This document shows, one piece after another, positions 1 to 64,000 of a stretch of DNA of 64,000 nucleotides (within the stretch, counting starts at the first letter, position 1; each line of letters starts with the position of its first letter). The translations under genes were made by a program, and so were the position numbers. The notes below the pieces were generated by a model. It had not been told where the DNA came from. It was given only the letters and a program-made list of their open reading frames with translations, and did no database searches. The stretch is from Thermotogota bacterium ADurb.Bin062 (lineage in GTDB: Bacteria; Thermotogota; Thermotogae; MWEM01), in NCBI GenBank assembly GCA_002071085.1, contig MWEM01000006.1, forward strand, positions 10,198 through 74,197, given 5' to 3'.

Positions 1-218
1 CGCTGCTCCGGTAAACCGAGCAAAGCGGCGTATCTTTTAAGGAAGTCTTGCAGATAGATCGCCGGTATCTCGTTGAAAGACCCCGTCTCCAACCGGTCGA
101 CGGTTTCGACGGAGATATGCGTTTTATCAAAGACGTCCTCCGGGGTCAAGAGGAGGTAGTTCCGGCGTTGCCGTAACATCCGCCCTAACTCCTGCCATTG
201 GCCGATTGGACGCGTCAT
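1..218 (-). CDS. XRE/RodZ-like helix-turn-helix protein (5' part only; runs off the left edge; not in ORF track)
   Basis: Manual translation from ATG at 218 (GGAGG upstream): MTRPIGQWQELGRMLRQRRNYLLLTPEDVFDKTHISVETVDRLETGSFNEIPAIYLQDFLKRYAALLGL, the typical RodZ N-terminal HTH pattern (G..LR..R...LE.G....P..Y...FL..YA..LGL). Confidence 0.75.
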   Translation of the reverse strand, partial: MTRPIGQWQELGRMLRQRRNYLLLTPEDVFDKTHISVETVDRLETGSFNEIPAIYLQDFLKRYAALLGLPEQ

Positions 219-236
219 TTCGGAAGCCTCCGTCCC

Positions 237-1355
237 TTAGAAGTGCCCCGAGGAGGCTTTTTCTATCCGGTTCATCAGGGCCAAACCCAAACCGACTTCT
301 TCGAATCCTTCGATAATCCCCCATCGATAACCGAGCGCGTCCACCGTACGCAAGGAATGAAAGAGGTTTTGAGCGATACTGTAGAGGTTTGACCGGCTTC
401 CCATCGAGATAGCCGAATACCCTCTGGCGGAGTGGTAGTTGATCGTCTCGGCCGTTGCCAAAATCAGGGCCTCTTTATCTTCACCGCGTAAGCGAAGATA
501 GAGCTCTTCCGTGTCTTTGGCGAGTTTGGTCAGGTTTCCGGTCCAGGGGATGATCGCGATGGCGGCTTCCGGCGCATAGTGCCGGTATTTCATACCCGGC
601 GCGAGGGCCTTCGAACTTTTCAGGTTGATTTCGAGGTTGGGGATGATCTCCTTCAACTTTTCCACGGTGATCGGTCCGGGCCTTAACAATACGGGCGGCG
701 TTTGGAGCAGGGAGATGATCGTGGATTCCAATCCGATCGTGATCGGCCCGTTATCGATGATCCATTCGACCTTCCCCTCCAATTCTCGCAAGTGTTCAGG
801 CCGAGTGGCGCTGGGTTTGCCGGAGATATTCGCGCTGGGCGCCGCGATCGGTTGGCCAGCCGAGTTGATCAATATCTGCGCTACGGGATGCGAAGGGAAT
901 CGAATGGCCACCGAAGGCTTCCCGCCGGTGATCTTGTCCGAGACGCGCTGAGATTTCGGCACAACAAAAGTAACAGGCCCAGGCCAAAATCGTTCCGCGT
1001 ATAGGAAAAAAAGATCCGGAGTGGATTCGTGTATCAGGTCCAACGCTTGATTGATATCGGCGATATGGACGATCAAGGGATTGTCCGCGGGGCGGCCCTT
1101 CACACAGAAGATCCGTTGAACGCCTTTCGCGGCGTAAATACCGGCGCCGAGTCCGTAAACGGTTTCGGTGGGAAAAACGGCCAACTCACCCCTCGTTAAA
1201 GCCTCTGCGGCCGGTTTGATCTTCTCTTGTATTTGAAAAAGAGAATGCTTGTCGGTGAGAACAACGCGCTGGGTGGAAACCACCGAATCGACCGCATTCT
1301 CTTCGTTTTCCGGGAGAAGCCCGTGGTGTTTCTCGCTTTGATCCATGCTCCACAC
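237..1355 (-). CDS. sua5: Threonylcarbamoyl-AMP synthase, Sua5 type (YrdC + Sua5 C-terminal domain)
   Basis: FPTETVYGLG, KGRPADNPLIVH, APSANISG, GxESTI and PGMKYRHYAP motifs; true start may be slightly downstream. Confidence 0.95.
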   Translation of the reverse strand: MWSMDQSEKHHGLLPENEENAVDSVVSTQRVVLTDKHSLFQIQEKIKPAAEALTRGELAVFPTETVYGLGAGIYAAKGVQRIFCVKGRPADNPLIVHIADINQALDLIHESTPDLFFLYAERFWPGPVTFVVPKSQRVSDKITGGKPSVAIRFPSHPVAQILINSAGQPIAAPSANISGKPSATRPEHLRELEGKVEWIIDNGPITIGLESTIISLLQTPPVLLRPGPITVEKLKEIIPNLEINLKSSKALAPGMKYRHYAPEAAIAIIPWTGNLTKLAKDTEELYLRLRGEDKEALILATAETINYHSARGYSAISMGSRSNLYSIAQNLFHSLRTVDALGYRWGIIEGFEEVGLGLALMNRIEKASSGHF

Positions 1356-1360
1356 CTGAT

Positions 1361-2179
1361 TTAACTTTTAAATAAAGACTTAAACAACCTCCAGAAAGTC
1401 GGTTTCGAGAGTTTGTAATCCTCCTGCAAGGGGACTTTGTGGCCTAACATCCGTCGAGCGACGTTCGTGAATATTTTATTCAGCTCGTTGTCGCTCTCGA
1501 AGGCGATCGGGAGCCCGCGATTCGATCCAATGACCACGGCTTCAGAATCCGGCACGATCCCTACCAGCGGGATCGCCAAAGTTTTAGTCACATCGTCGAT
1601 CGATAGCATACCGCGCTTTTCGGCCACATTGGGCCGAAATCGGTTCACGATCAGGAAGATGTTCTCTTCAGATATTTTGCTCTTTTCCAGAAGCCCGGTC
1701 ACACGGTCGGCGTCGCTCACCGCCGTATACTCGGGATTGGTCACGATGATGGCAGCGTCCGCCGCGACGACTGCGTTTCGAAACCCGCTCTCGATTCCCG
1801 CGGGAGAATCGATAAGGATGATGTCGAAGTTCGGTCGCAACTGGGCGACGACCTTCTCCATATCTTCGGGCTTCATCATTTCTTTCGTTGCGATCTGAGA
1901 AGCCGGCAGAAGATAGAGGTTTCGGCTGGTTTTATGACGAACCAAAGCTTCCATAGAGCCGACCTTCTCGGTGATTACGTCTATGATCGTGTACAAGATT
2001 CTGTTTTCGAGGCCGAGCACCACGTCGAGGTTTTTCAACCCTATGTCCGCATCGATCAAACACGTCTTCTTTCCCAGACGAGAAAAAACCGCTCCGAGGT
2101 TGGCCGTTACCGTTGTTTTACCGACACCGCCTTTTCCGGATGTGATCACGAAAACTTGTCCCACCTTCAACCCCCTCAC
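1361..2179 (-). CDS. minD: Septum site-determining ATPase MinD
   Basis: Deviant Walker A SGKGGVGKTT, DADIGLKNLDVVLGLENR, DSPAGIE, C-terminal amphipathic helix FWRLFKSLF. Confidence 0.95.
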   Translation of the reverse strand: MRGLKVGQVFVITSGKGGVGKTTVTANLGAVFSRLGKKTCLIDADIGLKNLDVVLGLENRILYTIIDVITEKVGSMEALVRHKTSRNLYLLPASQIATKEMMKPEDMEKVVAQLRPNFDIILIDSPAGIESGFRNAVVAADAAIIVTNPEYTAVSDADRVTGLLEKSKISEENIFLIVNRFRPNVAEKRGMLSIDDVTKTLAIPLVGIVPDSEAVVIGSNRGLPIAFESDNELNKIFTNVARRMLGHKVPLQEDYKLSKPTFWRLFKSLFKS

Positions 2180-3201
2180 TTTTCATTCTGTCCGCGATCG
2201 GACAAAAGAGTCAACAAGGCCTTTGACGCGTCGCTTTGAGCCATTTGGCGCTCGATATATCGGACGACCTTCTCGATATTCGCGAAGAAGTCGCCCCGTA
2301 AAGAACACCCGGAAGCCTTCAGATGGCCGCCGCCTCCGAAATAGGCGGCGACTTGAGAGACATCGAACCATTTCTTCGAGCGGAAACTCACGCGGGTGTC
2401 CCCGGCCTCGGATTCGACGAACAGGACCGCGCATTCGGTCCCCTTGATGGATCGCAACTCACCGATGAACCCGGCGGTATCCTCTTCCGTGCATTCGCAC
2501 TCCCGGAGCATCTCTTGCGTGATATAGGAATAGACCAGTTTACCGGAGAGTAAAATTACGAGTTTTTGGATCATCCGGGTCAAGAGGTGGAACTCCTCCG
2601 TTTTTTTGTTCTCTAAAATGGTGGAGGCGTTGAAGTAAGGTTGGGCGCCCTGTTCCATTAAAAAGGCCGCATCTTTGAACAAATCGGCCGTCGTGTTGCT
2701 GTAACGGAAAAATCCGGAATCCGTCTGCAACCCTAACATATTCACGGTCGCCAGGACCGGGTCGTAGGGCACGCCCAGACGTCGATTCAACATCAAGATC
2801 AGCTGGGCCGTCGCGGAGGCGGTGGGCTCTACCCACTGCACCGTTCCGAAGGAAAGCGCTGAACGGTGGTGATCGATGACGCAGGAGGGCTTTTCATCCA
2901 ACCATTTAGCGAACCGACCCATACGATCGGGTGAAGACCCGTCGAGGAAAATTAGCGCCTCGAACCCGTTGTCTATCGGATACCCACGGATTTGGTCGCA
3001 CAAAGGAATCGACTGAAAGACCTCTGGGATGGGCCAATCGATCGCCGCTTGGGTTTCTTTACCCAGACGACGTAAACCAAAACTCAAGGAAAGTACGGAG
3101 CTAATCGCGTCTCCATCCGGCTGTATGTGACTCACGATCAAGAAAGAGCGGTACCTTTCCAAAAACGCCGTCACCTCTGCGGCTTTTTTTTCAGAAATCA
3201 C
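2176..3201 (-). CDS. nrnA: DHH/DHHA1 phosphoesterase (NrnA-like oligoribonuclease / pAp phosphatase)
   Basis: HxxPDGDA, IDHH, TDSGFFRY-like and GGGGH motifs. Confidence 0.85.
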   Translation of the reverse strand: MISEKKAAEVTAFLERYRSFLIVSHIQPDGDAISSVLSLSFGLRRLGKETQAAIDWPIPEVFQSIPLCDQIRGYPIDNGFEALIFLDGSSPDRMGRFAKWLDEKPSCVIDHHRSALSFGTVQWVEPTASATAQLILMLNRRLGVPYDPVLATVNMLGLQTDSGFFRYSNTTADLFKDAAFLMEQGAQPYFNASTILENKKTEEFHLLTRMIQKLVILLSGKLVYSYITQEMLRECECTEEDTAGFIGELRSIKGTECAVLFVESEAGDTRVSFRSKKWFDVSQVAAYFGGGGHLKASGCSLRGDFFANIEKVVRYIERQMAQSDASKALLTLLSDRGQNEK

Positions 3202-4085
3202 GGCGTTTTTGTCTCCGTATGAGTTTTTCCTATCTTTTTTTCGTACATTCTTTGATCCGCCCTTTCCAACGCGGATCGAGCGGAGTCCGTCCCGAGAACT
3301 ACCGTGAAACCGATGGTCACGTTCAAGGTCACCGGAAATTTCGTCTCGTACACCTCGCGTTCGAAGCGCTGCGTGAAACGGAGCAAGTCCTCCTCGGAAT
3401 CGATGATTAACAACACGACGAATTCGTCTCCTCCGAACCGATAAGCCCGTTCCCCTTTCCGGATGCTGCTAAGGATGCACTTGCCGAAGAGCGAGAGCAC
3501 CGAATCGCCGGTGATGTGCCCGAACCGGTCGTTGATGCTTTTAAACCGGTCGATATCCATAAAAACGATCCCAATCTGGTATTTCGCCCGTTTGACGTTT
3601 TCGATATGGGTGCGTAGGTCCTCCAGAAGGGTTTCTTTATTGTACAACTTCGTCAGCGCATCAATATGAGCCTGTTCAGCGACCTTTTCGAGGGCGTCGC
3701 CCAGCACTTCCTCGATAATCACGTCGTGTAAGATCATGGCGAAACCCAAACAGGTTCCTTCACCGTCCGTCAAGCGGGCGCTATACAGTCTCATATGGGT
3801 TAATAAGCCTTCCGGAGTCTCGATCCACACCTCGAGCGAGGCCGCATTTCCACGTAGACAGTGCATCTCTAAGAAGTACTCGAAAGAGATTTTTTGACCG
3901 AAGACGTCAATCATCGTCATAGCCTCATCGAAGGTTTTACCGACGATCTTCTGCGCGGTATGGCCCGTTATCAAAGAGGCGCCGCTATTCCAAAACAAAA
4001 AACGCCCTTCTTGATCGACGATCGCAACGCCGGTGGAAAAGAGGTCGAGCGTGTTGATCATAGATTGGAAGGATATTTCGCGCAT
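3198..4085 (-). CDS. PAS-GGDEF diguanylate cyclase
   Basis: N-terminal PAS (WNSGASLITG), DALTKLYN, DIDRFKSINDRFGH and an intact GGDEF. Confidence 0.92.
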   Translation of the reverse strand: MREISFQSMINTLDLFSTGVAIVDQEGRFLFWNSGASLITGHTAQKIVGKTFDEAMTMIDVFGQKISFEYFLEMHCLRGNAASLEVWIETPEGLLTHMRLYSARLTDGEGTCLGFAMILHDVIIEEVLGDALEKVAEQAHIDALTKLYNKETLLEDLRTHIENVKRAKYQIGIVFMDIDRFKSINDRFGHITGDSVLSLFGKCILSSIRKGERAYRFGGDEFVVLLIIDSEEDLLRFTQRFEREVYETKFPVTLNVTIGFTVVLGTDSARSALERADQRMYEKKIGKTHTETKTP

Positions 4086-4122
4086 CTCATCACGTTCCTT
4101 TCGTTTGCGCTTCTATATGAGA

Positions 4123-5400
4123 TTATAGCATAAACCAGCGGATCGCCAAGTAAGCCGTAGCCACGGTCAAACCGATCAAGGTCACGCTGAGCCCTTCTTT
4201 GAAGAAGGCCAAATACTTTACCTTTCCTTTGTAGTTTTTTTCGATCAAGCCGACCGCAACCATATTCGCGGCCGCGCCGCTAAAGGTGGTGCTCCCTCCC
4301 AAACCTGTGCCCAAGGCCAAAGCCCACCACAGTTCATAACTGTGCGGAATCGTCCCTTGAAGCGATTGCACGATCGGGATAAAAACCGTGGTGATGGGGA
4401 CCGCACCTATAATACCTCCGAGTAACCCTGAGACCCACAAGACCGTCAAGACGACGAAAACTGGGGGGACCTGCATCCGCGAGATGGCCGTCGCCACGGC
4501 CCCGGTGATACCCACGTCCTTGAGGGCTCGCGTTACAGCAAAAAGCCCGAGGAAAAAGAAAATCGTTTCCCATTCGATCTCCGTAGAGATAGAATGAAAA
4601 TCGCGCTTACTGAGAATAAGGATAATGATCGCGCCAAACAATGCTATTAAGGACGGCTCGTATTCGAACACGGAATGAAGTAGGAAGCCGAGAATGACGA
4701 ACCCAAAAACGATCAGGCTCTGCTTGAACAGTTTTCTATCGGTGATCGCCTTTGAGGGGTCTATCGAAAGCAAGCGCTCGAGTTTTTCCGATGGGATTTG
4801 GGCGAGCGCTGCATTCTTCTTACGGAAATATAAGGTGTAGATGGCCAAAACGATCAAGGTGGGCCACAGCATCACCGACGAAAACTGGATGAATCCGGCA
4901 TTCGCAGCACTCCCGATGAGCAGGTTGGGCGGATCCCCGAGGATCGTCGATGTACCGCCTATATTCGCGGAAAACAACAACGCGAGAATGAGCGGGGTCG
5001 GGTTAATCTGTATCGAATCGGCTATGAGGAAGACGATGGGGGCGAAGACGAGGATGGTGGTGACGTTATCAAGAATGCTTGACAGGAGCGCGGAGGCAAC
5101 CAGCATCAAGAGGGTAATCCGTAACATACGGCCTTTAGACAGTTTGACGATCCAGGCGGTGATGAACTCAAAGAATCCGGTCGACTTTAGAACGCCTACG
5201 ATGATCATCATTCCTATGAGAAGGCCGATGGTGTTGAAATCGACGTACTCGCCCACCGATCCAACGGTCAGTTCCGGAGAAACCTTCAATAGGAGAATGA
5301 GAATTCCGGCGGCGAACGCCACTACCGATCGGGGGTACTTCCCCTGCATAATCAAAGCGTAGGCGATGACGAAGATCGTAAACACCACAATGGTTATCAA
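4123..5400 (-). CDS. ArsB/NhaD/SLC13-family ion transporter permease
   Basis: Highly hydrophobic; LDNVTT, ANIGGTSTILGDPPNLLI and ANMVA motifs; start trimmed to the TTG after GAGGGAG. Confidence 0.85.
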   Translation of the reverse strand: MITIVVFTIFVIAYALIMQGKYPRSVVAFAAGILILLLKVSPELTVGSVGEYVDFNTIGLLIGMMIIVGVLKSTGFFEFITAWIVKLSKGRMLRITLLMLVASALLSSILDNVTTILVFAPIVFLIADSIQINPTPLILALLFSANIGGTSTILGDPPNLLIGSAANAGFIQFSSVMLWPTLIVLAIYTLYFRKKNAALAQIPSEKLERLLSIDPSKAITDRKLFKQSLIVFGFVILGFLLHSVFEYEPSLIALFGAIIILILSKRDFHSISTEIEWETIFFFLGLFAVTRALKDVGITGAVATAISRMQVPPVFVVLTVLWVSGLLGGIIGAVPITTVFIPIVQSLQGTIPHSYELWWALALGTGLGGSTTFSGAAANMVAVGLIEKNYKGKVKYLAFFKEGLSVTLIGLTVATAYLAIRWFML

Positions 5401-5473
5401 TAGACTCCCTCCCTCATATCTCGACACGCCGAAGTATATCACAATCGTCGGGATCGTAAAAAGCCCATAAGGT

Positions 5474-5501
5474 AAAAAAATAGGGGCTTTCGCCCCTATT
5501 T
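5474..5501 (-). terminator. Rho-independent terminator after gdhA
   Basis: Minus strand AATAGGGGC-GAAA-GCCCCTATT followed by a U tract. Confidence 0.85.
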
Positions 5502-5515
5502 CAATAAATGGGCCT

Positions 5516-6778
5516 TTAAGGGTAGATCCCTCGCAACTTCGTCACCGTGGCCACTTTTTCTATAGATACGACGTAGGCAGCCGAACGCATATCGGTGTTG
5601 TACTTCTCTTTCGCCCCCGCCACATCGGCGAAGGCCTTTCTCATGAGCCGATGCAAGGCTTTTCGTACCTCGTCGATATCCCAGAAATACCATTGCATAC
5701 CCTGTACCCATTCGAAGTAGGAAACTGTCACACCACCGGCGTTGGCTAAGAAGTCCGGAACGATGAAAACGCCTTTCTTCAGAAGGATTTCGTCTCCTTC
5801 CGGAGTGATCGGACCATTTGCCGCTTCGACGATAATTTTCGCTCTCACGTTATTGGCGTTTGCACCCGTGATCTGATTCTCCAAAGCGGCCGGAATCAGA
5901 ATATCGACATCGGAGGCGAGCAATTCTTGGTTTGAAATCTCGCGATCTGCGTTCGGGTAGCCTTTGATCACTTTGTTTTTCGCGCAGTAGCCCATCAGAT
6001 CGTTCACATCGAATCCGGAATCCTTATAGTACCCGCCGGAGATGTCGCTGATCGCGACGATCTTCGCGCCAAGTTCTTCGGAGATGAGCCGGGCCGTGTG
6101 CTGTCCCACGTTCCCAAACCCTTGAACCGCTATCCTCATCTGATTCAACGGTTTGTTGACCTTGCCCTTGTCCGTCAGGTACTTGACGACCTCTTCCGTG
6201 CATACGCGCACGCCCCGCCCGGTGGCTTCGGTCCTGCCAAGGGAGCCGCCGAGCTCCAGAGGTTTTCCTGTGACGATGCCGAGAACCGGTTCTCCGACGT
6301 TCATGCTGTAGGTGTCCATATACCAACCCATAACCTTACCGCTCGTGTTCACATCGGGGGCGGGAATATCCGTCTTTTCTCCGATAATGACCTGAATCTC
6401 TGAGAAATATCTTCTGGAAAGTCTCTCCAGTTCGCCTTCAGAGAGAAGAGTGGGATCCACCTTTACACCGCCTTTTCCCCCGCCGTAAGGAATCCCCACA
6501 ACCGCCCCTTTCCACGTCATCCAGAAGGCTAAGGCTTTCACTTCGTCCAAGGTGACATCGGGGTGATACCGGATACCGCCTTTCGCGGGTCCCCTGGCGA
6601 CGTTGTGCTGAACGCGGTGACCGGTAAAGACTTTGATGCTACCGTCGTCCATCTTAACCGGAAAGTTGACGGTGAGTTCTCGTTTTGGATAGGCCAAGAC
6701 CTCTCGCATACTCGGTTCTAACTTCATAATGTCAGCCGCTTTGTAAAATTGTTTCAATGCGTTTTCAAATAGGCTCAC
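5516..6778 (-). CDS. gdhA: Glu/Leu/Phe/Val dehydrogenase (glutamate dehydrogenase)
   Basis: RGPAKGGIRYH, GGGKGG, PAPDVNT, GFGNVG, EAANGP, NAGGVTVSYFEW; GTG start after AGGAGGGAG. Confidence 0.95.
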   Translation of the reverse strand: MSLFENALKQFYKAADIMKLEPSMREVLAYPKRELTVNFPVKMDDGSIKVFTGHRVQHNVARGPAKGGIRYHPDVTLDEVKALAFWMTWKGAVVGIPYGGGKGGVKVDPTLLSEGELERLSRRYFSEIQVIIGEKTDIPAPDVNTSGKVMGWYMDTYSMNVGEPVLGIVTGKPLELGGSLGRTEATGRGVRVCTEEVVKYLTDKGKVNKPLNQMRIAVQGFGNVGQHTARLISEELGAKIVAISDISGGYYKDSGFDVNDLMGYCAKNKVIKGYPNADREISNQELLASDVDILIPAALENQITGANANNVRAKIIVEAANGPITPEGDEILLKKGVFIVPDFLANAGGVTVSYFEWVQGMQWYFWDIDEVRKALHRLMRKAFADVAGAKEKYNTDMRSAAYVVSIEKVATVTKLRGIYP

Positions 6779-6976
6779 GTATCTCCCTCCTTTGGAATTG
6801 CTGTTCTCACACACTCTATTGTACCCAAAACCAACGAAAAATCCAAATCCGAGTTATCCGTACTTCAAGTCTTTCCACTCGAAAAACCCCTAGAAGGACT
6901 CGGTTTCCTTACCAAAGTCGAGGAAAACCCGCTGCTCGTTCCGATTACCCGCGATTCAGACCTCTCTCGTGCTCTA

Positions 6977-7005
6977 TTGACTGTTGACTAACTTCATGAT
7001 AGTAT
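6977..7005 (+). promoter_or_regulatory. Sigma70-type promoter for the ABC exporter operon
   Basis: TTGACT-17 bp-TAGTAT with TG extension. Confidence 0.6.
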
Positions 7006-7088
7006 CGCTCCGTGAACAATCCCGGATGCCCACAGATTTCTTTCTTTCGCCAAACCGATGACAGACGGGGAACAGGGGGAGGCGTAAC

Positions 7089-8009
7089 GTGTCCGAAGCG
7101 ATACTGGAAGTGAAAAACCTGAAAAAATATTTCCAAACTGTCAAAGCGGTGGACGACATCTCTTTCAATGTGAATCGCGGCGAGGTATACACCATGTTAG
7201 GCCCGAATGGCGCTGGAAAGACCACGACCTTAGAAATCATCGAGGGGATTCGAAAAGCCGATGAGGGAGAGATCAGCTTCTTTGGAAAAAGGATGAAGTA
7301 TGTCGATCGTAAAACGAAAGAAAAGATCGGCGTTTCACTGCAAACAACTGCATTCATCCCCCATTTGAAGGTCAAAGAGACGATCGCGCTATTCGCGTCC
7401 TTCTTTCAAAAATCTCTACCCGTTGATGAAGTGATCGGGTTCGTCTCCCTGGAGGAGAAGAAAAACGCTTACGCCGAAAAGCTATCCGGAGGGCAAAGAC
7501 AGCGGTTAGCCATCGCCTGCGCTCTCATCAACGACCCCGAGTTCGTATTTTTGGATGAACCGACCACCGGTTTGGACCCTCAAGCTCGGCGCAACATCTG
7601 GGACATCATCGAAAGCTTGAAGTTACGGGGGAAGACAGTCTTCCTCACGACCCACTATATGGAAGAGGCTCAGAAACTCAGCGATCGCGTGTGTATCCTG
7701 GATCACGGCAAGATCGTGGCAATCGATACCCCCGAAGGGCATATTATGAAGCTGGGAGAACGGAACTTCATCGAATTTTCCTGTCCAATGAGCCCGGAGG
7801 ACATCGCCGAGCTCAATTCTTGGAATGGAGAACCGATCAAAATGGAAGAAGAGAAGGTCATTTTACCAACAAAAGACCTTTACGGAAATCTAGACAGGTT
7901 AATGAAGTGGGCGAACCAAAAATCGATCATCCTGAACGACATCAACATACGCCGCCCAAATTTGGAAGACGTCTTCTTGGACAAAACGGGAAGGAGGTTG
8001 CGAGACTAA
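7089..8009 (+). CDS. ABC-2 exporter ATP-binding subunit
   Basis: GPNGAGKTT, LSGGQ, LDEPTTGLD, C-terminal LEDVFL. Confidence 0.95.
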   Translation: MSEAILEVKNLKKYFQTVKAVDDISFNVNRGEVYTMLGPNGAGKTTTLEIIEGIRKADEGEISFFGKRMKYVDRKTKEKIGVSLQTTAFIPHLKVKETIALFASFFQKSLPVDEVIGFVSLEEKKNAYAEKLSGGQRQRLAIACALINDPEFVFLDEPTTGLDPQARRNIWDIIESLKLRGKTVFLTTHYMEEAQKLSDRVCILDHGKIVAIDTPEGHIMKLGERNFIEFSCPMSPEDIAELNSWNGEPIKMEEEKVILPTKDLYGNLDRLMKWANQKSIILNDINIRRPNLEDVFLDKTGRRLRD

Positions 8010-9181
8010 TGAATCTCGTATTCCTCAAATCCATATTCCTGTCGAGTATCCGGGAATCTGAGGTTATGTTCTGGTTTTTTTTATTCCCGGTATTGCTCCT
8101 GACCATACTGTGTGTCATATTCACGAATATGGGGACGGAAGGCATCCATTTCACTGCCGCGGTTCTAGACCAAGGGGGAAACGGCGTAGGATCGACAATC
8201 GTTCGCCAGATCTTCGATGAGATCAGTGCCGAGAAAGAAGGACATACCTCGCTTTTTTCGATACTCCCTGTCAAGACGCGTGAGGAGGGAGAACGGTTCC
8301 TCAAAGAGCAGCGGGTCCACATTTTCATAGAAATCCCCGAGGACTTCGATCCCAAGTTCAGCCAGATTTTGTTCTTCTCGCGTTTCGTCGGCACTAAGGC
8401 GCAAGCGCCCAGCATCTTCATTCATCAAGTGAAGGTTAGGGATGCCTCCTCGCTTGCGACCGAAATTATGAAACAGATTCTTACGATGATCAACGGGGAA
8501 GCGGCGAAGCGGATGGGGGTCACCCTGCCTAGCGTGACGGTGGAAGCGAAAACGGTCGGCGCTGTCCAAACCTTTTCTATGGCTGACTTCATGTTCGTGG
8601 GAGTCGTCTTGATGTCCTTTTTAAGCGCGGGCTTCTTTGGTCTGGCTTCAGACATCACCACCTATAAAAGTGAGCATATCTACAAACGTATCTTCGCCAC
8701 GCCCGCGAGAACGAGAGATTTTTTTTTCGGAGAGCTGATTACTATCCTCTGTATGTGCGCCATCTCTTTTACGCTACTCTACCTGTACGCAAGCGTCGTT
8801 TTCCACATATCCCTCGACATCTTCAAACCGGGCGCCCTCATTTACGTGCTGCTGGCTTGTGTCACGAGCATCGCATTCGGTCTATTCTTGGGAAGCGTCT
8901 GTAAAACACCCAATAGAGCCGCCGCTTTTGGTAATTTCCTGTTTTTCCCGATGCAATTCTTGGGAGGTCTTTACTTCCCCGTTTTCAACCTTTCGCCCTG
9001 GGTTGATTGGTTCATCAAAATTAACCCGGTGACTTATCTCGCCGCGGGAATCCGTCAAGAGATGGGCCTACTCTCCTCTCCTTTTAAGCCATACCTGCAT
9101 TATACCGTCCCCCTGGTGTGGGTGAGTGTGCTCATAGGTCTTGCGTTTCTCTTTTTCCGAAGGAGAGGTGAAGAGGCGTGA
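8009..9181 (+). CDS. ABC-2 exporter permease
   Basis: TM-periplasmic-TM layout, NPVTY motif; ATG overlaps the ATPase stop (TAATG). Confidence 0.9.
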   Translation: MNLVFLKSIFLSSIRESEVMFWFFLFPVLLLTILCVIFTNMGTEGIHFTAAVLDQGGNGVGSTIVRQIFDEISAEKEGHTSLFSILPVKTREEGERFLKEQRVHIFIEIPEDFDPKFSQILFFSRFVGTKAQAPSIFIHQVKVRDASSLATEIMKQILTMINGEAAKRMGVTLPSVTVEAKTVGAVQTFSMADFMFVGVVLMSFLSAGFFGLASDITTYKSEHIYKRIFATPARTRDFFFGELITILCMCAISFTLLYLYASVVFHISLDIFKPGALIYVLLACVTSIAFGLFLGSVCKTPNRAAAFGNFLFFPMQFLGGLYFPVFNLSPWVDWFIKINPVTYLAAGIRQEMGLLSSPFKPYLHYTVPLVWVSVLIGLAFLFFRRRGEEA

Positions 9182-10302
9182 AAACCTTCTGGAATATGTT
9201 CCTGGCCTTTTTCTATAATCGCTTTCGAGATTTCGGTAGCCTCTTCTGGAATCTGGCCTTCCCCCTGATGTTTATGTTCATCTTTGGGCTCGCTTTCGGG
9301 ACCGGCTCCACCGGAGATTCGACAACAGCCTCCTCGACTGAGAGGAACTGGACTCACGTCGGGGTCTACTTTTCTGAAGGGTTTTCCGAAGACTTCAAAG
9401 ACCGCCTGGCCGATCTCGTGGAAGACTACGGGCTGAAGCTTTTTGAAACCCCATCAGAAGGAGAATTGGAAACAGGGGTGATCCGCGGAAGCTCCGGAGT
9501 GCGTTACGGCATCGCTTTTACCGGAGACCCGAAAGCGATGGGGCTAACCGCCTATCTGAGCGCGGGCAATCAAAACAATGCGATGTATCAGTCCACGGTC
9601 AATTCCCTGGCACAGGACTTACGAACTAAAGAAGCAAATTTCCGAGAGATTTTAAACGTGGAAGTCATAGAGGCTGAAATCTATGAAAAGCCGGTGACCA
9701 CGGTCGGCTACATCCTGTCCGGTATCCTATCGATCTCTATAACCTTTTCCGGACTTTCCGCGTTGATCATTAGCTTAGGGCACTTCAGGAAACGCAAGAT
9801 CATACGTCGATTTCTAGCGACGCCCTTGAAAGGCTCGACCTTCTTATACGCGGACATCCTCAATAACTACATCTTTTCCTTCATCTCGTTATGTATCTTG
9901 TTTCTCGTCTCAGCCGGGGCCTTCCGCATCAGGTTCACGATCCATCTGCCCTATTTGGCGCTCACCTTCGTGTCTTCACTGTTGTTTATGATGGCGTTAG
10001 GCGGGTTTTTTCTCGTTCTTTTACGTAGCCCGAAGGCGGCGATGAACGTTTCAAACCTGTTTTCGAACGTCCTCATCTTCTTTTCCGGGGTTTATTTCCC
10101 GTTGGAAGTATTGCCCGAGTGGTTGCGGTCCCTCGCCTTCTACCTCCCGATGACTTACGTGGCCAGATCGATGCGGTTTTCTTTGGGCCAGGATTTCATA
10201 CCTCTATCGGAGTTCTATACGTCGAACCTCATCTTTCTGGCGATTGGCTTGATCACCATCCCGCTTTTCGGTTACTTTATTTTCAAGAGGGAGCAAGAAT
10301 AG
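9178..10302 (+). CDS. ABC-2 exporter permease (second)
   Basis: FWNLAFP, RRFLATP, FSGVYFP, LPMTY; overlaps the previous stop. Confidence 0.9.
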   Translation: MKTFWNMFLAFFYNRFRDFGSLFWNLAFPLMFMFIFGLAFGTGSTGDSTTASSTERNWTHVGVYFSEGFSEDFKDRLADLVEDYGLKLFETPSEGELETGVIRGSSGVRYGIAFTGDPKAMGLTAYLSAGNQNNAMYQSTVNSLAQDLRTKEANFREILNVEVIEAEIYEKPVTTVGYILSGILSISITFSGLSALIISLGHFRKRKIIRRFLATPLKGSTFLYADILNNYIFSFISLCILFLVSAGAFRIRFTIHLPYLALTFVSSLLFMMALGGFFLVLLRSPKAAMNVSNLFSNVLIFFSGVYFPLEVLPEWLRSLAFYLPMTYVARSMRFSLGQDFIPLSEFYTSNLIFLAIGLITIPLFGYFIFKREQE

Positions 10303-10393
10303 GGATAAAAAGCTGGACGTACGCGCGACGCACATTTTCCTCTTCCCCGGTTTCGTGAACGCCCTATGAGTATTCTTTGAAAGAACTCGCGGT

Positions 10394-11569
10394 TTATGCG
10401 TGAAGGCTGCTCGCCATGCGATAGATCGCTAACACGTCCTCTTTGTACAACGTTTTGAAGCTTCCGATCGGTCCTCCCCGGGTGCATTTTTCGGCCATCT
10501 CATCGAGGTCCGTGACCGGCAACTTGGCCTCTTGGAAGCTGAGTGGGAGCCCCAACGACCGGTAGAAAGTCTTCAGCCGATCGATCCCTTCTGCGATCAT
10601 ACGGTCCGGATGCACGTAGTCTGGTTCGACGTCCCAAACCCTCTCGAAAAACTGCATAAATTTCGCGGGAAATACCGGGTAAACATACCGCATCCACGAG
10701 GGAAAGAGAAGGGCCAAACCGGCGCCATGGGCGATATCGTACAAGGCGCTCAGTTCGTGTTCCATCGCGTGGGTGGCCCAATCCGAGGCTCTGCCCGTGT
10801 CTAGCAAACCGTTGTGCGCAAGGGTGCCGGCCCACATGATCTCCGCGCGCGCGGCGTAATGCGCGGGTTCCTTCATCAGGATGCCGGCGTGCTTGATAAT
10901 CGTTTTCAGTGTCGCTTCACTCAGCCGGTCGGTGAGATCGACATCCTCAGTTTTGGAAAAGTACCTCTCGAAGATGTGCGCCATCATATCCGCGACTCCG
11001 CACGCCGTCTGATAGGCGGGCAAGGTGTAAGAGAGTTCGGGATTGAGAATCGCGAACTTTGGTCGAAGGAGGGGGCTGCCCGCAGACCGTTTGAACCATT
11101 CGTCCTCGTTTGTGATCACGGTACCCGTGCTATTCTCGCTACCCGCTGCCGGGAAGGTCAATACGACACCCAATGGCAACGCCGCTTTCACTTCGGCTTT
11201 TCCCACGAAAAAGTCCCAGACGTCGCCCGCGTAGGGAACCCCCATAGCGATCGCCTTCGCGGAATCGATCACGCTTCCGCCTCCGACCGCGAGGATACAA
11301 TCTACCTCCTCTTTTCGGCACATTTCTATTCCCGTTCTTACCAGAGAGAGACGCGGATTGGGTTGTGCGCCTCCCAATTCCACCCACTTGATACCTCGCT
11401 CTTTTAACGCGCGAATGACACGATCGTATAGACCGCTTTTTTTAATGCTGCCACCGCCGTAGTGTAGCAAGATTTTTCGGCCGCAATGAGCCGTTTCTGC
11501 TCCGACTTGCGCTTCTGTCCCTTTTCCAAAAATGATCTTGGTCGGATTGTAATATTCGAAATTGTCCAT
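10394..11569 (-). CDS. Iron-containing alcohol dehydrogenase (BdhA/YqhD-like)
   Basis: FEYYNPTKIIFGKG, GGGSVID, D..AH, H..EH, HGAGLA metal ligands. Confidence 0.92.
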   Translation of the reverse strand: MDNFEYYNPTKIIFGKGTEAQVGAETAHCGRKILLHYGGGSIKKSGLYDRVIRALKERGIKWVELGGAQPNPRLSLVRTGIEMCRKEEVDCILAVGGGSVIDSAKAIAMGVPYAGDVWDFFVGKAEVKAALPLGVVLTFPAAGSENSTGTVITNEDEWFKRSAGSPLLRPKFAILNPELSYTLPAYQTACGVADMMAHIFERYFSKTEDVDLTDRLSEATLKTIIKHAGILMKEPAHYAARAEIMWAGTLAHNGLLDTGRASDWATHAMEHELSALYDIAHGAGLALLFPSWMRYVYPVFPAKFMQFFERVWDVEPDYVHPDRMIAEGIDRLKTFYRSLGLPLSFQEAKLPVTDLDEMAEKCTRGGPIGSFKTLYKEDVLAIYRMASSLHA

Positions 11570-11615
11570 CCCACTCCTCCTGCACTTATGAGATGTCCAC
11601 GTGAGGACATCACAT

Positions 11616-12578
11616 TTAGAAATATTTCTTGATGATAAATGAAGCCGCAATCGCACCGTCCGCCGCCGCCGTCACGATCTGACGGACCTCTTTCTGTCGG
11701 ACATCTCCCACCGCGAAGACTCTTTTTACCGAAGTTTCTAAGGTATGCGGATCCGCGATGATGAACCCGTCTTCGGTCATATCCAAAACCCCTTTGAAGC
11801 AGCCGCTGCTCGGGTCCAGTCCAACATAGATGAAAACCCCGTCAAAGGGTTCCCGGGCGCGCTCTTTTGTTTTAACGTTTTCCAAAAGCAACGACTCTAC
11901 GCTCTGCTCACCTTCGATATCGACCACGACCGTGTCCCAATAAAACCGTATCTTGGGGTTCTGAAAGGCTTTATCCGCTAAGGCTTTCTCTGCGCGTAAC
12001 TGGTCACGTCTATGAATGACTGTCACAGAGCCCGCTGTTTGGGCCAGATATAGCGCCTCGTCGATCGCGGAGCTCCCGCCGCCAACGACCGCAACCTTTT
12101 TGTTCTTAAATAAGGCTCCATCGCATAGCGCGCAGTAGGAAACCCCTTTTCCGGCGAGCCGACGCTCTGAAGGCAGCCCCAGCAGGCGGTAGGAAGAACC
12201 GGTCGAAATCACGATCGTCTTTCCGGCGATGGTTCGCCCTTGATCTGTTTTCACCGTGAGGTTTTCTCCAAAAAACGATACCTCGACGACTCCCTCATGT
12301 AAAATCGTAACGCCCATCCGTTCCGCGTGCTCGCTCCATTTTTGCGCTAATTCCATCCCAACGATCGAGGAGTATGGGGGGTAGTTCTCGATCACCGGGG
12401 TGAAGTTCAAAGTGCCCCCTTCCACCCCTTTCTCCAGCACGAGCGTGGCTAAGCCCCCACGCGCGGCGTATATACCGGCCGTGAGTCCCCCAGGCCCTCC
12501 GCCGATGATCACACAGTCATAGGTGTCCCTCACGTCGCTCTCTTGCTTAAAGATCGACCCTATATCCAAGTGCCCCAT
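11616..12578 (-). CDS. trxB: Thioredoxin-disulfide reductase
   Basis: GGGPGG, GVSYCALCD, GGGSSA, HRRDQLRA, GDV...RQ..TA..DGA.AA. Confidence 0.95.
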   Translation of the reverse strand: MGHLDIGSIFKQESDVRDTYDCVIIGGGPGGLTAGIYAARGGLATLVLEKGVEGGTLNFTPVIENYPPYSSIVGMELAQKWSEHAERMGVTILHEGVVEVSFFGENLTVKTDQGRTIAGKTIVISTGSSYRLLGLPSERRLAGKGVSYCALCDGALFKNKKVAVVGGGSSAIDEALYLAQTAGSVTVIHRRDQLRAEKALADKAFQNPKIRFYWDTVVVDIEGEQSVESLLLENVKTKERAREPFDGVFIYVGLDPSSGCFKGVLDMTEDGFIIADPHTLETSVKRVFAVGDVRQKEVRQIVTAAADGAIAASFIIKKYF

Positions 12579-12586
12579 AATTCCTC

Positions 12587-13243
12587 CTAAAGCGCTTTTT
12601 CTATCGCATTGTAGAGCTCTTCGGGTTTTCGTGATCCGATGAATGTTTGCTTTCCTTCGTTGATCACGGTCATAGGCACCGATTGAACGCCGTATCGCCT
12701 GGATAGGTCATCGAATTGATTCGCTTCGATCATCTCCGAAGTGATCATCGGGTTGAGCATCGCGAAATAGTGTGAGACCACAACCGCCGGCGGACAATGA
12801 GGGCAACTCGTCGTCACGAAGACTTGTATTTTCACGGGTTTATCTATCGCGCGTACTTTCTCGACCAGCGCATCCGGCAGCTCCACGTGATAGTCGTTCG
12901 ATACTGTGATTAGTGTGTGCAAGAGTGTGGCGAATTCGTGGCCCGCGGGTAGGCCAAAAAACCGGATGTTGTCTCGCTCGTCCCCGTCACCGTATATGAC
13001 GAGCGCCGGCATTTTGTCTACGCGCAAACGCCGCGCCCGCTCGCTGTCCTTCCCCTCTATGGATTCCACGTCGAGCTTGCCTTCGGATAACCCTCCTATC
13101 TCATCCATCAATTCGCCTGTGATCCTCGTCTCTTCACTCGTGTCTTCCCTCGAAAAAAAGAAATTGATCTTCACCGGGTTTTTGAGTTCTTTGGCGAACC
13201 TTTCCCTGACCGCTTGCTGATCCTTCTCTTTCAATAATGGCAT
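12587..13243 (-). CDS. Protein disulfide oxidoreductase (PDO / AhpF-NTD-like, two thioredoxin folds)
   Basis: GLPAGHEF, VFVTTSCPHC, IEANQF, YGVQSVP; upstream of trxB. Confidence 0.9.
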   Translation of the reverse strand: MPLLKEKDQQAVRERFAKELKNPVKINFFFSREDTSEETRITGELMDEIGGLSEGKLDVESIEGKDSERARRLRVDKMPALVIYGDGDERDNIRFFGLPAGHEFATLLHTLITVSNDYHVELPDALVEKVRAIDKPVKIQVFVTTSCPHCPPAVVVSHYFAMLNPMITSEMIEANQFDDLSRRYGVQSVPMTVINEGKQTFIGSRKPEELYNAIEKAL

Positions 13244-13258
13244 AGTATTCCCTCCTCG

Positions 13259-13287
13259 ATTATATACCCTATAGGGGTATATGTAAG
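13259..13287 (-). promoter_or_regulatory. pdo-trxB promoter with a CsoR-family-like operator in the spacer
   Basis: Minus strand CTTACA-17 bp-TATAAT; inverted repeat ATATACCC-N5-GGGTATAT at 13262-13282. Confidence 0.7.
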
Positions 13288-13445
13288 ACGAAATCGTGCA
13301 GCGCTTTCTTTTTGCAAAGCGTTATATTATAATACGAAAAAGGCAAAACGAGACTTTGAGTGTGGATATACTATCGAGGTGCGGCAAAAAAGATTAGAGG
13401 AGGAAGCTCGCCTTTTACTCTTTTTTCCGCTACGATGAGCCGCGG

Positions 13446-13737
13446 GGTTATCGCGGGGTAAGTGGTTTTTACGACCCCGCGATCCGCCCTACGCCCTTTT
13501 CAAATGCGTATCGCGCCGTCGCGAAAAGAAGGGGCGCTTACGCCGCGATGCTCTCGTGGGTTATCGCGGGGTAAGTGGTTTTTACGACCCCGCGATCCGC
13601 CCTTTGCCCTTCTCAAAAGCGTATCGCGCCGTTGCGAAAAGAATGGGCGCTTACGCCGCGATGACAAAATGGACAAAAAATCACGCGATCGATTCTGGCC
13701 TTGTTTCTTGACTACACCTTATAACTTGACACACACG
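13446..13737 (+). repeat. Mosaic repeat array A (X-Y-X-Y-Z)
   Basis: 113-bp tandem unit twice (X hairpin 13450-13483 and 13563-13596; Y 13506-13550 and 13619-13663), then Z module ~13670-13737. Confidence 0.92.
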
Positions 13738-13747
13738 AATTCGGAGG

Positions 13748-14173
13748 TTGGATTTGGCGAATCAAAAACACTTATGGGCGCCGATGGCCTTGGTGTTAGC
13801 CGTTTTAGGGCTGGTCGGTTTTCTCTTTATCGATACAGCGAGGGAGAAAGAAATCGTTTTTGAAGCCGACCGGCTTGTGATCCCCGGAGTCTTCGGCGCA
13901 ATAGTACGGCGAGACCAAGTCGAATCCGTGACGCTGGTCGAGCGAATACCCAAAATCCTCTTAAGAACAAACGGAGCGAGCGTGGGCCACATCCGTTTCG
14001 GGCTTTTCAAGTTGGAAGGCACGGAAAAGGCGCATCTCACCGTAATGGACAAAGACAACCCGCCCTTCGTCTTGATCGCCTCCAATAACCGAGCGCTCTA
14101 CATCAACTTCGCGCAGAAAGAAAAAACGTTGCAGCTCTTTGAGGAGATTCGCGCTTGGGCGCGAGGAAAGTGA
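13748..14173 (+). CDS. Membrane-anchored bacterial PH-domain-like protein
   Basis: N-terminal TM, then LLRTNGASVGHIRFGLFKL pattern; start uncertain (13748 or 13754). Confidence 0.6.
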   Translation: MDLANQKHLWAPMALVLAVLGLVGFLFIDTAREKEIVFEADRLVIPGVFGAIVRRDQVESVTLVERIPKILLRTNGASVGHIRFGLFKLEGTEKAHLTVMDKDNPPFVLIASNNRALYINFAQKEKTLQLFEEIRAWARGK

Positions 14174-14182
14174 GGAAATACA

Positions 14183-15061
14183 ATGAGCGAGAGTACCGGC
14201 TTCTTCTCTAAAAAAAATATACGCGAGATCCTCTTTTCCTCTTTGGGCGTACTATTAACTGCCATCGGACTGGTTTCCTTCCTCATTCCTTTCCATATCG
14301 CGGCCGGCGGGGTGAGCGGTATCGCGATCATTCTCTCGCACTTCCTTCCGCTTCCCGTTGGCGTGCTGATGTACCTGTTGAACGGAGTTCTGTTCTTGAT
14401 TTCTTTCTTCGTGATTGGGAGAGAGTTTGGTCTGCGCAGCGTCTATTGCACTTTCCTGCTGAACTTCCTCATCGATCTGTTTGACCGGGGAATCCCGTTC
14501 CCGAAGTATACAGGTGATGACTTGATCCTGTCCGCGCTTTTAGGGGTCATCATCTCTGCTCTGGGAATGGCGATCACCTTCAACCAGAACTCCTCCACGG
14601 GCGGCACGGACATCGTTGCCCGCATATTGAACAAGTACGCGGGGACCTCAATGGGGTTGTCCTTGCTCTTGATCGACCTGGTGATCGGGGTCTTCGCCGG
14701 GGTGGCGTATGAAACACGTGTCGGTATGTATTCGGTCTTATCGGTTATCCTAAACGGGTTAACGATCGACTACATCATACGCGTTCTCAACAACACCCTG
14801 ACCGTATTAATCATCTCGGAAAAGAACAACGCGATCAGCGATTTCATTATGAAAACGCTTGAACGAGGCGTGACCCGCCTAAAAGGGGAGGGTGCGTGGA
14901 CTCAAAACGAGAAGAATATGCTTTACATCGCCCTAAAACGAAAAGAGATGACCGATACCATACGGCAAATAAGAGAAATAGACCCGAAGGCCTTTATCGT
15001 CGTTCAAGAGGCGGCGCACGTGATAGGAGAAGGGTTTACCCACATCTCCAGGATATTTTAG
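14183..15061 (+). CDS. YitT family membrane protein (DUF161 + DUF2179)
   Basis: AAGGVSG, SSTGGTDI, RGVT...GEGA.T, DPKAFIVV.EA.HVIGEGF. Confidence 0.92.
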   Translation: MSESTGFFSKKNIREILFSSLGVLLTAIGLVSFLIPFHIAAGGVSGIAIILSHFLPLPVGVLMYLLNGVLFLISFFVIGREFGLRSVYCTFLLNFLIDLFDRGIPFPKYTGDDLILSALLGVIISALGMAITFNQNSSTGGTDIVARILNKYAGTSMGLSLLLIDLVIGVFAGVAYETRVGMYSVLSVILNGLTIDYIIRVLNNTLTVLIISEKNNAISDFIMKTLERGVTRLKGEGAWTQNEKNMLYIALKRKEMTDTIRQIREIDPKAFIVVQEAAHVIGEGFTHISRIF

Positions 15062-15122
15062 CGCCCTCCAAACGCGCTGCCCGGCGTATCTTATGGCGAG
15101 TCTTTTACGAAGCGGGGGCCGG

Positions 15123-16343
15123 TCACTTCTCTCTTATACCCTCGACGGAGACCGGTATCACGCGTTCTGCGAGGTAGGGGACCGCGGCACGAGCGTCTTT
15201 CAACCCGTTCCCTGTGATCATCAGCGCGACACGCGCCTTCGCATTCAGAAATCCTTCGTCTTTTAATCGCTTCAAACCGGCGTAGGCGGCGGCGCCGGCG
15301 GGTTCCGCGAAGACTCCGGAGGCGCGCGCCAGCTCGACAATCGATTTTCCGATCTCTTCATCGCTGACGGTCAAGAAAAAACCGTTATGCCTTTCCGCCC
15401 ACTGACACGCCTTGATCACGTCCCTCGGCTTACCGACTGCTATCGAGTCCGCCAGACTCGTCGCGTCTTGTATATCCGCAGGCGTAAAAGGCTCACCTCG
15501 ATAAAACGTTCGGCAAACGGCGTTTGCCCCTTCTGACTGTATCCCAATGATGGTCGGGATTCGGCCGATGAGGCGCAGTTGAGCCAATTCTTCGGCCGCT
15601 TTGTGTATGCTGCTGTAAACGGTGCCATCGCCCACGCCGACCAGAATGATGTCAGGCGCGCGCATATTCAGCTCTCGGATCAATTCGAAGGTTCCCGTTT
15701 TCTTCCCTTCCAGCAGATACGGATTTATCGCGGAATTGCGACAGTACCAGCCTTTCTGAAACCCTTCTCGCAAGGAGAGGTCGAAGGCTTCGTCGTAACT
15801 CCCACGGACGGCGAAGACCTGAGCGCCGTAGATGAGTAATTGCGCGATCTTCGCCTCCGGTGCGGTTTCGGGTAGATAGATATGGGCTTTCAATCCCGCA
15901 GGCGCGCACAGTCCCGCGAGCGAACTCGCCGCGTTCCCCGTGGAAGCGGCGAAGAGGTCGGTGTATCCATACTCGAGGGCTTTTGCGATAGCAACCACGC
16001 TAGCCCGGTCCTTGAAAGAGGCCGTCGGATTTTTCCCGTCGTCTTTGATCCACAGTTCCTGTATGCCAAACTCTCGCTCAATTCGTGGAGCGCGTACCAG
16101 GGGGGTGTTCCCCACGTACAGCGAGGGCGGCAGCGGATCCTTCACGATGGGCAAGAGGTCTGCATAAGCCCATATTCCCGGGTATTCGGACCGATACCAT
16201 TGAGTTTTTGAGGTGAGCGAGTAGACGACTTCTAATGTCCCCATACGGTCTAAACAGTCCGGACACGTGTACAGCTCGCGGTCGGGGACGTACTCCTTCC
16301 CACAATTTACACAGCGCAACAAGTAAGTCATCGGATGGTTCAT
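15123..16343 (-). CDS. Threonine synthase-like PLP enzyme (fold II, Zn-ribbon N-terminus)
   Basis: CxxC...CPxC, NPTASFKDR, ASTGNAA, VGDG, EPAGAAA, TGNGLK. Confidence 0.85.
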   Translation of the reverse strand: MNHPMTYLLRCVNCGKEYVPDRELYTCPDCLDRMGTLEVVYSLTSKTQWYRSEYPGIWAYADLLPIVKDPLPPSLYVGNTPLVRAPRIEREFGIQELWIKDDGKNPTASFKDRASVVAIAKALEYGYTDLFAASTGNAASSLAGLCAPAGLKAHIYLPETAPEAKIAQLLIYGAQVFAVRGSYDEAFDLSLREGFQKGWYCRNSAINPYLLEGKKTGTFELIRELNMRAPDIILVGVGDGTVYSSIHKAAEELAQLRLIGRIPTIIGIQSEGANAVCRTFYRGEPFTPADIQDATSLADSIAVGKPRDVIKACQWAERHNGFFLTVSDEEIGKSIVELARASGVFAEPAGAAAYAGLKRLKDEGFLNAKARVALMITGNGLKDARAAVPYLAERVIPVSVEGIREK

Positions 16344-17428
16344 AATAAAACCCCGCTGATCGCCCGCGCGGGGCAACGGCTTTCGCAAAGGCCGCATCCA
16401 AAACACAGGGCGGGATCGACGATGATCCTCCTGTCACGGTTTTCCATCGCGTCATAAGGACAATTCTCTACGCATCGATTGCATAAGGTGCACAGCTTGG
16501 GATCGATCACCGGTAGGCGCCTCTCGAAAAGGGTGGCGGTGTTACTTTTCAACGCTAACCCTTGTACGCTCCGCATATCCGAAAACCCGAGGCTCTCCAG
16601 CACGGCCGGTAGCGCGGAGATAATTTTCCGATACAAGGTCTTTCCTTTGAGCATGGCGGCGGAGAGCATCTGGACCGCGCTGGCTCCGCACTTGAGGAAG
16701 TCGATCACGTCCTGAGCGGAACCGACGCCTCCGACGCCGATGATGGGTATATCGACCGACGTGGCGATCTTCCGTATGATCGCGAGCGACAGAGGTTTGA
16801 TGACAGGGCCGGAGATCCAACCGAATCCGTCCGCGCTACCCAAAGGAGAAGTGGAGAGGTTCGCCCGGACCGGATAGACCGGCCCTAAGGAGTTGATGGC
16901 GACGAGTCCGTATCCCCCTTCCGCTTTGACCATTTTGGCGAACTCGACCGGGTCCGGTATATGGGGACTGAGTTTGATGAAAATGGGACGGTCCGTCGCC
17001 CGCGCGGCGGCGCGTATCGTTTTCGCGATAGGATCGAGGGTTCGGCCCAGGTAGTGCGTGCTCAGTTCGAAGGCGTCCGCGAAGCGTTCAAATCGAGGGA
17101 TGAGCGAGAGAATCTCCCCTTCTGTGTATCCGAGGCTGACAAAGGTCGGTTTCCCCGCGGCTCTGACCGCGGGTAAAAAGTCCTCTTCCCAACGTTCGGG
17201 CGGATATTCGGACCACAGCTCGGTGTTCACGATGTAATCGTTTCCGCCTATGATACAAGGGCGCGGTACTTGGGCTGCGCGCACGCTGATCGTTTTTGTG
17301 ACGATTCCTCCTACCCCTTGAGCTATTAAACCGAGGATTTTCCCGCTATCGCCCACGAGCGGGCCGGAAGCCGGCATTAGCGGATTGGCCAAGGTCAGGC
17401 GGTCCCCTATACGTACAGAAAGGTCCAT
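16340..17428 (-). CDS. Dihydroorotate/dihydropyrimidine dehydrogenase (PreA)-like flavoprotein with C-terminal 2x[4Fe-4S]
   Basis: NPLMPASGP, TKT, KLSP, GWISG..IKP, IIGVGG; CxxCxxCxxxCP twice. Confidence 0.8.
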   Translation of the reverse strand: MDLSVRIGDRLTLANPLMPASGPLVGDSGKILGLIAQGVGGIVTKTISVRAAQVPRPCIIGGNDYIVNTELWSEYPPERWEEDFLPAVRAAGKPTFVSLGYTEGEILSLIPRFERFADAFELSTHYLGRTLDPIAKTIRAAARATDRPIFIKLSPHIPDPVEFAKMVKAEGGYGLVAINSLGPVYPVRANLSTSPLGSADGFGWISGPVIKPLSLAIIRKIATSVDIPIIGVGGVGSAQDVIDFLKCGASAVQMLSAAMLKGKTLYRKIISALPAVLESLGFSDMRSVQGLALKSNTATLFERRLPVIDPKLCTLCNRCVENCPYDAMENRDRRIIVDPALCFGCGLCESRCPARAISGVLL

Positions 17429-17457
17429 CTTCTCATCCCCTTTCATTTAAAAAAGGA

Positions 17458-18495
17458 CTATGTGTACCGTTCGTTGAACAGCTCTAGCAAAACCGGGTTT
17501 TCCCGAACCGTTTGCAACGCGTACGCCGCGTGATCTTTGGCATAGCCGTTACCAACGATCATATCGATGTCCTTCCCTACGCCTTCCGCGCCAAGGGCGG
17601 CTTTTGTGAAGCTCGTTGCCATAGAGAAGAAGTAGACCAGCCCACGTTCTTTCGTGGAGAGAATACAACCCATCTCGGTGTTCGGGGAGTTCACCACGTT
17701 GATGACCACATCGCAGAGCTTGCCGTTCGTTTCCTTTTCTATGGCGTTGTAGACGTTCAACGCATCGGTCGCGTCCACCAGGAGTATGGAATCGCAAGCC
17801 CCCAGTTTCTCTACCTCCGCGCGTTTAACCTCCCTGCGTATCAAACCGATGACCTTCCCGGTCACTCCGGCCATTTTTTTTGCCACGTAAGCGCACAACA
17901 TCCCTGACTTCCCGCTCGCGCCCAGGATCATCACGGTGTCGCCGGGTTTGACCATCCGAGCCGTTTGAATCGGCGCGCCGGCGACGTCTAGAATCGAGAG
18001 CGCGAGGGTTTCGGACATATCGTTAGGAAGCTGCGCGCACACGCCGCTCTCAAAGAGGATTGCCTTAGCCGTGACCTCGACCTGTTCTTTTTCGAGGTGC
18101 ACTTTGTGAATTTTTTCGATCTTCAAAGGTGTCAGCGAGAGGGAGACCAACGTGCAGACGTTGTCGCCCACTTTCACGCCGTGTTTTTCAGCCATCTGGG
18201 GGGATATCCGCGCGATCTTTCCGAGTAGCATTCCACCCGAGCCCGTCACCGGATTATGCATCTTTCCGCGCTCGTTCACGATGGATAGGATCTTTTCGGC
18301 CACTTTCGCCTCATCGTTTCCGGCTTCTTCTTTGATCTGTCGGAAAGAAGCCGAGTCGATGTTGAGGACGGACACATCGATCAAAATCTCGTTGTCGTAG
18401 ACTTTTTCCATATCATTGCAAATCTTCCAAGCGGGTTGAGGTAACGCGCCCGCAGGTTCGATCACTCTGTGCGCTCCGTACGGTGATCCTGTCAC
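17458..18495 (-). CDS. kdd: L-erythro-3,5-diaminohexanoate dehydrogenase
   Basis: YGAHRVIEP.GALPQPAWK, LNIDSASF, NPVTGSGGML, LDVAGAP, FFSMATSFTKAALGAEG; GTG after GAGGAGG. Confidence 0.92.
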   Translation of the reverse strand: MTGSPYGAHRVIEPAGALPQPAWKICNDMEKVYDNEILIDVSVLNIDSASFRQIKEEAGNDEAKVAEKILSIVNERGKMHNPVTGSGGMLLGKIARISPQMAEKHGVKVGDNVCTLVSLSLTPLKIEKIHKVHLEKEQVEVTAKAILFESGVCAQLPNDMSETLALSILDVAGAPIQTARMVKPGDTVMILGASGKSGMLCAYVAKKMAGVTGKVIGLIRREVKRAEVEKLGACDSILLVDATDALNVYNAIEKETNGKLCDVVINVVNSPNTEMGCILSTKERGLVYFFSMATSFTKAALGAEGVGKDIDMIVGNGYAKDHAAYALQTVRENPVLLELFNERYT

Positions 18496-18512
18496 GTCAT
18501 TCTCCTCCTCAA

Positions 18513-19523
18513 TCAATAGTATATTTCTATGGGATAGGTAACTTTCATTTGCGGGAACTCTTCCGTGAGCCATTTCTCCCACAACTCGACCTTTTTCTCC
18601 AGGGAGAGTAAGTTTTTCGCTTCCTCGCGGTAAGGGCTCTGTCCGGTTCGGGTGCCGGAGAAATCGTTGATACGGATGAGATGGTAGCCAAGTTGGGTTT
18701 GAATCGGGCCTATGACGTCTCCCACCTGATAGCCGAAAGCGACGTCGAATTGAGGGAAGGCGCCCTTCTCCAGCCAGCCCAGGTTTCCGCCGTTATGCTT
18801 CGTCAGGTCGTCTCGAGAGTACAATTCCGCCGTTTTTTCGAATCCAATGGTTTGAACCGAAGAGAGGACGAGGTTGACGTTGTCCTCTTTCTGCAACAAA
18901 ATATGAGAGATGTTCACCGAGGCCGTTTCATCCGCGGGCAATGGGTGGCTCTTGATATAGGCGTCCACTTCGGCGTCACTGACTGGGACGGCGGCGATGA
19001 TCTTGTCCATCAGCTGTATATTGGTGAGCGTCACTTTTCGCTGAAAGGCCAGGTGCTCCTTATAGTCCGTGAGAGAATCGAAGCCCTGGGTCACGATGTA
19101 GTTTTCAAATTCCGCTTCGGTCAATTGGTTTTGATCCAAAATATCCTTGATATAGGTGTTCACATAGCGCAACATATCGGCGTCTTCGTAGTGGATGCCC
19201 CAGGATTTGGCGATCTCTATCAACAGAAAGGAGTCGATGAGTTTGTATAAGACGATCGTTTTGTATTTAACTAAAAAATCGAACCCCTCTTCAGTGCCCA
19301 GGAGAATTTCGTAGAAGTTTTCGTTGTTTTGCTTGATAGTGAGCAGCGTGTAGGTCAAGTTCGATTCGATATCGAGCGTTTTCGCGTAAATCGGTTTCCC
19401 GTTGACCTTCGCCACAACAGTATCTGAGGGTAATGACAATTTTCCATAGTCTTTCTGCGCATAGCCTATCGTGATGAGAAACACGGAGAGTATGAGGCCT
19501 CCGATCCATCTTCTTACTGTCAT
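18513..19523 (-). CDS. SurA/PrsA-like parvulin peptidyl-prolyl isomerase
   Basis: Signal peptide, VVAKVNG, SHIL, A..YS.D...K.NGGNLGW, TQLGYHLIR. Confidence 0.88.
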   Translation of the reverse strand: MTVRRWIGGLILSVFLITIGYAQKDYGKLSLPSDTVVAKVNGKPIYAKTLDIESNLTYTLLTIKQNNENFYEILLGTEEGFDFLVKYKTIVLYKLIDSFLLIEIAKSWGIHYEDADMLRYVNTYIKDILDQNQLTEAEFENYIVTQGFDSLTDYKEHLAFQRKVTLTNIQLMDKIIAAVPVSDAEVDAYIKSHPLPADETASVNISHILLQKEDNVNLVLSSVQTIGFEKTAELYSRDDLTKHNGGNLGWLEKGAFPQFDVAFGYQVGDVIGPIQTQLGYHLIRINDFSGTRTGQSPYREEAKNLLSLEKKVELWEKWLTEEFPQMKVTYPIEIYY

Positions 19524-19554
19524 GATTCGCTTTCTCCTTTCGGACCGTTCGTCA

Positions 19555-22500
19555 TCATTGCCGGTCAGTTTCGGCCAATCGCGTCATCCGCAATTGGACG
19601 GTTTCATAGGTCGGGTCTTCCCAAGTTTCTCCGGTTAATTCGTTCGACCGCCAATCCGGCAAAAGATACTGATCGAACATCCCTTGGTCGTTCATCGCTT
19701 GATAATGATTTTGAAGGGTGTGATAGTATTGGGAGAAGTCACCCTCCAACCTCTCGTAATCTTGCAAAAAGCTCTGAATTTTGGCCTTTCCCGAGTCGTC
19801 CAGGTAAGGATTATGAGTTAGATCCACTCGGTTCCATTCGTACGGGTCTTTGAGCATATCGACGACCTCTTTATAGAGTATCAAGGCCTCTTGGTATTTT
19901 TGCTGATCGTGGAAGTGTTGGATCATATACCGGTAAAGGTTTGAAATCTCCGAGGGAACGGCAAGCTGTTGAGCCCGATGCGTGTATTCGACGGCGTGTA
20001 TCCGTTTTTCGACGATCTCTTTTATCTTCCCATAGTACTCTGCCGGAGTGCCGAGCTTCAGGAGCATCGTGATATACTCTTGGTACACGTTTTCCCAATC
20101 CGGGAACAGATGCCAGCTTCCGGGGAGAGTATACAGGGCCGTATCCATCCAGGTCTGCAATTCGACGATCTTGGTTTTGATCTGCTTCTCGTGTTCGACG
20201 ATCAGCCGCTGCATCGATGTGGCGTATTCGGGGTTACGCTCCGCCCATACTCTGTAAGCCGATATCAGCTCTCGTAAATAACTGATGATCTGTAAACAGG
20301 ATTTTCCCATAATCCGGAAGGTGTTTTTTTCGGAAAAGACCTTAAGGCTCGTTTCGAAATAGTCCAAAGAATCCTGATTCATTTGGATGTCGTACCACAA
20401 AGAGAGTTTGAACCCGTCGACGAGGTCTTGAAAAGGAACACCCGCCTTTATCAACCCGCTGAAAACCGAGAAATCTTCTTCGAGCAGCCGATCTCGGTAT
20501 TCGGGAAGGATATGCCGTACCTCTTCGGTATCCGTGACAAAGTGCTTGCTCAAGACGCTCATATGGTCCTTGCCTTGGTTGAACTCCGACACCTTGGCTT
20601 CTTTGCGCTCCGGCCGAACCATAATCAGCGCGATGTAAAAGAAGCTCTTCCCGAAGGCGGGTAGGTGGCCGATACTCTTTTCAAAGGAGTCCAGCGCCGA
20701 GAGATAGTAGGTTTGCGATAGCCCTTGGTATTCGATTTTTTTGTTTTCGATTTGCGAGAAGATCGACGCGAGCTTTTGCTTTTCTGCGTCTACCTCTTTC
20801 TCCAAATCGCCGAGTATCTTGATTTTCAGTTGGCTGAGCGCGATCGGGCTCATCGCGCTCACGTTCTGACCGGCCAATTTTTTCTGCATATAGACATCCG
20901 GGTTGAACCCCGCATAGTTCCCCTCCCTGTGCTCCAGCTGCCCTTGGAGTGCCAGGTACTCCTGCTCTTTGTTCGCCAGGTCCGCTTGCGCGCTATCCAC
21001 CTGAGAAAGGTAGGAGTAGTAGGTGTTGCCGTCCTTGAAGAAGACCTCCGCGAAAAGGGAGTGGTACTTTAAGTACCCGGTGATGAGGCCTATCCCCAAA
21101 ACTGCCGCTAACGCGGCCAGCCAAAGGTGTTTTTTGATCGATACGGTCTTGGCCATTCTCTTTTCCCGATTGAAATAGGGTCCGAAACCAACGCTGGCCA
21201 AAACGATCGCCCAAAGCTGATTTGGAAGCATTTGGAGCGGAAATTCCGTCGCGGAGTGGCCCAGGATTTCGAAGAAACAAACGGCGAAAAGCAGGAATAG
21301 GAGGATATCGTCTCCGTTTTTCATCCGTTTGAGCATCTGGAAGAAAAGGACGATAAGGAGCAGAATCGTCGCGCTCATCGTCAAAAAGCCGAAAAGCCCC
21401 ATTTCGCCCAACACCTGGAGGTAGTCGTTGTGGGTACGTTTGTAGTTGTTCCATACGTCGATATACTCCGGATGTTCTTCCATAACCTGAGCCAAGTAAT
21501 CGCCGTCTTTCAGTTTATAGGTACCCAGTCCGTTTCCGGTCAACGGGTAGTCTTTCCATTGATAGATAGAGGCTGCCCAAGATAGTAGCCGTCCTTTTCC
21601 GCCTGTGATCTGAAACCCCCGGGTCTCGAAGGAGGTGGCAACACGCCCTAAAGCGTCCACCCGCGTACCCAAGAAGTTTCCTGGAAGCGACAAAATCACT
21701 GGGAGAAAGAGAAGAATGACCACAACAGCACCAAGCGCGATCAGGCTTAAGGGTTTAACCGACAATTGCTTGCCTTCGGTTTTCTTCTTTGGATTCTTCT
21801 CTTTAACCTCTGTTCGGGGTGCGGAAGGCAAGAAAATGCGTTTCCGATACCAGAAGACCAAAACTCCGAAAATGAGGAATCCGCCCATCAAGGCTAAATA
21901 GACGGCGCGGGTGCCGGCCAAGAGAACGACCAGGTAGAAAAGAAAGAAGCAGACGACTCCAAATGTTTTAATCCCAAGGATGAAGAAGAAACGTTTTTGA
22001 TCGACCGAATCCGATTTGTTGCGAAATCCGTACTGATTGCTGATCGCGAAATATATGGCGATCGGGATCAAAGAGGCCAGAAAGTCGGAGACGAAGTTCG
22101 GGTTGCCTATCGTCGCCTTCATTTGCATCTTTCCCGACCCGCCAAAACCTCCGAGGAAAAACGACTGCCCGTCGTAGTAGTTCATCAAGGCTTCCACGGC
22201 GACAAAGAAACCGGCGATCAACACCGCGGTCAAGAAGAACAGAATTTCTTTTTTCTCTTCGAAGAAGTTGGAAAGGTAGACGGAAAAGAAGACAGTGAGT
22301 AGCGCGTACATCCCCAACTCAAAGGGATAGGGGAAGTATAGCGCGTTCTCTCGCAACATCGCGAAAGAGGCGACGACCGCTGAAGCCCCAAACAAGAAGT
22401 AGCCTAAATGGGGCCAAGCCAGGTACAAGCTCCTGTCTTTTTCCATCAACTTTCTCACGATGAACAGAACCATCAAAGCGACCGCGAAGATCACCAAGAA

Positions 22501-22602
22501 AAAGTATTTTGGTGTGCTGAATTCATAGGTTAGCCGCGGGTGCGCGAACATCGTAATGAAAATGAACGTAAAACACAAGAATAACATCTCTATCTTTTTC
22601 AT
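19555..22602 (-). CDS. O-antigen ligase (Wzy_C)-family protein with a long soluble helical C-terminus
   Basis: About 12 TM segments, TIGNPNF, GR..SW, GNGLGTY, HNDYLQVLGEMG; >450 aa helical/coiled-coil tail. Confidence 0.8.
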   Translation of the reverse strand: MKKIEMLFLCFTFIFITMFAHPRLTYEFSTPKYFFLVIFAVALMVLFIVRKLMEKDRSLYLAWPHLGYFLFGASAVVASFAMLRENALYFPYPFELGMYALLTVFFSVYLSNFFEEKKEILFFLTAVLIAGFFVAVEALMNYYDGQSFFLGGFGGSGKMQMKATIGNPNFVSDFLASLIPIAIYFAISNQYGFRNKSDSVDQKRFFFILGIKTFGVVCFFLFYLVVLLAGTRAVYLALMGGFLIFGVLVFWYRKRIFLPSAPRTEVKEKNPKKKTEGKQLSVKPLSLIALGAVVVILLFLPVILSLPGNFLGTRVDALGRVATSFETRGFQITGGKGRLLSWAASIYQWKDYPLTGNGLGTYKLKDGDYLAQVMEEHPEYIDVWNNYKRTHNDYLQVLGEMGLFGFLTMSATILLLIVLFFQMLKRMKNGDDILLFLLFAVCFFEILGHSATEFPLQMLPNQLWAIVLASVGFGPYFNREKRMAKTVSIKKHLWLAALAAVLGIGLITGYLKYHSLFAEVFFKDGNTYYSYLSQVDSAQADLANKEQEYLALQGQLEHREGNYAGFNPDVYMQKKLAGQNVSAMSPIALSQLKIKILGDLEKEVDAEKQKLASIFSQIENKKIEYQGLSQTYYLSALDSFEKSIGHLPAFGKSFFYIALIMVRPERKEAKVSEFNQGKDHMSVLSKHFVTDTEEVRHILPEYRDRLLEEDFSVFSGLIKAGVPFQDLVDGFKLSLWYDIQMNQDSLDYFETSLKVFSEKNTFRIMGKSCLQIISYLRELISAYRVWAERNPEYATSMQRLIVEHEKQIKTKIVELQTWMDTALYTLPGSWHLFPDWENVYQEYITMLLKLGTPAEYYGKIKEIVEKRIHAVEYTHRAQQLAVPSEISNLYRYMIQHFHDQQKYQEALILYKEVVDMLKDPYEWNRVDLTHNPYLDDSGKAKIQSFLQDYERLEGDFSQYYHTLQNHYQAMNDQGMFDQYLLPDWRSNELTGETWEDPTYETVQLRMTRLAETDRQ

Positions 22603-22668
22603 TTCTCCACCCCACTCATCATATGAAACCGTCATGTTCGCCGAAAGTATTGTATCACAACGGCGAGG

Positions 22669-24261
22669 TCATTTCATTTCGTATCCTTGAGGTTTTTCCG
22701 GTTGACGTTTGCGCGTCAGCGCTACCGCCACAAACAGAAAGAAGAGCGCGCCGTATCCGCTTAAGCACAACAGACGATAGTCAAGGAAGGTGATCGCCCG
22801 TGTTTGATCGGAGAACCCGATAAGAAACACGCCCAAGCCTTTTTCGAAGGGGGCGATCCGGGCAACCACCCGTCCGAAAGGGTCTGAGACCCCTGTGATC
22901 CCGTTGTTTGAGACCTGTCCCACCCATTTCCCCGTTTCAAGCGCCCGAAAACGCGCCTGAACGAAATGCTGCTCCAACGCGATCGGGCTGGTGAACCAGG
23001 CGTCGTTGGTCAAAACGAAGAAGGCTTCCGCCTTCTGCGCTAAAAAGTCTCCGAAGACTTCGGAGTAGTAAGACTCGAAACAGACGGGAAAGGCGTAGCG
23101 TTTCCCACTGATCTCAAAGGTCTGGGCAAACGGGCCCGGCGTGAAATAGTTCGAAAACTTGATGAAGCTGAGCATCCCGAAGATACGCTCGAAGGGTAAG
23201 GTTTCTACGAAGGGGTTCAAATGCCGCTTGCCGTAAAAATCGTTGGAAACCCCGCCTTCCGGTGAAACGGTCCGAACCGCGTTATAATACTCTTCATCAT
23301 TCGTTTGCGCGAGGTGCCCTACCACAAAAACCACTTCACGCTCCGTCGAAAGCCGCTCCAACGCCTTGGCGGTCTTGGTGCGCTCGCGAATATCATACAT
23401 GAATTGCGCTTCCGGAAACGCGACGAAATCGGGTGTCTTTGGCACCGAGTCCAGCAGGCTCAATACATCGGAAAACTCTTCGATGAACTCAGCTTCAGAG
23501 AACGTGTACTTGTCCTCGGAGCGAAACATCGTCTGCATCCCGCCGACCCAACGCGTCTCTCCGTTCTGTGGGTAAACCGGGGGTAAAAGGTTTTGCGTGA
23601 CCGAATCGGCGGCGTAGAGTGAGAGCAGGAGCAACGCCACCAACACCCAGGAACGCTTGGAAGACGATAGAAAAGGGCGCGCCGATAGGATTCGAAAGAG
23701 CGCAGCATTTACCACTCCGATCAAGATCACCAGGGCTTCGGTCCCGCCGAAGGCCACGAGTTGCGACAGGCCCAGCATATTCACGAGAGCATCGGAAAAA
23801 CGAAAGCCGGGGAAACCCATCGGCCCGAGCCCGCGCAACCATTCGGTCACAAAGAGCAACAGACCGATGAAAAGGCAGAAAAGCGTAGGACGATCGGTGA
23901 CCCGGCTTCTAAACAGGGTGTAAACGAAGGCGAAAAGCCCATAAAAGAGGGCTTCCACCGATATTAACAGTAGGAAGACAACTGCGCCCATAATGGGCGG
24001 GAAGGAGCGCAACACCTGGGGGATGTAGTGGGCGAAGGTCGGCAGGAACCAATGCAAGCTGACGCCAAAGAATACGAGGCCGAAGCCCAGTCCCCTCAAC
24101 GTGTTGCGTATCAAAGAACGGGCGGAAAGCGGCGCGTTTTCTCGGTCAAGGGAACGCAAAAACAACGCGAACCCGATCCAGACGAAAAAATGAAGGTTGA
24201 AACCCGGCATCGCCAAGGCCATCAGGATACCGGCTCCTATCCATAGGCCGCGTTTTTTCAT
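22669..24261 (-). CDS. lnt: Apolipoprotein N-acyltransferase
   Basis: TEWLRG, FPE, K.HL.PFVE, VCFES, TNDAWF, RALE, NNGIT. Confidence 0.93.
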   Translation of the reverse strand: MKKRGLWIGAGILMALAMPGFNLHFFVWIGFALFLRSLDRENAPLSARSLIRNTLRGLGFGLVFFGVSLHWFLPTFAHYIPQVLRSFPPIMGAVVFLLLISVEALFYGLFAFVYTLFRSRVTDRPTLFCLFIGLLLFVTEWLRGLGPMGFPGFRFSDALVNMLGLSQLVAFGGTEALVILIGVVNAALFRILSARPFLSSSKRSWVLVALLLLSLYAADSVTQNLLPPVYPQNGETRWVGGMQTMFRSEDKYTFSEAEFIEEFSDVLSLLDSVPKTPDFVAFPEAQFMYDIRERTKTAKALERLSTEREVVFVVGHLAQTNDEEYYNAVRTVSPEGGVSNDFYGKRHLNPFVETLPFERIFGMLSFIKFSNYFTPGPFAQTFEISGKRYAFPVCFESYYSEVFGDFLAQKAEAFFVLTNDAWFTSPIALEQHFVQARFRALETGKWVGQVSNNGITGVSDPFGRVVARIAPFEKGLGVFLIGFSDQTRAITFLDYRLLCLSGYGALFFLFVAVALTRKRQPEKPQGYEMK

Positions 24262-25397
24262 GAGAAGCGTTCTATTCCTTCTTTTAGGGAATGAACCACG
24301 TACTCCTGGTCTTCTTCTGTCAGGTTGTTGTAGAAAGGAATCGCCAGCGTCCGTTTCGACAGGTTCTCCGTGATCGGCAACATCCCTTCTCGGTACCCAA
24401 ACCGTTCTTTATAGAAAGGCTGAAGGTGTATGGGGGTGAAATAGTTCCGACTCTGAACACCCCGTTCCTGTAGATAGACGATGAGACGGTCTCGATCGAT
24501 TCCTTCCGCCAGCGTCACGACGTAGACGAACCAACTGACGCGCGTGGTGAATGGCGCGATCACCGGCGCTCGAACGCCTTCCACGCCGGCTAAGAGCTTG
24601 GCGTAGCGCTCAGCGACGGTGTTCCGTTTCCGGATAAATACGTCGAGCTTCTTCACCTGCTCGACTCCTAAAGCCGCGCTCAGTTCATCCATCCGAAAAT
24701 TGTATCCGAGCCGGACGTGTTCCAACCAGTTCTCGGCTACCCCACGGCCTTGGTTTCTCATCGACCGACAAAGCAGGTATATCTCCTCGTCGTCGGTGAC
24801 AACTACCCCACCCTCTCCGGTGGTCATCTGCTTGTTCGGATAAAAAGCGAAGGCCCCGGCGATCCCGAAGGTGCCGCAACTCCTTCCTTTATAGGAAGAG
24901 CCCAGCGCCTCGCAAGAGTCTTCTATCACTTGTAAACCGTGTTTGCGAGAAAAATTGAGGATCGGATCCCAGTCGAGCGGTTGGGCGAAGATATCGACCC
25001 CCACGATCCCCTTGATCGTCTCCTTGGCGGGATCCGTCGCATACCTTTCCTCGAGCGCGCGGGGGGCCATATTGAAGGTCAACGGATCGATATCGACGAA
25101 AACAGGCTCCGCGTTCTCGTACAGAAGGATATTGCTGGAGGTGACGAAAGAGAAGGGAGTCGTGAGATAGCGATCGCCGGCTTTCACCCCCGCCGCTTTC
25201 ATAATCAGCATCAACGCGCTGGTTCCGCTGTTCACCGCCACACAGAAGCGAAGCCCGGAGTATTCGGCCATACGCCGTTCGAACTCCTGAACCTTAGGCC
25301 CGATGCTGAGAATGGTCGAACGAAGGACTCCTTCAACCGCGCGTACCTCTTCTTCCCCGATATCGGGGCCGGATAATGGAACGGTTCTTCTCATCAC
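24258..25397 (-). CDS. DegT/DnrJ/EryC1/StrS sugar aminotransferase
   Basis: NSGTSAL, IEDSCEA, FAFYPNKQMTTGEGG, GYNFRM. Confidence 0.92.
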   Translation of the reverse strand: MMRRTVPLSGPDIGEEEVRAVEGVLRSTILSIGPKVQEFERRMAEYSGLRFCVAVNSGTSALMLIMKAAGVKAGDRYLTTPFSFVTSSNILLYENAEPVFVDIDPLTFNMAPRALEERYATDPAKETIKGIVGVDIFAQPLDWDPILNFSRKHGLQVIEDSCEALGSSYKGRSCGTFGIAGAFAFYPNKQMTTGEGGVVVTDDEEIYLLCRSMRNQGRGVAENWLEHVRLGYNFRMDELSAALGVEQVKKLDVFIRKRNTVAERYAKLLAGVEGVRAPVIAPFTTRVSWFVYVVTLAEGIDRDRLIVYLQERGVQSRNYFTPIHLQPFYKERFGYREGMLPITENLSKRTLAIPFYNNLTEEDQEYVVHSLKEGIERFS

Positions 25398-26395
25398 GCT
25401 TCCCCCTGAGCATACTGAAGTGCGATTTTCTTGACCAATTGTTTCTTCACCCCGTCTATGGCCACGCGGATCGCGTTTGAGATCGCATAGCCGTCGGAAT
25501 TCCCATGCGCCTTGACGACCGGCGCGTTCACGCCCAAGATGAATGCGCCCCCGACGCGGTGCGGGTCGAAACGGTGTTTTAACGCTTTGAGGGCGGGCTT
25601 CAGCAATAAGGCGCCCAGCTTGGTTCTCAATCCGCCCTTTTTAATCTCTGACTTCAGGGTTTCCATAATCAGCTTCGCAGTGCCTTCTATCGTTTTTAAG
25701 GCGATATTCCCGCTGAATCCGTCGGTGATGATGACGTCTGCCGGACCAAGACTGATATCCCGGCCCTCTACGAAACCCTGGTAGTTTTTGCCCAACTGTT
25801 CTTTGAGTATCACATTCGCCTGTTTCAAATCCTGGGTTCCTTTATCCTCTTCGGTGCCCACATTGAGCAGCCCGATCTTGTAATCGACCGCGCCGAGCAC
25901 TTGTAAAAAAGCGATGCTCATTTTGGAAAACCCAATGAGCACTTCCTTGGAGCATTCTACCGTCGCCCCGCTGTCCAACAACAACACATCGCGGTGCAAG
26001 TTAGGGATGGGCGTGATCAAAGCCGGGCGCTTCACTCCCTTGATACGGCCGATCAAAAAGGTGGCCGCGGCGAGCAAGCCGCCGGTGTTGCCTGCGCTGA
26101 CCAGCGCGTCGGCTTCTTTATCTCGAACGAGCGCGGCTGCTTTATGGAGAGATGTTTCCGGTCGTTTCAATATCATGGATGGTTTTTCATCCATAGCGAA
26201 AACTTCGGGCGACGGAATGATCCGAACGCGTTCGGGAACCTCCCCGTGAGGAAAGCAGGGCTTGATTTTCTCTTCCTGACCGGTGAGTAAGAAAGAGACC
26301 TCTTCGTTTTCACTCTCTAGATATTTCATTATCCCGTCCACAACGGATTTGGGGGCGTAGTCGCCTCCCATGCAGTCCAGCGCAATCGTTACCAT
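25394..26395 (-). CDS. plsX: Phosphate acyltransferase PlsX
   Basis: IALDCMGGDYAP, VSAGNTG, RPAL, LDSGA, GNIALKT.EG, VKAHG. Confidence 0.95.
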   Translation of the reverse strand: MVTIALDCMGGDYAPKSVVDGIMKYLESENEEVSFLLTGQEEKIKPCFPHGEVPERVRIIPSPEVFAMDEKPSMILKRPETSLHKAAALVRDKEADALVSAGNTGGLLAAATFLIGRIKGVKRPALITPIPNLHRDVLLLDSGATVECSKEVLIGFSKMSIAFLQVLGAVDYKIGLLNVGTEEDKGTQDLKQANVILKEQLGKNYQGFVEGRDISLGPADVIITDGFSGNIALKTIEGTAKLIMETLKSEIKKGGLRTKLGALLLKPALKALKHRFDPHRVGGAFILGVNAPVVKAHGNSDGYAISNAIRVAIDGVKKQLVKKIALQYAQGEA

Positions 26396-26510
26396 TTTTC
26401 TTTCCTCCACTGCGAATGCGCTCTCGTCTTTCCGTTGAACGAACGCATTCGATTATTCGCTATCCAGATTTCCTTATCTATTTTACACGTTTTTTTTCTC
26501 ATAAGTGCGC

Positions 26511-27638
26511 TTAAACCGCGATCGGCCTTCGTGTTCGATCGTTTCGGATCAAAAACAAGTATAGGAGCGCCACACCCAAAGAAAAGGCCGACAACAGGGC
26601 GAGTAGCATAGTCACGCGATTACCTAAAAAGACGGAAATGAATGCCCCGATGTAACCGCCGATGGCCCAAGCCAACCCCATCGTCACCGAGGAGGCGAAA
26701 GCGAGGTTGTTCGGCACCAGCGCCTGTGCTTGCACGACATTGGCCGACATCGTTAAGAAGCCGGCAGAATCGAAGAGCGCAAACATCAGGGTTTTCGCGA
26801 CGTACCCGGGCGCGAGAAGGAATAGAAGACCCCCTATACCCATACCCAAGAATCCGACGAGGTTGATGCGCTGAACGCCGACTTTCAAGATCCAACGAGA
26901 ACCCGCGTAATTCGTGACCAACCCGGCCAGCATCCCGACGGCTAACACGACACCTCCGAGCGTTAAGGGAGCTTTCAGACCGTCGAAGTAGATCGGAACC
27001 AAGATGTGAAACTGGTCGAGGACGATGGTCCTGAGCACGACGGCGTTAAAACACGGCATCAACAATACGAACAGGGACTTGGTCGGAAACCGCTGGCGCG
27101 CCCGCTCTTCTTTTTTTATCGGCGAAAACTTCGGAGCCAAGAGGGTGAGGACCAGGCCTGAGGCCAATGCAATCCAGGCGACGTCACGAAAAGAGAATCG
27201 GCTACTGAACGCGGTGATAAAAATCGGCCCCAGCGCCGACCCGAAGGTTCCGAAGATCGAAAAGATAGCGACGGCGCGCGCTTTTCCCGTTCGACCCGCC
27301 ATTCCCGCGCCCAACGGGTGGTAAGCGGAGTTGATCAAGATGGATAGGAAGATCAACAGCATGAGGAGCGCGTAGTGCCGGATAAAAACTAAAAGGCCGA
27401 GGAGCGCGAGTTGGAACATCAATAGGGAGAAGAGGAGCCAACCGTCGCGCTTGGTCCTATCGAATAGGAGCCCGAAAAAAATCTGCAATAGGGACGCGCA
27501 GGAACCGATGATCCCCAAAGTGCTGCCGAAAGTCGAACTGTCTATTTGGTACAACGACATAAAATAAGGCGCCATGGGCTTGAAGAAGGCGCTGAAAAAA
27601 TCCGTAAAAAAATGAGAAAACGCCGCGATGAAAACCAT
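26511..27638 (-). CDS. MFS transporter (Fsr-like)
   Basis: SHFFTDF, YHP.G, G.FGSALGP; 12 hydrophobic segments. Confidence 0.85.
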   Translation of the reverse strand: MVFIAAFSHFFTDFFSAFFKPMAPYFMSLYQIDSSTFGSTLGIIGSCASLLQIFFGLLFDRTKRDGWLLFSLLMFQLALLGLLVFIRHYALLMLLIFLSILINSAYHPLGAGMAGRTGKARAVAIFSIFGTFGSALGPIFITAFSSRFSFRDVAWIALASGLVLTLLAPKFSPIKKEERARQRFPTKSLFVLLMPCFNAVVLRTIVLDQFHILVPIYFDGLKAPLTLGGVVLAVGMLAGLVTNYAGSRWILKVGVQRINLVGFLGMGIGGLLFLLAPGYVAKTLMFALFDSAGFLTMSANVVQAQALVPNNLAFASSVTMGLAWAIGGYIGAFISVFLGNRVTMLLALLSAFSLGVALLYLFLIRNDRTRRPIAV

Positions 27639-27646
27639 AGCCCTCC

Positions 27647-28501
27647 TTACCCCGAATCGGAAGCGATGTCGAGGCTATCCGGGGTTTCGTAGGTCAAGGC
27701 GCCAAAGGTGCCGTTCTGAAAGGAGGCGAGCAAGAAATCCACCACCTTCGATCGGTCCACACGGTTCTCTTTTTGCAGGTACCCGCGTCTGAGGCCAACG
27801 AGTCGTAGGAGCTCTTCGTATTCGAAGGGCCCCTCAGCGCTTTGGCCCGTAATCGTTCGATACGCGTTGGGGTAGCGCTCTTTCAACCAGAGAAACGCGT
27901 ACTCCAACGCTTCTTCGGCCTCGCTCTCGGAGGCTTTGATGCATCCGGCCAACAGCAATTTATGGCGCACGTGCTTACTGAAGAGATGTCGATACAGGAT
28001 CCCGGGGGTATCCATCAACATCAGTTGATCGGTGACGTTCACCCACTGAATCCCGCGCGTGAGGCCTGGGGTACGGCCGACACGCACCTTCTTTTTTCCC
28101 AGGAGGACGTTGACAAGCGTGGACTTCCCGACGTTGGGGCTACCGACGATCATATACCGTTGAAACCGGTCCTCTCTAGCGATGTCGGTCAACTTCGACA
28201 CGAAGCCCTTTCGTATGCTTCCGGGGTTTCCTTTCAGGTTCATCGCGAAGGCCACCATACCTGCCTTTTCGTAGAACGAGATCCATCGGTCCGTTTGACC
28301 TGGATCAGCCAGGTCCGCCTTCGAGAGGAGAATGACGGTCTTCTTGTTATGGAATAGGGACTTCCATTCATAGGCTCTTCCGGAGTACGGTATACGCGCG
28401 TCGGCCATCTCCACGACAACCTGAACCGCCTTCAGGTTCTCTTGGATGACTCTTTTCGCTTTTTCGATGTGCCCGGGATACCACGTTTTTTCTGTCGCCA
28501 T
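27647..28501 (-). CDS. rbgA: Ribosome biogenesis GTPase RbgA/YlqF
   Basis: WYPGH, DARIP, KADL, GSPNVGKS, DTPG (circularly permuted). Confidence 0.93.
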   Translation of the reverse strand: MATEKTWYPGHIEKAKRVIQENLKAVQVVVEMADARIPYSGRAYEWKSLFHNKKTVILLSKADLADPGQTDRWISFYEKAGMVAFAMNLKGNPGSIRKGFVSKLTDIAREDRFQRYMIVGSPNVGKSTLVNVLLGKKKVRVGRTPGLTRGIQWVNVTDQLMLMDTPGILYRHLFSKHVRHKLLLAGCIKASESEAEEALEYAFLWLKERYPNAYRTITGQSAEGPFEYEELLRLVGLRRGYLQKENRVDRSKVVDFLLASFQNGTFGALTYETPDSLDIASDSG

Positions 28502-28512
28502 CGTGATCCATT

Positions 28513-28546
28513 AAAAAAGGTCTCGCCAGAAAAGGCAAGACCTTTC
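28513..28546 (-). terminator. Terminator-like hairpin after lepB
   Basis: Minus strand AAAGGTCTTGCC...GGCGAGACCTTTTTT. Confidence 0.6.
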
Positions 28547-28550
28547 TGCG

Positions 28551-29417
28551 TTATTGTTTGTTGATCGGTCCAAAGCGGTTAAGCGGCCAAATCCGCAATA
28601 GAGGGCCGCCAACGATATTTTTCTTGGGCACGAATCCAAAAAAGCGGCTATCCAAACTTTCGGGAGAGTTATCCCCCATAAAGAAATAACCTCCTTCGGG
28701 CACCCGTATCTGGATGCGATCGGAATCCGCCACTTTCCAAGCGTAATCACCGATCTCCAGCCCGTCGAAGACTTCCCGATAGGCAGCGGTATAGTCGAGC
28801 GCTTTATTATAGAATTCGAAAAAACTCTTCATATTCGCTGTCAACCAAGGGTATTCGCTCGGATAGGCCATTTGATGATAGAACCGAGGGTCTTTGAAGA
28901 TCCCTTCCTTCTGGTAAGTGACGCCTTTCAACCGTTCGGGCGTCTGACCATTGACCAGCAGAGAATAGCCACCTCCGGACAGGTTTGGCGTGAGCTCGAG
29001 CACATCTCCCGGTTTTCCTACCAACCGCTTGACGTATTTCACGTGTCCTCGGTATTCCGCCGGCGAGAAGATGTCCATAAACTTATCGAACGCACGGAGC
29101 TGCTTTTGGGCTTCTTTGTCCACGAAGGGGGTCCAAAAGACCACGATCTCTCCGTAATCCGGCTCTTTGGTACTGTACGTGACTCTCTCTACAAAAAGAC
29201 GGTCCAACGGTACGATGGTCGGGATCATCGATCCGGTGGGAACCATCATGGTCTCGAAGACGAATAGCCTAACGATCACGACGGCGACGGCGGCGTATAA
29301 AAACGCTTTGAACCAGTCCCAAGCCTCGTGCGCGGCTTTCTGTCCCATCGTCTTCTTCGGAGTCGACGGATTGCTTTTGGGTTTACCCTTCCTTTCCGGT
29401 GTTTTCGCCATAGCCAA
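28551..29417 (-). CDS. lepB: Signal peptidase I
   Basis: TGSM.PT, YVKRLVG.PGD, GDN...SLDSRFFG. Confidence 0.95.
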   Translation of the reverse strand: MAMAKTPERKGKPKSNPSTPKKTMGQKAAHEAWDWFKAFLYAAVAVVIVRLFVFETMMVPTGSMIPTIVPLDRLFVERVTYSTKEPDYGEIVVFWTPFVDKEAQKQLRAFDKFMDIFSPAEYRGHVKYVKRLVGKPGDVLELTPNLSGGGYSLLVNGQTPERLKGVTYQKEGIFKDPRFYHQMAYPSEYPWLTANMKSFFEFYNKALDYTAAYREVFDGLEIGDYAWKVADSDRIQIRVPEGGYFFMGDNSPESLDSRFFGFVPKKNIVGGPLLRIWPLNRFGPINKQ

Positions 29418-29428
29418 CCCCTTTCGGA

Positions 29429-29785
29429 TTACTGGCTTTTCTGTCGCTTCTCCTTGATCTTCACGACACCCACGATCTTTCGGATATAGTAAAGCTTGGC
29501 GCGACGCACTTTCCCCTTTTTCACGACCTCGACCTTTTCGATCGCCGGAAGATGATAGGGATAGATCTTTTCGACGCCGATCCCGTTCGCGCCGATCTTT
29601 CGTACCGTGAAGGTTTTATTGAGACCGTCCCCCCGTTTTTGTATGACGATCCCTTCGAATTTTTGGGTCCGTTCTTTATTCCCTTCCTTGATCCTTTGAA
29701 AAATCCGGACCGTATCCCCCACGTTAAATGGGGGCAATTCTCTGTAGTCCTGTTGCGCCATCGCTCGAATAAACGCGTTTGACAT
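29429..29785 (-). CDS. rplS: 50S ribosomal protein L19
   Basis: GDTVR, FEGIVI, TFTVRK, VRRAKLYY. Confidence 0.97.
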   Translation of the reverse strand: MSNAFIRAMAQQDYRELPPFNVGDTVRIFQRIKEGNKERTQKFEGIVIQKRGDGLNKTFTVRKIGANGIGVEKIYPYHLPAIEKVEVVKKGKVRRAKLYYIRKIVGVVKIKEKRQKSQ

Positions 29786-29835
29786 ACCTCTTCCTCCTTT
29801 ATTTTTTTAACATTCTTTTTTGGGATGTCTTTGAA

Positions 29836-30402
29836 TCAATAGTTTTCTCGTATCAACCGATCCAAGATGATGGATACGGCGCTGCGAACGGACAGGTGGT
29901 TAAAGGATCCTCCCGGGCGCACCGGCTCGAGATCGTAGTCGCAAAGCGACAACACTTCGGCGGGCAGCCCCCATCCGGTACCGAAGAGTAAAACGATCGG
30001 TCGGGTTTCCGTCAGAAGCAGTCTCTGGCCCTCGTCGTAGGTCATCGAACTGGGCCGCTTTTTCGCCGACGTGAAGATTAGCACCGGTTTTTGGTTCTCT
30101 ATTCTCTCGATCTCCTCGAGCGCGTCCTCCAGATACGGCTTCAGGATCACGTAGTTAAGCGCTTCTGAGCGATTGGGGTTGTAGCGGATTCCGGACCCTT
30201 CGGTCCAAAACTGAACCACCCTTCGCACGATCTCCTGTTGCGCCGGGAGATTAGTCACCATATAGTACTTTTTCACGTTGTAGGTCCGGCATACACGCGC
30301 TATATCGTGTATATCCACATTGGTAACGGCGGTCGCGATGATCTGTTGATCACGTCCGAGACAAGGATAATGCACCAATAGAACATATATTTTATCCAGC
30401 AT
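29836..30402 (-). CDS. SPOUT-type RNA methyltransferase (TrmD-associated)
   Basis: LVHYP, TN.DIHDIAR, LLFGTGWGL, FNHLSVRSA. Confidence 0.88.
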   Translation of the reverse strand: MLDKIYVLLVHYPCLGRDQQIIATAVTNVDIHDIARVCRTYNVKKYYMVTNLPAQQEIVRRVVQFWTEGSGIRYNPNRSEALNYVILKPYLEDALEEIERIENQKPVLIFTSAKKRPSSMTYDEGQRLLLTETRPIVLLFGTGWGLPAEVLSLCDYDLEPVRPGGSFNHLSVRSAVSIILDRLIRENY

Positions 30403-31135
30403 CAGTGGAGAGCTCCCGGATGATTTCTATAATTGCGTTCTTCTCCTCCGGACCGATCTCTTTTTCCAAGAACAGTTTCGGGTGCTTGAGTATCGTCCGA
30501 AGAATAGAATCGCGTTTGCGGGCTTTTTCGATCTCTTGGTGATGGCCGTTAACGTACACTGCGGGTACCTCAAGTCCCCGATACACGGCCGGCCTCGTCC
30601 AATTCGCGTGATCCAGTAGCCCGTTGTAAAAAGAATCCTGTTTCACCGACCGCTCGTTGCCTACCACTCCGGGCACGAAACGGCTGATCGCATCAATCAT
30701 CAACAAGGCGGGGATCTCTCCGCCGCTTACGACGAAGCTGCCGATAGAGAGTTCGTAGTCCACGAGGGTCATAATCCGTTCGTCGATGCCTTCGTACCTT
30801 CCACACAGAAAGAGGAGGTTCTCCTGTCGAGCCAGCTCCTCAGCTCTAGCGGAGTCGAAAATCTGGCCTTGCGGTGAAGGAAAGACGACCTTAAACGGGC
30901 CGTTCCGCGTGGCGTAGTCGTCTATACACTCAAAGACGGGCGCGGGTTTCATCACCATTCCACCGCCCCCGCCGTAGACGTAGTCGTCGGTTGTCCTGTG
31001 GGCGTCGTGGGTATAGTCCCTGAGCTGTATGACCTCGATCTCTAGGGTCTTGTTCGCGCGAGCCCTACTGACTATGCCCCTGGAAAGAAAGGCTTCGATC
31101 ATCTCGGGAAAAATCGAAACGACAGCGAATTTCAT
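30392..31135 (-). CDS. trmD: tRNA (m1G37) methyltransferase
   Basis: GGGGGMVMK, SPQG, CGRYEGIDER, SIGSFVVSGGE. Confidence 0.96.
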   Translation of the reverse strand: MKFAVVSIFPEMIEAFLSRGIVSRARANKTLEIEVIQLRDYTHDAHRTTDDYVYGGGGGMVMKPAPVFECIDDYATRNGPFKVVFPSPQGQIFDSARAEELARQENLLFLCGRYEGIDERIMTLVDYELSIGSFVVSGGEIPALLMIDAISRFVPGVVGNERSVKQDSFYNGLLDHANWTRPAVYRGLEVPAVYVNGHHQEIEKARKRDSILRTILKHPKLFLEKEIGPEEKNAIIEIIRELSTDAG

Positions 31136-31143
31136 CGGCGTGA

Positions 31144-31746
31144 CTAGAATCCTTCATCGGAGCCGGCGTCCGTTTCATCGTCTTTCACGGCCATATAGAC
31201 CGGAGGGCGAATCACCAACCGCTTCTGTTCCAAATCCATCGAAACGAGAAAATCTTTTGCCATCGGGACCAACAGCTCGGAATCCTTCGGGGGATCTCCC
31301 GGCCCCGAAAATGGTTTCCGTATAGACAGAACGTCCGCGCTCCCCGTTTCGATCACATCCTCCACGACTCCCAACCGTTGGCCCTGCTCGTCGTAAACGG
31401 AGGCGCCGAGCAGCTGAAAGAAATAGTACTCCCCCGCTTTGAGCAGGGGTAGATCGCAGAGGTCGAGGTATACCTCATACCCTTCCAATTCTTTGGCCAA
31501 ATCGATGTGGTCGTAGTTCCTAAACCTCAAGATCATCCGATCGCCACGGCGATGGAAGGCGTCGAGGGTACAACGCAGATGACTTCGCTTCTTCGAGTGA
31601 AAGAGGAAAAACTCCTTCCCCGTTTCGAAGACTCCCGGGTAGTTCGCGAGCATCGTGGCTTTGATCTCTCCGCGTAACCCGTGAGGGCCTAAAAGACGCG
31701 CGATCGGCACGGAATGTTCCAGAATTTTCTCAATTTGATGGATCAC
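31144..31746 (-). CDS. rimM: Ribosome maturation factor RimM
   Basis: PHGLRGE, EYYFFQLLG, GSADV, LLVP; operon context. Confidence 0.9.
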   Translation of the reverse strand: MIHQIEKILEHSVPIARLLGPHGLRGEIKATMLANYPGVFETGKEFFLFHSKKRSHLRCTLDAFHRRGDRMILRFRNYDHIDLAKELEGYEVYLDLCDLPLLKAGEYYFFQLLGASVYDEQGQRLGVVEDVIETGSADVLSIRKPFSGPGDPPKDSELLVPMAKDFLVSMDLEQKRLVIRPPVYMAVKDDETDAGSDEGF

Positions 31747-31753
31747 GGAAAGC

Positions 31754-32002
31754 TCACCGCTGCACTCTCAAGATAAACTTTTCTTCTTTTTGACCAGCCA
31801 ACGCGTTCAGAAGGATATTGATCGACTTGATCGTTCGCCCGTCTTTACCGATCACCTGGCCCACGTCTTCGACGTGAAGCCTCAGGTCGTACAGCTCGCT
31901 CGGCGGAGAATCCGGGGTTTTCTCGTCGCTGCGAGAAACTCGGACGTCCTCCGGGTGTTTCACGATTCCTTTGATGATGAACTCTAGCGCATCCTTCATC
32001 AT
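31754..32002 (-). CDS. khpA: KH-domain RNA-binding protein KhpA
   Basis: DVGQVIGKDGRTI; position between rpsP and rimM. Confidence 0.88.
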   Translation of the reverse strand: MMKDALEFIIKGIVKHPEDVRVSRSDEKTPDSPPSELYDLRLHVEDVGQVIGKDGRTIKSINILLNALAGQKEEKFILRVQR

Positions 32003-32012
32003 GACAAGCCGA

Positions 32013-32324
32013 TTATTTCTGCTCAGGCGTTTCCGGCGAGGGGTGGCTCGACGCCTCTCGCTTGCGCTTTTCTCGATCGAAGCTTTCCATCACGCCATGT
32101 TTGGACAAGATGTCTCGGACCGTATCCGTGGGCTGGGCGCCTTTCAGAAGCCAAGCGAGCGCTTTTTCGGTATCCAATTTCGACAAGTTTTGGTCATTGA
32201 TGGGGTCATAGAACCCGATCGACTCGATGTATCTGCCATCTCGCCGCTTGTTCGCTTCAATGACCACTACGCGATAAAAAGGCCTTTTGCGCTTTCCTAA
32301 CCGTGTTAAACGTATTTTTACCAT
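32013..32324 (-). CDS. rpsP: 30S ribosomal protein S16
   Basis: [30 protein letters not shown]. Confidence 0.97.
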
Positions 32325-32368
32325 GAAACCCATAACCTCCTCATATATTAAACACTTAGTATTCAGAA

Positions 32369-33679
32369 CTAGAACGGAAGACGGCTCAACCCTTTAGGCC
32401 CCATTTTCCCGATTTTTTTCACCATCTTCTTCATGTTTTCGAAGTTATCGAGCAATTTCGTGACCTCTGGAAGCGGTCTCCCACTACCTAAGGCGATCCT
32501 TTTCTTTCGGCTATAGTTGATCAGCTTTGGGTTCGCGCGCTCCTTTTTCGTCATCGAACAGATGATCGCTTCCACGTGTTTAATCTGCTTCTCGTCAACG
32601 GTGACACCCTTCAGCTTGCTCCCACCGGGAAGCATTTCCAAGATCGACCGTAAGGAACCCATTTTTTGTATCTGGCGGATTTGCTCCAAGAAATCGTTAA
32701 AGGTGAAGTCCGCTTTCCTGAGTTTCTTTTCGAGCTCTTTGGCTTTCTTTTCGTCTATCGTTTGCTCCACCTTTTCGATGAGTGAGAGCACGTCGCCTAA
32801 CCCGAGTATGCGCGAGGAAAGACGGTCGGGGTAAAAAGCCTCCAACCCGTCAATCTTCTCGCTGACCCCGATGAACTTGATCGGCTTTCCGGTGACGCTT
32901 CGAATCGATAGGGCAACACCGCCGCGGGCGTCTCCGTCCATCTTCGTCAAGACGAACCCGGTCACCGCTAAGCGGTCATTGAATGTTTTCGCCGTTTGAA
33001 CCGCATCCTGCCCGATCATCGCGTCCAAAACCATCAAGACCTCGTCGGGCTTGACGATCTCCCGTACCTTCTCCACTTCGCGCATCATCTCTTCATTGAT
33101 GTGAAGCCGACCGGCGGTGTCGAAGATCACCACGTCATATAGGGACCCGATCGCCAACTTCATCCCCTCTTGACAGATCTTGTCGACGTGGCGCCGATCC
33201 CCGGAAAAGACGGTGACGCCTATCTCCGCGCCTAGTATTTCGAGTTGATCGATCGCGGCAGGGCGATAGATGTCCGCGGCGACCAACAGCACTTTCCGCC
33301 CTTCGCTCTTGATGATGCGCGCAAGCTTCGCCCCGGTCGTGGTTTTCCCGCTACCCTGTAGCCCAACGAGCATAATCGGCGAAGGTTTCTGGGTGAAACG
33401 GAGCTTCTCGTGCTTTTCTCCCATCAACGCCGTCAGCTCGTCTCGGACAATTTTGATGAATTGTTGGTCCGGCGTCAGACTGTTGAAAACCTCCGCGCCT
33501 ATGGCCTTCTCTTTCACCTTTTCGATGAAGTCTTTGACCACTTTGTAGTTGACATCGGCTTCCAGCAACGACAATTTGACCATCCGTATCGCTTCCTGGA
33601 TGTTCTTTTCCGATATCTTCCCCTGTCCTCGTAAGGATTTAAACGCTTTTTCGAGTTTTTCTTGCAGGCTTTCGAACAA
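32369..33679 (-). CDS. ffh: Signal recognition particle protein Ffh
   Basis: [25 protein letters not shown] domain; TTG start after GAGGG. Confidence 0.97.
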
Positions 33680-33983
33680 CCAAATCCCTCCTAGAAAAAA
33701 CCTCTCGAGTATACAGTAAAAGGGTATGAGAGTCAATCGAAATGACGCTTTCCCACGAAAAATCTGGCATAAATATGCGTTAATTATAGTTTACGTCGTA
33801 TGCTTGACTCTGTGAATCCATTGGCTAAATGCGTGGGTATAGTATCGAGGTAGAACAAAAAGACGGAAAGCGGAGGAGGAGAAGAAAAACGGCTCTAGTT
33901 TGAGCCGCCATTAGAGCTCATTTGACCCTTCAAGGGGTGGGTAAAGAAGTGTATTTTTCGGCCCCGCGAAGAGTACGAAGACT

Positions 33984-34188
33984 ATCGCGGGGTAACCAGC
34001 AGGCTGGCTTCTTGTGTGTTATCGCGGGGTAAGTGGTTTTCAAGACCCCGCGACCCGCCCCTTCTTAAAAGCGTATCGCGCCGTCGCTAAAAGAAGGAGC
34101 GCTTACGCCGCGATGACCTCACGGACTAAAAATCGCGCGGCCGATTCCGGCCTTGTTTCTTGAGCGCACTCCATAACTTCTCACACAC
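33984..34188 (+). repeat. Mosaic repeat array B (partial W-X-Y-Z)
   Basis: Partial W 33984-34012, X 34021-34053, Y 34071-34115, Z ~34122-34188. Confidence 0.9.
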
Positions 34189-34226
34189 GACCCATCAAAT
34201 CGCGTTCAAGCCTTTTGTCAGACTAT

Positions 34227-34472
34227 CTACATTAAGTGCTTCTTTAACTCTTCCTCGTTTTTCATATCGATTAGCTCAAGGCCCAGAGCATCAAGTTTCT
34301 CTATTGTAAGGGTCTTCAGCCTTTCGAAATATTTCTTCGAAGCCTTAGGGAATTTTTTGGATATTTGTTTCCAAAGCAATTCTTCTCTTCCCTTTTCCAT
34401 TCCTTTTTCTAAGCCTTCTTCTCTGCCTTTTTCTCTTCCTTCCTGTCTGAGCATATCCGCGATTGTTTGCAT
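34227..34472 (-). CDS. Putative internally translated small Rpn C-terminal protein (81 aa)
   Basis: AGGAG at 34480-34484 (minus strand), 7 nt before the in-frame ATG at 34472: MQTIADMLRQEGREKGREEG...KHLM. Confidence 0.6.
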   Translation of the reverse strand: MQTIADMLRQEGREKGREEGLEKGMEKGREELLWKQISKKFPKASKKYFERLKTLTIEKLDALGLELIDMKNEEELKKHLM

Positions 34473-35132
34473 CTTTTCGCTCCTTTCTTCCGATACCGTT
34501 CCCATCAGTTCTGACAATTGTTGGAAATACTCCCCGCCCATCGTTTCGAACAGGTAGATCGTACAGACCTGGAAAAACCGTTCATTCGCTTCTGTCTGCG
34601 GCAATTCCGAAATCGTCACTGCGACTCGGAACATCGTTTCTCGAATCGCTGCTTTTCCCCTGAGCGATCTCATCCTTAGTACGTCCAAATAGATTCGAAG
34701 ACGTTTCGCCCCTTTGACCTCTTCGTCTCTCAATGACGAAATTTCAAACAGTTCATATTTATAGTCTGGGATGTAGTCTTAGAAAACCACGGGGAGAATC
34801 ACTGGCAGAGGCTGCGGTACTGTCTTCTTCCATATGGAGGTCATATACCCCAGGAGCTGAAGGCTCACGTGTTTGTCAACCTTGCTTTTGTGTTCGAACA
34901 GCAGATAGACATACCCCTCTTCCTGTTGCATCTTCACCCGAAAGAGCAGATCGAAGAAGTATTCCGAGAGGTCTTTCTCGACGTAACTGTCTTTTTCTAT
35001 CGTTATCGATTCGGGATCGATTAACCGGACGATCTTCGGAGGTAGATAGTGTTGGAGGAAAGACTTCGCGGTTTCTATATCCCCCAAGACTTCTTTAAAA
35101 AATCTGTCGTGTGACTTACTGATTTTTTCCAC
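34227..35132 (-). pseudogene. Rpn/YhgA-like PD-(D/E)XK nuclease ('putative transposase') with an in-frame TAA
   Basis: HDRFFK, DLLFRV, YLLFEHKS, LQLLGYM, LPVILPVVF then TAA at 34779-34781, continuing in frame DYIPDYKYELFEIS...; AT-richer than the flanks. Confidence 0.85.
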
Positions 35133-35227
35133 GGATATCCCTCCAGAAGAAAGTCTCATCGTATCATACCTCAAAGGCGGGATTTCCAAAAAGAAAAAGC
35201 GTCTCCGCCTTTTTTTCTTTCTCAAAA

Positions 35228-35600
35228 GCGTATCGCGGGCGTCGCGAAAAGCAAAAGCGCTTACGCCGCGATGCTGCCTTCGAGAATGCTCCCAGTGAAA
35301 AGGAAAAACCTGCCAAACTAAAGTTTGGCGTTCCCAGGGCGTTCACAAGTATCTTTTCACAGTGTTTTCTGTGCCCTCCGTGCGAATTCTGTTTTTAGAT
35401 ATGCCAACTTTAAAGTTGGCGTTCCCAGAAATTCTGCCGAACTGAAGTTCGGCGTTCCAAGACGTCCCCTGAGAAAGGCCGACTGGAAGTCGGCCCCACG
35501 AAGAGAAGGGGCGCTTACGCCGCGATGACTACATAGACTAAAAACCCCGCGGCCGATTCTAACCTTGTTTCTTGATTACACCCCATAACTTGACACACAC
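35228..35600 (+). repeat. Mosaic repeat array C (Y-V-U-V-V-T/Y-tail-Z)
   Basis: Y 35228-35273; V 35312-35337, 35403-35428, 35436-35460; U ~35365-35395; T 35477-35499; TACGCCGCGATG seam to 35527; Z ~35535-35600. Confidence 0.9.
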
Positions 35601-35626
35601 CGGCAAAATCCTCGAACCCGGGACTA

Positions 35627-35635
35627 TGTTATAAT
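35627..35635 (+). promoter_or_regulatory. Extended -10 promoter for pgsBCW
   Basis: TGTTATAAT ~45 bp upstream of pgsB. Confidence 0.6.
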
Positions 35636-35679
35636 CGAGAGGTCTCAAGATCATCCATCCCATAGGAGGATGAGCGTCC

Positions 35680-36903
35680 TTGTTCATACTATTGACCGCT
35701 AGCTGTTTGGTCGCCATCTTGACTTACCTGATCTATGAGCAACGACAGCTGAAAAAGTGCTATCGCGCGATCCCCATTCGCGTGTGCGTTACGGGTACCC
35801 GCGGGAAATCCAGCATTACCCGGATGATTACATGGCTCCTACAACGAGAGGGGTTACCCACTTGCGGGAAGATCACGGGCACCAACGCTCGCTTTCTGCG
35901 CCCAGACGGTACGGAAGAGCCGATTGTTCGCAAACGGCCTGCCTCGATCCTGGAACAGAAGCGGATGTTGAGAAGAGCCGCCCAAGAAGGGGCTTACGCC
36001 TACGTAAGCGAAGTGATGAGCGTCACGCCCGAATACCAGAATACCGAAACCAAGCGAATCCTCTCGCCGACCCATCTCGTCATCGCGAACGTCCGAGCGG
36101 ACCATCTATCGGTGACCGGCGCTTCCCTCGAAGAGATCGGCTCTGTCTTCTTCCGGTCCGCCCCAACACATACCCTCATCGTGACGACACGTGACGTGGC
36201 CACACGCTACGGAGCGAACCGTCCCTCATCGCAACGCGTTATTTCAGTGGAGGCCGAACATTTCCCTTTCGACCCGCTGGATTTTTCTTATCCCGAGTTC
36301 CCGGAAAACTACGCTCTCGCCGTTTCCTGCGTGGAAGAGGTCCTGAAATCTCTCTCCGAATTCGACTCGGGCCGACCGGTTCCTAAAGAGAACCTGACGG
36401 ACCCTCGAACGATTTCGATGAAGGGGCTGAGGTCCGATTTCGGCGTCCTTCGAGCGTGGAAAGCATACGGGAAGGTTTTTGTCAGCGGTTTCGCCGCGAA
36501 CGACCCCGAATCGACCGAGTCCATCCTTCAGGCTTGCGAACGAGCCTTCGGCTGGCCCCGAAACGAAGCGATCGGCTGGTGCCACTTGCGTATCGACAAG
36601 GGCGAAAGAAGCTTGCAGTGGCTGGAGGAGTGGCAACAAAAAGGCATACCCTTCCGAAAACTCTATTTGAGCGGCGGACATGCGGTAGCCGTCAAGAGGC
36701 GCCTTCGAAACCCGAAGGTGAGTTTGCTTCGCGAAGCGCCTATGGAGCATATTGTGAAGATCCTATCCGAAGAAACCTCTCCGGCCGTCTTCGGATTCGG
36801 GAATATCAAAGGATTTGGCGCGCGGTTCGTCGAGTACCTCTCCTCCGACCCGGCGAGATTCCCTCCCTGTTCGATACAGGTCACAAAGGAGCGTTTACCG
36901 TGA
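35680..36903 (+). CDS. pgsB: Poly-gamma-glutamate synthetase PgsB/CapB
   Basis: IPIRVCVTGTRGKSS, GKITGT, EVM...PEYQ, NVRADH, FAANDPEST. Confidence 0.9.
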   Translation: MFILLTASCLVAILTYLIYEQRQLKKCYRAIPIRVCVTGTRGKSSITRMITWLLQREGLPTCGKITGTNARFLRPDGTEEPIVRKRPASILEQKRMLRRAAQEGAYAYVSEVMSVTPEYQNTETKRILSPTHLVIANVRADHLSVTGASLEEIGSVFFRSAPTHTLIVTTRDVATRYGANRPSSQRVISVEAEHFPFDPLDFSYPEFPENYALAVSCVEEVLKSLSEFDSGRPVPKENLTDPRTISMKGLRSDFGVLRAWKAYGKVFVSGFAANDPESTESILQACERAFGWPRNEAIGWCHLRIDKGERSLQWLEEWQQKGIPFRKLYLSGGHAVAVKRRLRNPKVSLLREAPMEHIVKILSEETSPAVFGFGNIKGFGARFVEYLSSDPARFPPCSIQVTKERLP

Positions 36904-37343
36904 TACAAATAAACACTTTGGTCGGTTTAACCCTCTCGCTGTTTTTTACGGAATGGTTCGGTTTGTATCCTGGGGGCATCATCGTCCCGGTTTACCTCTC
37001 GCTCTATGTGGAGCAACCCCTGCGGATCGTAGGGACCCTTTTCATATCTCTGGCAACCCTCCTTCTATATCGTTGGCTTTGCCGCTACGTCATACTCTAC
37101 GGGAGAAGGAGATTTATACTGTTGATCCTCATCGGGTCTATCCTAAATTTTTCGTGGACCTTTTTTTCTGGCGCGCTCTTTGCCGAAGCCCTACGGCTGC
37201 AAGGGATCGGATGGGTCATCCCGGGACTGATGGCGAATGCCTACGAGCGGCAAGGAATCGGCAAGACTCTTCTGGCGATGGCGGTGGTGACGCTATCGAT
37301 CTTCTTTTCTATCCGGATCGTCACCTTGTTTTTCTTCACTTAA
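36900..37343 (+). CDS. pgsC: Poly-gamma-glutamate biosynthesis protein PgsC/CapC
   Basis: E.FGLYPGGIIVP.YL, LYGRRRF, IGWVIPGL.AN..ERQG; GTG overlaps the pgsB stop. Confidence 0.9.
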   Translation: MIQINTLVGLTLSLFFTEWFGLYPGGIIVPVYLSLYVEQPLRIVGTLFISLATLLLYRWLCRYVILYGRRRFILLILIGSILNFSWTFFSGALFAEALRLQGIGWVIPGLMANAYERQGIGKTLLAMAVVTLSIFFSIRIVTLFFFT

Positions 37344-37354
37344 GGGGGCTTTCG

Positions 37355-38449
37355 ATGAAAGCCAAAGACATCTGGCTTATGCTGGGCCTGGCCGTATCCT
37401 TCTTCTTTCTCTTCCGGTTCGTGTGGTACCGTCAGGAAAACGATGACTACGCCGAAATGCATCGCGCGCGCCAAGAGATGGTCCAAGCGCTTCAAATCGT
37501 GCGCGGGGAACGGCTTAACCGCGGGATTCCGATCGACCTCGTCACCGACCCCAACCAAACCGGCATCATCGGCTATGAATACTCGGAGATCACCTCGACG
37601 CCTGGCGAACTCGAGGCTAAACGGACGACGACCAATCCAGATATGGCTGCGTTGATGGTCTCGTTTTTCAAGGAATTGGGCTTGTCAAGAGGGGATATCG
37701 TTGTCGTCGGTTCTTCGGGGTCGTTCCCTTCGCTCTATATCGCCTGTCTCAGCGCTTGCGAAGCGATGGGATTGGCCCCGCTATCCATCATCTCTTTGAT
37801 GGCCTCCGAATATGGCGCAAACATCCCGGGGTTCAACTTTCTGGATATGGTTACGGCCTTAAAGGAGGCCGGAAAGACGGCCTTTTATCCAGGAGCTGTG
37901 TCTATAGGCGGAGAGTCCGATTCCGGAAAGGGAGTTTCGAGCGATGTCATAGGTAAGCTGGAAACCCAAATCGAAAGCTCCGGATTGCAGTATTTTCGCA
38001 ACCCGTCCTTGAAAGAGGGCACTCAAGAGCGATTGGACTGGCTTAACGAGCTAATCGGAGAAAGGCCAATAAAGGCCTTCGTCAACATCGGGGGGGCGAC
38101 GGCGAACGTGGGCACCGACCCGATCTTCTTGTACCTAAAACCTGGGGTCAACCACATTTCACAGTATGCGCCTTTCGAGACCGGCGGGCTCCTTTACGCG
38201 CTTGCACGACAGGGTATACCGGTCATCCATCTCCTGTACGTGAAGGGATTGGTCGCGCAAAACGGTCTCCCGTGGGACCCGATCCCGCTCCCCTCGGAAC
38301 TGTCTTTACAACGTAAACTGCTTGGCGTTTCGGAAAAAGCGGCGATGGCGACGCTGTTCCTCGCCTATTGGGCTATCGCTCTTTTACTACGCCTTCGAGG
38401 AGCCCGAACCCTTCGTCACCGCCTGGGTCTTTTCGATCGTCAACGATGA
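37355..38449 (+). CDS. pgsW: Poly-gamma-glutamate system protein PgsW
   Basis: DPNQTGIIG.EYSEITST.G.LEAKRTTTNPD, SGSFP, S.YGAN, FVNIGG, IPVIHLL; follows pgsBC. Confidence 0.85.
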   Translation: MKAKDIWLMLGLAVSFFFLFRFVWYRQENDDYAEMHRARQEMVQALQIVRGERLNRGIPIDLVTDPNQTGIIGYEYSEITSTPGELEAKRTTTNPDMAALMVSFFKELGLSRGDIVVVGSSGSFPSLYIACLSACEAMGLAPLSIISLMASEYGANIPGFNFLDMVTALKEAGKTAFYPGAVSIGGESDSGKGVSSDVIGKLETQIESSGLQYFRNPSLKEGTQERLDWLNELIGERPIKAFVNIGGATANVGTDPIFLYLKPGVNHISQYAPFETGGLLYALARQGIPVIHLLYVKGLVAQNGLPWDPIPLPSELSLQRKLLGVSEKAAMATLFLAYWAIALLLRLRGARTLRHRLGLFDRQR

Positions 38450-39448
38450 ATCCACGGTAGCCTTCGGTTGGTGGACGGCCCCGCTCCAAAGCGCGTGCCA
38501 ACCCGCGCGTGCGATCATCGCCGCGTTGTCCATGCAATCTTCGACCCTCGGAAAGAAGACCGTATACCCCCATTTGGCCGCGCGACTTCGCGCCTTCTCC
38601 CGTAGCGCGCGGTTCGCGGACACCCCGCCGGCGAAGACGAGCTTCCTATACCCGGTCTGACGGCCGGCTAAAAAGGTCTTTTCGACGAGGATATCGGTGA
38701 TCGCCTCTTGATAAGAAGCGGCGGCGTCTGATACCGAGGAGTCGGGATGTTTCTTCATATGATAGAGCAAAGCCGTTTTTAACCCGCTAAAGGAGAAGTC
38801 CATAGTGCCTTGTTTCTTTAGGGGCAGGGGGAAGCGGACCGAGTGTGGATCTCCCGTTTCGGCTGCCTTCGATACGCTTGGGCCTCCCGGATAGGGTAGC
38901 CCCAAGATTCGGGCACCTTTGTCGAAGGCCTCTCCGGCGGCGTCGTCAAGTGTCCCCCCGAGATGACGGAGGTCTTCGTAGGAGACCACCGCGTACAGAT
39001 CGGTGTGACCTCCGGACACCAAGAGTACGATGAACGGAGGGGCGAGCTCCGGATGAGTCAGGGCATTCGAGAAGATGTGGCCGATGAGATGGTTCACTGG
39101 GATAAAAGGGATGCCTAAGGCGCAGGCGACCGCTTTTCCCGTGCACACTCCCACCAATAGGGAGCCGATCAAACCTGGACCGATCGTACACGCGACCGCT
39201 GACAGGTCTCCCCAAGAGAGACCGGCAGATTCGAGGGCACGATCCAAAAGCGTGTGGATCGTTTCGAAATGCTTTCGAGAGGCGATTTCGGGCACGACCC
39301 CGTTAAACACCTGATGGGCGTCTATCTGGGAGAGCAACTCGTTGGCGAGGACCTTCCCCTCGTCGTCCAAAATCGCAACGCCCGTATCATCGCAAGAGGT
39401 TTCTATCCCCAACAGATAGCGACGGGCTTTGGGTACCGAATTAGACAC
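38387..39448 (-). CDS. tsaD: tRNA N6-adenosine threonylcarbamoyltransferase TsaD
   Basis: LGIETSCDDT, VPEIASR.H, GPGL, NHLIGH, SGGHT, DDAAGEAFDK, DNAAMI. Confidence 0.96.
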   Translation of the reverse strand: MSNSVPKARRYLLGIETSCDDTGVAILDDEGKVLANELLSQIDAHQVFNGVVPEIASRKHFETIHTLLDRALESAGLSWGDLSAVACTIGPGLIGSLLVGVCTGKAVACALGIPFIPVNHLIGHIFSNALTHPELAPPFIVLLVSGGHTDLYAVVSYEDLRHLGGTLDDAAGEAFDKGARILGLPYPGGPSVSKAAETGDPHSVRFPLPLKKQGTMDFSFSGLKTALLYHMKKHPDSSVSDAAASYQEAITDILVEKTFLAGRQTGYRKLVFAGGVSANRALREKARSRAAKWGYTVFFPRVEDCMDNAAMIARAGWHALWSGAVHQPKATVDSSLTIEKTQAVTKGSGSSKA

Positions 39449-40145
39449 GAAAGGTCTTCGGCTCCGTACGGGCGCCAAATATCGCCGTTCCGATGCGTAA
39501 GATCGTGGCACCTTCTCCCAACGCGATCTGGAAATCGTTGGACATACCCATCGATAGGTGCTTTAATTCCGGATACGACTTTTGATAGGTGTCCCGCAGC
39601 GTCCGCAGCGTGGAAAAGGATTTTTTAAGAACCTTCTCGTTCGAGGTCAACGGAGCCATCGTCATTAACCCCGTTATACGAATATGCTGGCAAGAACGCG
39701 TGGCTTCCAACAACTCGGGCAAGAGCGCCGGAGATACGCCCATCTTGTTCCACTCTCCGGAGGTGTTCACCTCGATCAAAATATCCTGAGTGAGGGTGCG
39801 CTTCCTGCAGAACTCGTCAATGCCCAGCGCGGTTTCTGCGGAATCGATCGAATGAATTAGGGCCGTTTTACCCACCACGTATTTAAACTTATTTTTTTGG
39901 AGAGCGCCAACGAGATGCCAGGAGATTCCCTCCTCCTTAATCTCCAAGAATCGGTCACGGAGTGATTGTGGCCGATTTTCGCCGAATTCTCGATGGCCGC
40001 AGGCGTAGGCCGCCACGACCGCTTCCGGCGGGAAGGTTTTGCTCACAGCCACCAACGTGATGTCAGAGGTGGGGCGCTTGTGTTTGTCGCAAATCTTCGC
40101 GATCTCCGTTTTTAGCCGCTCTAGGTTCTCTTTGATATGCTCCAT
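39441..40145 (-). CDS. yggS: PLP homeostasis protein YggS
   Basis: VAVSKT, FGEN, GLMTM, LSMGMSND, RIGTAIFG. Confidence 0.95.
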   Translation of the reverse strand: MEHIKENLERLKTEIAKICDKHKRPTSDITLVAVSKTFPPEAVVAAYACGHREFGENRPQSLRDRFLEIKEEGISWHLVGALQKNKFKYVVGKTALIHSIDSAETALGIDEFCRKRTLTQDILIEVNTSGEWNKMGVSPALLPELLEATRSCQHIRITGLMTMAPLTSNEKVLKKSFSTLRTLRDTYQKSYPELKHLSMGMSNDFQIALGEGATILRIGTAIFGARTEPKTFRV

Positions 40146-40179
40146 TTGGTCAGGCTCCTTCGCGACGCGTCCTTTCTAG

Positions 40180-40209
40180 ACGAAAGACACCCTTGAGGGC
40201 GTCTTTCGT
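40180..40209. terminator. Hairpin terminator after dfx
   Basis: ACGAAAGAC(A)CCC-TTGA-GGG(C)GTCTTTCGT. Confidence 0.6.
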
Positions 40210-40224
40210 ATTGATTGATAGTGT

Positions 40225-40605
40225 TTACAGGTTCAGGACCCAGAGTCCGTGAATATTGCAGTACTCCCTCACTTGCTTGATTTGACATCCGCAGTCGAAA
40301 GTCACCTCTGGCGCTCCCCCCGGTTTCAGGTACTTGCGATGGACCCCGTGATCGGTTACCAGCTCGATCCATTCGATATAGTGTTTCTCTATCATCGGAT
40401 GCAATGTGGAACCGACGACGACTTTGACGCCTTTTTCGAGCTTCTCGAGCACCGGAATGTGTTTCTCTTTCGCTTGCTCGGCCGTCTGCTCCACCATCAG
40501 CTTCATTGGTTCTCCGCAGCAGACCAGCGTGCCGGCGCCGCTATGGACGACTTCCACGATGTTGCCGCACTTTTCGCATTTATAGACCTGTTCTTTGGCT
40601 GTCAT
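40225..40605 (-). CDS. dfx: Desulfoferrodoxin (2Fe superoxide reductase)
   Basis: CEKCGN...CCG, EKHIP, HPM...HYIEW, CNIHG. Confidence 0.96.
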   Translation of the reverse strand: MTAKEQVYKCEKCGNIVEVVHSGAGTLVCCGEPMKLMVEQTAEQAKEKHIPVLEKLEKGVKVVVGSTLHPMIEKHYIEWIELVTDHGVHRKYLKPGGAPEVTFDCGCQIKQVREYCNIHGLWVLNL

Positions 40606-40618
40606 CCGGAACCTCCTT

Positions 40619-41791
40619 TTACGTGTGATGTTTTTTTACGATGAGATCGACCAAGCGATCCATCGCTTCGTAGTCTTTTGCCTTTGGGAAGCCCTTGATC
40701 GTGATCGGATCCACCCACTCGGCCTTTAAATTGCCCAATGCGCCTTTTGCCGCTTCCACGACCTTGGTGCCCCACCCGTAAGAGGTGACGAGTGACAGAT
40801 ACTTCGTTTTCGGCTTTAACGCATTGGTCAACACCATCGTATACAGCATCTGCGGATGCGGGCCTAGAAGCATAGTCGGTGTGGCGAACAGAAGGGTGCT
40901 CGCATCGACGATATCGATCGCAAGTTCACCAAGATCCGAAACGGACATATTCAGAGGGATGACCTCCATCTTTTTCTGTACAAAGGCATTGACGAGATGG
41001 TCGACGATAGCTTCCGTGCTCCCGTGCATAGAAATGTAGGGTATCAGAACTCGTGGTTCCACGTCATCGGAAACCCAACTTTCGTACGCGGAGAGGATGA
41101 AGTTCGGATTCTTGTAGACGGGCCCGTGACTGGGACATATGAGGACCGGGTCGAGACCTCTCACGGTCGCAAGGTGTTTTTGGACAAAACTCCGGAAGGG
41201 CATCATGATTTCGGCATAGTACCGCTTCGCCGCTCGATAGATCCTCTGGCTGTCATCGGAGTAGACTTCGGAGGTGGCGTAATGGGAACCCAGAAAATCG
41301 CACGGGAACAAAATGCGGTCTTCCACCAAAAACGTTAACATCGTCTCCGGCCAATGGACCCACGGAGCGAAAAAGAACCGGAGGGTTTTGTTTCCCAGAC
41401 TCAAAGTCTGCCCATCCGAGACGACAATGAAGTCCTCGGTTTTCAGCGGTAGATGTTCCAGCAAAATCTCTTTGCACTTCTCGTTCGTGACAACTTTCGC
41501 TCCGGGATATTTCTTAAGCACCAGCGGGATCAACCCGGAATGGTCTTGCTCTGCATGATTGGCGATGACGTAGTCCACTTTTTTCACCGGAAGGCCTTCC
41601 AATCCGCGTCTGAACTCTTCCGGCTTAGAAGGATCGGAGGTATCGATCAACGCAGTCTTCTCCGATCCGACAACTAAGTACGCGTTATAACTGGTGCCGT
41701 CCGGTAGCGGGATAAGTTCGTCGAAAAGCCGGCGCGACCAGTCAATAACTCCGATGTTGTAGATGGTGTCAGAAATTTTTTTAATAGCCAT
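40619..41791 (-). CDS. fprA: Flavodiiron protein FprA
   Basis: GTSYNAY, HAEQDHSG, HWPET, SHG, flavodoxin SMHGST. Confidence 0.95.
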   Translation of the reverse strand: MAIKKISDTIYNIGVIDWSRRLFDELIPLPDGTSYNAYLVVGSEKTALIDTSDPSKPEEFRRGLEGLPVKKVDYVIANHAEQDHSGLIPLVLKKYPGAKVVTNEKCKEILLEHLPLKTEDFIVVSDGQTLSLGNKTLRFFFAPWVHWPETMLTFLVEDRILFPCDFLGSHYATSEVYSDDSQRIYRAAKRYYAEIMMPFRSFVQKHLATVRGLDPVLICPSHGPVYKNPNFILSAYESWVSDDVEPRVLIPYISMHGSTEAIVDHLVNAFVQKKMEVIPLNMSVSDLGELAIDIVDASTLLFATPTMLLGPHPQMLYTMVLTNALKPKTKYLSLVTSYGWGTKVVEAAKGALGNLKAEWVDPITIKGFPKAKDYEAMDRLVDLIVKKHHT

Positions 41792-41812
41792 AGCGCACCT
41801 CCAAGGGTAGCT

Positions 41813-41971
41813 TCATTCTTTTTCGAAGGCGTCTTTTCCGGCGCCACATTCGGGGCAAATCCAATCGTCTGGAATATCCTGAAAGGGAGTGCCAGCCGAT
41901 ATCCCTCCTGCCGGGTCACCGATCTCGGGGTCATAGACGTAACCGCATATCGTGCATACGTATCGTTCCAT
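41813..41971 (-). CDS. Rubredoxin (52 aa; not in ORF track)
   Basis: Manual translation [52 protein letters not shown]; GGAGG RBS. Confidence 0.97.
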
Positions 41972-42159
41972 AGTCTCTACCTCCTTTTTTAGCTGGTTGG
42001 ATAGATTATACTACAAAAAACCCGGGGCATTTCCGTCGCGCTCAATGGTCGCCCGGACTACCTCGCTCTCTAGACGAAAAATACCGGCTAAAAAAACCAC
42101 CTCATCCGTATAAGAGTGATCCCCCCTCTCTGTCGGTTTTCGCGAGGGAACGGACGGCA

Positions 42160-43305
42160 TCACTCCGATTCGAGTACCGCCCGCGCCACCTGATCCGCCA
42201 CCCCAGGGTGAAAGGGTTTCGGGAGTATAGAATCTTCCCTCAAGTCACCGGGGGCGATCATCGAAGCGATCGCCTTTGCGGCCGCCAGCTTCATCGGCTC
42301 TGAAATTTGCTTTCTGGCTTTCAACGCGCCTTTAAAAATCCCAGGAAAGACCAGCACGTTGTTCACCTGGTTCGGGTAGTCCGATCTGCCCGAACCGACC
42401 ACGCGGGCGCCTCCCGCTTTCGCCAGATCGGGCATAATCTCCGGAACGGGGTTAGCCAAGGCGAATACGATCGCGTTCGAATTCATCGAGGCGACCATCT
42501 CGGTGGTGACGATATTAGGACCGGACACGCCGATAAACACATCGGCCCCCCTCATCGCGTCGGCCAAGGTTCCCGTCTTCTGTACAAGGTTCGTGAACTC
42601 GGCCAACTCTCTTTGCGCCCAATTCAACCACGGCGCCTCCCGATGGATGATACCGGCTCGCACACAAACCGTAATGTCTTTGACCCCGTAGGTTTTCAGG
42701 AGGAAGGCGACCGCGTTACCGGCAGCCCCCGCGCCGCTGATGACGACCTTGACGTCTTCGGCTTTCTTCGACACGACCGTCAGCGCGTTGATCAGCGCGG
42801 CTAAAACGACGATCGCGGTGCCGTGTTGATCGTCGTGGAACACCGGTATCGACAGGCGAGATTTTAACGTTCTCTCGATTTCGAAACAACGCGGCGCGCT
42901 GATATCTTCCAAGTTGATCCCGCCAAATACCGGGGCGATCCATTCTACCGCTTGAACGATTTCCTCGACCTTTTTCGTGTTCAGGCAGATCGGGAAAGCG
43001 TCGACTCCGGCGAATTCTTTGAACAGAACCGCTTTTCCTTCCATAACCGGCAACGCGGCTTCCGGGCCGATATCGCCCAAGCCCAACACCGCCGTGCCGT
43101 CGGTAACGACGGCCACGCAATTGCCCTTCATCGTGTAACGATAGACCGCCTCTCGGTCTTTGTGAATCTCTTTGCAGGGCTCAGCGACTCCCGGCGTGTA
43201 GGCGATAGAAAGATCGTCCATCGAACGAACCGACGCTTTCGACTCCACACTTAGCTTCCCTTTCCACCTCTCGTGCTCGACCAACGCCCTTTGTAGCAAG
43301 TCCAT
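42160..43305 (-). CDS. NAD(P)-dependent malic enzyme
   Basis: [46 protein letters not shown]. Confidence 0.95.
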
Positions 43306-43310
43306 CCCGA

Positions 43311-44432
43311 TCACCTCTTTTCCCAAGGGAGCGGCAGGTCGGAAAGGCCGTAGGTTTCTTTCAAGCCGCTCATCTGCTTTTGGAGCGTCGTGTTCACTGG
43401 AACGCCCTTGTCCTTTCTTTCCAGCCAAGCGAGGTGTTCTTTTTCGCCGGCGGTATAGATGCGATCCGCTCCGGGCGCTTTTTTAGAAGCTCGCAGTTCC
43501 CTCAAAATCGTGCCGGTGATACGTTTAAACTCTTCCAACTCGATGAAGCTCTCCACGTTGATGGCGATAAAAAAGTGCCCGACACCGAAAGGCCGCTTGT
43601 TTCCGAGCTCGTCGAAACCGTTCAGCATCTTGAGGAAGTACCCGTTTTGTAGAGAAGCGGACAAGATTTCGACCACCGTCGCATAGCCGTACCCTTTATA
43701 GCCCGCTAGCGCTTCTCCCGGGCCACCCAGCGGGAGCAACGCCGCTTGACCGGATACGAGGTCCGATAAAATCTGATGCGTGTCGGTCCTTATACGTCCG
43801 TCGTGGCCGATGACCCATCCCTCCGGAATGTCTTTTCCGGCGCGGTCGTGGACCTCGATCTTTCCCCTTTGCGTAATGGAGGTCGCGCAATCGAGAAGGA
43901 ACGGAAAGTCTTCGTCCGTCGGCATCCCGAAGGTCAAAGGATTGGTGCCCAACATGTTCTCCACGCCGAAGGTCGGCGCGATAGAGGGTCGCGCATTTGT
44001 GCCAGTGATGCCGATCATCCCTCTTTCGGTCGCCATCAGCGGATAGTAACCGGCGATGCCGTAGTGGTTGGAATGGCGCGTCGCCACCATACCGATACCG
44101 TAGACCGCCGCTTTCTTGATCGCGAGTTCCATCGACGCTTTCGCCACCACGAAACCCATACCGTTGTGCCCGTCCACTACGGCGGTGGCTGGGCTCTCTC
44201 GGACGATCTCTGTTTTGGTCACCGGTTGTAAGGTCCCCTCTCTGATCCTATCGATGTAAATAGGTTTTAAACGGCCGATACCGTGGGATTCTATACCCCG
44301 TTTATCGGACTCGAGCAGTATCTCCGTACACGTCTTCGCGTCCTCGTTTGGAATGCCAGCCGCGCAAAAAACCGCCTCTACGAAGACTTTAGCGTCTTCG
44401 AAAGGCCACCAAACCACACGATCATCCAGCAT
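43311..44432 (-). CDS. Ldh_2 family (malate/L-sulfolactate/ureidoglycolate dehydrogenase-like) oxidoreductase
   Basis: GIESHG, VDG.NG.G, SNHYGIAG, GTNPL, DCATS, GYKGYG. Confidence 0.92.
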   Translation of the reverse strand: MLDDRVVWWPFEDAKVFVEAVFCAAGIPNEDAKTCTEILLESDKRGIESHGIGRLKPIYIDRIREGTLQPVTKTEIVRESPATAVVDGHNGMGFVVAKASMELAIKKAAVYGIGMVATRHSNHYGIAGYYPLMATERGMIGITGTNARPSIAPTFGVENMLGTNPLTFGMPTDEDFPFLLDCATSITQRGKIEVHDRAGKDIPEGWVIGHDGRIRTDTHQILSDLVSGQAALLPLGGPGEALAGYKGYGYATVVEILSASLQNGYFLKMLNGFDELGNKRPFGVGHFFIAINVESFIELEEFKRITGTILRELRASKKAPGADRIYTAGEKEHLAWLERKDKGVPVNTTLQKQMSGLKETYGLSDLPLPWEKR

Positions 44433-44448
44433 ATCGATTCCTCCTTTG

Positions 44449-45603
44449 TTAAAAGCCGATCACGAAACGCCTGATGCTTTTGGGAAGAAAGTCGCTCAAT
44501 TTGATGATACCCCAACAGAATAGTATACCAAAAAAGATCATCAGTAAGAATTCTACGGAACGGGAAAAACGGTAGCCTATGGCTTCTTCGAACCAGACGA
44601 GGAAGAACCACATGAACGGTTGGTGGGTCAAGAACAGCACGAAAGAAAAGCGACCGAAGCGGATAAAAATGGAAAGAACCCCTACGCCAAGCTTTTCTCT
44701 AAGAGGCCTAGGGAGGGTCTCTTTTCTAGCGCGAAGGGAATGCCACCGTTTTTCCAGGCGATGGCTGACGGAGCCAATACAGGAAAGCGCGAAGATCGAG
44801 AGGAAAAAAGTGAATACTGAAAACTGATCGATCACGAAGTAGGTCTGCCATCTCCGTACAAAGAGAAAGGCCTCCGTCCCCGTGAGGGCCAGGAGAATGA
44901 GGTACCCGTACACCCCTCTCTTGCCAAAGGAAGGAAAGACCGGCTTCCTGCTGGCACTTCTCAAGTACCCCCAAAAAAACGGAAAGAACCATAGCAGCGG
45001 ATTCGGATACAAAAGGGCGCCGAGTGAGAGGAGCGGAATCTTTTCCTGTGGAATCACCCACAAGCTAACCGAAAGGATGGCTAAAACCGTTGTCTGAAAT
45101 ATAAAAGCACGTCTGAGAAGCTTAGGATACAGTTCAGGGTGGACATTACGCAGAATACCCGTGAAGTATTGGAACAGGATGAGAATAAATAGAAAATAGT
45201 ATTGCCAAGACCCCGAAAAGGTCAAAATGCTTAAGACAAACGAGAGCGGGGTGATTTCGTAGCCGAAAATCTCTCGGCCGGTATACGGGTAGGTCACACG
45301 CGAATCGGACACCGTGTAGATGAGAAGTGAGAGCGTGGCCCAAAATAGGTAGGGTTTGACCATATCGACGATTCTTTCCAGATTCATACGAGTGGTCACC
45401 CGCTTGCGTTTCAGCCCCTGTCCGTAGCCAAACAGATAGATCAGACAGAAAACGGCCGGAACCATCGATTTGCCAAGGTAAGAGAAGAGCAGCTGTTCTA
45501 GTACGGGCATGTCGTTGATCACCGCGGCCAAAGAATGACCGGCGATAACAGAAAAGATCGATATCCCTTTCGCGATCTCCAAATAGACTGGACTAAGGCT
45601 CAA
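44449..45603 (-). CDS. Acyltransferase-3 (membrane O-acyltransferase) family protein
   Basis: AKGISIFSVIAGH, WQYYFL..L, SF.LFL.H; about 10 TM segments. Confidence 0.8.
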   Translation of the reverse strand: MSLSPVYLEIAKGISIFSVIAGHSLAAVINDMPVLEQLLFSYLGKSMVPAVFCLIYLFGYGQGLKRKRVTTRMNLERIVDMVKPYLFWATLSLLIYTVSDSRVTYPYTGREIFGYEITPLSFVLSILTFSGSWQYYFLFILILFQYFTGILRNVHPELYPKLLRRAFIFQTTVLAILSVSLWVIPQEKIPLLSLGALLYPNPLLWFFPFFWGYLRSASRKPVFPSFGKRGVYGYLILLALTGTEAFLFVRRWQTYFVIDQFSVFTFFLSIFALSCIGSVSHRLEKRWHSLRARKETLPRPLREKLGVGVLSIFIRFGRFSFVLFLTHQPFMWFFLVWFEEAIGYRFSRSVEFLLMIFFGILFCWGIIKLSDFLPKSIRRFVIGF

Positions 45604-45637
45604 GGACGCTCACCACACGAATCCACCAGGTGTTGCG

Positions 45638-46864
45638 CTATTTCGCCGTGGTTTCGGTTTTGACGTATCGGATCCCTAGGCGTTGGTCTTTCGGTAAGAA
45701 CAGGATCAGGATAAATAAGAGGATTCCGAACTGAAAAAGCATCATCAAGATGTAGGCACACGACGAGAAGAAGGCCACTGAGAGTTTTTTGGAAGCGATG
45801 TACAGGTTGGAGCTTAGAGAAAAAGCCAACACGCAGAAGGCCAAGACAAGGGTGCAAAGGAAATTGAAGGAGTAAAGGGACAGTAACCCGAAGATCAGGT
45901 TGGCGGACAACAAAACCGCCAGTAAGATGACGGGAAAGTCTTGCTCAAAGTATTGGTTCATCGCGTACTTGTTCCATTTCCATCTCTGCTTCAAGAGCAA
46001 GAAAAGGGTTTGTGGCGCGCGCTCCCAAGTGTGGCAACTGATCGAAAAGCCTTTTTTACGGGCAAAGGCGTTCGCTTGCCGGCCTATTTCGGAGTCTTCA
46101 CTGTACACTTGAGAAGGAAAGTTAATCTTGCTCGCGACCTTGGAAGAGATGAAGAAGGAGGAGCCCGTGAAGTTGAACGGAATCATATTCAGCAACTGCA
46201 AACCGGACACGAATATCTCGTCCGCGTCGGCGATCGAGTAGCTGAGCGTACCGTGTTCAACGTTTCGGCGGGTCAAATGCAAAACATCGTACCCTTCTCG
46301 GAGCGTGTAACCCAAGGCTTTCGAAAAGGTTTCCTTCGAGATTGCCGTATCGGCATCTCCGACGAAGAATAGATCGCATTCGATCGTGTGGAAAGCCTCT
46401 TCGAGAGCGATACCTTTCGGATGTATCCGTTTCTCAGAAGCGGGAACGGAGCGGATGTGCAGACGGTCTCGATAGTCTTTGCCGGTGACCGGATCGATCT
46501 CGCGTTGCAGCGCGCGTAACATCTCGACAGTCTGATCCTCGGAGTGATCGTCGTAAACGGTGACCTCTATCGGGCCGGCCAAGCTTAGGTAGTCGCGAAC
46601 GTTTTCGATGAATCGTTCCCCTTCGTTTTTGACCACGAAGAGCACGGCGATACGGGGTTCGTGAAAAAGCGACTCCTCGTAGGGCAGGGCTTCAAGCGTC
46701 ATTTGCTCGAGAAATCGTTTCCGCGAAGTATAGAATACCAAAAAAAAGGCGCCGACGCTGGCTAACAAACACGGAAACACATAGCTTCCGAAAGAAAAAA
46801 TACGGCTAAACGCATAAACCAAGGGGTAGACCGCGATGATCGAAATCCATTTAAACCAAAACAT
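45638..46864 (-). CDS. Membrane glycosyltransferase family 2 (processive-type motifs)
   Basis: KNE, DDHSED, KG.AL, DAD, SED, QRWKW; TM segments at both ends. Confidence 0.85.
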   Translation of the reverse strand: MFWFKWISIIAVYPLVYAFSRIFSFGSYVFPCLLASVGAFFLVFYTSRKRFLEQMTLEALPYEESLFHEPRIAVLFVVKNEGERFIENVRDYLSLAGPIEVTVYDDHSEDQTVEMLRALQREIDPVTGKDYRDRLHIRSVPASEKRIHPKGIALEEAFHTIECDLFFVGDADTAISKETFSKALGYTLREGYDVLHLTRRNVEHGTLSYSIADADEIFVSGLQLLNMIPFNFTGSSFFISSKVASKINFPSQVYSEDSEIGRQANAFARKKGFSISCHTWERAPQTLFLLLKQRWKWNKYAMNQYFEQDFPVILLAVLLSANLIFGLLSLYSFNFLCTLVLAFCVLAFSLSSNLYIASKKLSVAFFSSCAYILMMLFQFGILLFILILFLPKDQRLGIRYVKTETTAK

Positions 46865-46875
46865 AGCGCCTCCCT

Positions 46876-47922
46876 CTATACAGTGGTTCGGCCCGGGCGC
46901 AATTCTTCATAAAGCGCCTTCCATTGCTTATAGATCGCTGTTTCTGAGTAAATCGAAGCGAGCCGTCGCGCGTCCTCGATCCCTTTCCGCCGCGCGGCCT
47001 CGTCTTGGCAGATACGTCGGATCCAATCAGAAAAACTTTGCACATCCGTCGCACGATAATAATGGCCGAAGAGGATACCCGGGTAGAGGGGAATATCGCG
47101 CAACAGAATAGGTAACCCGCATTTTGCCGCCTCCAAGAGGGACATCGGGAACAGCTCCTGAAAAGAGGCCAGGAAGAAGAGGTCAGAGGCCTGCAAGTAT
47201 TCGGCGACCACTTCCCGGTCAACGATTCCGGGAAAGCGCATATTTTGAGGAGGATCGGCCACGATGGCCCGATAGGTGTCGTAGCCGTCGGACAACCGTC
47301 CGAAAGAAAACCCCCCTACCCAAACGAAAAGATAGTCCGGATTCAACTGTGCGCAGGCGACGAAATCGTCAAATCCCTTTCTCCGTTGTATCTGCCCCGA
47401 AGAGACGATCACCGGAGCCTTGAGCGGGAGGTCAAGCTCGCGTCGCAAGGCCGCCTTTTTCTCCTCATTGACCTCAAAAAAGAGGCGCTCGTCAGCATAG
47501 TTAGGAATGAACGATACTTTTGCCGGATCCAACCCTTTGCTGATCAGCTCTTCCCGGTAATACGGGTTGACAACAACCAATCGGTCCCCTTGCCGGTAGA
47601 AATAGTACAAGTATTTACCGAAATACTTTACGACGAATTTCGGCAGGCTGAGGCTCCCATCGAGTGAGTCTTCCATCATATGGCAGGTGATGACCACGCC
47701 TTTCCCCCGTTTATGAAAATGGCGGATCAACCGCAGGGATTTCAAATCCACCGTGTGCAAGTGAAGGATATCGGTTAGAGAATCGGTGTTTTTCAGGACT
47801 TGGAATTCGCCGCCCCGCTCCAACAAGCGCACCAGATCATTGTAAGCGGAGTCAACTCCGTGCCCCTTTTTTGTTCCGGATATCGAACGCATATTGACTT
47901 GCAACTGGTAAGACCCCCACAT
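46876..47922 (-). CDS. Glycosyltransferase family 4, CpoA/DGS-like glycolipid synthase
   Basis: GHGVDSAYNDLVRLL, HLHTV, RKGFDDF, ELFPMSLLE. Confidence 0.85.
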   Translation of the reverse strand: MWGSYQLQVNMRSISGTKKGHGVDSAYNDLVRLLERGGEFQVLKNTDSLTDILHLHTVDLKSLRLIRHFHKRGKGVVITCHMMEDSLDGSLSLPKFVVKYFGKYLYYFYRQGDRLVVVNPYYREELISKGLDPAKVSFIPNYADERLFFEVNEEKKAALRRELDLPLKAPVIVSSGQIQRRKGFDDFVACAQLNPDYLFVWVGGFSFGRLSDGYDTYRAIVADPPQNMRFPGIVDREVVAEYLQASDLFFLASFQELFPMSLLEAAKCGLPILLRDIPLYPGILFGHYYRATDVQSFSDWIRRICQDEAARRKGIEDARRLASIYSETAIYKQWKALYEELRPGRTTV

Positions 47923-47958
47923 CGGATATTCTAGCTACTTTAGGTTTTTTTTCAAAGG

Positions 47959-47967
47959 ATTATAACA
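47959..47967 (-). promoter_or_regulatory. Extended -10 promoter for the GT4-GT2-acyltransferase genes
   Basis: Minus strand TGTTATAAT. Confidence 0.6.
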
Positions 47968-47992
47968 CGAAACCGACCTGCTCGAGCTGCCT

Positions 47993-48293
47993 GTGCGTGT
48001 CAATTTATGAGGTGCCGCCAAGAAACAAGGCCAGAATCGACCGCACGATTTTTAGTCCGTGTAATCGTCACGGCGTAAACGCCCCCTGTTTGCAAGACCG
48101 CGCGATACGCTTGAGAACGCCTTGGGAACGCCAACTTTTGAGTTGGCATATCTTGAAAAAAAGTCACACAGAGGCCTCGGAGAGTACAAAGAAGAGAGGT
48201 ATATACGAGAGCCAACACCAGGTTGATGTTTTCTCTGCGTACTCTGTGCGAAACCATCTTTTTTTGAATACGCCGAACTAAAGTTCGGCGTTC
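47993..48293 (-). repeat. Mosaic repeat array D (Z, degenerate Y, V, U, plus an inverted U-V pair)
   Basis: Z(rev) 47993-48060, Y(rev) ~48066-48110, V 48123-48147, U-like 48155-48195 and 48230-48265, V 48271-48293. Confidence 0.85.
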
Positions 48294-48320
48294 ACAAATA
48301 AGACGGGCATTCTACGGGTG

Positions 48321-48839
48321 TCAATCTCCGAGGACAGAAAAATAACCGTGATAGAGTAAAAAGAAGCACAGGTAAAAGACCCGCGCCTTTCGGACGTACG
48401 CGGTTTTCTGCCACCCGCCGGCCTCCAGCAGGGCTCGAATGTAGGTGGGGCCTTGATGATAGGCAGTGAGAACGATATCCCAATCCTCTTCGAACATATC
48501 GGCCAGGTACCGAAGATAACGGGTACCCAGTTCGATGTTGTTGTGAGGTTCGCGCCAACTCCCCACGATCGGGAGGCTCTCTTCGAGCCACGCGGCGGTT
48601 TGGGGCAGAAGCTGCATCAAGCCAAATGCCTTCGCCGGTGATTGCGCTAACGAGTCAAACCCGCTTTCGGTTTGGATCACGGCGGCCGTCAACAACGGGT
48701 CGATGCCGTACTTACCACTGCTGTTGACAATTTGGGGCAGGTATGGTAGCTTAAACACCGAATAACCGATGCACAACAGGGCGAATGCGACGATCGGCAA
48801 GACCAACAAAGAGAAGAGAAGGAAGGGCGACCCTTTCAA
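48321..48839 (-). CDS. Lytic transglycosylase (SLT domain), membrane-anchored
   Basis: AVIQTESGF, A.GLMQL, NIELGT.YL, AYHQG. Confidence 0.92.
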   Translation of the reverse strand: MKGSPFLLFSLLVLPIVAFALLCIGYSVFKLPYLPQIVNSSGKYGIDPLLTAAVIQTESGFDSLAQSPAKAFGLMQLLPQTAAWLEESLPIVGSWREPHNNIELGTRYLRYLADMFEEDWDIVLTAYHQGPTYIRALLEAGGWQKTAYVRKARVFYLCFFLLYHGYFSVLGD

Positions 48840-50260
48840 CGGGAGGACCTCCTTTTTATTGGAAGGTCGTCGTCTTCGGTCATACTGAGGATCTTAGTCG
48901 CGATCCGGTATTCTTGTATCGCCTCTTCTTCTCGGTGCAGCAACCCCAGAAGGATGGCCATCTGGACGTGGTATTCGGCCACCTCGGGTTTGGAAAGGGA
49001 AGCCTTCTGATAGAAGGCCAACGCTTTTTTCTTCATACCGAGGGCTTTAGCTCCCTTCGCCTTCAACGAGGCCGGTAAAACCGCGATAAAGAGTAACAAA
49101 GCCAAAACGGGCACTCCGTAAATAAACACTGTGGGCCATCGCAACTTCTCTAACCAAGAGCCTTTCACGGAGCCTTTCGTGGTCACGACAACCGGTGTCG
49201 CGACAGCCGGTGTCGCGACAGTTTGGGGAGTTTTAGCGGCATAGTCCAAAATTCCCGAGCGGATCGCGTTGAGAACCATCGGAGAGAGGTCGCGTTCGTC
49301 GATAAAACCTTTCCATTTCCTTCGGATTTCGGCGGTGACCTCATCGCCGTACAGCCGGCTTTTCAAACCGTAGTTTTGTATGAAAGAGAGAATGAGCTTT
49401 TCCAGTCCTTCTTTATTGATCGTCAGGCGTTCGTAGCGGTCTACGAGTTCCATAGCGAGGGGCAACATAGAGAGGTAGGTATCCTGGGAGGCCAATGCCA
49501 CGCGGTTCTCCGCGATCAGGGTATCTTCTTTACAGGAAGCGTACGAAGACAACGAGAGGTAAGCCCGATGGAGCGTCTGGTCCGCCTTTTGACTGACCTG
49601 AGCCCCGTACAGGTAACCGGCCTGGTCCACATAAGACTTGGCCAGGCGCAGTTCTTTGGCGTAGTCGGCCTCGACCCTCGCCGTCACCAACTGTTGAACC
49701 ATCGACGCGTAAGCCCGGAGGTATTTTTCACCCAGCAACTTTACCATCGCCTTTAAAGACCTCTCGGGGTAGGTTCGATTGCTTTGGATTCCGTTCAGGA
49801 TGCCTTTCGCAATGTGGTAGTGCTCTTCATTCGTAAGAGAAAAAAACTCTTCGAACCCTTCTAACTGTCCGATCAAGAAATACGGAACGATTTTCTGAAA
49901 ATCGAAAGGGTTAAGGGCTTTTCGGAAGTCTTTTACGAAAAAGTCCATCAGTGGATAGAGCGGTCGATACCGCGATAGGCGGTCTTCTTCCAAAGCGAGC
50001 AGCCGAAGCGACTCCTCCGAATTCTCGGCTAAAATGGCTGTTAGAACCGGGCCTTTCAGGTCGGAATCCCGCAAGAGCCGCAACTTCATATAGATCCTGG
50101 TCCCGAGCGCGTCGACCGTCTCTTCCGATTCGAGTAAGTCGGGTTGCTCCACCAAGGTTTTCAAGAATCGTTCCCGGGTCCTCTCGAGCCATTCCGGTTC
50201 TTTCTGAAAATCGTAAAGGCTCTGCGCGCCGTAGTAGACGGTGGCGGTTTCTTGGGCCAT
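48836..50260 (-). CDS. Hypothetical helical protein with one TM and a C-terminal TPR
   Basis: Long ORF; TM near residue 380; TPR-like ALAFYQKA...P...YH...A..L.....EEAIQEY. Confidence 0.6.
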   Translation of the reverse strand: MAQETATVYYGAQSLYDFQKEPEWLERTRERFLKTLVEQPDLLESEETVDALGTRIYMKLRLLRDSDLKGPVLTAILAENSEESLRLLALEEDRLSRYRPLYPLMDFFVKDFRKALNPFDFQKIVPYFLIGQLEGFEEFFSLTNEEHYHIAKGILNGIQSNRTYPERSLKAMVKLLGEKYLRAYASMVQQLVTARVEADYAKELRLAKSYVDQAGYLYGAQVSQKADQTLHRAYLSLSSYASCKEDTLIAENRVALASQDTYLSMLPLAMELVDRYERLTINKEGLEKLILSFIQNYGLKSRLYGDEVTAEIRRKWKGFIDERDLSPMVLNAIRSGILDYAAKTPQTVATPAVATPVVVTTKGSVKGSWLEKLRWPTVFIYGVPVLALLLFIAVLPASLKAKGAKALGMKKKALAFYQKASLSKPEVAEYHVQMAILLGLLHREEEAIQEYRIATKILSMTEDDDLPIKRRSSR

Positions 50261-50280
50261 AAGGCCGCAAGCGAGGCCAA

Positions 50281-51858
50281 TCAGGACGACAAAGAAAAGA
50301 ACAAGAGGGGATTTTTGCCTCTGAGCGCCTCCGGTAACATCGCCTCGGGTTCGAAACGGTAGAGAAAGACCTCGGTGCGCACCGTCAGTTTCACATCCTC
50401 TTCGAGAACCCCTATGACTTCTCCGTCGATGTAGTATTCTCGTTTCCTCCTATACTCCGTATTATCGAAAAAAAGCCGCTCGTAGCGTTCCTTAAATCGC
50501 AGCGTGGACTCCAAAAGTTCTTGAGCCGTCCGTTCGGTGAGGTTGAAGTCCAATTCCAAAGCCTTTTTCATCAAGTGGTCGATGAGAACTTTGAAAGCCG
50601 GTGTCGGGCGTAAACCCAAAGCCAGCAGAGTCTTCCCAGAGAAAAAACGCTCACAACGGCTGATCTTCGGCATCATCCGGCGCACCGCTTTCACGATCTC
50701 TTTGTGAGCCTTCCCCTCGTCGGTTTCTAAGAAAAGCGGATCGGCGGCGCACCTGTCCGCTTGGACGAACCTGAAAAATCGATTGTGGGCTTTCGGCTCG
50801 CGAAAATGCATACTCGCTTCCTTAATCGCGCTTCGCGAGGTCACAGGAACCTGGTGGAACCGGATGATCTTTTCCACGGGATCGACAATTCTCTTCGGCA
50901 GCCCCCAATCTTTGGCCGTCTCAAGGAGGAGCTCGACACTCCTCTCCTCCGGGTGATAATTGTCACGGGGCGCGGTTTCTTCATCCGTAGACGATACGCG
51001 GGAAAAACCGTCTCGTGTTCCCACGTCGTGGAAAAACCCAGCCCATTTTAGCAAGGGATCGGAGCCGCAGCCAGCGATCACGCGAAGGCTGTGTTCGAAG
51101 ACGCTCTGGCCAAAATACGGCCGGTCCTCGAGTCTGCGGTCGAGCGGCCCCGTCAGTAAGGGGAAAAGCTCGCGGAACAAACGCGTCTTCTTCAGCTCTC
51201 GCAAGGCCTTCACGACATACGGCGAAGAGAACAGTTTTTCGAGTTCTCGCGACACCCGTTCCTTCGCCACCAACCGAACCGTCGGGGCGTGCCGGTGGAT
51301 CCATTGAAAGGTCAAATCCTCTATCTCGAATCCGAATTCCCCTTGGAATCGGAAAACGCGCACCAAGCGAACCGGATCATCGGTCAGATTCTTTTCCCGT
51401 GGACAGCGCAGGATTTTTGCCCGTAAGTCCGACCATCCCCCCGTGGGATCGATCACATCCTCAGGCCGTATCGACCCTTCCCAGTCGGGCTCCTCCTTGA
51501 GGATATCAAAGACCCTTTGACAAGAAAGCCCCATCGAATTGATGGTCAAATCCCGACGCGTCAGTTCTTCGTCGATCGTCAGGCCATTGAGGGAGACCAG
51601 ATCGATGGTCAGACCCTTCCAAAAAAACGTGAGGGTCATCTTCTCTCGATTCGAAAAAAAACCCTTCGCCAACCGTTCGCGGACCGTCTCCATAGGAGAA
51701 TCGACGGCGATATCGATGTCGATTGCACCTTTATGGTGTCGACGGGACCTTCGACGCATCAACAGGTCGCGGACGTATCCGCCCACGAAGTAAAACGGCC
51801 CGATGATCTCCGTCAACGACGAGAGAGAAGCCGAAGAGAGCGGAGTTTTCGGTTCCAA
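50281..51858 (-). CDS. Class II tRNA nucleotidyltransferase with HD domain (possibly CC-adding)
   Basis: VGGYVRD, DID, RRDLTINSM, DPTGG, DDPVR..R..RF, ERV..E, H...HD. Confidence 0.85.
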   Translation of the reverse strand: MEPKTPLSSASLSSLTEIIGPFYFVGGYVRDLLMRRRSRRHHKGAIDIDIAVDSPMETVRERLAKGFFSNREKMTLTFFWKGLTIDLVSLNGLTIDEELTRRDLTINSMGLSCQRVFDILKEEPDWEGSIRPEDVIDPTGGWSDLRAKILRCPREKNLTDDPVRLVRVFRFQGEFGFEIEDLTFQWIHRHAPTVRLVAKERVSRELEKLFSSPYVVKALRELKKTRLFRELFPLLTGPLDRRLEDRPYFGQSVFEHSLRVIAGCGSDPLLKWAGFFHDVGTRDGFSRVSSTDEETAPRDNYHPEERSVELLLETAKDWGLPKRIVDPVEKIIRFHQVPVTSRSAIKEASMHFREPKAHNRFFRFVQADRCAADPLFLETDEGKAHKEIVKAVRRMMPKISRCERFFSGKTLLALGLRPTPAFKVLIDHLMKKALELDFNLTERTAQELLESTLRFKERYERLFFDNTEYRRKREYYIDGEVIGVLEEDVKLTVRTEVFLYRFEPEAMLPEALRGKNPLLFFSLSS

Positions 51859-51862
51859 GGGT

Positions 51863-52831
51863 TCACCTGCTCTTTCGAACGATCGTTTCGAAGTCGAGAT
51901 CTTTGGTCCTCAGGTTCTCGTCGTGCATCCACCGTTCTTTAACGCGTACGTAGAGCTCCAGTCCCACCTTGCGATCGAAGAGGATTTCAATGTCGCGTTT
52001 CGCCGATAGGCGGATCTTCCGAATCATCTCTCCACCCTTCCCGATCAGAATTCCCTTGTGATTGTCACGGCTGACGAAGATCTCCGCGCGGATGGAGAGG
52101 CCCGAGGACGGTTTCTCATCGAGGTGTTCGATGTACACCCCCGTTTCGTACGGAATCTCCTTGGAGGTGTACCGGTATATCTTTTCTCGGATCAATTCCG
52201 AAACGATAAACCGGATCGGTTTGTCGATCAAGACCTCGGGGTCGTAGAGAAAGTCCCCTTCCGGTAGGCGGATTTTGATCCCTTCCATCAAACGAGCCAA
52301 GCCGACACCGGTCGTCGCTGAGGTTTGGTGAGTCTCCGCGAAAGGGCCAAATTCGGCCATATCGGCTAAAACTTTATCGATTTCAGTCGGTCCCGCCAGG
52401 TCGATCTTGTTCAGAACGGCAAAGACCGGGGGTTCGATCGATTGTATTTTATCATAAACGTACCGTTCGGCTTCGGTCACCCCGCGAGAGCAGTCGAAGA
52501 GCCACAGGACGAGGTCAGACCCCTCCAAAGCGCTTCTCACGGCCTTCGTCATATACTTGCCCAACGGGCCAATGGGCTTGTTTACCCCGGGCGTGTCGGA
52601 AAAGATGATCTGTGAGGTGCCGTCGGTGTAGACACAACGGATGTGATGCCACGTCGTCTGCGGTTTATCCGAGACGATCACGACCTTCTGCTGGAAGATC
52701 GCGTTGATGAGGCTTGATTTTCCGGTATTCGGTTTTCCGACAAGCGTGACGATTCCTGATCGAATGAGCGCACGTCCTTTCGCGAGACACGATAAATCGT
52801 GATTCATAATAAGAAGAAACCCCCTCCACAA
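51863..52831 (-). CDS. era: GTPase Era
   Basis: GKPNTGKS, QTT, DTPG, NKID, E.IRE, ILIGKGG KH domain. Confidence 0.96.
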   Translation of the reverse strand: MWRGFLLIMNHDLSCLAKGRALIRSGIVTLVGKPNTGKSSLINAIFQQKVVIVSDKPQTTWHHIRCVYTDGTSQIIFSDTPGVNKPIGPLGKYMTKAVRSALEGSDLVLWLFDCSRGVTEAERYVYDKIQSIEPPVFAVLNKIDLAGPTEIDKVLADMAEFGPFAETHQTSATTGVGLARLMEGIKIRLPEGDFLYDPEVLIDKPIRFIVSELIREKIYRYTSKEIPYETGVYIEHLDEKPSSGLSIRAEIFVSRDNHKGILIGKGGEMIRKIRLSAKRDIEILFDRKVGLELYVRVKERWMHDENLRTKDLDFETIVRKSR

Positions 52832-52874
52832 CCATCTTTCCTTAGTTTCGGGGGTCTATCGCTTTTGAGCGTAT

Positions 52875-52951
52875 TGGAGCAGGAGATGGGACTCGAACCC
52901 ATAACCTCCGCCTTACCAAGGCGGCGCTCTACCGATTGAAGCTACTCCTGC
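52875..52951 (-). tRNA. tRNA-Thr (GGT), CCA encoded
   Basis: GCAGGAG acceptor stem, CCGCC-TTGGTAA-GGCGG anticodon arm, TTCGAGTCC T loop, 3' CTCCTGCTCCA. Confidence 0.97.
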
Positions 52952-52966
52952 CAGAACAGCGGAGTT

Positions 52967-52995
52967 ATTTTACCATATAACCGATGCTTCGTCAA
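52967..52995 (-). promoter_or_regulatory. Sigma70 promoter of tRNA-Thr
   Basis: Minus strand TTGACG-17 bp-TAAAAT with TG extension. Confidence 0.8.
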
Positions 52996-53078
52996 GGCCG
53001 CGCACGGGGTATAGAGAGAAGCCGAATTCAGGTCCGCCACCATCAGCGACTCTCCCTGAACACCGACACGTCAAGAAA

Positions 53079-53608
53079 GTGCGTGTCAAGTTATGAGGTG
53101 CCATCAAGAAACAAGGCCAGAATCGATCGTGCGATTTGTAGTCCATGCGCAGCATCACGGCGTAAAAAAGACAAAAGGAGGATCGCGAGACTTCGTGAGT
53201 TTCCGAAGTCAGCCCGTTGGCTTCCTCGCGATGAGCCTCACACGGTTATCGCGGCGTAAGCGCTTCTTCTTTTCGCGACGGCGCGATACGTTTTTGTACA
53301 GGTTCTGAAAAATAGGGTTCGCACGGAGGGCACAGAGAACACAGAGAAAAGATTTTTGGAAACGCCTGGAAACGCCAAACTTTAGTTTGGCATGGTTAAA
53401 AAAAAGAGAAAGGCACCAGAGCGGGTCGCGAGACTTCGTGAACTTCCGAAGTCAGCCCTCTGGTTACCCCGCGATAACCTCATACGGGCATCGCGGCGTA
53501 AAAAAGAAAAAAGGAAGATCGCGAGACTTCGTGATCTTCCTAAGTCAGCCCGCTGGCTACCCAGCAATGAACCTCTTAGTTAAGTCACCCCATAACTTGG
53601 CCCACACC
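53079..53608 (-). repeat. Mosaic repeat array E (Z, W, Y, U, V, W, W, partial reverse Z)
   Basis: Z(rev) 53079-53145; W 53181-53232, 53425-53475, 53517-53568; Y 53248-53290; U ~53305-53348; V 53367-53391; Z fragment 53585-53608. Confidence 0.92.
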
Positions 53609-53728
53609 ACGTCAATAAACCGACTTGCCTCTTTTTGATAGAATACCGGTCTCGCCCCCGCGCGTTCTCTTCTCAGAAATTTTACCTGCTTCCTGTACAA
53701 TAGGTGTGACAAAAAAAGACGGGAGAAG

Positions 53729-54727
53729 GTGTCTCAGATAGTAGGAATACGCGATGTACCGCTAATTTTGGCGCCATTAGCCGGGGTGACGGACTACGCC
53801 TTCCGGGAATTGACTCGGACCACCGTCCCCGATTGCGTGGACGGGTTTTACACAGAGATGGTCAGCGTGAAAGGGCTACTGAACAAGAATCGCGGAAGCT
53901 TTCGGACTTTGCCGAAATTAGGCGAAAGGGCCGTCATTCAGTTGTTCGGTGCGGATCCTGCGGACTTTCCGAAAGCGATCGAGATCGTTCTCGCCCGCGC
54001 CCCGAATGCTGTAGGAATCGACATCAACGCGGCGTGCCCGGTCCGGAAAGTCGTGCGGAACGGCGCAGGAGCCGCATTGGCGAAAGATCTCCCAACCTTG
54101 CGCCGTATCTTGGAGGCAGCGGAACCTCCCGCGCACGCTGCCGGACGGCGGCTGACACTGAAAATCCGTAAGGGGTGGGAGGCAAACGTGAACTATCGAG
54201 AGGTCATCACGATGGCGATCGGTTGTGGAGTCGACGCGGTCGCACTACACGGTAGAACCGTCGAACAGGGATACTCTGGAACGGCAGACCTGACGGTTTT
54301 AGATGAAATACCGCAAGCGGAGTGTTCTCGCGTTCTGTGGAGTGGGGATATCGTTGACCCCCCTTCGCTCGCGAGAGTCGCTCGTTTTCCCATAGCGGGA
54401 GTGTTGATCGGGAGGGCTTCCATCGGTAACCCTTGGATTTTCCGAGAGCTGAAGAGCGCGATCCTTGGGAAAGACTACCGCCCGCCCGACGCCCAAGAGC
54501 GCGTTTGCGCCATTGAGCGCCACATCGCCTTGATGGAGGGAGAGATGCGCAGAGATAGGATATGCGGCGCCTTTAAGAAGTTCGTTGTCGGCTACACGAA
54601 GGGAATACCGATGGCGCGACCCACCCGAAACCGCCTATTGATGTCCACCGAGCTGGATGAACTGTTGAAAGGCCTGTATGCCTTTTTGTACGAAAACGAA
54701 ACCGCTATCCCGGTGGGGGAAGGATGA
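53729..54727 (+). CDS. dusB: tRNA-dihydrouridine synthase (DusB family)
   Basis: LAPLAGVTD..FR, TEMV, QLFG, DIN.ACP, KIR, HGRT. Confidence 0.9.
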   Translation: MSQIVGIRDVPLILAPLAGVTDYAFRELTRTTVPDCVDGFYTEMVSVKGLLNKNRGSFRTLPKLGERAVIQLFGADPADFPKAIEIVLARAPNAVGIDINAACPVRKVVRNGAGAALAKDLPTLRRILEAAEPPAHAAGRRLTLKIRKGWEANVNYREVITMAIGCGVDAVALHGRTVEQGYSGTADLTVLDEIPQAECSRVLWSGDIVDPPSLARVARFPIAGVLIGRASIGNPWIFRELKSAILGKDYRPPDAQERVCAIERHIALMEGEMRRDRICGAFKKFVVGYTKGIPMARPTRNRLLMSTELDELLKGLYAFLYENETAIPVGEG

Positions 54728-55266
54728 ACCCCCTACGCATCATCGGTATCGACCCCGGTTACGGGCGCGTAGGCGTCGGTCTGATCGAAGTAGAAGGAAA
54801 CCGCTACTCCTGGCTTTTCCACCGACTGATCGAAACCCCACGAGAGGCGTCTTTCCCCGAGCGGCTCGCGTTGATCTATTCTGAAATCCGCGCGATCTGC
54901 GAGACCCACGAGCCGGATGAAGCCGCGATAGAAAGACTGTTTTTCGTTAAAAACGTCACAACCGCGATGAAGGTCAGCGAAGCACGAGGGGTAATCGAAC
55001 TGGCGCTGTATCAACACCGGGTATCGATCTTCGAATATACCCCGTTCGAGATCAAGCAATCGGTAACCGGCAACGGGCACGCAGAAAAGGGGCAAGTTCA
55101 AAGAACCCTCGGGTTGTTGCTGAACTTGAAAGGCACACTCCATCAAGACGACGCCTCTGACGCGTTAGCCGCGGCCTTTTGTCACGCGAATTCCAGAAAA
55201 GTCGCGAAAGGGATTTCGGCCTATCTCAACCCCTCGACCCCTTCGCGACCGGGAGGCCCTCTATGA
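54724..55266 (+). CDS. ruvC: Holliday junction resolvase RuvC
   Basis: IIGIDPG, AIE, EARG, IKQSVTGNG.A.K.QV, DDASDALA. Confidence 0.96.
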   Translation: MNPLRIIGIDPGYGRVGVGLIEVEGNRYSWLFHRLIETPREASFPERLALIYSEIRAICETHEPDEAAIERLFFVKNVTTAMKVSEARGVIELALYQHRVSIFEYTPFEIKQSVTGNGHAEKGQVQRTLGLLLNLKGTLHQDDASDALAAAFCHANSRKVAKGISAYLNPSTPSRPGGPL

Positions 55267-58200
55267 AATACGTCATCGAATCGATCGATCACCCCCTTTC
55301 TGAGGTCTTAGGAAGGCTGGGGATAGCGGAATCAGCCCCCGAGGGGAAGGTTCTGTCGGTCGTACTGACGAAGGCGCAAGTGGTCGTCCGGATCTCCCAC
55401 AACCCCGACTCCCTAGACGCCGCGCACTTTTCTTTTATGGAAAAAGCCTTTGCCCGGTTCTTCTGCCTCCCCGCCCGGATCGAGACGGTCTTATCCGTTA
55501 CCGTTCATTCCGAGGACGAGAGGAACGAAGGAGAAGGAGCGCCGACGCTCGAAGCCGAAAGTAGCGAGATCGAGGATCCCGATAGTGCGTCCGTAAGCGT
55601 AACTGCCGAAGACCCGTCTGATGTCGAAACCGTTAACGAGCGGACGCCCTCGTCTGTAACCGCCGCTCACGTTCAGTTACACACCCACACGCATCTGAGC
55701 GCGATGGACTCGATCTTGTCCGTGGAAGCCTTGGTCGAACGGGCCGCGAAGTCAGGGCAAAAAGCCGTTGGGATAACCGATCACGAGGTCATCCAAGCCT
55801 TCCCCGAATTCTATGAACGCTGCCAGGCGCACAAGATCAAGCCCATCTTCGGGATGGAAGGCAACGTGGTCGACCTCACCCCGATCTTGATGAACGTAGA
55901 AAAACGTTATCCGGGCACAGAGATTAAATTCCTTCAAGCGGGTTGGGAGACGAAGCCCTTTTGTGTCATCGACTTCGAAACGACCGGTCTGAGCGCCCTT
56001 AGCGACGATATTATCGAAATAGGAGCTGTCAAGGTCTTAGAAGGAAAGATCGTCGATTCCTTCCAATCTTTCGTGAAGCCAAACGTGCCGATCAGGGAGA
56101 CGATCACGCGACTGACCGGCATCACCGAAGAGACCGTTCAAGAAGCGCCAACGCTCGCGCACGTGCTGCCAAAACTCAGAGACTTCATCGGAGACGAGGT
56201 GATCGTCGGCCACAATGTGAACTTCGACTATCAGTTCTACCAGCAGGCGTTACAAAAAACCGGTGAGAAGGTCACACACAGCGTAACACTGGACACGCTG
56301 GCCCTCGCGCGTTCTCTGTTGAAGATGCCGTCGTACACGTTGGACAAGGTCGCGAAAAAGCTGGCGCTGCGCGAGGAGTCCGGCGAGACGCTCGCCTTTC
56401 GCCACCATAGGGCGATAGAAGACGCGCGTGTCACCGGCTTGATTTTGATCGAACTGCTGCAAATGGCGAAAAAAGAGAAACGCTTCTCCTTTGAGGATAT
56501 TCAAGGCCTCCAAACCGAAATCGAGTTGAACCGCCTGCACGGGGACAGTTTTACGGTCTTTGTCCAGAATAAGCGCGGGCTGAAAAACCTATACCGTCTC
56601 GTTTCGATGAGCCATCTGGAGTATTTGGGTAAAGCCCCGCTCATTCCGAAAACCCGTCTCTCGGAGCATCGAACGGGGTTGTTTTTGGGAACGGGCAGCC
56701 CGAGCAGCGAGCTATCGAAGGCCTACCGTATGGGAAAGGACCGCGACGAGCTCATAGAAATAGCCCGGTTCTACGATTTCATAGAAATTATGCCTGCCGA
56801 CGCGTACACCGATTTAGAGGAAGGACTCAACGCGACGATCCTGAAAGAGATGTACGCGCGTTTTTATGAGATAGGGCGTGAGATCGGGTTACCGGCGCTT
56901 TTCACCGGGAACGTCCATTATCTGGATCCGCAGGATCATAAAGCGTGGAGCGTGCTCAAGATAAGCGATATGGCGATCCGCCGAAGGGGACAGCAATTCC
57001 CCCCATCGCTCTTTGACGACGTTAAGCTCCACTACCGAACAACGGAAGAGCTTCTGAGTTGCGCTGAAGAGATGTTGGGAGACGCGCAGAAAGCGCAAGA
57101 AGTCGTGATCCACAACCCGGCGCAGCTCGCGGACCAGATAGAATGGATACAGCCGATCACACGGACACTCCATCCGCCGATCATCGAGGGAGCCGAGGAA
57201 GAGATCAAAACTTTAACGATGAACAATATGCGCGCCGTCTACGGGAACGAGCCTCCGGAACAGATTACGGAGCGGGTCAAGCGAGAGTTGGACGCGATCA
57301 TCGGAAACGGTTACGCCGTGCTCTACCTCATCGCCCAGAAGATCGTCGCCCAGTCACTCAAAGACGGGTACTTGGTGGGATCGCGGGGTTCGGTCGGCTC
57401 CTCTCTCGTCGCGCATTTGTTGGAAATCACCGAAGTGAACCCGATGCCCCCGCACCTGGTCTGTCCCTACTGCCATCACTGTTGCTTTTCGGAGGACCCG
57501 TCCATCACATCCGGATACGATCTGCCCGATTCTTTCTGCCCGCAATGTGGCAAGAAGATGAGAAAGCACGGTCAAACGATCCCCTTCGAAACCTTTATGG
57601 GACTCAAAGGAAACAAGGTGCCGGATATCGACCTCAACTTTTCGGGGGAATACCAATCGAAAGCGCACAGGTTCATCGAAGAGCTGTTTGGCGCCGAACA
57701 CGTCTTTCGTGCCGGCACGATCAGCACGCTTGCGGAAAAGACCGCGTTTGGCTACGTGCTGAGATATGAGGAAGCGACGGGAGTCTCCTTGGGCGAAGCC
57801 GAAAAGGAACGGCTTGCCAAGTCCATCGCCGGCGTGAAACGCACCACGGGGCAGCACCCCGGTGGGTTGATGATCGTGCCAAAAAACTACGAAGTCTACG
57901 ACTTCACGCCGGTCCAGCATCCGGCGAACGATCGGCACACGGAGATTAAAACCACCCACTTCGATTACAACTCCATCCACGAAGACCTGGTAAAAATCGA
58001 CGCGCTCGGCCATGACGACCCGACCTTCATGCGATTCATTCAGGATTGCACCCGCGTGAATCCACTCACGATCCCGATGGATGACAGGAAGGTGATCGAT
58101 CTCTTCTCGGGGCTCAGACCGTTAAAAATCCGGAAGGGCCAGATACCGGATGTGGAGACGGGAACCCTGGGCGTTCCGGAGTTCGGGACCTCCTTCGTTC

Positions 58201-59054
58201 GCGGGATGCTGAAAGAAACGAAACCGAAGTCTTTTGCCGACCTCGTGCGGATATCCGGCCTATCGCACGGCACGGACGTTTGGTTGAACAACTCCCGCGA
58301 CTTGATCATTAATGGAAAAGTCGCCCTTTCGGAGGTCATCGCCTGTCGCGACGATATAATGATCGACTTGATCCGGAGGGGACTGGAACCGATGCAAGCC
58401 TTTTCTATCATGGAGCGCGTCCGGAAGGGGAAGGGCTTAAGCGGAGAAGAGGAGAAGTTGATGAAAGAGAAAGGAGTGCCCGAGTGGTTTTTGGAATCCT
58501 GCCGCAAGATCAAATACCTCTTCCCCAAGGCGCACGCGGTGGCCTACGTCTCGATGGGGTTCCGGGTGGCCTATTTCAAGCTCTACCACCCATTGGCCTT
58601 CTATTCGGCCTTTTTCACGATCAAAGGATGGGACTTCGACCTCTCCGTGGTGTTGAAAGGCCCAGAGGCGGTGAGAGAGAGCCTCCTCAGCACGAACGGC
58701 GGAAAGAACGGTGAGACGAAGAGCCGTCAGAAGGCCGAAGGAGAGAGGTTTGTCCACGAAGTGGCACTGGAAATGCTTCTGAGAGGGTTCGGCTTCTTGC
58801 CCGTCGATATCATCCGCTCGCATCCCTACCGTTTCGAGATCGAAGGCCAATCCCTTCGAATCCCTCTGAACAAGGTCCCGGGCTTGGGAGAAAAGGTCGC
58901 GCTATCCATTCAGCAAGCGAGGGAAGCGAAGCCGTTCTCTTCGATAGAGGACGTGAAAAAACGCACCTCGGTCTCCAACACCGTGATCGACCTCCTCAAA
59001 CAGTACAACGCCTTTGGCGATCTCTCGGACTCGGCGCAATACGCGCTCTTCTGA
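55263..59054 (+). CDS. polC: DNA polymerase III PolC-type
   Basis: PHP (HTH.SAMD), exonuclease (DFETTG, HN..FD, HRA..D), Zn finger, SRGSVGSS, PDID, TTGQHPGG, KYLFPKAHA. Confidence 0.96.
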   Translation: MKYVIESIDHPLSEVLGRLGIAESAPEGKVLSVVLTKAQVVVRISHNPDSLDAAHFSFMEKAFARFFCLPARIETVLSVTVHSEDERNEGEGAPTLEAESSEIEDPDSASVSVTAEDPSDVETVNERTPSSVTAAHVQLHTHTHLSAMDSILSVEALVERAAKSGQKAVGITDHEVIQAFPEFYERCQAHKIKPIFGMEGNVVDLTPILMNVEKRYPGTEIKFLQAGWETKPFCVIDFETTGLSALSDDIIEIGAVKVLEGKIVDSFQSFVKPNVPIRETITRLTGITEETVQEAPTLAHVLPKLRDFIGDEVIVGHNVNFDYQFYQQALQKTGEKVTHSVTLDTLALARSLLKMPSYTLDKVAKKLALREESGETLAFRHHRAIEDARVTGLILIELLQMAKKEKRFSFEDIQGLQTEIELNRLHGDSFTVFVQNKRGLKNLYRLVSMSHLEYLGKAPLIPKTRLSEHRTGLFLGTGSPSSELSKAYRMGKDRDELIEIARFYDFIEIMPADAYTDLEEGLNATILKEMYARFYEIGREIGLPALFTGNVHYLDPQDHKAWSVLKISDMAIRRRGQQFPPSLFDDVKLHYRTTEELLSCAEEMLGDAQKAQEVVIHNPAQLADQIEWIQPITRTLHPPIIEGAEEEIKTLTMNNMRAVYGNEPPEQITERVKRELDAIIGNGYAVLYLIAQKIVAQSLKDGYLVGSRGSVGSSLVAHLLEITEVNPMPPHLVCPYCHHCCFSEDPSITSGYDLPDSFCPQCGKKMRKHGQTIPFETFMGLKGNKVPDIDLNFSGEYQSKAHRFIEELFGAEHVFRAGTISTLAEKTAFGYVLRYEEATGVSLGEAEKERLAKSIAGVKRTTGQHPGGLMIVPKNYEVYDFTPVQHPANDRHTEIKTTHFDYNSIHEDLVKIDALGHDDPTFMRFIQDCTRVNPLTIPMDDRKVIDLFSGLRPLKIRKGQIPDVETGTLGVPEFGTSFVRGMLKETKPKSFADLVRISGLSHGTDVWLNNSRDLIINGKVALSEVIACRDDIMIDLIRRGLEPMQAFSIMERVRKGKGLSGEEEKLMKEKGVPEWFLESCRKIKYLFPKAHAVAYVSMGFRVAYFKLYHPLAFYSAFFTIKGWDFDLSVVLKGPEAVRESLLSTNGGKNGETKSRQKAEGERFVHEVALEMLLRGFGFLPVDIIRSHPYRFEIEGQSLRIPLNKVPGLGEKVALSIQQAREAKPFSSIEDVKKRTSVSNTVIDLLKQYNAFGDLSDSAQYALF

Positions 59055-59074
59055 GCGCGAAGAGGAAAAGGCTT

Positions 59075-59803
59075 ATGAGAATCCTCCCTTGCGGCTTCGA
59101 CGGGGCGCTGATCGAATTTTCTCAGAGGATCAGTCCATCGATCCATCGGCGGACGATCAGGTTCTCAAAGGCCATCGAAGACGCGCGGATACTCGGCGTT
59201 CTCGAGGTGGTACCCTCCTACTGCTCGCTCCTCCTGCGATACGACCCCCTGCTCACCGAGTTTGCTGCGCTCGCTCACCAGATACGCGCGCTGAAAAGGC
59301 AATCCGGTTCGGGCGGCGCGCCCGAGGGACCCGTGCGCTATATACCGGTGCGTTACGGAGGCGACGCCGGGCCCGATCTGATCGATAGCGCGAAGGCCTG
59401 CGTGCTCTCTCCCGAACAGCTGATCGCGACGCACCTTTCGAAGACCTATCGCGTCTACGCGATCGGCTTTTTACCGGGTTTCCCATACCTCGGTCTGCTT
59501 CCCAAATCCCTTTCCCTTCCGCGATTGGACATTCCCCGTAAGCGGGTCACCAAAGGGTCCGTGGCGATCGCCTCTCGTCAGACGGGCATCTACCCGCGCG
59601 AAAGCCCGGGCGGCTGGCGTCTCATCGGACAAACGCCTTTCGAATTGTTCTGTGAGACCGAGGACCCGCCAACCCTGCTGCAAACTGGAGATCGGGTGAG
59701 GTTTGTCGCTATCGATGGCGCCGAGGACGAAGCCATCCGCCGCCGCGTGTCACAGGGAAACTGGATGCGTTTCGAGCGCGAGTGGAGACAAGGGGCGTTA
59801 TGA
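59075..59803 (+). CDS. pxpB: 5-oxoprolinase subunit B (PxpB/KipI)
   Basis: VPSYCSLL, IPVRYGG...PDL, GF.PGFPYL, GSVAI..RQTGIYP..SPGGW.LIG.TP. Confidence 0.93.
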   Translation: MRILPCGFDGALIEFSQRISPSIHRRTIRFSKAIEDARILGVLEVVPSYCSLLLRYDPLLTEFAALAHQIRALKRQSGSGGAPEGPVRYIPVRYGGDAGPDLIDSAKACVLSPEQLIATHLSKTYRVYAIGFLPGFPYLGLLPKSLSLPRLDIPRKRVTKGSVAIASRQTGIYPRESPGGWRLIGQTPFELFCETEDPPTLLQTGDRVRFVAIDGAEDEAIRRRVSQGNWMRFEREWRQGAL

Positions 59804-60741
59804 AGCTTCTCACCGCCGGATTTTTCTTGCTACCCGTGGGCGCCCCCCGATATGGTCGCGAGCGATTCGGGATCGGGCCGGGCGGTCCTATGGACACGCG
59901 CGCGCTCCGTTTCAACCAGCTGCTTCTCGGAAATAGAGAGGACGACCGGGCGCTCGAAATGGCGGGTCCTCTGCCTTCCTTTTGCTTTGAGGAAGCGGTC
60001 AGTGTAGCGATCACCGGGAACCCCGTAAAAATCTTCCTCGATGGGCATCCGCTGGCGATGCGCCGTTCTTTCAACGTTCGACCAGGTTCGGCGTTAACCT
60101 TCGAGCGTATCGAAGCGGGGGGGTGGACCTATCTCGGAGTCGCAGGCGGAATCGAAGGGATCGCGAACGGCGAGGTCCAGCTAAAAGCGCCGAGGCTCAA
60201 CGATTGGAGCGCCTTCCTTCCGGAATCTCTCTATTGCGAACGCTCGAAAGACGAGCCAATACGGGTCGTCGCGGGTCCGGAGTGGGATTGGTTTGACACC
60301 CGAGCGCGGCGGAGGTTTTTCGAGCAGAGTTATCGAGTCGACTCGACCGACCGCTTGGGTTGCCGGTTGAAAGGGGAGCCGGTCTATACGCGCAAACCGA
60401 AGGAGCTGATCTCCTCGCCGGTGAGCGCCGGCGTCGTGCAGATAACGGGCGGTGGACAACCGGTCGTACTGATGGCTGGGAGACCCACGATCGGCGGATA
60501 CCCAAGGATCGCCTTCCTTGCCCCCACCGATCTCTCTCGGTTGGCGCAGACTGCGGAAGGGCAGGCGGTTCGCTTTCGGGAGATCACGATCACAGAAGCG
60601 GAACGAACCTACCGTGAAGAAACGGAATGGATGGCACGACTAGAGCGGGTCCTCGAAAACCAACGCGAACCGCTCCTCTACTCAAGATCCGTCCGGGTCA
60701 ATGGGCATCCGTTTTACGTACAAATCACGCCTACCGATTAA
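59800..60741 (+). CDS. pxpC: 5-oxoprolinase subunit C (PxpC/KipA)
   Basis: GR..FGI..GGPMD, YLGVAGG, DR.GCRL, G.VQI...GQPVVL...PTIGGYP. Confidence 0.9.
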   Translation: MKLLTAGFFLLPVGAPRYGRERFGIGPGGPMDTRALRFNQLLLGNREDDRALEMAGPLPSFCFEEAVSVAITGNPVKIFLDGHPLAMRRSFNVRPGSALTFERIEAGGWTYLGVAGGIEGIANGEVQLKAPRLNDWSAFLPESLYCERSKDEPIRVVAGPEWDWFDTRARRRFFEQSYRVDSTDRLGCRLKGEPVYTRKPKELISSPVSAGVVQITGGGQPVVLMAGRPTIGGYPRIAFLAPTDLSRLAQTAEGQAVRFREITITEAERTYREETEWMARLERVLENQREPLLYSRSVRVNGHPFYVQITPTD

Positions 60742-60753
60742 ACTTCGAGGCCA

Positions 60754-61416
60754 TCAACCCTTTTGCGCAACCAGAAGGCCAACTAACGGGTGCACTGCGA
60801 CCAAAAGCGTCCGATCGAAATAAGGGCGAGCGGCCTCTTGCAGCCAGAAGGCATTAGACGGGAAATCCGTATCGCCCTCATCGTAGAAAACATCGTCCCA
60901 GGACTCGCGCAACCGGCTCGGATCAACGAACCACATCAGATCCGCGATGACGAGGGTGAGCGGTTGGGGCCACCGTTGCGCCAGACGTTCGAGAAAAGCC
61001 GCTTTCATCGGATCGGTCAGGTGGTGGAACGAGTAGACGCACAGCACCTTATTAGGTCGCACATCCGCCCCTTCTTCGCTTTCTATGAGGTTTTCAAAAG
61101 ACCCGCGGTAGAACCGGACATTCGACACCCCCGCCTGGTGTGCCGCTTCCCGAGCCTGACGAATCAAGGGCTCGCTGATATCGATGCCCACAACCTCTTT
61201 GCATAGGGGCGCGTAGAAGAAGGCCCAGCGACCTAAACCGGTTCCGATATCCAGCAGGGTGTTTGTCTTTTGGAGGTCCAACCAATCCGCGGCTTTCCGG
61301 CCGACGGTGGTAATGATCGAATCCGCTTCGACATTCAACTCAACGAGCGGCGAGCTCCGCTCCAGTTTTCCAAACTCTTCTTCCAAAGCCTCGCGACGAT
61401 AGGTAGGATTTGCCAT
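60754..61416 (-). CDS. Class I SAM-dependent methyltransferase
   Basis: LLDIGTGLG, GIDIS, FHHL. Confidence 0.88.
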   Translation of the reverse strand: MANPTYRREALEEEFGKLERSSPLVELNVEADSIITTVGRKAADWLDLQKTNTLLDIGTGLGRWAFFYAPLCKEVVGIDISEPLIRQAREAAHQAGVSNVRFYRGSFENLIESEEGADVRPNKVLCVYSFHHLTDPMKAAFLERLAQRWPQPLTLVIADLMWFVDPSRLRESWDDVFYDEGDTDFPSNAFWLQEAARPYFDRTLLVAVHPLVGLLVAQKG

Positions 61417-61510
61417 AAGACCTCCCGTGATCCGGTTAAGATAGACGCACGGAAGGTATTATATCAAAAAAAGGGAAGTCGGTTTCTCTGTGCCGCCGGA
61501 GCTCCGAGCA

Positions 61511-61967
61511 CTTGGGAACGCCGCGCTTCAGCGCGGTGTGCCTTGAAAAACAAGGTTCGCACAGAGGGCACAGAGAACACGGAGAGAACAAGCATCGCGG
61601 CGTAAGCGCCTCTTCTCTTCGTGGGGCCGACTTCCAGTCGGCCTGCCTCTCTGGGAACACCTGGGAACGCCAAACTTTAGTTTGGCTTGGTTTCATCTTT
61701 TCATTGGGAGTGTTCCCAAGCCAGCATCGCGGCGTACGCGCCCTTTCTTCTCGCGACGGCGCGATACGCTTTTGTTCTTTATCTTTTCCCTTTTACGAAA
61801 GATCGTATCGCGAGACTTCGTGGGCTTCCGAAGTCAGCCCGCTGGTTACCCCGCGATAACCCCACACGGGCATCGCGGCGTAAGCGCCCCTTCTCTTTGC
61901 GACGGCGCGATACCCTCTTTAGAAGGGCGAAGAAGGGATCGCGGGGTCCCTTCGGTTACCCCGCGAT
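61511..61967 (-). repeat. Mosaic repeat array F (V, U, Y-tail/T, V, Y, W, Y, X)
   Basis: V 61511-61536 and 61661-61686; U ~61545-61588; T 61621-61643; Y 61725-61769 and 61871-61913; W 61807-61857; X variant 61938-61967. Confidence 0.92.
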
Positions 61968-62050
61968 GACCTCCGAGATTCGCTCCACCCTTTTCGGGGA
62001 AAAACACAAAGTCAAAACCAGCAAAAGGTAAAAAGGTAAAAATACAAAAG

Positions 62051-63031
62051 TTAAAAGACCGTCCTGGAAAGGCGAAAGCCGAGGTAGTAGTAGCTGTAAG
62101 TCGGCGTGTAGTAGTACCGACCCGCCGCTCGGCAGTACTGCGCGTTGTGTTTCCAGCTGCCGCCCCGAATCACCCGGTAAGCGCCGAACGCGCCACTACT
62201 CGGCCCTGTCGGGTTTGTTTGCGCGGCGCTTCTGTAATTTCCATACCAGTCGTGACACCATTCCCACACGTTCCCGCTCATATCGTAGAGCCCCAGTTCG
62301 TTCGGTTTCTTCTCGCCTACCGGGTGCGTCTTCTCATCAGAATTGCCGTCGTACCACCCCACTTCGTTTAGGTCGTTGCTTCCTGCGTATTTATACCCCC
62401 TTGAGTTTTGTCCCCCTCGCGCCGCGTATTCCCATTCCGCTTCCGTGGGCAATCGATGCCCTTCTACGTTCGTGATGTCTGTCGTTACCTTTCCGCTCTT
62501 GTCCAGCAAGTTTCCCTGGCTATCGTACGCTTTCTTTATCCCTTCTCTCTCACTCAGCCAGTTGCAGTACCCGATCGCGTCGAACCAACTCACATTCATC
62601 ACCGGCCGCGTCCCGCGGCCCCATTCTTCGTCGCTTGGCTTGCTCTTCCCCGTCGACGCACAGTACGCGTCGCACTCATTGAACGTCACTTCGTACTTCC
62701 CGATCCAGTAGTCGTACGTCAGGGTCACCGTGTGTACCGGCTTTTCTTCGCTGTACTCTTCGCTGTCATTTTCCACATTCCCCATCTGGAAGCTCCCGCC
62801 TTTGACTTTGACCAGAACCGATGTGAACGAAAGAATCGTTTGAAGCTTTCCTTTCGCCTCCAGCAACTGTCGACGGCACTCTTCCGGGTCCGCGCTGCCC
62901 CGCTCTTCGACAATTTTTCCGATGATCCACTGCGTTTCATTAAAGGTGAGCTGCCGCTCCCCTTCACCATTCCACGGTATCCATAACGTCTCTTCGTTTA
63001 TCGCAAGCCTCTTCCTTTTCTTTCTCTTCAT
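62051..63031 (-). CDS. FGE-sulfatase (SUMF1/CLec-fold) domain protein; candidate DGR variable protein
   Basis: GGSFQMG, E.P.H.V, YEVT, PV.NVSW.DA..YC.W, RLPTEAEWEYAARGG, N..GLYDMSGNVWEW, RVIRGGSW, GFR. Confidence 0.92.
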   Translation of the reverse strand: MKRKKRKRLAINEETLWIPWNGEGERQLTFNETQWIIGKIVEERGSADPEECRRQLLEAKGKLQTILSFTSVLVKVKGGSFQMGNVENDSEEYSEEKPVHTVTLTYDYWIGKYEVTFNECDAYCASTGKSKPSDEEWGRGTRPVMNVSWFDAIGYCNWLSEREGIKKAYDSQGNLLDKSGKVTTDITNVEGHRLPTEAEWEYAARGGQNSRGYKYAGSNDLNEVGWYDGNSDEKTHPVGEKKPNELGLYDMSGNVWEWCHDWYGNYRSAAQTNPTGPSSGAFGAYRVIRGGSWKHNAQYCRAAGRYYYTPTYSYYYLGFRLSRTVF

Positions 63032-63060
63032 TTCTCCTCCGATAACAGATTACTCCTCGT

Positions 63061-63417
63061 GGCGTAAGCGCCCCTTCTTTTTGCGACGGCGCGATACGAT
63101 TTTGTTCGATCCTTGTTCCCGTTTTAGTTACTTGCTAATGCACGCTTACTACCAAAGATAGGATCGCAAGACTTCGTGAACTCCCGAAGTCAGCCCGCTG
63201 GTTACCCCGCGATAACCTATAAAGTCCGGCGTTCTCGAGCGCAGCATCGCGGCGTAAGCGCCCCTTCTTTTTGCGACGGCGCGATACGCTTTTGTACACG
63301 TCTTGAAAAACAGGGTTCGCACGGAGGGCACAGAGAACACAGAGGAAAAACTGGCAAACAACAGCATTCTCCCGGAAAAAGAAAAGAAATGCCGGACAAA
63401 AGTCCGGCGCTCCCAAG
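63061..63417 (-). repeat. Mosaic repeat array G (Y, W, Y, U, V variant)
   Basis: Y ~63061-63098 and 63245-63289; W 63162-63213; U ~63303-63345; V variant 63391-63417. Confidence 0.9.
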
Positions 63418-63461
63418 GTGCCCCAGGGAAACGTTCCGGTACGAAAGCCGCCGAGTTGGGG

Positions 63462-64000
63462 CTAATCCGGGGGGTAGTGGATCGTTTCTTTGATATCCCG
63501 ATAGATATGCTTCAACCTCGGGTAGATGTTGCGGTAGGCTTTGTTGTATAAGTCGCGGTAGATGCGCGCGTTTTCTGGGTTCGGGTGGTAGACCCGTCGG
63601 TAGCGGGACATCTCTCGGATCGCTTGCGCAAAGTCTTTGTGGATCTTGAGCCCGACAAACCCGATCATCGCGGCTCCTAAGGTAGAGGTTTCGTGTTCGG
63701 CCGGCTGAAAGACCTCTCGGTCGAACATATCGGCGGTGATTTGGCAGATTGGCTCGCTTTGGGCGCCTCCGCCGGACACGTGGATTTCGGTGATAGGGGT
63801 TTTTGACTGGCGCTCGATCTTTTCCATCCCGTCTATTAACCCGTAATTGATTCCTTCGACGATCGCGCGGTAAATGTGCATACGCGTGTGTACCTCCCCG
63901 AAACCGATCATCGCCCCCTTCGCAATCGGCGTTTTCACGTGGGGACTCCAATAGGGCTGGAGGAGCAATCCGTGGCATCCGGGCGGCACCTCGCTCAACC
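63462..64000 (-). CDS. FGGY-family carbohydrate kinase (3' part; runs off the right edge)
   Basis: PPG..GL...PYW, RAIVEG, SGGGAQS, QITAD, LGAA. Confidence 0.9.
   Translation of the reverse strand, partial: LSEVPPGCHGLLLQPYWSPHVKTPIAKGAMIGFGEVHTRMHIYRAIVEGINYGLIDGMEKIERQSKTPITEIHVSGGGAQSEPICQITADMFDREVFQPAEHETSTLGAAMIGFVGLKIHKDFAQAIREMSRYRRVYHPNPENARIYRDLYNKAYRNIYPRLKHIYRDIKETIHYPPD

Follow-up and report, generated by a model that had tools for sequence, protein, structure and literature searches.

Mobile units in which a passenger gene without a recognised transposase sits between terminal blocks are well known from MICs (MIC231 of Bacillus cereus) and from IS-flanked composites of the Tn5/Tn10 type, where the outermost inverted ends and a target duplication define the unit and the enzyme is supplied from elsewhere. 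The rpn genes encode RpnL/RpnS toxin–antitoxin nucleases that combine an N-terminal PF04754 domain of PD-(D/E)XK type with a C-terminal DUF4351 (PMC5350276; PMC10400941), and they occur as many paralogs per genome with a patchy distribution. They have been published as lacking inverted terminal repeats and target-site duplications and are expected to "hitchhike" with mobile elements, with no example given (PMC10400941).

Here, we analysed a window of 64,000 nucleotides (the whole stretch of DNA under study) in which the first-pass annotation had described an AT-richer Rpn/YhgA-like gene enclosed by two co-oriented repeat arrays between ffh and pgsB. A repeat search and unit HMMs, which were built from the units of the window and then searched genome-wide, confirmed this layout with all array units on the plus strand, and the GC content over rpn is 0.40–0.47 compared to 0.517 for the genome. 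Array B (W-X-Y-Z) spans 33964–34188 and array C (Y-V-U-V-V-T-halfY-Z) spans 35226–35600; they are part of an insert of 1,770 nt (33831–35600), whose insertion point is 21–28 nt before the -10 box of pgsB. In window coordinates, the features are:

32369–33679, minus strand: ffh, signal recognition particle protein (TIGR00959, 591 bits)
33823–33830, no strand: left copy of a candidate 8-bp target-site duplication, GGCTAAAT
33831–33930, minus strand: E cap, left outer terminus, ...CCTCGATACTATACCCACGC on the minus strand (nhmmer family of ~45 copies)
33964–34011, plus strand: W unit (unit HMM; DNA fold -13.8 kcal/mol)
34018–34058, plus strand: X unit (unit HMM; DNA fold -11.2 kcal/mol)
34069–34115, plus strand: Y unit of array B (unit HMM; DNA fold -10.7 kcal/mol)
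34121–34188, plus strand: inner Z unit (unit HMM), tail ...CCATAACTTCTCACACAC towards the rpn 3' end
34189–34226, minus strand: rpn 3' UTR, common to all 15 close copies (downstream alignment)
34227–34733, minus strand: rpn C-terminal reading frame, 168 aa, intact (DUF4351, PF14261 E 5e-11)
34779–34781, minus strand: in-frame TAA at an 81-nt (27-aa) deletion (translation and paralog alignment)
34782–35132, minus strand: rpn N-terminal fragment, PD-(D/E)XK core (PF04754 positions 2–116 of 203)
35163–35168, minus strand: rpn promoter -10 box TATGAT, TATAAT in paralogs (15-copy upstream alignment)
35226–35273, plus strand: Y unit of array C (unit HMM)
35308–35338, plus strand: first V unit of array C (unit HMM)
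35341–35393, plus strand: U unit (unit HMM)
35402–35428, plus strand: second V unit of array C (family D3 of the repeat search)
35435–35461, plus strand: third V unit of array C (unit HMM)
35460–35496, plus strand: T unit (unit HMM)
35497–35527, plus strand: half-Y unit (unit HMM)
35531–35600, plus strand: outer Z unit, right outer terminus of the insert, ...CCCCATAACTTGACACACAC (unit HMM)
35602–35609, no strand: right copy of the candidate target-site duplication, GGCAAAAT (7/8 match)
35630–35635, plus strand: pgsB -10 box TATAAT, 29 nt past the outer Z tail, same box in congeners
35680–36903, plus strand: pgsB, poly-gamma-glutamate synthase (TIGR04012, 228 bits)

The half-Y before the second Z, the E cap at 33831–33930, and the broken state of rpn are additions to the earlier reading. 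The E cap, which corresponds to C6:44110-44030 in contig coordinates by nhmmer and to C6:44028-44047 by pattern match, contains a terminator-like hairpin (33888–33909), and the W, X, Y, V, and T units fold as hairpins as well. In the repeat search, half-Y and Z together appear as a direct repeat of 100 nt (34089–34188 versus 35501–35600, 83% identity) and the Y units as another repeat (34062–34080 versus 35219–35237, 95% identity); the outer Z tail has an exact match at C6:45779-45797. Genome-wide, the unit counts are 320 for W, 170 for X, and 574 for Y, with T being rare (74 copies). The observation that both arrays end in Z is correct for this locus, but 142 of the 147 Z units in the genome terminate an array, so that this ending is generic array grammar and no mark of rpn. 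The inner Z (ending at 34188) is internal to the insert and belongs to an rpn-linked Z subtype, and 7 of the 15 close rpn copies have the same Z 42–45 nt past their stop. An Rfam scan of 33700–35700 with E values up to 1 gave no match, so the repeat units belong to no known RNA family. Two possible roles of Z were considered and rejected: as a promoter part, the TTGACA in its tail lies ~34 nt from the -10 box and thus too far for a -35 element (a consensus promoter scan found no promoter pair at this motif), and solo Z units are not leftovers of rpn 3' ends, since the DNA past most Z tails is unique, carries a -10 box at +28/29, and is not the rpn 3' UTR.

The same 6.7 kb are found in two other public assemblies at 99.97% identity, so the arrangement of the locus is not an assembly artefact. 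The source genome is a MAG in 200 contigs that is ~94% complete, and some genes may therefore be absent from the data. The flanking ffh likely starts at TTG 33679 after GGAGGG, not at 33736, giving the N-terminus LFESLQEKL, and the identical 436-aa product was found in 166 blocks of public assemblies.

Similar to RpnL/RpnS, the enclosed gene on the minus strand matches PF04754 (E 4.5e-38, 131 bits, cut-off 21), TIGR01784 (61.8 bits, cut-off 52.1, on the 126-aa N-terminal fragment), and DUF4351, and the conserved GGAGGGATATCCGTG makes GTG 35132 after GGAGGG its likely start. There is no intact full-length RpnL frame in this copy, which carries an in-frame TAA and the 27-aa deletion (alignment with intact paralogs at the lesion: VVF[YQGREKWEAPQWFSNRFSN.DRMDGDLK]DYIP), and as judged from its sequence it is a pseudogene or split gene. 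Because it is decayed, the window copy cannot be the source of any activity. The same lesion of deletion plus stop is present in copy C46, and a strain contig (L098) is unaligned with the window across 34780 with ~80 extra nt at the break that probably represent the undeleted form of rpn. A run of 4-aa (KG.E) repeats at 34380–34441 (12-nt periodic repeats, family D4 of the repeat search) has a number of repeats that varies from ~2 to ~12 among 10 close rpn copies, which matches the variable 4-aa repeats described for published rpn genes (PMC10400941). The conserved rpn cassette starts ~26–30 nt upstream of its -10 box in the 15 copies, and its blastn homology edge at the other side lies at 34171.

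Comparison of the ffh–pgsB junction in related genomes revealed that the whole 33831–35600 block is absent from two congeners (G001 and G002), where the divergently oriented pgsB and ffh are separated by 165 and 172 nt, respectively, and the flanks are homologous. The rejoined empty site has 33 nt between CTGTGAAT and TATAAT, just like G002 (33 nt) and close to G001 (32 nt), and the pgsB -10 box, which the congeners share, is ancestral. Within the species, none of the public assemblies examined showed an empty site. The two ends of the block face outward (...GATACTATACCCACGC at 33831 and ...CATAACTTGACACACAC at 35600) and are imperfect inverted repeats, with 18 of 30 positions matching between E and Z and the last 8 nt, ACCCACAC, being identical. 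The candidate duplication GGCTAAAT/GGCAAAAT at their outer sides is imperfect (7/8) with a one-base offset.

Such capped elements recur throughout the genome. Flank matches of at least 7/9 at offset 0 are found for 12 of 30 adjacent outward-facing cap pairs, compared to 2.2% for shuffled pairings, and 3 further cap pairs have perfect 8-mers; family-wide, the target duplications are 8–9 bp long. Five rpn copies are enclosed as Z...rpn->...E over 1463–1770 nt and in one orientation. Flank duplications are present at 3 of these 5 composites (that of the window on C6, that on C34 with a perfect AACCCTCC, and that on C50 with 7/8), and none was found at the composites on C33 and C58. A Z-Y-T...Y arm is common to the composites on C6, C34, and C50 plus a partial copy on C23. 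All cap pairs spanning 1.4–1.8 kb contain rpn, shorter pairs are too small for any gene, and rpn is the sole gene found inside capped, duplication-flanked elements.

The enclosure of rpn genes by arrays is far beyond chance. With ORFs of more than 25% repeat removed beforehand, 54 of the 58 rpn gene ends (93%) have a repeat unit at most 150 nt away, compared to only 438 of 4202 other gene ends (10%) and 413 of 1603 ends next to gaps of at least 100 nt, and double flanking is seen at 11 of 14 evaluable rpn loci but at only 41 of 1987 other genes. The situation that would have refuted the first-pass annotation, with arrays placed independently of accessory genes and missing from other rpn copies, is not what was found: multi-copy accessory families are over-represented among double-flanked genes, and other rpn copies do have arrays. 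With 35 members, rpn forms the largest multi-copy protein family of the genome. Across three genomes (G000, G001, and G002), the counts are 32, 4, and 0 for rpn and 155, 10, and 7 for Z tails. Close rpn relatives in other genomes are found only in a same-genus MAG at 62% or more, with the next best at 40%.

We consider it moderately likely that rpn is the cargo of a composite non-coding transposon spanning 33831–35600 that was mobilised by a putative enzyme from elsewhere. Two arms of short hairpin units (E cap-W-X-Y-Z on the left and Y-V-U-V-V-T-halfY-Z on the right) would enclose an rpn cassette of promoter, rpn gene, and 3' UTR, and a trans-acting enzyme may cut at the caps so that the composite could have moved as one piece. 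Landing would have occurred at the upstream edge of the pgsB promoter, where a staggered cut 21–28 nt before the -10 box may have duplicated 8 bp, and after the species had split from its congeners, in which ffh and pgsB stay back to back. Since the same composite with other arm contents is found at 4 or more other loci, rpn probably multiplies by riding inside, or bracketed by, non-coding capped repeat elements. That a defective rpn was copied, with the same lesion in the window and on C46, points to passive copying or to mobilisation in trans. The genome yielded no transposase whose ends match, and IS4-like, IS256, and ISL3 transposases were rejected as source of the caps because their ends are unlike the Z or E termini. 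Of the two alternatives offered by the first-pass annotation, the ends of a composite mobile unit fit the empty site, the inverted caps, the 8-bp duplication, and the 4 sister loci, except that the outer ends are the E cap at 33831 and the Z at 35600 and not two Zs.

Its other alternative, a landing pad, seems rather unlikely to us. A small E...Z element would first have landed at the pgsB promoter and duplicated its target, and rpn and hairpin units would have been added inside later by insertion or by recombination between dispersed arrays, which would then attract and not carry DNA. Rpn-less Z...E elements of 145–1074 nt with duplications are indeed common, and the right arm resembles one of them, on C13, more closely (90%) than it does the arms of the other rpn composites (35308–35601 is 90.5% identical to C13:28918-29213), which suggests that arms recombine or are exchanged and weighs against unit-wise movement. 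Within array C, strain contig L097 departs from the window at 35342, and the inner Z, which completes array B as an E...Z element in its own right, fits nested assembly equally well, but array B lacks a flank duplication of its own (4/9). In nearly all copies, the array ends ~26–30 nt before the rpn -10 box with varying abutting units (Y-linked, W, Z tail, or E cap), which looks like repeated independent docking; yet independent landing would call for ends or a duplication belonging to the rpn cassette itself, which has neither, and the common order and orientation at 5 loci (Z arm, rpn, Z-tail-like, E) make it unlikely that each was built separately.

That Rpn itself is the enzyme is less likely than rpn being the cargo and, in our view, distinctly improbable. 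The Z...rpn...E composites would then be autonomous and the ~150 rpn-less capped arrays their miniature non-autonomous derivatives, with the PD-(D/E)XK nuclease cutting at caps and promoter-proximal targets. We know of no autonomous transposase of this fold. The idea would account for the absence of any other gene from capped, duplication-flanked elements, for the size of the rpn family with 7 of 10 full-length close copies intact, and for ends that are common to no other transposase in the genome; rpn and Z-tail counts also rise together in the genus, but this co-variation is based on three genomes, and G002 has Z tails and Y units with no detectable rpn. Moreover, a dead rpn copy was itself duplicated, the arrays bracket other accessory families too, and other rpn subfamilies have no Z/E caps nearby. 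While the family was first annotated as putative transposase (PMC5350276), a transposase role was judged highly unlikely by later authors (PMC10400941). Least probable, and very much so, is an ordinary REP/BIME scenario in which RAYT-like tyrosine transposases spread the units into long intergenic DNA where rpn merely sits. Y1 transposase-like genes are present at C189:329-847 (92 bits on NF047646, cut-off 80) and C60:223-795 (53 bits), the latter flanked by W/Y arrays, and the hairpin folds of W, X, Y, V, and T would suit such a process. However, the unit rate beside rpn (93%) is far above that of long intergenic gaps (26–34%), the block as a whole represents one insertion when compared to the congeners, and 8–9-bp target duplications and inverted caps as seen here are, to our knowledge, foreign to REP/RAYT spread by IS200/IS605-type enzymes.

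If rpn is cargo as we favour, this locus and its four sister loci would provide a concrete vehicle for rpn spread, a capped, duplication-flanked repeat element with rpn as its sole cargo, accompanied by an empty site in sister species. Mosaic intergenic repeat arrays could then act as composite transposons that bring toxin or defence-type genes to promoter-proximal sites. If Rpn were instead the enzyme, it would be the first autonomous transposase of the PD-(D/E)XK fold with insertion aimed at the upstream promoter edge, and the old "Transposase_31" annotation would be revived.

Among known systems, the locus resembles MICs and Tn5/Tn10-type composites in its passenger gene and outer ends, with the enzyme putatively supplied from elsewhere; it differs in that its arms are modular hairpin arrays and not IS ends and that insertion is directed to a constant spacing from promoter -10 boxes. 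Intergenic mosaic hairpin arrays with a fixed polar order and a distinct terminal module are likewise formed by the BOX elements of Streptococcus pneumoniae and by REP/BIME, and RAYT-like genes, as known alongside REP/BIME, are present and flanked by units here (C60). Unlike our locus, these arrays have no 8–9-bp duplication, related inverted caps, or protein-coding cargo, and no targeting of promoter edges has been described in their case. Bacterial MITEs, among them the Correia elements (CREE) of Neisseria, are similar in that small non-coding elements occur by the hundreds near promoters, have inverted ends and target duplications, and lack a resident transposase, but each Correia element is one unit that duplicates TA, in contrast to the modular, gene-carrying elements of up to 1.8 kb with 8–9 bp described here. 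Compared to published rpn genes, the window copy is broken and at least 3 copies lie inside capped elements with duplications, in conflict with the published view of rpn genes as free of inverted ends and target duplications.

Between ffh and pgsB lies an rpn-family gene enclosed by arrays of short repeat units; the features are:

32369–33679, minus strand: ffh (TIGR00959)
33831–33930, facing ffh: E cap, a terminal unit absent from the first-pass annotation
33964–34188, plus strand: array W-X-Y-Z (unit HMMs)
between ffh and pgsB, minus strand: rpn-family gene (PF04754, TIGR01784, DUF4351)
35226–35600, plus strand: array Y-V-U-V-V-T-halfY-Z (unit HMMs)
35680–36903, plus strand: pgsB (TIGR04012)
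61484–61971 and 63061–63415: arrays around a second gene
62051–63031, minus strand: that gene, with an FGE-sulfatase domain (PF03781, E 1e-55)

The longest ORF of ffh starts at 33736; the TTG at 33679 is favoured by the conserved N-terminus (LFESLQEKL), a GGAGGG site and the public record.

Repeat search, unit HMMs and profile matches bear out the first-pass annotation in that W-X-Y-Z and a second array flank the rpn gene. The repeat search of the window found a 100-nt direct repeat (34089–34188 versus 35501–35600, 83% identical) and several shorter families. HMMs made from the window's units detected about 2,470 units in the 2.89-Mb, 200-contig genome containing it (V 611, U 575, Y 574, W 320, X 170, Z 147 and T 74), and units plus E caps cover 3.5% of this genome. 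W, X, Y, V and T fold as hairpins, and an Rfam scan of the units matched zero families. Z is a terminal cap that lacks any following unit in 142 of 147 cases and is preceded by Y in 101 of the 147; that both arrays end in Z was therefore correctly seen but is a general rule, not a property of the window rpn gene. The E cap (about 45 copies; terminus ...CCTCGATATTATACCCACAC) is a second terminal unit whose end agrees with that of Z at 18 of 30 positions, with the last 8 nt identical, and the two ends form imperfect inverted repeats when facing apart.

Two congeneric genomes (ffh identity 90% and 88%) lack the block: their pgsB and ffh are divergent, separated by just 165 and 172 nt, and keep the pgsB -10 box and recognisable flanks, compared to a gap of 2,000 nt in the window. 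Homology with these congeners stops on the left at ...TGGCTAAAT (33830) and restarts on the right at CGGCAAAAT... (35601), and the 1,770 nt in between run from the E-cap terminus to the outer Z tail. The insert is flanked by a direct repeat, GGCTAAAT and GGCAAAAT, matching at 7 of 8 positions, and removing it with one repeat copy leaves 33 nt from CTGTGAAT to TATAAT, where the congeners have 32 and 33 nt. The block thus behaves like a single insertion, 21–28 nt before the pgsB -10 box, that duplicated 8 bp of its target. Both the comparison with congeners and the duplication support the earlier idea that the arrays are ends of a composite mobile unit, though its true ends are the E cap and the outer Z. 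The ffh-rpn-pgsB arrangement is no quirk of one assembly, and the same 6.7 kb are found in two other public assemblies at 99.97% identity; among named relatives, an uncultured Thermotogaceae MAG is the closest.

Across the genome, arrays are not distributed independently of rpn. With spurious ORFs through arrays removed, a unit lies within 150 nt of 54 of 58 rpn gene ends versus 438 of 4,202 other gene ends (413 of 1,603 where the gap is at least 100 nt), an odds ratio of about 76–99 among copies that are not independent, since composites were copied whole. The association extends to rpn subfamilies of only 36–60% identity. Arrays flank both sides of 11 of 14 rpn loci versus 41 of 1,987 other genes, and in the window the double-flanked genes are indeed rpn and the FGE-sulfatase-type gene. 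These 41 include at least 12 members of a single 22-member P-loop ATPase-like family, as well as AAA-ATPase_like/PDDEXK_9 genes. The 22-member family (430–560 aa, starting VKAMFxMPEKIxYALPE...FVGRKKEFDY, with a Walker-A-like ARRKKGKT motif) had zero matches in Pfam, has arrays on both sides of most members and is outnumbered only by rpn among multi-copy families (examples on the genome's contigs: C11:4831-6132, C11:6780-8453, C11:14899-16200, C30:5177-6478 and C51:13471-15150).

With 35 PF04754 matches, rpn is the largest multi-copy protein family of the genome, and about 15 copies are 77–89% identical in protein to the window copy. Y lies upstream of 14 of these 15, mostly 58–98 nt from the start, and all 15 share a 56-nt 3' UTR whose last 18 nt resemble a Z tail; a full Z follows it in 7 and a terminator hairpin plus E cap in 8. 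The rare unit T occupies the same position in four rpn upstream arms. Five copies, that of the window and those on contigs C34, C50, C33 and C58, lie wholly between outer Z and E caps, span 1,463–1,770 nt and are invariably arranged as Z arm, rpn, Z-tail-like, E. Flank duplications occur at three of these five, the one at C34 being a perfect AACCCTCC. The genome has 30 pairs of neighbouring caps that face outward; 12 of them match at 7 or more of 9 flank bases at zero offset compared to 2.2% of shuffled pairings (about 12 duplicated pairs observed versus 0.7 expected), and perfect 8-mers flank three further pairs. These capped elements are 145 to about 1,700 nt long; every pair of 1.4–1.8 kb holds rpn, and shorter ones are too small for any gene.

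A -10-like hexamer starts exactly 28 or 29 nt past 68 of 146 Z tails, including the one at pgsB (tail end 35600, TATAAT start 35630), and 28–30 nt past the terminus of 15–17 of 45 E caps. The 8-bp duplication fills the first 8 of those bases, which puts the insertion point at the upstream border of the -35 region. A second rpn subfamily (C4:23527-23604 and about 12 paralogs, 44–48% identical to the window copy) has inter-copy DNA homology from a few bases before the -10 box to the stop codon, and most copies have a W, U or E-cap terminus (...CAC) 27–29 nt before that box.

We lean towards the rpn composite having moved as one piece, and its assembly by stepwise nesting seems unlikely. Various array-end types adjoin the rpn promoter with a spacing that is similar from copy to copy, and two cases show that arms of elements are exchanged or rebuilt. 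On contig C13, an rpn-less Z...E element has a Z-Y-T-V-V-U-V arm 90% identical to that of the window. In a same-species strain, contig L097 (ENA ERZ27257490 k141_78868, locus 1-2314; 98.3% identical) leaves the window at 35342, inside the second array, and continues into an MFS transporter/CorA locus in place of pgsB; either arrays mediated a genuine rearrangement here or the contig is chimeric.

Rpn is the only protein encoded inside capped elements and might thus drive them, but we consider this improbable. PF04754 (E 4.5e-38) and TIGR01784 match the N-terminal 126 residues of the window rpn and DUF4351 its C-terminal frame, yet a TAA at 34779–34781 breaks the reading frame and 27 residues (YQGREKWEAPQWFSNRFSN.DRMDGDLK) are absent there in an alignment with nine full-length paralogs, so this is a pseudogene or split gene. 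The paralog alignment reveals the same lesion in the copy on contig C46; a dead copy was therefore duplicated. Contig L098 of another strain of the species aligns up to 34780 and carries an additional stretch of about 80 nt there, which we infer to be the undeleted form. Moreover, one congener has Z tails and Y units but zero detectable rpn: rpn matches and Z tails number 32 and 155 in the window's genome, 4 and 10 in one congener and 0 and 7 in the other, climbing together across three genomes only, and E caps are confined to the first. A published family analysis likewise deems a transposase role of Rpn highly unlikely and expects hitchhiking (PMC10400941).

Among other enzymes, the ends of the genome's IS4-like, IS256 and ISL3 elements bear no resemblance to the caps. 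The IS4-like element (DDE_Tnp_1, 7 copies, ends CTCAACATGTGCGTGG...) lies beside or within rpn copies (C94:640-2014, C30 and C1:26491-27402) and appears to truncate those on C94 and C30. Candidates for spreading the hairpin units are two RAYT-like tyrosine transposase genes:

C60:223-795, minus strand: NF047646, 53 bits
C189:329-847, plus strand: NF047646, 92 bits

The former sits between W/Y arrays, on one side a run of about 18 units in which W and Y alternate. RAYT-type enzymes are not known to make 8-9-bp duplications.

The C-terminal region of rpn contains a tract of 12-nt (4-aa, KG.E-type) repeats (window 34380–34441) whose length ranges between about 2 and about 12 units across paralogs of one genome, mirroring the strain-level repeat variation reported for RpnS. 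Compared to the literature, this probably cargo-bearing, non-autonomous capped element is a new variant that bears directly on how rpn genes spread.

Follow-up and report, generated by a model that had tools for sequence, protein, structure and literature searches.

The locus lies in a window of 64,000 nucleotides, the whole stretch of DNA that was analysed, on contig MWEM01000006.1 of Thermotogota bacterium ADurb.Bin062. A gene for an FGE-sulfatase/C-type-lectin-fold protein of 326 aa (the FGE gene) is located between a methyltransferase gene and an FGGY carbohydrate kinase gene, all three on the minus strand, with a mosaic array of short repeats on either side of it. The features, in window positions, are the following.

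60754–61416, minus strand: class I SAM-dependent methyltransferase, outer flank (Pfam), with orthologues in Kosmotoga/Mesotoga relatives
61438–61467, minus strand: sigma-70-like promoter match (consensus match only) for the methyltransferase gene, immediately beyond array F
61512–61973, plus strand: array F, consisting of D-like (61512-61543), C (61544-61588), A'+F hairpin (61592-61649), D (61652-61692), A (61724-61774), B (61804-61863), A (61870-61920) and G' hairpin (61937-61973), in that order
61975–62050, minus strand: conserved 3' UTR, TTTTGTATTTTTACCTTTTTACCTTTTGCTGGTTTTGAC..., common to FGE paralogs (3'-flank alignment of the window, L097, L003 and L006)
62051–63031, minus strand: FGE gene (PF03781, E=1e-55)
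62078–62150, minus strand: variable region (VR), limits approximate (codon alignment of five same-lineage paralogs/alleles)
63032–63053, minus strand: leader of the FGE gene, with the 5' UTR and a GGAGGAG ribosome-binding site, immediately next to an A module
63054–63416, plus strand: array G, consisting of A with a degenerate head (63054-63104), B (63161-63219), partial D, reversed (63222-63236), A (63244-63294), C (63304-63348) and D, reversed (63390-63416), in that order
63391–63408, minus strand: D-module hairpin followed by ATTTCTTTTC, about 55 nt past the FGGY stop codon
63462–64000, minus strand: C-terminal part of the FGGY carbohydrate kinase, outer flank (Pfam), extending past the window; the full gene is present in L001

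The original prediction had placed the FGE gene between two repeat arrays, and this layout was confirmed. The nearest module of array F, put at about 80 bp past the stop, ends at 61973, 77 nt beyond the stop codon (62051-62053), and the first module of array G, put at about 30 bp before the start, begins at 63054, 23 nt ahead of the ATG (63029-63031). The outer flanks are ordinary genes, as had been stated. Modules A, B and C have the orientation '+' in both arrays, in agreement with the claim of same-oriented modules on both sides; module D differs, being '+' in array F and '-' in array G. A GC-skew profile, considered as a cause of module orientation, was uninformative. The D-module hairpin that follows the FGGY gene resembles an intrinsic terminator. 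Contigs under 2 kb were the only ones in 92 of the 289 methyltransferase-bearing blocks.

The N-terminal ~70 aa of the FGE protein are unique, and its C-terminal end is a DGR-type variable region. In the codon alignment of the five same-lineage paralogs/alleles, the VR follows the pattern RGGSW xxx AQ x CR.A x R xxx TPT x S xxx LGFR, where x denotes 12 hypervariable NNC/NNT codons interleaved with invariant ones. Variable sites at codon positions 1, 2 and 3 number 18, 16 and 14 in the VR versus 40, 36 and 88 upstream of it, positions 1 and 2 being over-represented among the variable sites in the VR only. The conserved 3' UTR terminates in a small CCCCGAAAAGGG hairpin (61988-61999). FGE-sulfatase proteins are discussed as a class of DGR targets in PMC4159848 and PMC3521204, and the present gene resembles them in its fold, in a C-terminal VR with hypervariable AAY-type codons, and in belonging to several paralogs that differ in their N-terminal domains and have the VR-bearing domain and the 3' flank in common. 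It thus looks like an accessory DGR-type variable-protein gene, which agrees with its earlier naming as a candidate DGR target.

A DGR core was searched for without success. Comparison of the VR with the 64-kb window by blastn (word size 7) matched the VR itself only, and the inferred TR, compared with 20 related loci, matched VRs only and no TR. The inferred-TR pattern had no matches in metagenome contigs, and three TR patterns retrieved from viral contigs either one unrelated phage TR (L094) or nothing. A Pfam scan of the ORFs gave no DGR reverse transcriptase (RT) and no Avd in the 64-kb window. An FGE-protein search of genome contigs, swamped by generic PTEAEWEY-type motifs, had no Thermotogota genome among the matches listed; a metagenome search with a conserved FGE-domain 24-mer gave at least 120 loci, and three of the 120 listed were from this lineage. 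Since no TR or RT was found, the VR signature is the sole ground for the label 'DGR target'. The VR of the window allele is unchanged in every assembly with that allele, and each paralog likewise keeps one and the same VR in all assemblies, so that nothing here points to ongoing retrohoming. The DGR may consequently be extinct, or its TR may be located elsewhere.

The arrays are not peculiar to this gene. Ten module probes gave 59 matches in the window, all of them in seven intergenic arrays, as against 7 borderline matches in 1.21 Mb of unrelated FGE-containing loci from other lineages; the clustering of modules in arrays is therefore not due to chance. None of the matches is within a real gene, the 11 that fall inside ORFs all being in array-internal ORFs without other gene support. 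About 110 kb of this lineage contain 36 distinct full A copies. Five of the seven window arrays flank non-FGE genes, mostly housekeeping, and are thus not FGE-specific; their neighbours are SRP54/ffh, a thioredoxin-domain gene, a Mur-ligase-domain gene, a glycosyltransferase/SLT pair and tRNA-Thr/Era/Dus. Stems of the form ATCGCG...CGCGAT recur in modules A, B, G and G', with other repeated segments (C, D, F and linkers) between them. Hairpin folding of modules A, B, G, D and F, each on its + strand, gave z scores of -2.2 to -3.7, and the reverse complement of module A gave -0.65. The stems of the D family covary, with fully compensated inner base pairs. The 52 window ORFs scanned against Pfam included no RT, integrase, RAYT, IS or Y1_Tnp, no Rfam family matched the arrays at the gathering threshold or at E<=1, and module A had a single chance match in viral contigs, within a coding region. 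The best reading of arrays F and G is that they are copies of a lineage-specific, genome-wide mosaic intergenic repeat family of NIME/BIME-like type.

The association of this family with FGE genes was assessed in the sampled same-lineage loci. Flanking arrays had been proposed as a check on other FGE paralogs, and P0015, a C14-PEGA-FGE gene and the P0018 operon are indeed array-flanked. Arrays occur at 7/7 junctions of four FGE transcription units versus about 7 of 65 (~11%) other junctions. A rough Fisher calculation for this enrichment, which covers a census of ~110 kb in which the FGE loci are not independent, gave p=2e-6, or p=0.005 when compared with long spacers only. The window taken by itself would accommodate a simple coincidence, in which arrays are placed at random among long spacers and the FGE gene merely has such a spacer on each side, as about 0.85 doubly array-flanked genes are expected by chance and two are seen, namely the FGE gene and a YhgA-like pseudogene. 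Against such a coincidence stand the 7/7 junctions and the array sequence shared at the 5' junction of two paralogs, and we consider it quite improbable. A purely passive model would predict a weaker enrichment at FGE junctions than the one observed, a point against the explanation favoured below. What has been found is an ordinary repeat family whose association with FGE genes, under-sampled at present, is suggestive.

The shared 5' junction consists of a degenerate A half-module that precedes the start codon of two paralogs by 24 nt; the paralog P0015 (L005, L006) has the same A-half/RBS junction at -24. Homology between paralog loci stops upstream within the A half-module and downstream 20-200 nt past the stop codon, and the arrays differ beyond these points. 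Part of an array therefore appears to have been copied along with the gene. Such travelling of array sequence with the gene, suggested by the -24 junctions, counts against the explanation that we favour below, in which the arrays are mainly local.

On the 3' side, in all FGE genes observed in this lineage and in a sister species, a conserved 3' flank that carries GC hairpins, succeeded by an A, G or B2 hairpin module, is found within ~40-240 nt of the stop codon; without exception, A modules located 3' of FGE genes and the genes themselves are on opposite strands. Retrohoming of the Bordetella phage DGR needs a hairpin/cruciform downstream of the VR. The uniform 3' arrangement and this parallel favour a role of the arrays in serving the DGR target, whereby their hairpins would provide a cruciform or transcription insulation beside the VR, for retrohoming or expression. 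However, the same modules adjoin many non-FGE genes, arrays are found upstream of FGE genes too, the searches for TR and RT were negative and the VRs are fixed across assemblies. We regard this role as very improbable.

The original prediction had further inferred that direct-oriented modules could allow the gene to be excised, duplicated or dispersed, and had proposed the search for an empty site in relatives. The exact FGE protein was found in 81 contigs (165 blocks), in an identical context in all of them. ENA ERZ795030 NODE_169 and JGI 3300010342 Ga0116252_10000168 contain the same sequence, and GCA_035384285.1 and GCA_035449405.1 are related MAGs. Part of what had been expected was observed in the related species L091, in which the slot between the FGGY and methyltransferase genes holds a GDPD gene, with no FGE gene and no arrays, as seen in a between-species comparison at 62-75% aa identity. 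The remainder was not: all 22 site-spanning long contigs keep the order FGGY-FGE-methyltransferase, with no empty or otherwise occupied site among them. No variation in arrays F and G was seen among L001, L002, L152 and L226.

The locus L226 is informative on how alleles may be exchanged. It is identical to the window over 11.4 kb, both arrays included (100%), with 0 mismatches in the 10 kb of flanks outside the gene, and its ~95 mismatches are all at nt ~265-972 of the FGE gene, this being one locus in which a polishing or assembly artefact is possible. From nt 306 to 972 the L226 gene is 100% identical to paralog P0018. The exchange boundaries of L226 and L003 fall inside the FGE domain and in a shared 3' UTR of 55-62 nt, the 3' junction of the L226 mosaic allele lying in the conserved 3' UTR (61975..62050). 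Elsewhere, the arrays of the P0015 locus differ in length by ~250-400 nt among L005, L006, L007 and L008, with flanks 99.6-100% identical, a difference that may be an assembly artefact.

These data bear on the possibility that the arrays are recombination substrates, whose direct modules would let the FGE gene be excised, duplicated and exchanged, and so seed new chromosomal sites. Every sampled same-lineage FGE unit is array-flanked, the copies of A, B and C in array F run in the same direction as those in array G and include exact direct repeats common to both (the longest being 34, 25 and 23 nt), and the A half-module is kept upstream of two paralogs. Additionally, the length variation at the P0015 locus is what would be expected of recombining substrates, the FGGY-methyltransferase slot is otherwise occupied in L091, and there is a published precedent in the Neisseria NIME arrays at variable surface-protein genes (PMC1797815). 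Against this, the 22 spanning contigs hold no empty or alternative site, F and G are unchanged in the four loci named above, mosaic alleles break within the gene or the 3' UTR and not in the arrays, the order of modules is unlike between F and G and also between loci, exact repeats reach 34 nt at most, and most window arrays flank ordinary genes. Arrays F and G have no defined ends, att sites or recombinase. The 22 spanning contigs and the variant alleles give no indication that the FGE gene has moved as a cassette, and its excision, its circles and its array-mediated dispersal are speculation. On balance we hold a substrate role to be unlikely, if not negligibly so.

Comparison with known systems places the arrays nearest to two families. 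The NIMEs of Neisseria combine dRS3 inverted repeats (ATTCCC...GGGAAT) with RS elements, flank variable surface-protein genes and have a proposed role in recombination (PMC1797815). The arrays described here share with them the long intergenic layout with many short repeat types, a short inverted repeat whose ends are constant (here ATCGCG...CGCGAT), a unit number that varies between strains (here at the P0015 locus, F and G being invariant), the flanking of variable-protein genes, and possibly a sequence divergence concentrated in the flanked gene (here in L226, one locus that may be an artefact). They differ in belonging to another phylum with unrelated sequence, in having longer stems and larger modules (45-60 nt hairpins) arranged mostly head-to-tail, in having no known associated phage recombinase, in flanking DGR-type FGE/CLec genes, and in that their link to recombination is hypothetical. 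With REPs and BIMEs the arrays have in common high-copy extragenic imperfect palindromes in mosaic clusters, with conserved linkers, between convergent or co-directional genes, and a terminator or mRNA-stabilising role is plausible in both; in contrast to these, the window modules exceed 20-40 bp, the units are direct and not alternating, and the window contains no RAYT. The stem flanks, read directly, are GGTT/AACC, GC/ACGC and GG/AACC, and CGTC occurs within the A stem only; with no GTAG/CGTC tag beside the stems, membership of the GTAG/CGTC REP superfamily was rejected. CGTC REPs are reported for Kosmotoga olearia and Mesotoga prima in PMC3733652. The K. olearia intragenic REP peptides listed in its supplement point to another stem sequence.

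The arrangement of one gene between same-orientation hairpin-forming repeats also recalls integron cassettes with their attC sites (e.g. the Vibrio VCR). Here, however, there is no IntI or attI, the arrays are multi-module instead of one attC with R''/L''-L'/R' cores, no cassettes follow one another in tandem, and the same repeats are found beside housekeeping genes and a tRNA. An integron gene cassette and a composite transposon or MITE were both rejected, since the window Pfam matches include no integrase and no IS, the arrays are heterogeneous, and neither TIRs nor TSDs surround the FGE unit. The minimal mobile elements of Neisseria are similar in that a slot between two conserved genes has a differing occupant (FGE here, GDPD in L091); the present comparison is between species and not strains, and any exchange by transformation would be hypothetical. 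From DGR systems the locus differs in that the above searches located no TR or RT and in the VRs that are identical across assemblies.

The explanation that we judge probable, by a modest measure, is that genome-wide BIME/NIME-like arrays surround an accessory variable-protein gene, that exchange occurs by gene homology, and that the arrays are probably local in effect. The arrays would be assembled from at least seven short modules, mostly hairpins with ATCGCG...CGCGAT stems, the D module being terminator-like, and the FGE gene would fill a slot of variable content, with the FGGY kinase on one side and the methyltransferase on the other. FGE genes would be single, dispensable transcription units whose spacers tolerate repeat build-up, and some paralog duplications may have carried an array piece with the gene; the enrichment of arrays near FGE genes is likely due to these two causes. 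Exchange between FGE loci, where seen, would proceed via homology of the FGE domain and the shared 3' UTR and not via the arrays, whose effect would be local, as terminators, insulators or structured spacers. Promotion of recombination, as proposed for NIMEs, is possible. In a bolder version, which seems rather unlikely to us, NIME-like arrays evolved independently in a Thermotogota lineage and preferentially bracket DGR-type genes as recombination and duplication substrates, possibly via an array-flanked YhgA/Rpn-family PD-(D/E)XK nuclease, of which L096 holds an intact homologue at 1109-2050, so that FGE genes would be dispersed as minimal mobile units and hypermutation would be coupled with shuffling.

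For practical purposes, the arrays break metagenome assemblies, are mis-called as genes and adjoin loci with mosaic or chimeric alleles, and annotators of Kosmotogaceae-like MAGs are advised to mask them. If the enrichment near FGE genes holds genome-wide, it would represent a second, phylogenetically remote case of the Neisseria pattern, in which mosaic arrays bracket the genes that a cell most needs to vary, and it would link two routes of diversification, DGR hypermutation and paralog recombination.

The window is part of the core chromosome of a Thermotogota bacterium that has not been cultured. Orthologues of its methyltransferase point towards relatives of Kosmotoga and Mesotoga, and assemblies from anaerobic digesters (ENA ERZ795030 and JGI 3300010342) contain its sequence at 99.99-100% identity. 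The FGE locus is composed of the following features:

60754-61416, minus strand, class I SAM methyltransferase, flanking the FGE gene
61512-61973, array F, in the order D-like, C, A' + F hairpin, D, A, B, A, G'
62051-63031, minus strand, FGE-sulfatase-domain protein of 326 aa (PF03781, E=1e-55)
63054-63416, array G, in the order A, B, partial reversed D, A, C, reversed D
63462 onward, minus strand, FGGY kinase, C-terminal part, flanking the FGE gene

Both FGE spacers (634 nt downstream, 430 nt upstream) are packed with repeat modules; the near end of array F lies 77 nt beyond the stop codon, and array G begins 23 nt ahead of the ATG. Of the exact direct repeats that the two arrays share, the longest measure 34, 25 and 23 nt. 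From these repeats and the module map, the original prediction was therefore correct in placing the gene between two arrays of same-orientation modules; this holds for A, B and C, while D is reversed in array G.

Five further arrays of the same modules were found in the window (13425-13740, 33960-34190, 35210-35605, 47990-48300 and 53079-53607), next to a thioredoxin-domain gene, SRP54/ffh, a Mur-ligase-domain gene, a glycosyltransferase with an SLT transglycosylase, and tRNA-Thr/Era/Dus, and one more lies just outside it, between a DapB-like gene and FGGY (contig L001). Ten module probes gave 59 matches in the window versus 7 borderline ones in FGE-containing loci of other phyla and of related genera (1.21 Mb in all); the module family is real and lineage-specific. 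Judging by about 110 kb of sampled lineage sequence, the arrays appear to form a genome-wide repeat family. No Rfam family matched them. Spurious long ORFs cross arrays (window 61512-61859 and 63217-63978; L005 1608-2450; L007 1118-1819), and public gene calls list such ORFs, which reach 280 aa and have no Pfam match, as hypothetical proteins.

Modules A, B, G, D and F are predicted to fold as hairpins, with ATCGCG...CGCGAT stems common to A, B and G. The 36 distinct copies of module A are strongly conserved in sequence, with variation limited to the pyrimidine loop. In module D, CTGGGAACGCC precedes a stem of 7 bp, and a T-rich tail is often present; the four inner pairs of this stem vary freely and are always compensated, the 100% pairing being partly by construction because copies were picked as hairpins. 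The terminator-like hairpin about 55 nt past the FGGY stop codon is one D copy. A 113-nt unit (hairpin G + module A) is duplicated in tandem at 13445-13663 (1.9 copies, 94% match), and in L006-L008 comparable A+B2 units of 123 nt recur 2-5 times upstream of the FGE paralog P0015; arrays grow by tandem duplication of two-hairpin units.

Module E/E2 (GTGTGTCAAGTTATGAGGTG ... AAGAAACAAGGCCAGAATCGA) is found only at array edges and is absent from arrays F and G. Its copies are:

13689-13735, module E/E2
34141-34186, module E/E2
35553-35598, module E/E2
47995-48040, module E/E2
53081-53126, module E/E2
53586-53605, module E/E2

Where a gene start adjoins the array, E points at it (ORF 13748, the Mur-ligase-domain gene, the glycosyltransferase gene and tRNA-Thr); the copy at 34141-34186 instead faces the 3' end of a YhgA-like gene. 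Two E2 copies are inverted at opposite ends of one array (the 53-kb array; L001 7589-7957), like terminal inverted repeats. The module might be a promoter/leader or a MITE end.

Other FGE paralogs of the same lineage are likewise flanked by arrays. P0015 (63% identical) has them on both sides in L005-L008, as does the C14-PEGA-FGE gene adjacent to it in L006, and the P0018 operon (Band_7/unknown/FGE; L097-L100) has one array upstream and another after its FGE gene. Thus 7/7 junctions of the four sampled FGE transcription units carry arrays, versus roughly 7/65 other junctions, or 5/17 counting only spacers of at least 100 nt, with denominators from a rough greedy-ORF map (Fisher p = 2e-6 for the first comparison and 0.005 for the second, on a small set of non-independent loci). 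Array length at the P0015 locus differs between samples; arrays F and G are constant. In a sister species (L096, L101, L186, L004) a conserved 3' flank with GC hairpins comes after each FGE gene, and an A-like module comes next.

Apparent sequence exchange was located in the FGE gene and its shared 3' UTR. The MAG GCA_035384285.1 (L226) equals the window over 11.4 kb, both arrays included, and differs only inside the FGE gene, which from nt 306 to the stop codon is 100% identical to P0018; the 5' switch falls inside a 14-nt identical stretch and the 3' switch inside a roughly 60-nt stop-codon/3'-UTR block common to paralogs. In contig L003 the sequence changes to that of another paralog around codon 211-227, and a different region lies downstream; other members of the FGE protein cluster contain short internal patches. 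In the 90% cluster (62051-63031 with P0122, P0129-P0134 and P0002) the mosaic alleles have an invariant N-terminal ~115 aa, with internal patches and C-termini matching other paralogs, and each occurs in one contig only, versus 81 for the window allele. The alleles are either real gene conversions or paralog-caused assembly or polishing artefacts: a junction of 14 nt speaks against a de Bruijn chimera, but reads mis-mapped in polishing would look the same. Under both readings the mosaic boundaries match the limits of paralog homology and not the arrays. Upstream, this homology takes in the RBS and enters a degenerate A half-module at -24 (window and P0015), downstream it reaches 20-200 nt, and beyond these limits the arrays differ; therefore, array sequence was co-duplicated at least once, as a unit without defined ends.

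When the window gene was aligned by codon with four paralogs or alleles from its own lineage, 12 codons of the variable region (VR) vary at positions 1 and 2 and keep C or T at position 3, and the codons between them are fully invariant (CGG GGC GGC AGC TGG ... GCG CAG ... CGG ... CCG). Variable sites upstream of the VR number 88 at the third position versus 40 and 36 at positions 1 and 2; within it they number 14 versus 18 and 16. This is the pattern that adenine-directed DGR mutagenesis leaves when the template is AAY-rich. Pattern scans and searches of the window and 20 related loci revealed no template repeat or RT. Since the exact FGE protein recurs in 81 contigs (165 blocks) and four assemblies carry the same P0018 VR, nothing points to current diversification; the results support a DGR-type VR in the predicted DGR target, but not an active remote target. 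The scan did recover a typical AAC-rich template repeat (GGCGGCAGCTGGAACAACAACGCC...AACCGCAACAAC...CTCGGCTTCCGC) at L094 11541-11610, showing that the pattern works; this repeat lies on an unrelated phage contig and is not the cognate template.

In a related organism (75% and 62% amino acid identity for FGGY and methyltransferase), FGGY, an opposite-strand GDPD gene and the methyltransferase are separated by spacers of about 60 nt, without FGE gene or arrays. The slot is variable, and the FGE gene and arrays are lineage-specific there. The empty site expected of a mobile cassette was absent from the 22 long methyltransferase contigs spanning the locus (22/22 FGGY-FGE-methyltransferase); one additional contig stops inside array F.

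A Pfam scan of 52 of the window ORFs detected neither a reverse transcriptase or integrase nor a Y1 transposase or IS. The sole mobile-element-like gene is a YhgA/Rpn-family putative transposase/nuclease (34227-35225, minus strand), split into two ORFs and probably a frameshifted pseudogene:

34779-35225, minus strand, YhgA-like N-terminal part (PF04754)
34227-34733, minus strand, YhgA-like C-terminal part (DUF4351)

It is the only other array-sandwiched gene in the window (33960-34190 and 35210-35605). In a sister species an intact homologue and a DUF559 gene are enclosed by two FGE genes that both have an A-like module after them (L096 1109-2576, L186 3412-4879). The association could be REPtron-like. 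In another Thermotogota genome (L089 1-7018, 1.7-Mb contig), an FGE / C14-PEGA / FGE cluster sits between two direct IS3-family copies (HTH_Tnp_1 + rve), a composite-transposon-like setting without the repeat arrays. Short FGE paralogs of the sister species adjoin a BREX system (PglZ, BrxL, BrxC, MmeI-like methyltransferase), a defence island, and caspase-like Peptidase_C14, PEGA, TPR-CHAT and WD40 proteins are neighbours or fusion partners of FGE paralogs, a conflict/signalling-type context typical of DGR target families:

L004 932-5176, BREX-adjoining FGE paralogs
L096 5991-11037, BREX-adjoining FGE paralogs
L186 8294 onward, BREX-adjoining FGE paralogs
L005 2492-9325, Peptidase_C14/PEGA/TPR-CHAT/WD40 context
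L006 2773-5556, Peptidase_C14/PEGA/TPR-CHAT/WD40 context
L101 2387-5672, Peptidase_C14/PEGA/TPR-CHAT/WD40 context

CGTC-type REPs are reported in Kosmotoga olearia and Mesotoga prima (PMC3733652); the modules described here lack the tag of the GTAG/CGTC superfamilies, so membership is not established. The closest published parallel is the Neisseria NIME, whose arrays differ in length, border genes for variable surface proteins and are proposed to promote recombination of the genes so flanked (PMC1797815). The predicted excision, duplication or dispersal of an array-bracketed cassette is essentially this NIME hypothesis and is compatible with the array association; no breakpoint, empty site or enzyme supporting it was found at the loci examined. 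The best-supported interpretation is that the arrays are intergenic repeats of a BIME/NIME-like family that is enriched around monocistronic accessory genes for variable proteins, in which family terminator-like D modules and structured spacers would serve local roles.

What the first reader, a model, noticed from the sequence alone, without database searches (positions are those of the whole stretch)
62051..62200. DGR-like variable region at the 3' end of the FGE-sulfatase gene, with no RT or template repeat in view
Seen: the C-terminus reads GAFGAYRVIRGGSWKHNAQYCRAAGRYYYTPTYSYYYLGFRLSRTVF. All nine Tyr codons here are TAC, and CAC, AAC, TTC, ATT and GGT occupy the same kind of slot between mostly A-free scaffold codons (GGC GCG CGG GTG TGC CTC CGC). 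Established: DGRs mutate template adenines, so AAC/AAT codons become NNC/NNT in FGE/CLec-fold targets (e.g. Treponema TvpA), and remote targets exist. Inference: predicted template ...GGCGGCAGCTGGAA(C/A)AACAACGCGCAGAACTGCCGAGCGGCGAATCGGAACAACAACACGCCGACTAACAGCAACAACAACCTCGGCTTTCGC... elsewhere in the genome, making this a remote target.
Basis: partly seen in the sequence, partly recalled or inferred. Interest (0 to 1): 0.8.

Follow-up and report, generated by a model that had tools for sequence, protein, structure and literature searches.

The report
Frozen DGR-type variable region, TvpA-like gene
The last 44 codons of this gene carry the clear signature of a diversity-generating retroelement (a reverse-transcriptase system that rewrites a protein's binding site), but the same version recurs in many independent metagenome assemblies and no template or reverse transcriptase was found, so it looks like a quiescent or relic target, not a demonstrably active one.

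Summary
Window 62051-63031 (- strand) encodes a 326-aa FGE-sulfatase-fold protein ending ...GAFGAYRVIRGGSWKHNAQYCRAAGRYYYTPTYSYYYLGFRLSRTVF, with nine TAC Tyr codons.

The call that this is a DGR-type variable region (VR) is well supported:
- The closest solved structure is the Treponema DGR target TvpA (E 4e-37).
- The 14 positions that encode Asn in 106 template-repeat (TR) ORFs from other phyla are the window's odd slots (Y I K H N Y G Y Y Y Y Y Y Y). 18 of 19 conserved non-Asn positions are identical.
- Across eight paralogous VRs of this Thermotogota lineage, 104 of 112 slot codons end in C or T, against 405 of 1040 upstream (p 2e-30).

The "remote target of a DGR elsewhere" part is unproven, and the evidence leans against current activity:
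- No TR or RT was found in the window, in about 330 kb of lineage DNA, or in any collection scan.
- The exact protein is on 81 contigs.
- Every paralog keeps one VR across its cluster members.
- Scaffold codons have drifted synonymously.

Alleles at this locus differ by about 640-nt paralog-derived patches, which are either gene conversion or assembly chimeras. Verdict: a new member of a known kind, of modest interest.

The parts
62051..63031 (-). Gene for a 326-aa TvpA-like variable protein. Residues 1-72 form a lineage-specific N-terminal domain with no signal peptide. Residues 73-321 form the FGE-sulfatase / C-type-lectin fold.
   Evidence: ORF. Pfam PF03781, E 1.1e-55. Best PDB match is 2Y3C, Treponema denticola variable protein 1, E 4.2e-37 over residues 85-322. 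The first catalytic Cys of true FGEs aligns with His295, so it is not expected to be a formylglycine-generating enzyme.
62051..62185 (-). Variable region: codons 283-326 plus the stop codon (GGC GCT TAC CGG GTG ATT ... GTC TTT TAA).
   Evidence: Among three paralogs, variable columns here fall 16/13/5 on codon positions 1/2/3, against 24/31/69 in the 193 codons upstream. The scaffold matches TR-ORF consensus at 18 of 19 conserved non-Asn positions.
62084..62179 (-). Span holding the 14 slot codons: 285 TAC, 288 ATT, 294-296 AAA CAC AAC, 299 TAC, 304 GGT, 306-308 TAC x3, 312 TAC, 314-316 TAC x3.
   Evidence: These 14 positions are the ones that encode Asn in at least 70% of 106 TR-ORFs. 13 of the 14 end in C or T.
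62186..62194 (-). Extra GGC GCG TTC (Gly-Ala-Phe). It is a 9-nt tandem duplication of the following GGC GCT TAC, sits at the 5' edge of the VR, and is present only in this allele.
   Evidence: Alignments.
62021..62043 (-). AT-rich element ATTTTTACCTTTTTACCTTTTGC, 7 nt after the stop codon. It is conserved behind the VRs of paralogs and of sister species. It could be a cis element, or the 3' end of the TR-homologous block.
   Evidence: Exact matches sit behind the FGE genes in L001-L003, L005, L007, L009-L011, L014, L098 and L103, and nowhere else in 125 loci. Downstream alignment.
61546..61971 (.). Copies of a 113-nt REP/MITE-like intergenic repeat downstream of the gene. They include the 10-bp-stem hairpin ATCGCGGGGT..ACCCCGCGAT.
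   Evidence: The same repeat occurs at 13445-13663, about 34.0-35.5 kb and about 53.2-53.6 kb, so it is a genome-wide element and not a DGR-specific hairpin.
63044..63415 (.). Copies of the same intergenic repeat family upstream of the gene.

Best explanation
The gene encodes a TvpA-like ligand-binding protein, not an enzyme. Its C-terminal 44 codons are a genuine DGR-type variable region. At some point a reverse transcriptase copied an AAC/AAT-rich template repeat, randomised the adenines, and wrote the product into this site. That left NNC/NNT codons at 14 slots on an otherwise fixed scaffold. The Tyr-rich outcome (9 TAC) was then presumably selected as a binding surface.

The gene is one of at least eight paralogs in an uncultured Thermotogota bacterium from anaerobic digesters. 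All carry the same scaffold with different slot contents. Some are fused to caspase and PEGA domains.

In present-day populations the VR appears frozen. The DGR is either lost or silent, or it sits in an unsampled part of the genome and acts rarely. The differences seen between assemblies at this locus come from replacement of the 3' two-thirds of the gene by paralog sequence. That is either gene conversion or an assembly chimera, and it is not adenine mutagenesis.

What is shown: the fold, the slot/TR correspondence, the NNY signature, the paralog family, the constancy across assemblies, and the absence of TR and RT in the DNA sampled. What is inferred: past retrohoming, selection for Tyr, and present inactivity.
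For: - **Fold.** Pfam FGE-sulfatase at 1e-55. The best solved relative is the DGR target TvpA (2Y3C, 4e-37), well ahead of true FGEs (about 1e-23, C-terminal half only). The first catalytic Cys is replaced.
- **Slot and TR correspondence.** A search with a predicted TR peptide returned 218 short TR-ORFs (..NRVNRGGSWNNNAQNCRxANRNNNTPxNxNNNLGFR..). All 14 Asn positions coincide with the window's slots, and 18 of 19 conserved non-Asn positions are identical.
- **Codon signature.** Slot codons of 8 paralog VRs end in C or T 104 times of 112, against 405 of 1040 upstream, p 2e-30. Codon positions 1 and 2 dominate the variation in the VR, while position 3 dominates upstream.
- **Family-level picture.** In 20 homologs the scaffold is conserved and the slots are hypervariable.
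- **Frozen state.** The identical protein is on 81 contigs and in 165 index blocks. VR DNA is identical in L001, L002 and L005. Each of three other paralog clusters has an essentially single VR across its listed members, with the few exceptions being strain variants or chimeras, and strain variants differ in the VR no more than elsewhere. Scaffold codons differ synonymously among paralogs, so they have not been re-homogenised recently.
- **No TR or RT found.** Window; lineage loci totalling 330,333 bases; pattern scans gave 0 genome, 0 viral, and 7 lineage VR hits but no lineage TR in metagenomes. The same methods did find true TRs in other organisms (L013, L020, L021, L036, L050, L064, L068).
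- **Mosaic alleles.** L103 has flanks identical over 21 kb, with about 100 mismatches confined to gene nt ~340-970 that carry paralog P0404's VR. Sister species L014 and L098 show the same picture.
Against: - The species' genome could not be searched as a whole. It is not among the GTDB representatives. The metagenome collection did not return even the JGI contig that carries this gene (compare), so absence of a TR there is weak evidence.
- Known cellular DGRs can act on targets more than 100 kb away (Wu et al. 2018, PMC5758913).
- Three VRs (window, and the caspase paralogs of 622 and 930 aa) share a scaffold identical at every synonymous site, plus about 45 nt after the stop. That pattern is expected from fairly recent homing from one TR.
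- Consensus assemblies hide minority variants, and no reads could be examined.
Confidence: 0.55

Rival explanations
1. This is a currently active remote target. A chromosomal DGR (RT, Avd, and a TR like ...TGGAACAACAACGCGCAGAACTGCCGAGCGGCGAATCGGAACAACAAC...) lies elsewhere in the genome and rewrites this and the other paralog VRs in trans.
For: - All the signatures of a DGR VR are present.
- Three paralog VRs share a scaffold identical at synonymous sites, plus a conserved post-stop element.
- Multi-target and remote-target cellular DGRs with FGE-type targets are documented, with Treponema having seven non-adjacent targets (PMC5758913).
- Only a fraction of the genome was sampled.
Against: - The same VR is seen on 81 contigs and in 165 blocks.
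- Each paralog VR is constant across the listed cluster members.
- There is no TR or RT next to any of the eight paralog loci sampled.
- The metagenome scan found 7 lineage VRs and 0 lineage TRs.
- Synonymous drift in the scaffolds of five paralogs argues against recent homing.
Confidence: 0.3
2. The diversity is produced mainly by segmental gene conversion among the FGE paralogs, in a cassette-shuffling manner. The flanking 113-nt repeats and the conserved post-stop element would serve as homology anchors. DGR mutagenesis would play no role in this lineage beyond what was inherited with the ancestral gene.
For: - Alleles at one locus differ by about 640-nt patches that match other paralogs (L103 against P0404).
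- The same pattern appears in a sister species.
- Variants P0002 and P0129 join the window's N-terminus to paralog C-termini.
Against: - Conversion only moves existing VRs. It does not explain why eight VRs differ precisely at the TR-Asn slots with NNY codons.
- The mosaics may be de Bruijn-graph chimeras. The switch back to the window's flank lies inside a 68-nt run shared with the paralog.
Confidence: 0.1
3. Chance or ordinary positive selection. On this view it is a Tyr-rich C-terminus with a TAC codon preference and has no retroelement history.
For: TAC preference is already strong in this gene (12 of 14 upstream Tyr codons) and moderate in the window (62%).
Against: - The position-for-position match to TR Asn positions.
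- The NNY bias, p 2e-30.
- The excess of variation at codon positions 1 and 2 together with a deficit at position 3.
- TvpA being the best structural relative.
Confidence: 0.05

Closest known systems
TvpA of Treponema denticola (PDB 2Y3C), the prototype FGE-type C-type-lectin-fold DGR variable protein
   Same: It is the best solved-structure match (E 4.2e-37, residues 85-322). Both have a C-terminal VR with the ..RV.RGGSW...A..C......P......LGFRL scaffold. Both belong to multi-paralog families, and T. denticola has seven non-adjacent targets (PMC5758913). Neither is expected to have FGE activity.
   Different: Here no cognate TR or RT has been found and the VR is invariant across assemblies. 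The N-terminus is a lineage-specific 72-aa domain with no lipoprotein or signal sequence. The host is Thermotogota. DGRs and Thermotogota are not discussed together in any of the four papers the text search returned.
CLec1/FGE-sulfatase class of DGR targets with remote or non-adjacent targets (Wu et al. 2018, NAR 46:11, PMC5758913)
   Same: An FGE-sulfatase target (19% of surveyed DGRs), alone or fused to signalling or protease domains, with several targets per genome and a TR rich in AAC.
   Different: That class is defined from complete cassettes of RT plus TR plus VR. Here only VRs are in hand. [quoted passage not shown]
Formylglycine-generating enzymes (human SUMF1; bacterial FGEs such as PDB 6MUJ and 2Q17)
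   Same: Same Pfam family (PF03781) and same fold in the C-terminal half (E about 1e-23).
   Different: The first Cys of the catalytic pair (..LCHDSYC.. in 6MUJ) aligns with His295 here (..KHNAQYC..), and a 3-residue segment after the second Cys is missing. The N-terminal half does not align well. The 'FGE-sulfatase gene' label is therefore a fold name, not a function.
FGS/FGE-domain effectors linked to DGRs in caspase, vWA and NTPase conflict systems of multicellular bacteria (Kaur et al. 2020, eLife 9:e52696, PMC7159879)
   Same: Paralogs of the window gene are fused to Peptidase_C14 (caspase) and PEGA domains. One sits beside TPR-CHAT and WD40-caspase genes.
   Different: The window gene itself has no such fusion, and its neighbours are housekeeping genes (FGGY kinase, methyltransferase, PolC). 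No DGR cassette was seen beside the fused paralogs.

Membership tests
DGR variable protein (TvpA-like CLec/FGE fold with C-terminal VR) | C-type-lectin/FGE fold with the VR at the extreme C-terminus | tested here: met
   PF03781 at 1.1e-55 over residues 73-321. TvpA (2Y3C) is the best PDB match at 4.2e-37.
DGR variable protein (TvpA-like CLec/FGE fold with C-terminal VR) | Variable positions coincide with the AAY (Asn) codons of template repeats, and the scaffold positions are conserved | tested here: met
   The 14 Asn positions of 106 TR-ORFs coincide with the window's 14 slots. 18 of 19 conserved non-Asn positions are identical. The TRs used come from other phyla, not from this genome.
DGR variable protein (TvpA-like CLec/FGE fold with C-terminal VR) | NNC/NNT codons at variable positions; variation at codon positions 1-2, not 3 | tested here: met
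   104 of 112 slot codons in 8 paralog VRs end in C or T, against 405 of 1040 upstream, p 2e-30. Variable columns fall 16/13/5 on codon positions 1/2/3 in the VR, against 24/31/69 upstream.
Complete, active DGR system | Template repeat differing from the VR only (or mainly) at adenines | tested here: inconclusive
   None was found in the window, in 330 kb of lineage loci, or in genome, viral and metagenome scans. However, the species' full genome was not available.
Complete, active DGR system | DGR-clade reverse transcriptase (and usually Avd) in the same genome | tested here: inconclusive
   The window has no ORF with RT motifs. tblastn with two DGR RTs found no hit at E<0.1 in the window and 24 lineage loci. 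There is no RVT Pfam hit among the called neighbours of the paralogs. None of the top 120 relatives of a DGR RT is labelled Thermotogota. A whole-genome search was not possible.
Complete, active DGR system | IMH at the VR 3' end starting with a GC-rich segment, followed by a GC-rich inverted repeat | tested here: inconclusive
   The VR ends ..CTCGGCTTTCGCCTTTCCAGGACGGTCTTTTAA and is followed by an AT-rich conserved element. The only strong hairpin is about 85 nt downstream and belongs to the genome-wide 113-nt repeat. IMH cannot be defined without the TR, and inverted repeats are reported in only 34% of DGRs.
Complete, active DGR system | VR differs between or within populations while the rest of the gene is constant | tested here: not met
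   At consensus level the identical protein is on 81 contigs and in 165 blocks, and members P0131 and P0132 differ elsewhere but keep the VR. The other paralogs' VRs are essentially constant. Differing alleles are paralog-derived patches of about 640 nt.
Formylglycine-generating enzyme (catalytic FGE) | Pair of catalytic cysteines in the ..C-x4-C.. motif after RGGS | tested here: not met
   In the alignment to FGE 6MUJ, LCHDSYC aligns with KHNAQYC, so the first Cys is replaced by His295.

The most novel reading that the evidence does not exclude
A chromosomal DGR in an uncultured Thermotogota bacterium serves eight or more dispersed targets in trans. These include cytoplasmic proteins and caspase-fused FGE-fold proteins. 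On this reading the DGR recognises them through the conserved AT-rich post-stop element (ATTTTTACCTTTTTACCTTTTGC), not through a GC-rich IMH and hairpin, and it fires only rarely. Each VR would then look fixed in consensus assemblies, while paralog gene conversion adds a second layer of diversification.
Probability: 0.12. Interest if true: 0.6.

Novelty: new member of a known kind. Interest (0 to 1): 0.33.

Why it matters
If the DGR turns out to be present, this would be a multi-target cellular DGR in Thermotogota acting on apparently intracellular and caspase-fused sensor proteins. That would extend the link between DGRs and conflict systems to another phylum.

If the DGR is absent, the family is a clean example of orphaned variable regions. 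Their slots were set by hypermutation, then fixed and reshuffled between paralogs. Such regions would inflate DGR-target counts in surveys that rely on VR-like sequence alone. Either way, the gene should not be annotated as a sulfatase-maturing enzyme.

Tried and rejected
1. TR inside the window. blastn at word sizes 7 returned only the self hit.
2. RT inside the window by motif regex. No credible ORF.
3. Exact scaffold patterns in genome contigs (two versions) and viral contigs returned 0. The single metagenome scan gave 9 hits: 7 lineage VRs, plus one unrelated VR and one unrelated TR+RT (L008, L013), and no lineage TR.
4. Finding the species in the GTDB representatives by the whole protein, by the lineage-specific N-terminal domain, and by the multi-copy intergenic repeat. 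Only distant FGE homologs, two sister MAGs and chance 19-mer hits came back, so the idea of sampling the genome through its repeats failed.
5. Predicted-TR peptide search. It found 218 TR-ORFs; none of the 120 listed carries this lineage's tail ..SRTVF.
6. RT search seeded with the RT next to the most similar TR (L013). 5591 RTs, and none of the top 120 is labelled Thermotogota.
7. Three further viral scans (post-stop element, VR 3' scaffold, TR-type start) returned 0.
8. I first took the cluster variants P0002, P0129 and P0130 for VR alleles. I rejected this because their downstream genes belong to other paralog loci.
9. A DGR-type hairpin after the VR. The only stable stem belongs to the genome-wide 113-nt repeat, and the fold z-score is -1.6.
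10. TAC exclusivity as evidence on its own. It is too weak given the gene's own codon bias.
12. Literature. No paper in the library links DGRs to Thermotogota beyond incidental mentions.

Full report
**What is there**

Window 62051..63031 on the minus strand is a 326-aa ORF. Pfam places residues 73-321 in FGE-sulfatase (PF03781, E 1.1e-55).

Against solved structures the best match by far is the Treponema denticola variable protein TvpA (2Y3C, E 4.2e-37, residues 85-322). TvpA is the prototype FGE-type DGR target. True formylglycine-generating enzymes match only the C-terminal half (about 1e-23). In that alignment the first catalytic cysteine (..LCHDSYC..) is replaced by His295 (..KHNAQYC..). 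The gene is therefore a TvpA-like binding protein, not a sulfatase-maturing enzyme. Residues 1-72 are a lineage-specific domain with no hydrophobic signal sequence.

**Is the codon pattern more than chance?**

TAC exclusivity alone is weak. The window's genes use TAC for 62% of Tyr (P of 9/9 = 0.014), and the upstream part of this gene is already 12 TAC to 2 TAT. Three other tests are strong.

- *Match to real template repeats.* I searched the protein database with a peptide translated from the predicted template. It returned 218 short ORFs that gene callers place over real template repeats, of the form ..NRVNRGGSWNNNAQNCRxANRNNNTPxNxNNNLGFR... In 106 of them that could be put in register, 14 positions encode Asn in at least 70% of cases. 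In the window those 14 positions read Y I K H N Y G Y Y Y Y Y Y Y. Of 19 conserved non-Asn positions, 18 are identical in the window.
- *NNY slot codons.* In eight paralogous VRs of the same lineage, 104 of 112 slot codons end in C or T, against 405 of 1040 codons upstream (Fisher p 2e-30). This is the NNY pattern expected from AAC/AAT templates.
- *Codon-position profile.* Among the window gene and two paralogs, variable columns in the 44 VR codons fall 16/13/5 on codon positions 1/2/3. In the 193 codons upstream they fall 24/31/69.

Twenty homologs show the same picture at protein level, with a conserved scaffold and hypervariable slots. It is part of a 9-nt tandem duplication (GGCGCGTTC|GGCGCTTAC) unique to this allele.

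Nine TAC among 14 slots is far from what even randomisation of both adenines would give (P 2e-8). A Tyr-rich outcome was probably selected; that is inference.

**Organism and gene family**

The contig recurs in anaerobic-digester metagenomes and in NCBI MAGs labelled Thermotogota bacterium. The neighbours are housekeeping genes: FGGY kinase, a methyltransferase, allophanate-hydrolase-like subunits and PolC.

The same species carries at least seven further FGE-fold genes with the same VR scaffold:

| Paralog | Length | Context |
|---|---|---|
| P0390 | 356 aa | membrane-anchored; beside a DEAD_2 helicase |
| P0376 / P0404 | 490 / 501 aa | alleles at a FeoB-side locus |
| truncated fragment | 143 aa | behind IS insertions |
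| caspase-PEGA-FGE proteins | 622 and 930 aa | fused domains |
| P0015 | 341 aa | beside TPR-CHAT and WD40-caspase genes |

**Search for the template and the reverse transcriptase**

- *Window.* Nothing TR-like (blastn word 7) and no RT-motif ORF.
- *Lineage DNA.* I fetched up to about 10 kb on each side of the paralog loci, 330,333 bases of lineage DNA in all. There was no TR-like sequence and no tblastn hit to DGR RTs at E<0.1. No RVT Pfam hit appears among the called neighbours.
- *Pattern scans.* An exact pattern built from the columns invariant in the lineage VRs found nothing in the GTDB species genomes or in IMG/VR. In JGI metagenomes it found nine loci. Seven are VRs of four lineage loci. 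One is an unrelated VR. One (L013) is a genuine TR sitting directly 3' of a DGR RT in an unrelated sediment organism.
- *Positive controls.* The same local blastn picks up true TRs (10-13 AAC codons) in L013, L020, L021, L036, L050, L064 and L068. The methods therefore can see TRs.
- *Further attempts.* Three more viral scans and an RT homology search gave nothing attributable to Thermotogota.

Limits: the species is not among the GTDB representatives. The metagenome collection did not return even the JGI contig that carries this gene (compare). Absence is therefore suggestive, not decisive.

**Is the VR varying now?**

At the level of assembled consensus it is not.

- The exact 326-aa protein is recorded on 81 contigs and in 165 index blocks from JGI, ENA and NCBI.
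- The VR DNA is identical in three independent samples (L001, L002, L005).
- Cluster members that differ elsewhere in the protein (P0131, P0132) keep the same VR.
- The other paralogs behave the same way. Nearly all listed members of each of the 490-, 356- and 501-aa clusters share a single VR. A diverged strain variant of P0390 differs in the VR no more than in the rest of the protein.
- Scaffold codons of five paralogs have accumulated synonymous differences (GCG/GCT/GCC, TGC/TGT, CGG/CGA/CGT). Repeated homing from one TR would erase these.

Against this, the window VR and the two caspase-paralog VRs share a scaffold identical at every synonymous site, plus about 45 nt after the stop. This fits a more recent common rewriting or a gene conversion.

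**What does differ between assemblies**

The MAG contig DAOOII010000019 (L103) has the same locus with flanks identical over 21 kb. About 100 mismatches are confined to gene nt ~340-970, and its VR is that of paralog P0404. Two sister-species contigs (L014, L098) show the same thing: flanks differ by about 0-2 mismatches per 100 nt in most bins, while the 3' two-thirds of the gene differ by 8-26 per 100 nt.

Variants P0002 and P0129 join the window's N-terminus to the C-terminus and downstream genes of other paralog loci.

These are either real segmental gene conversions or de Bruijn-graph chimeras. The switch back to the window's flank in L103 lies within a 68-nt run shared with the paralog, so short-read assembly cannot settle it.

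**Cis elements**

Immediately after the stop codon lies an AT-rich element, ATTTTTACCTTTTTACCTTTTGC (62021-62043, minus strand). It is conserved behind the FGE genes of six of eight paralogs and of the sister species, and it occurs nowhere else in 125 fetched loci. It could be part of the TR-homologous block, a recognition element, or just part of the duplicated unit.

There is no GC-rich IMH-like start. The only strong hairpin downstream belongs to a genome-wide 113-nt intergenic repeat. According to Wu et al. 2018 (PMC5758913), GC-rich inverted repeats are found in only 34% of DGRs, FGE-type targets make up 19% of DGRs, and targets more than 100 kb away occur in non-phage DGRs.

**Conclusion**

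The mechanistic claim that it is a remote target of a DGR elsewhere in the genome remains unverified, and cross-assembly constancy argues against ongoing diversification. My best reading (0.55) is a quiescent or orphaned VR in a multi-paralog family whose present variation comes from paralog exchange. An active remote target remains a serious rival (0.30).

It is a new member of a known kind. Interest is modest unless a multi-target Thermotogota DGR is found.

Noticed in passing
window 13445-13663, ~34018-34175, 35223-35527, 53167-53623, 61546-61971, 63044-63415: A 113-nt REP/MITE-like intergenic repeat with internal hairpins (ATCGCGGGGT..ACCCCGCGAT and ATCGCGCCGTCG..), sometimes in tandem. 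It flanks every FGE paralog locus fetched. It matches no Rfam family, and its 19-mer core is absent from the GTDB species genomes apart from a 1.2-kb misbinned contig (L105).
   Followed up: partly
window 62021-62043 (- strand); L007 5564-5586, L010 3125-3147, L014 6383-6405, L098 10635-10657: A 23-nt AT-rich element, ATTTTTACCTTTTTACCTTTTGC, lies 7 nt after the stop codon. It is conserved behind the VR-bearing FGE genes of paralogs and of a sister species that is only about 72% identical at protein level. Its function is unknown.
   Followed up: partly
L103 10340-10972 against L001; L014 5727-6375 against L098: Alleles at one locus have identical flanks, but the 3' two-thirds of the gene is replaced by sequence of another paralog. 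This is seen in two species. It is either gene conversion or an assembly chimera.
   Followed up: partly
window 62177-62194 (- strand): A 9-nt tandem duplication, GGCGCGTTC|GGCGCTTAC (Gly-Ala-Phe | Gly-Ala-Tyr), at the 5' edge of the VR. It is present only in the window allele and absent from all paralogs.
   Followed up: no
L009 4241-7033, L010 1250-3118, L015 2492-11088: Paralogs of the window gene are fused to Peptidase_C14 (caspase) and PEGA domains. One paralog lies next to TPR-CHAT, a sigma-70-like gene and a WD40-caspase gene, a conflict-system-like neighbourhood.
   Followed up: partly
L130 11657-16936: In some strains a DDE transposase and an IS21-type element (rve + IstB) lie between the 501-aa paralog and a truncated 143-aa FGE fragment that still carries its own VR.
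   Followed up: no
L014 932-5176: In the sister species the orthologous small FGE gene sits directly downstream of the BREX genes PglZ and BrxL.
   Followed up: no
L013 59-2180: An unrelated sediment organism has a DGR RT whose N-terminus is cut off by an IS (two transposase ORFs). A textbook AAC-rich TR overlaps the 3' end of the RT ORF.
   Followed up: no
window 52878-52951 (- strand): The only Rfam hit at gathering threshold in the whole window is a tRNA gene.
   Followed up: no
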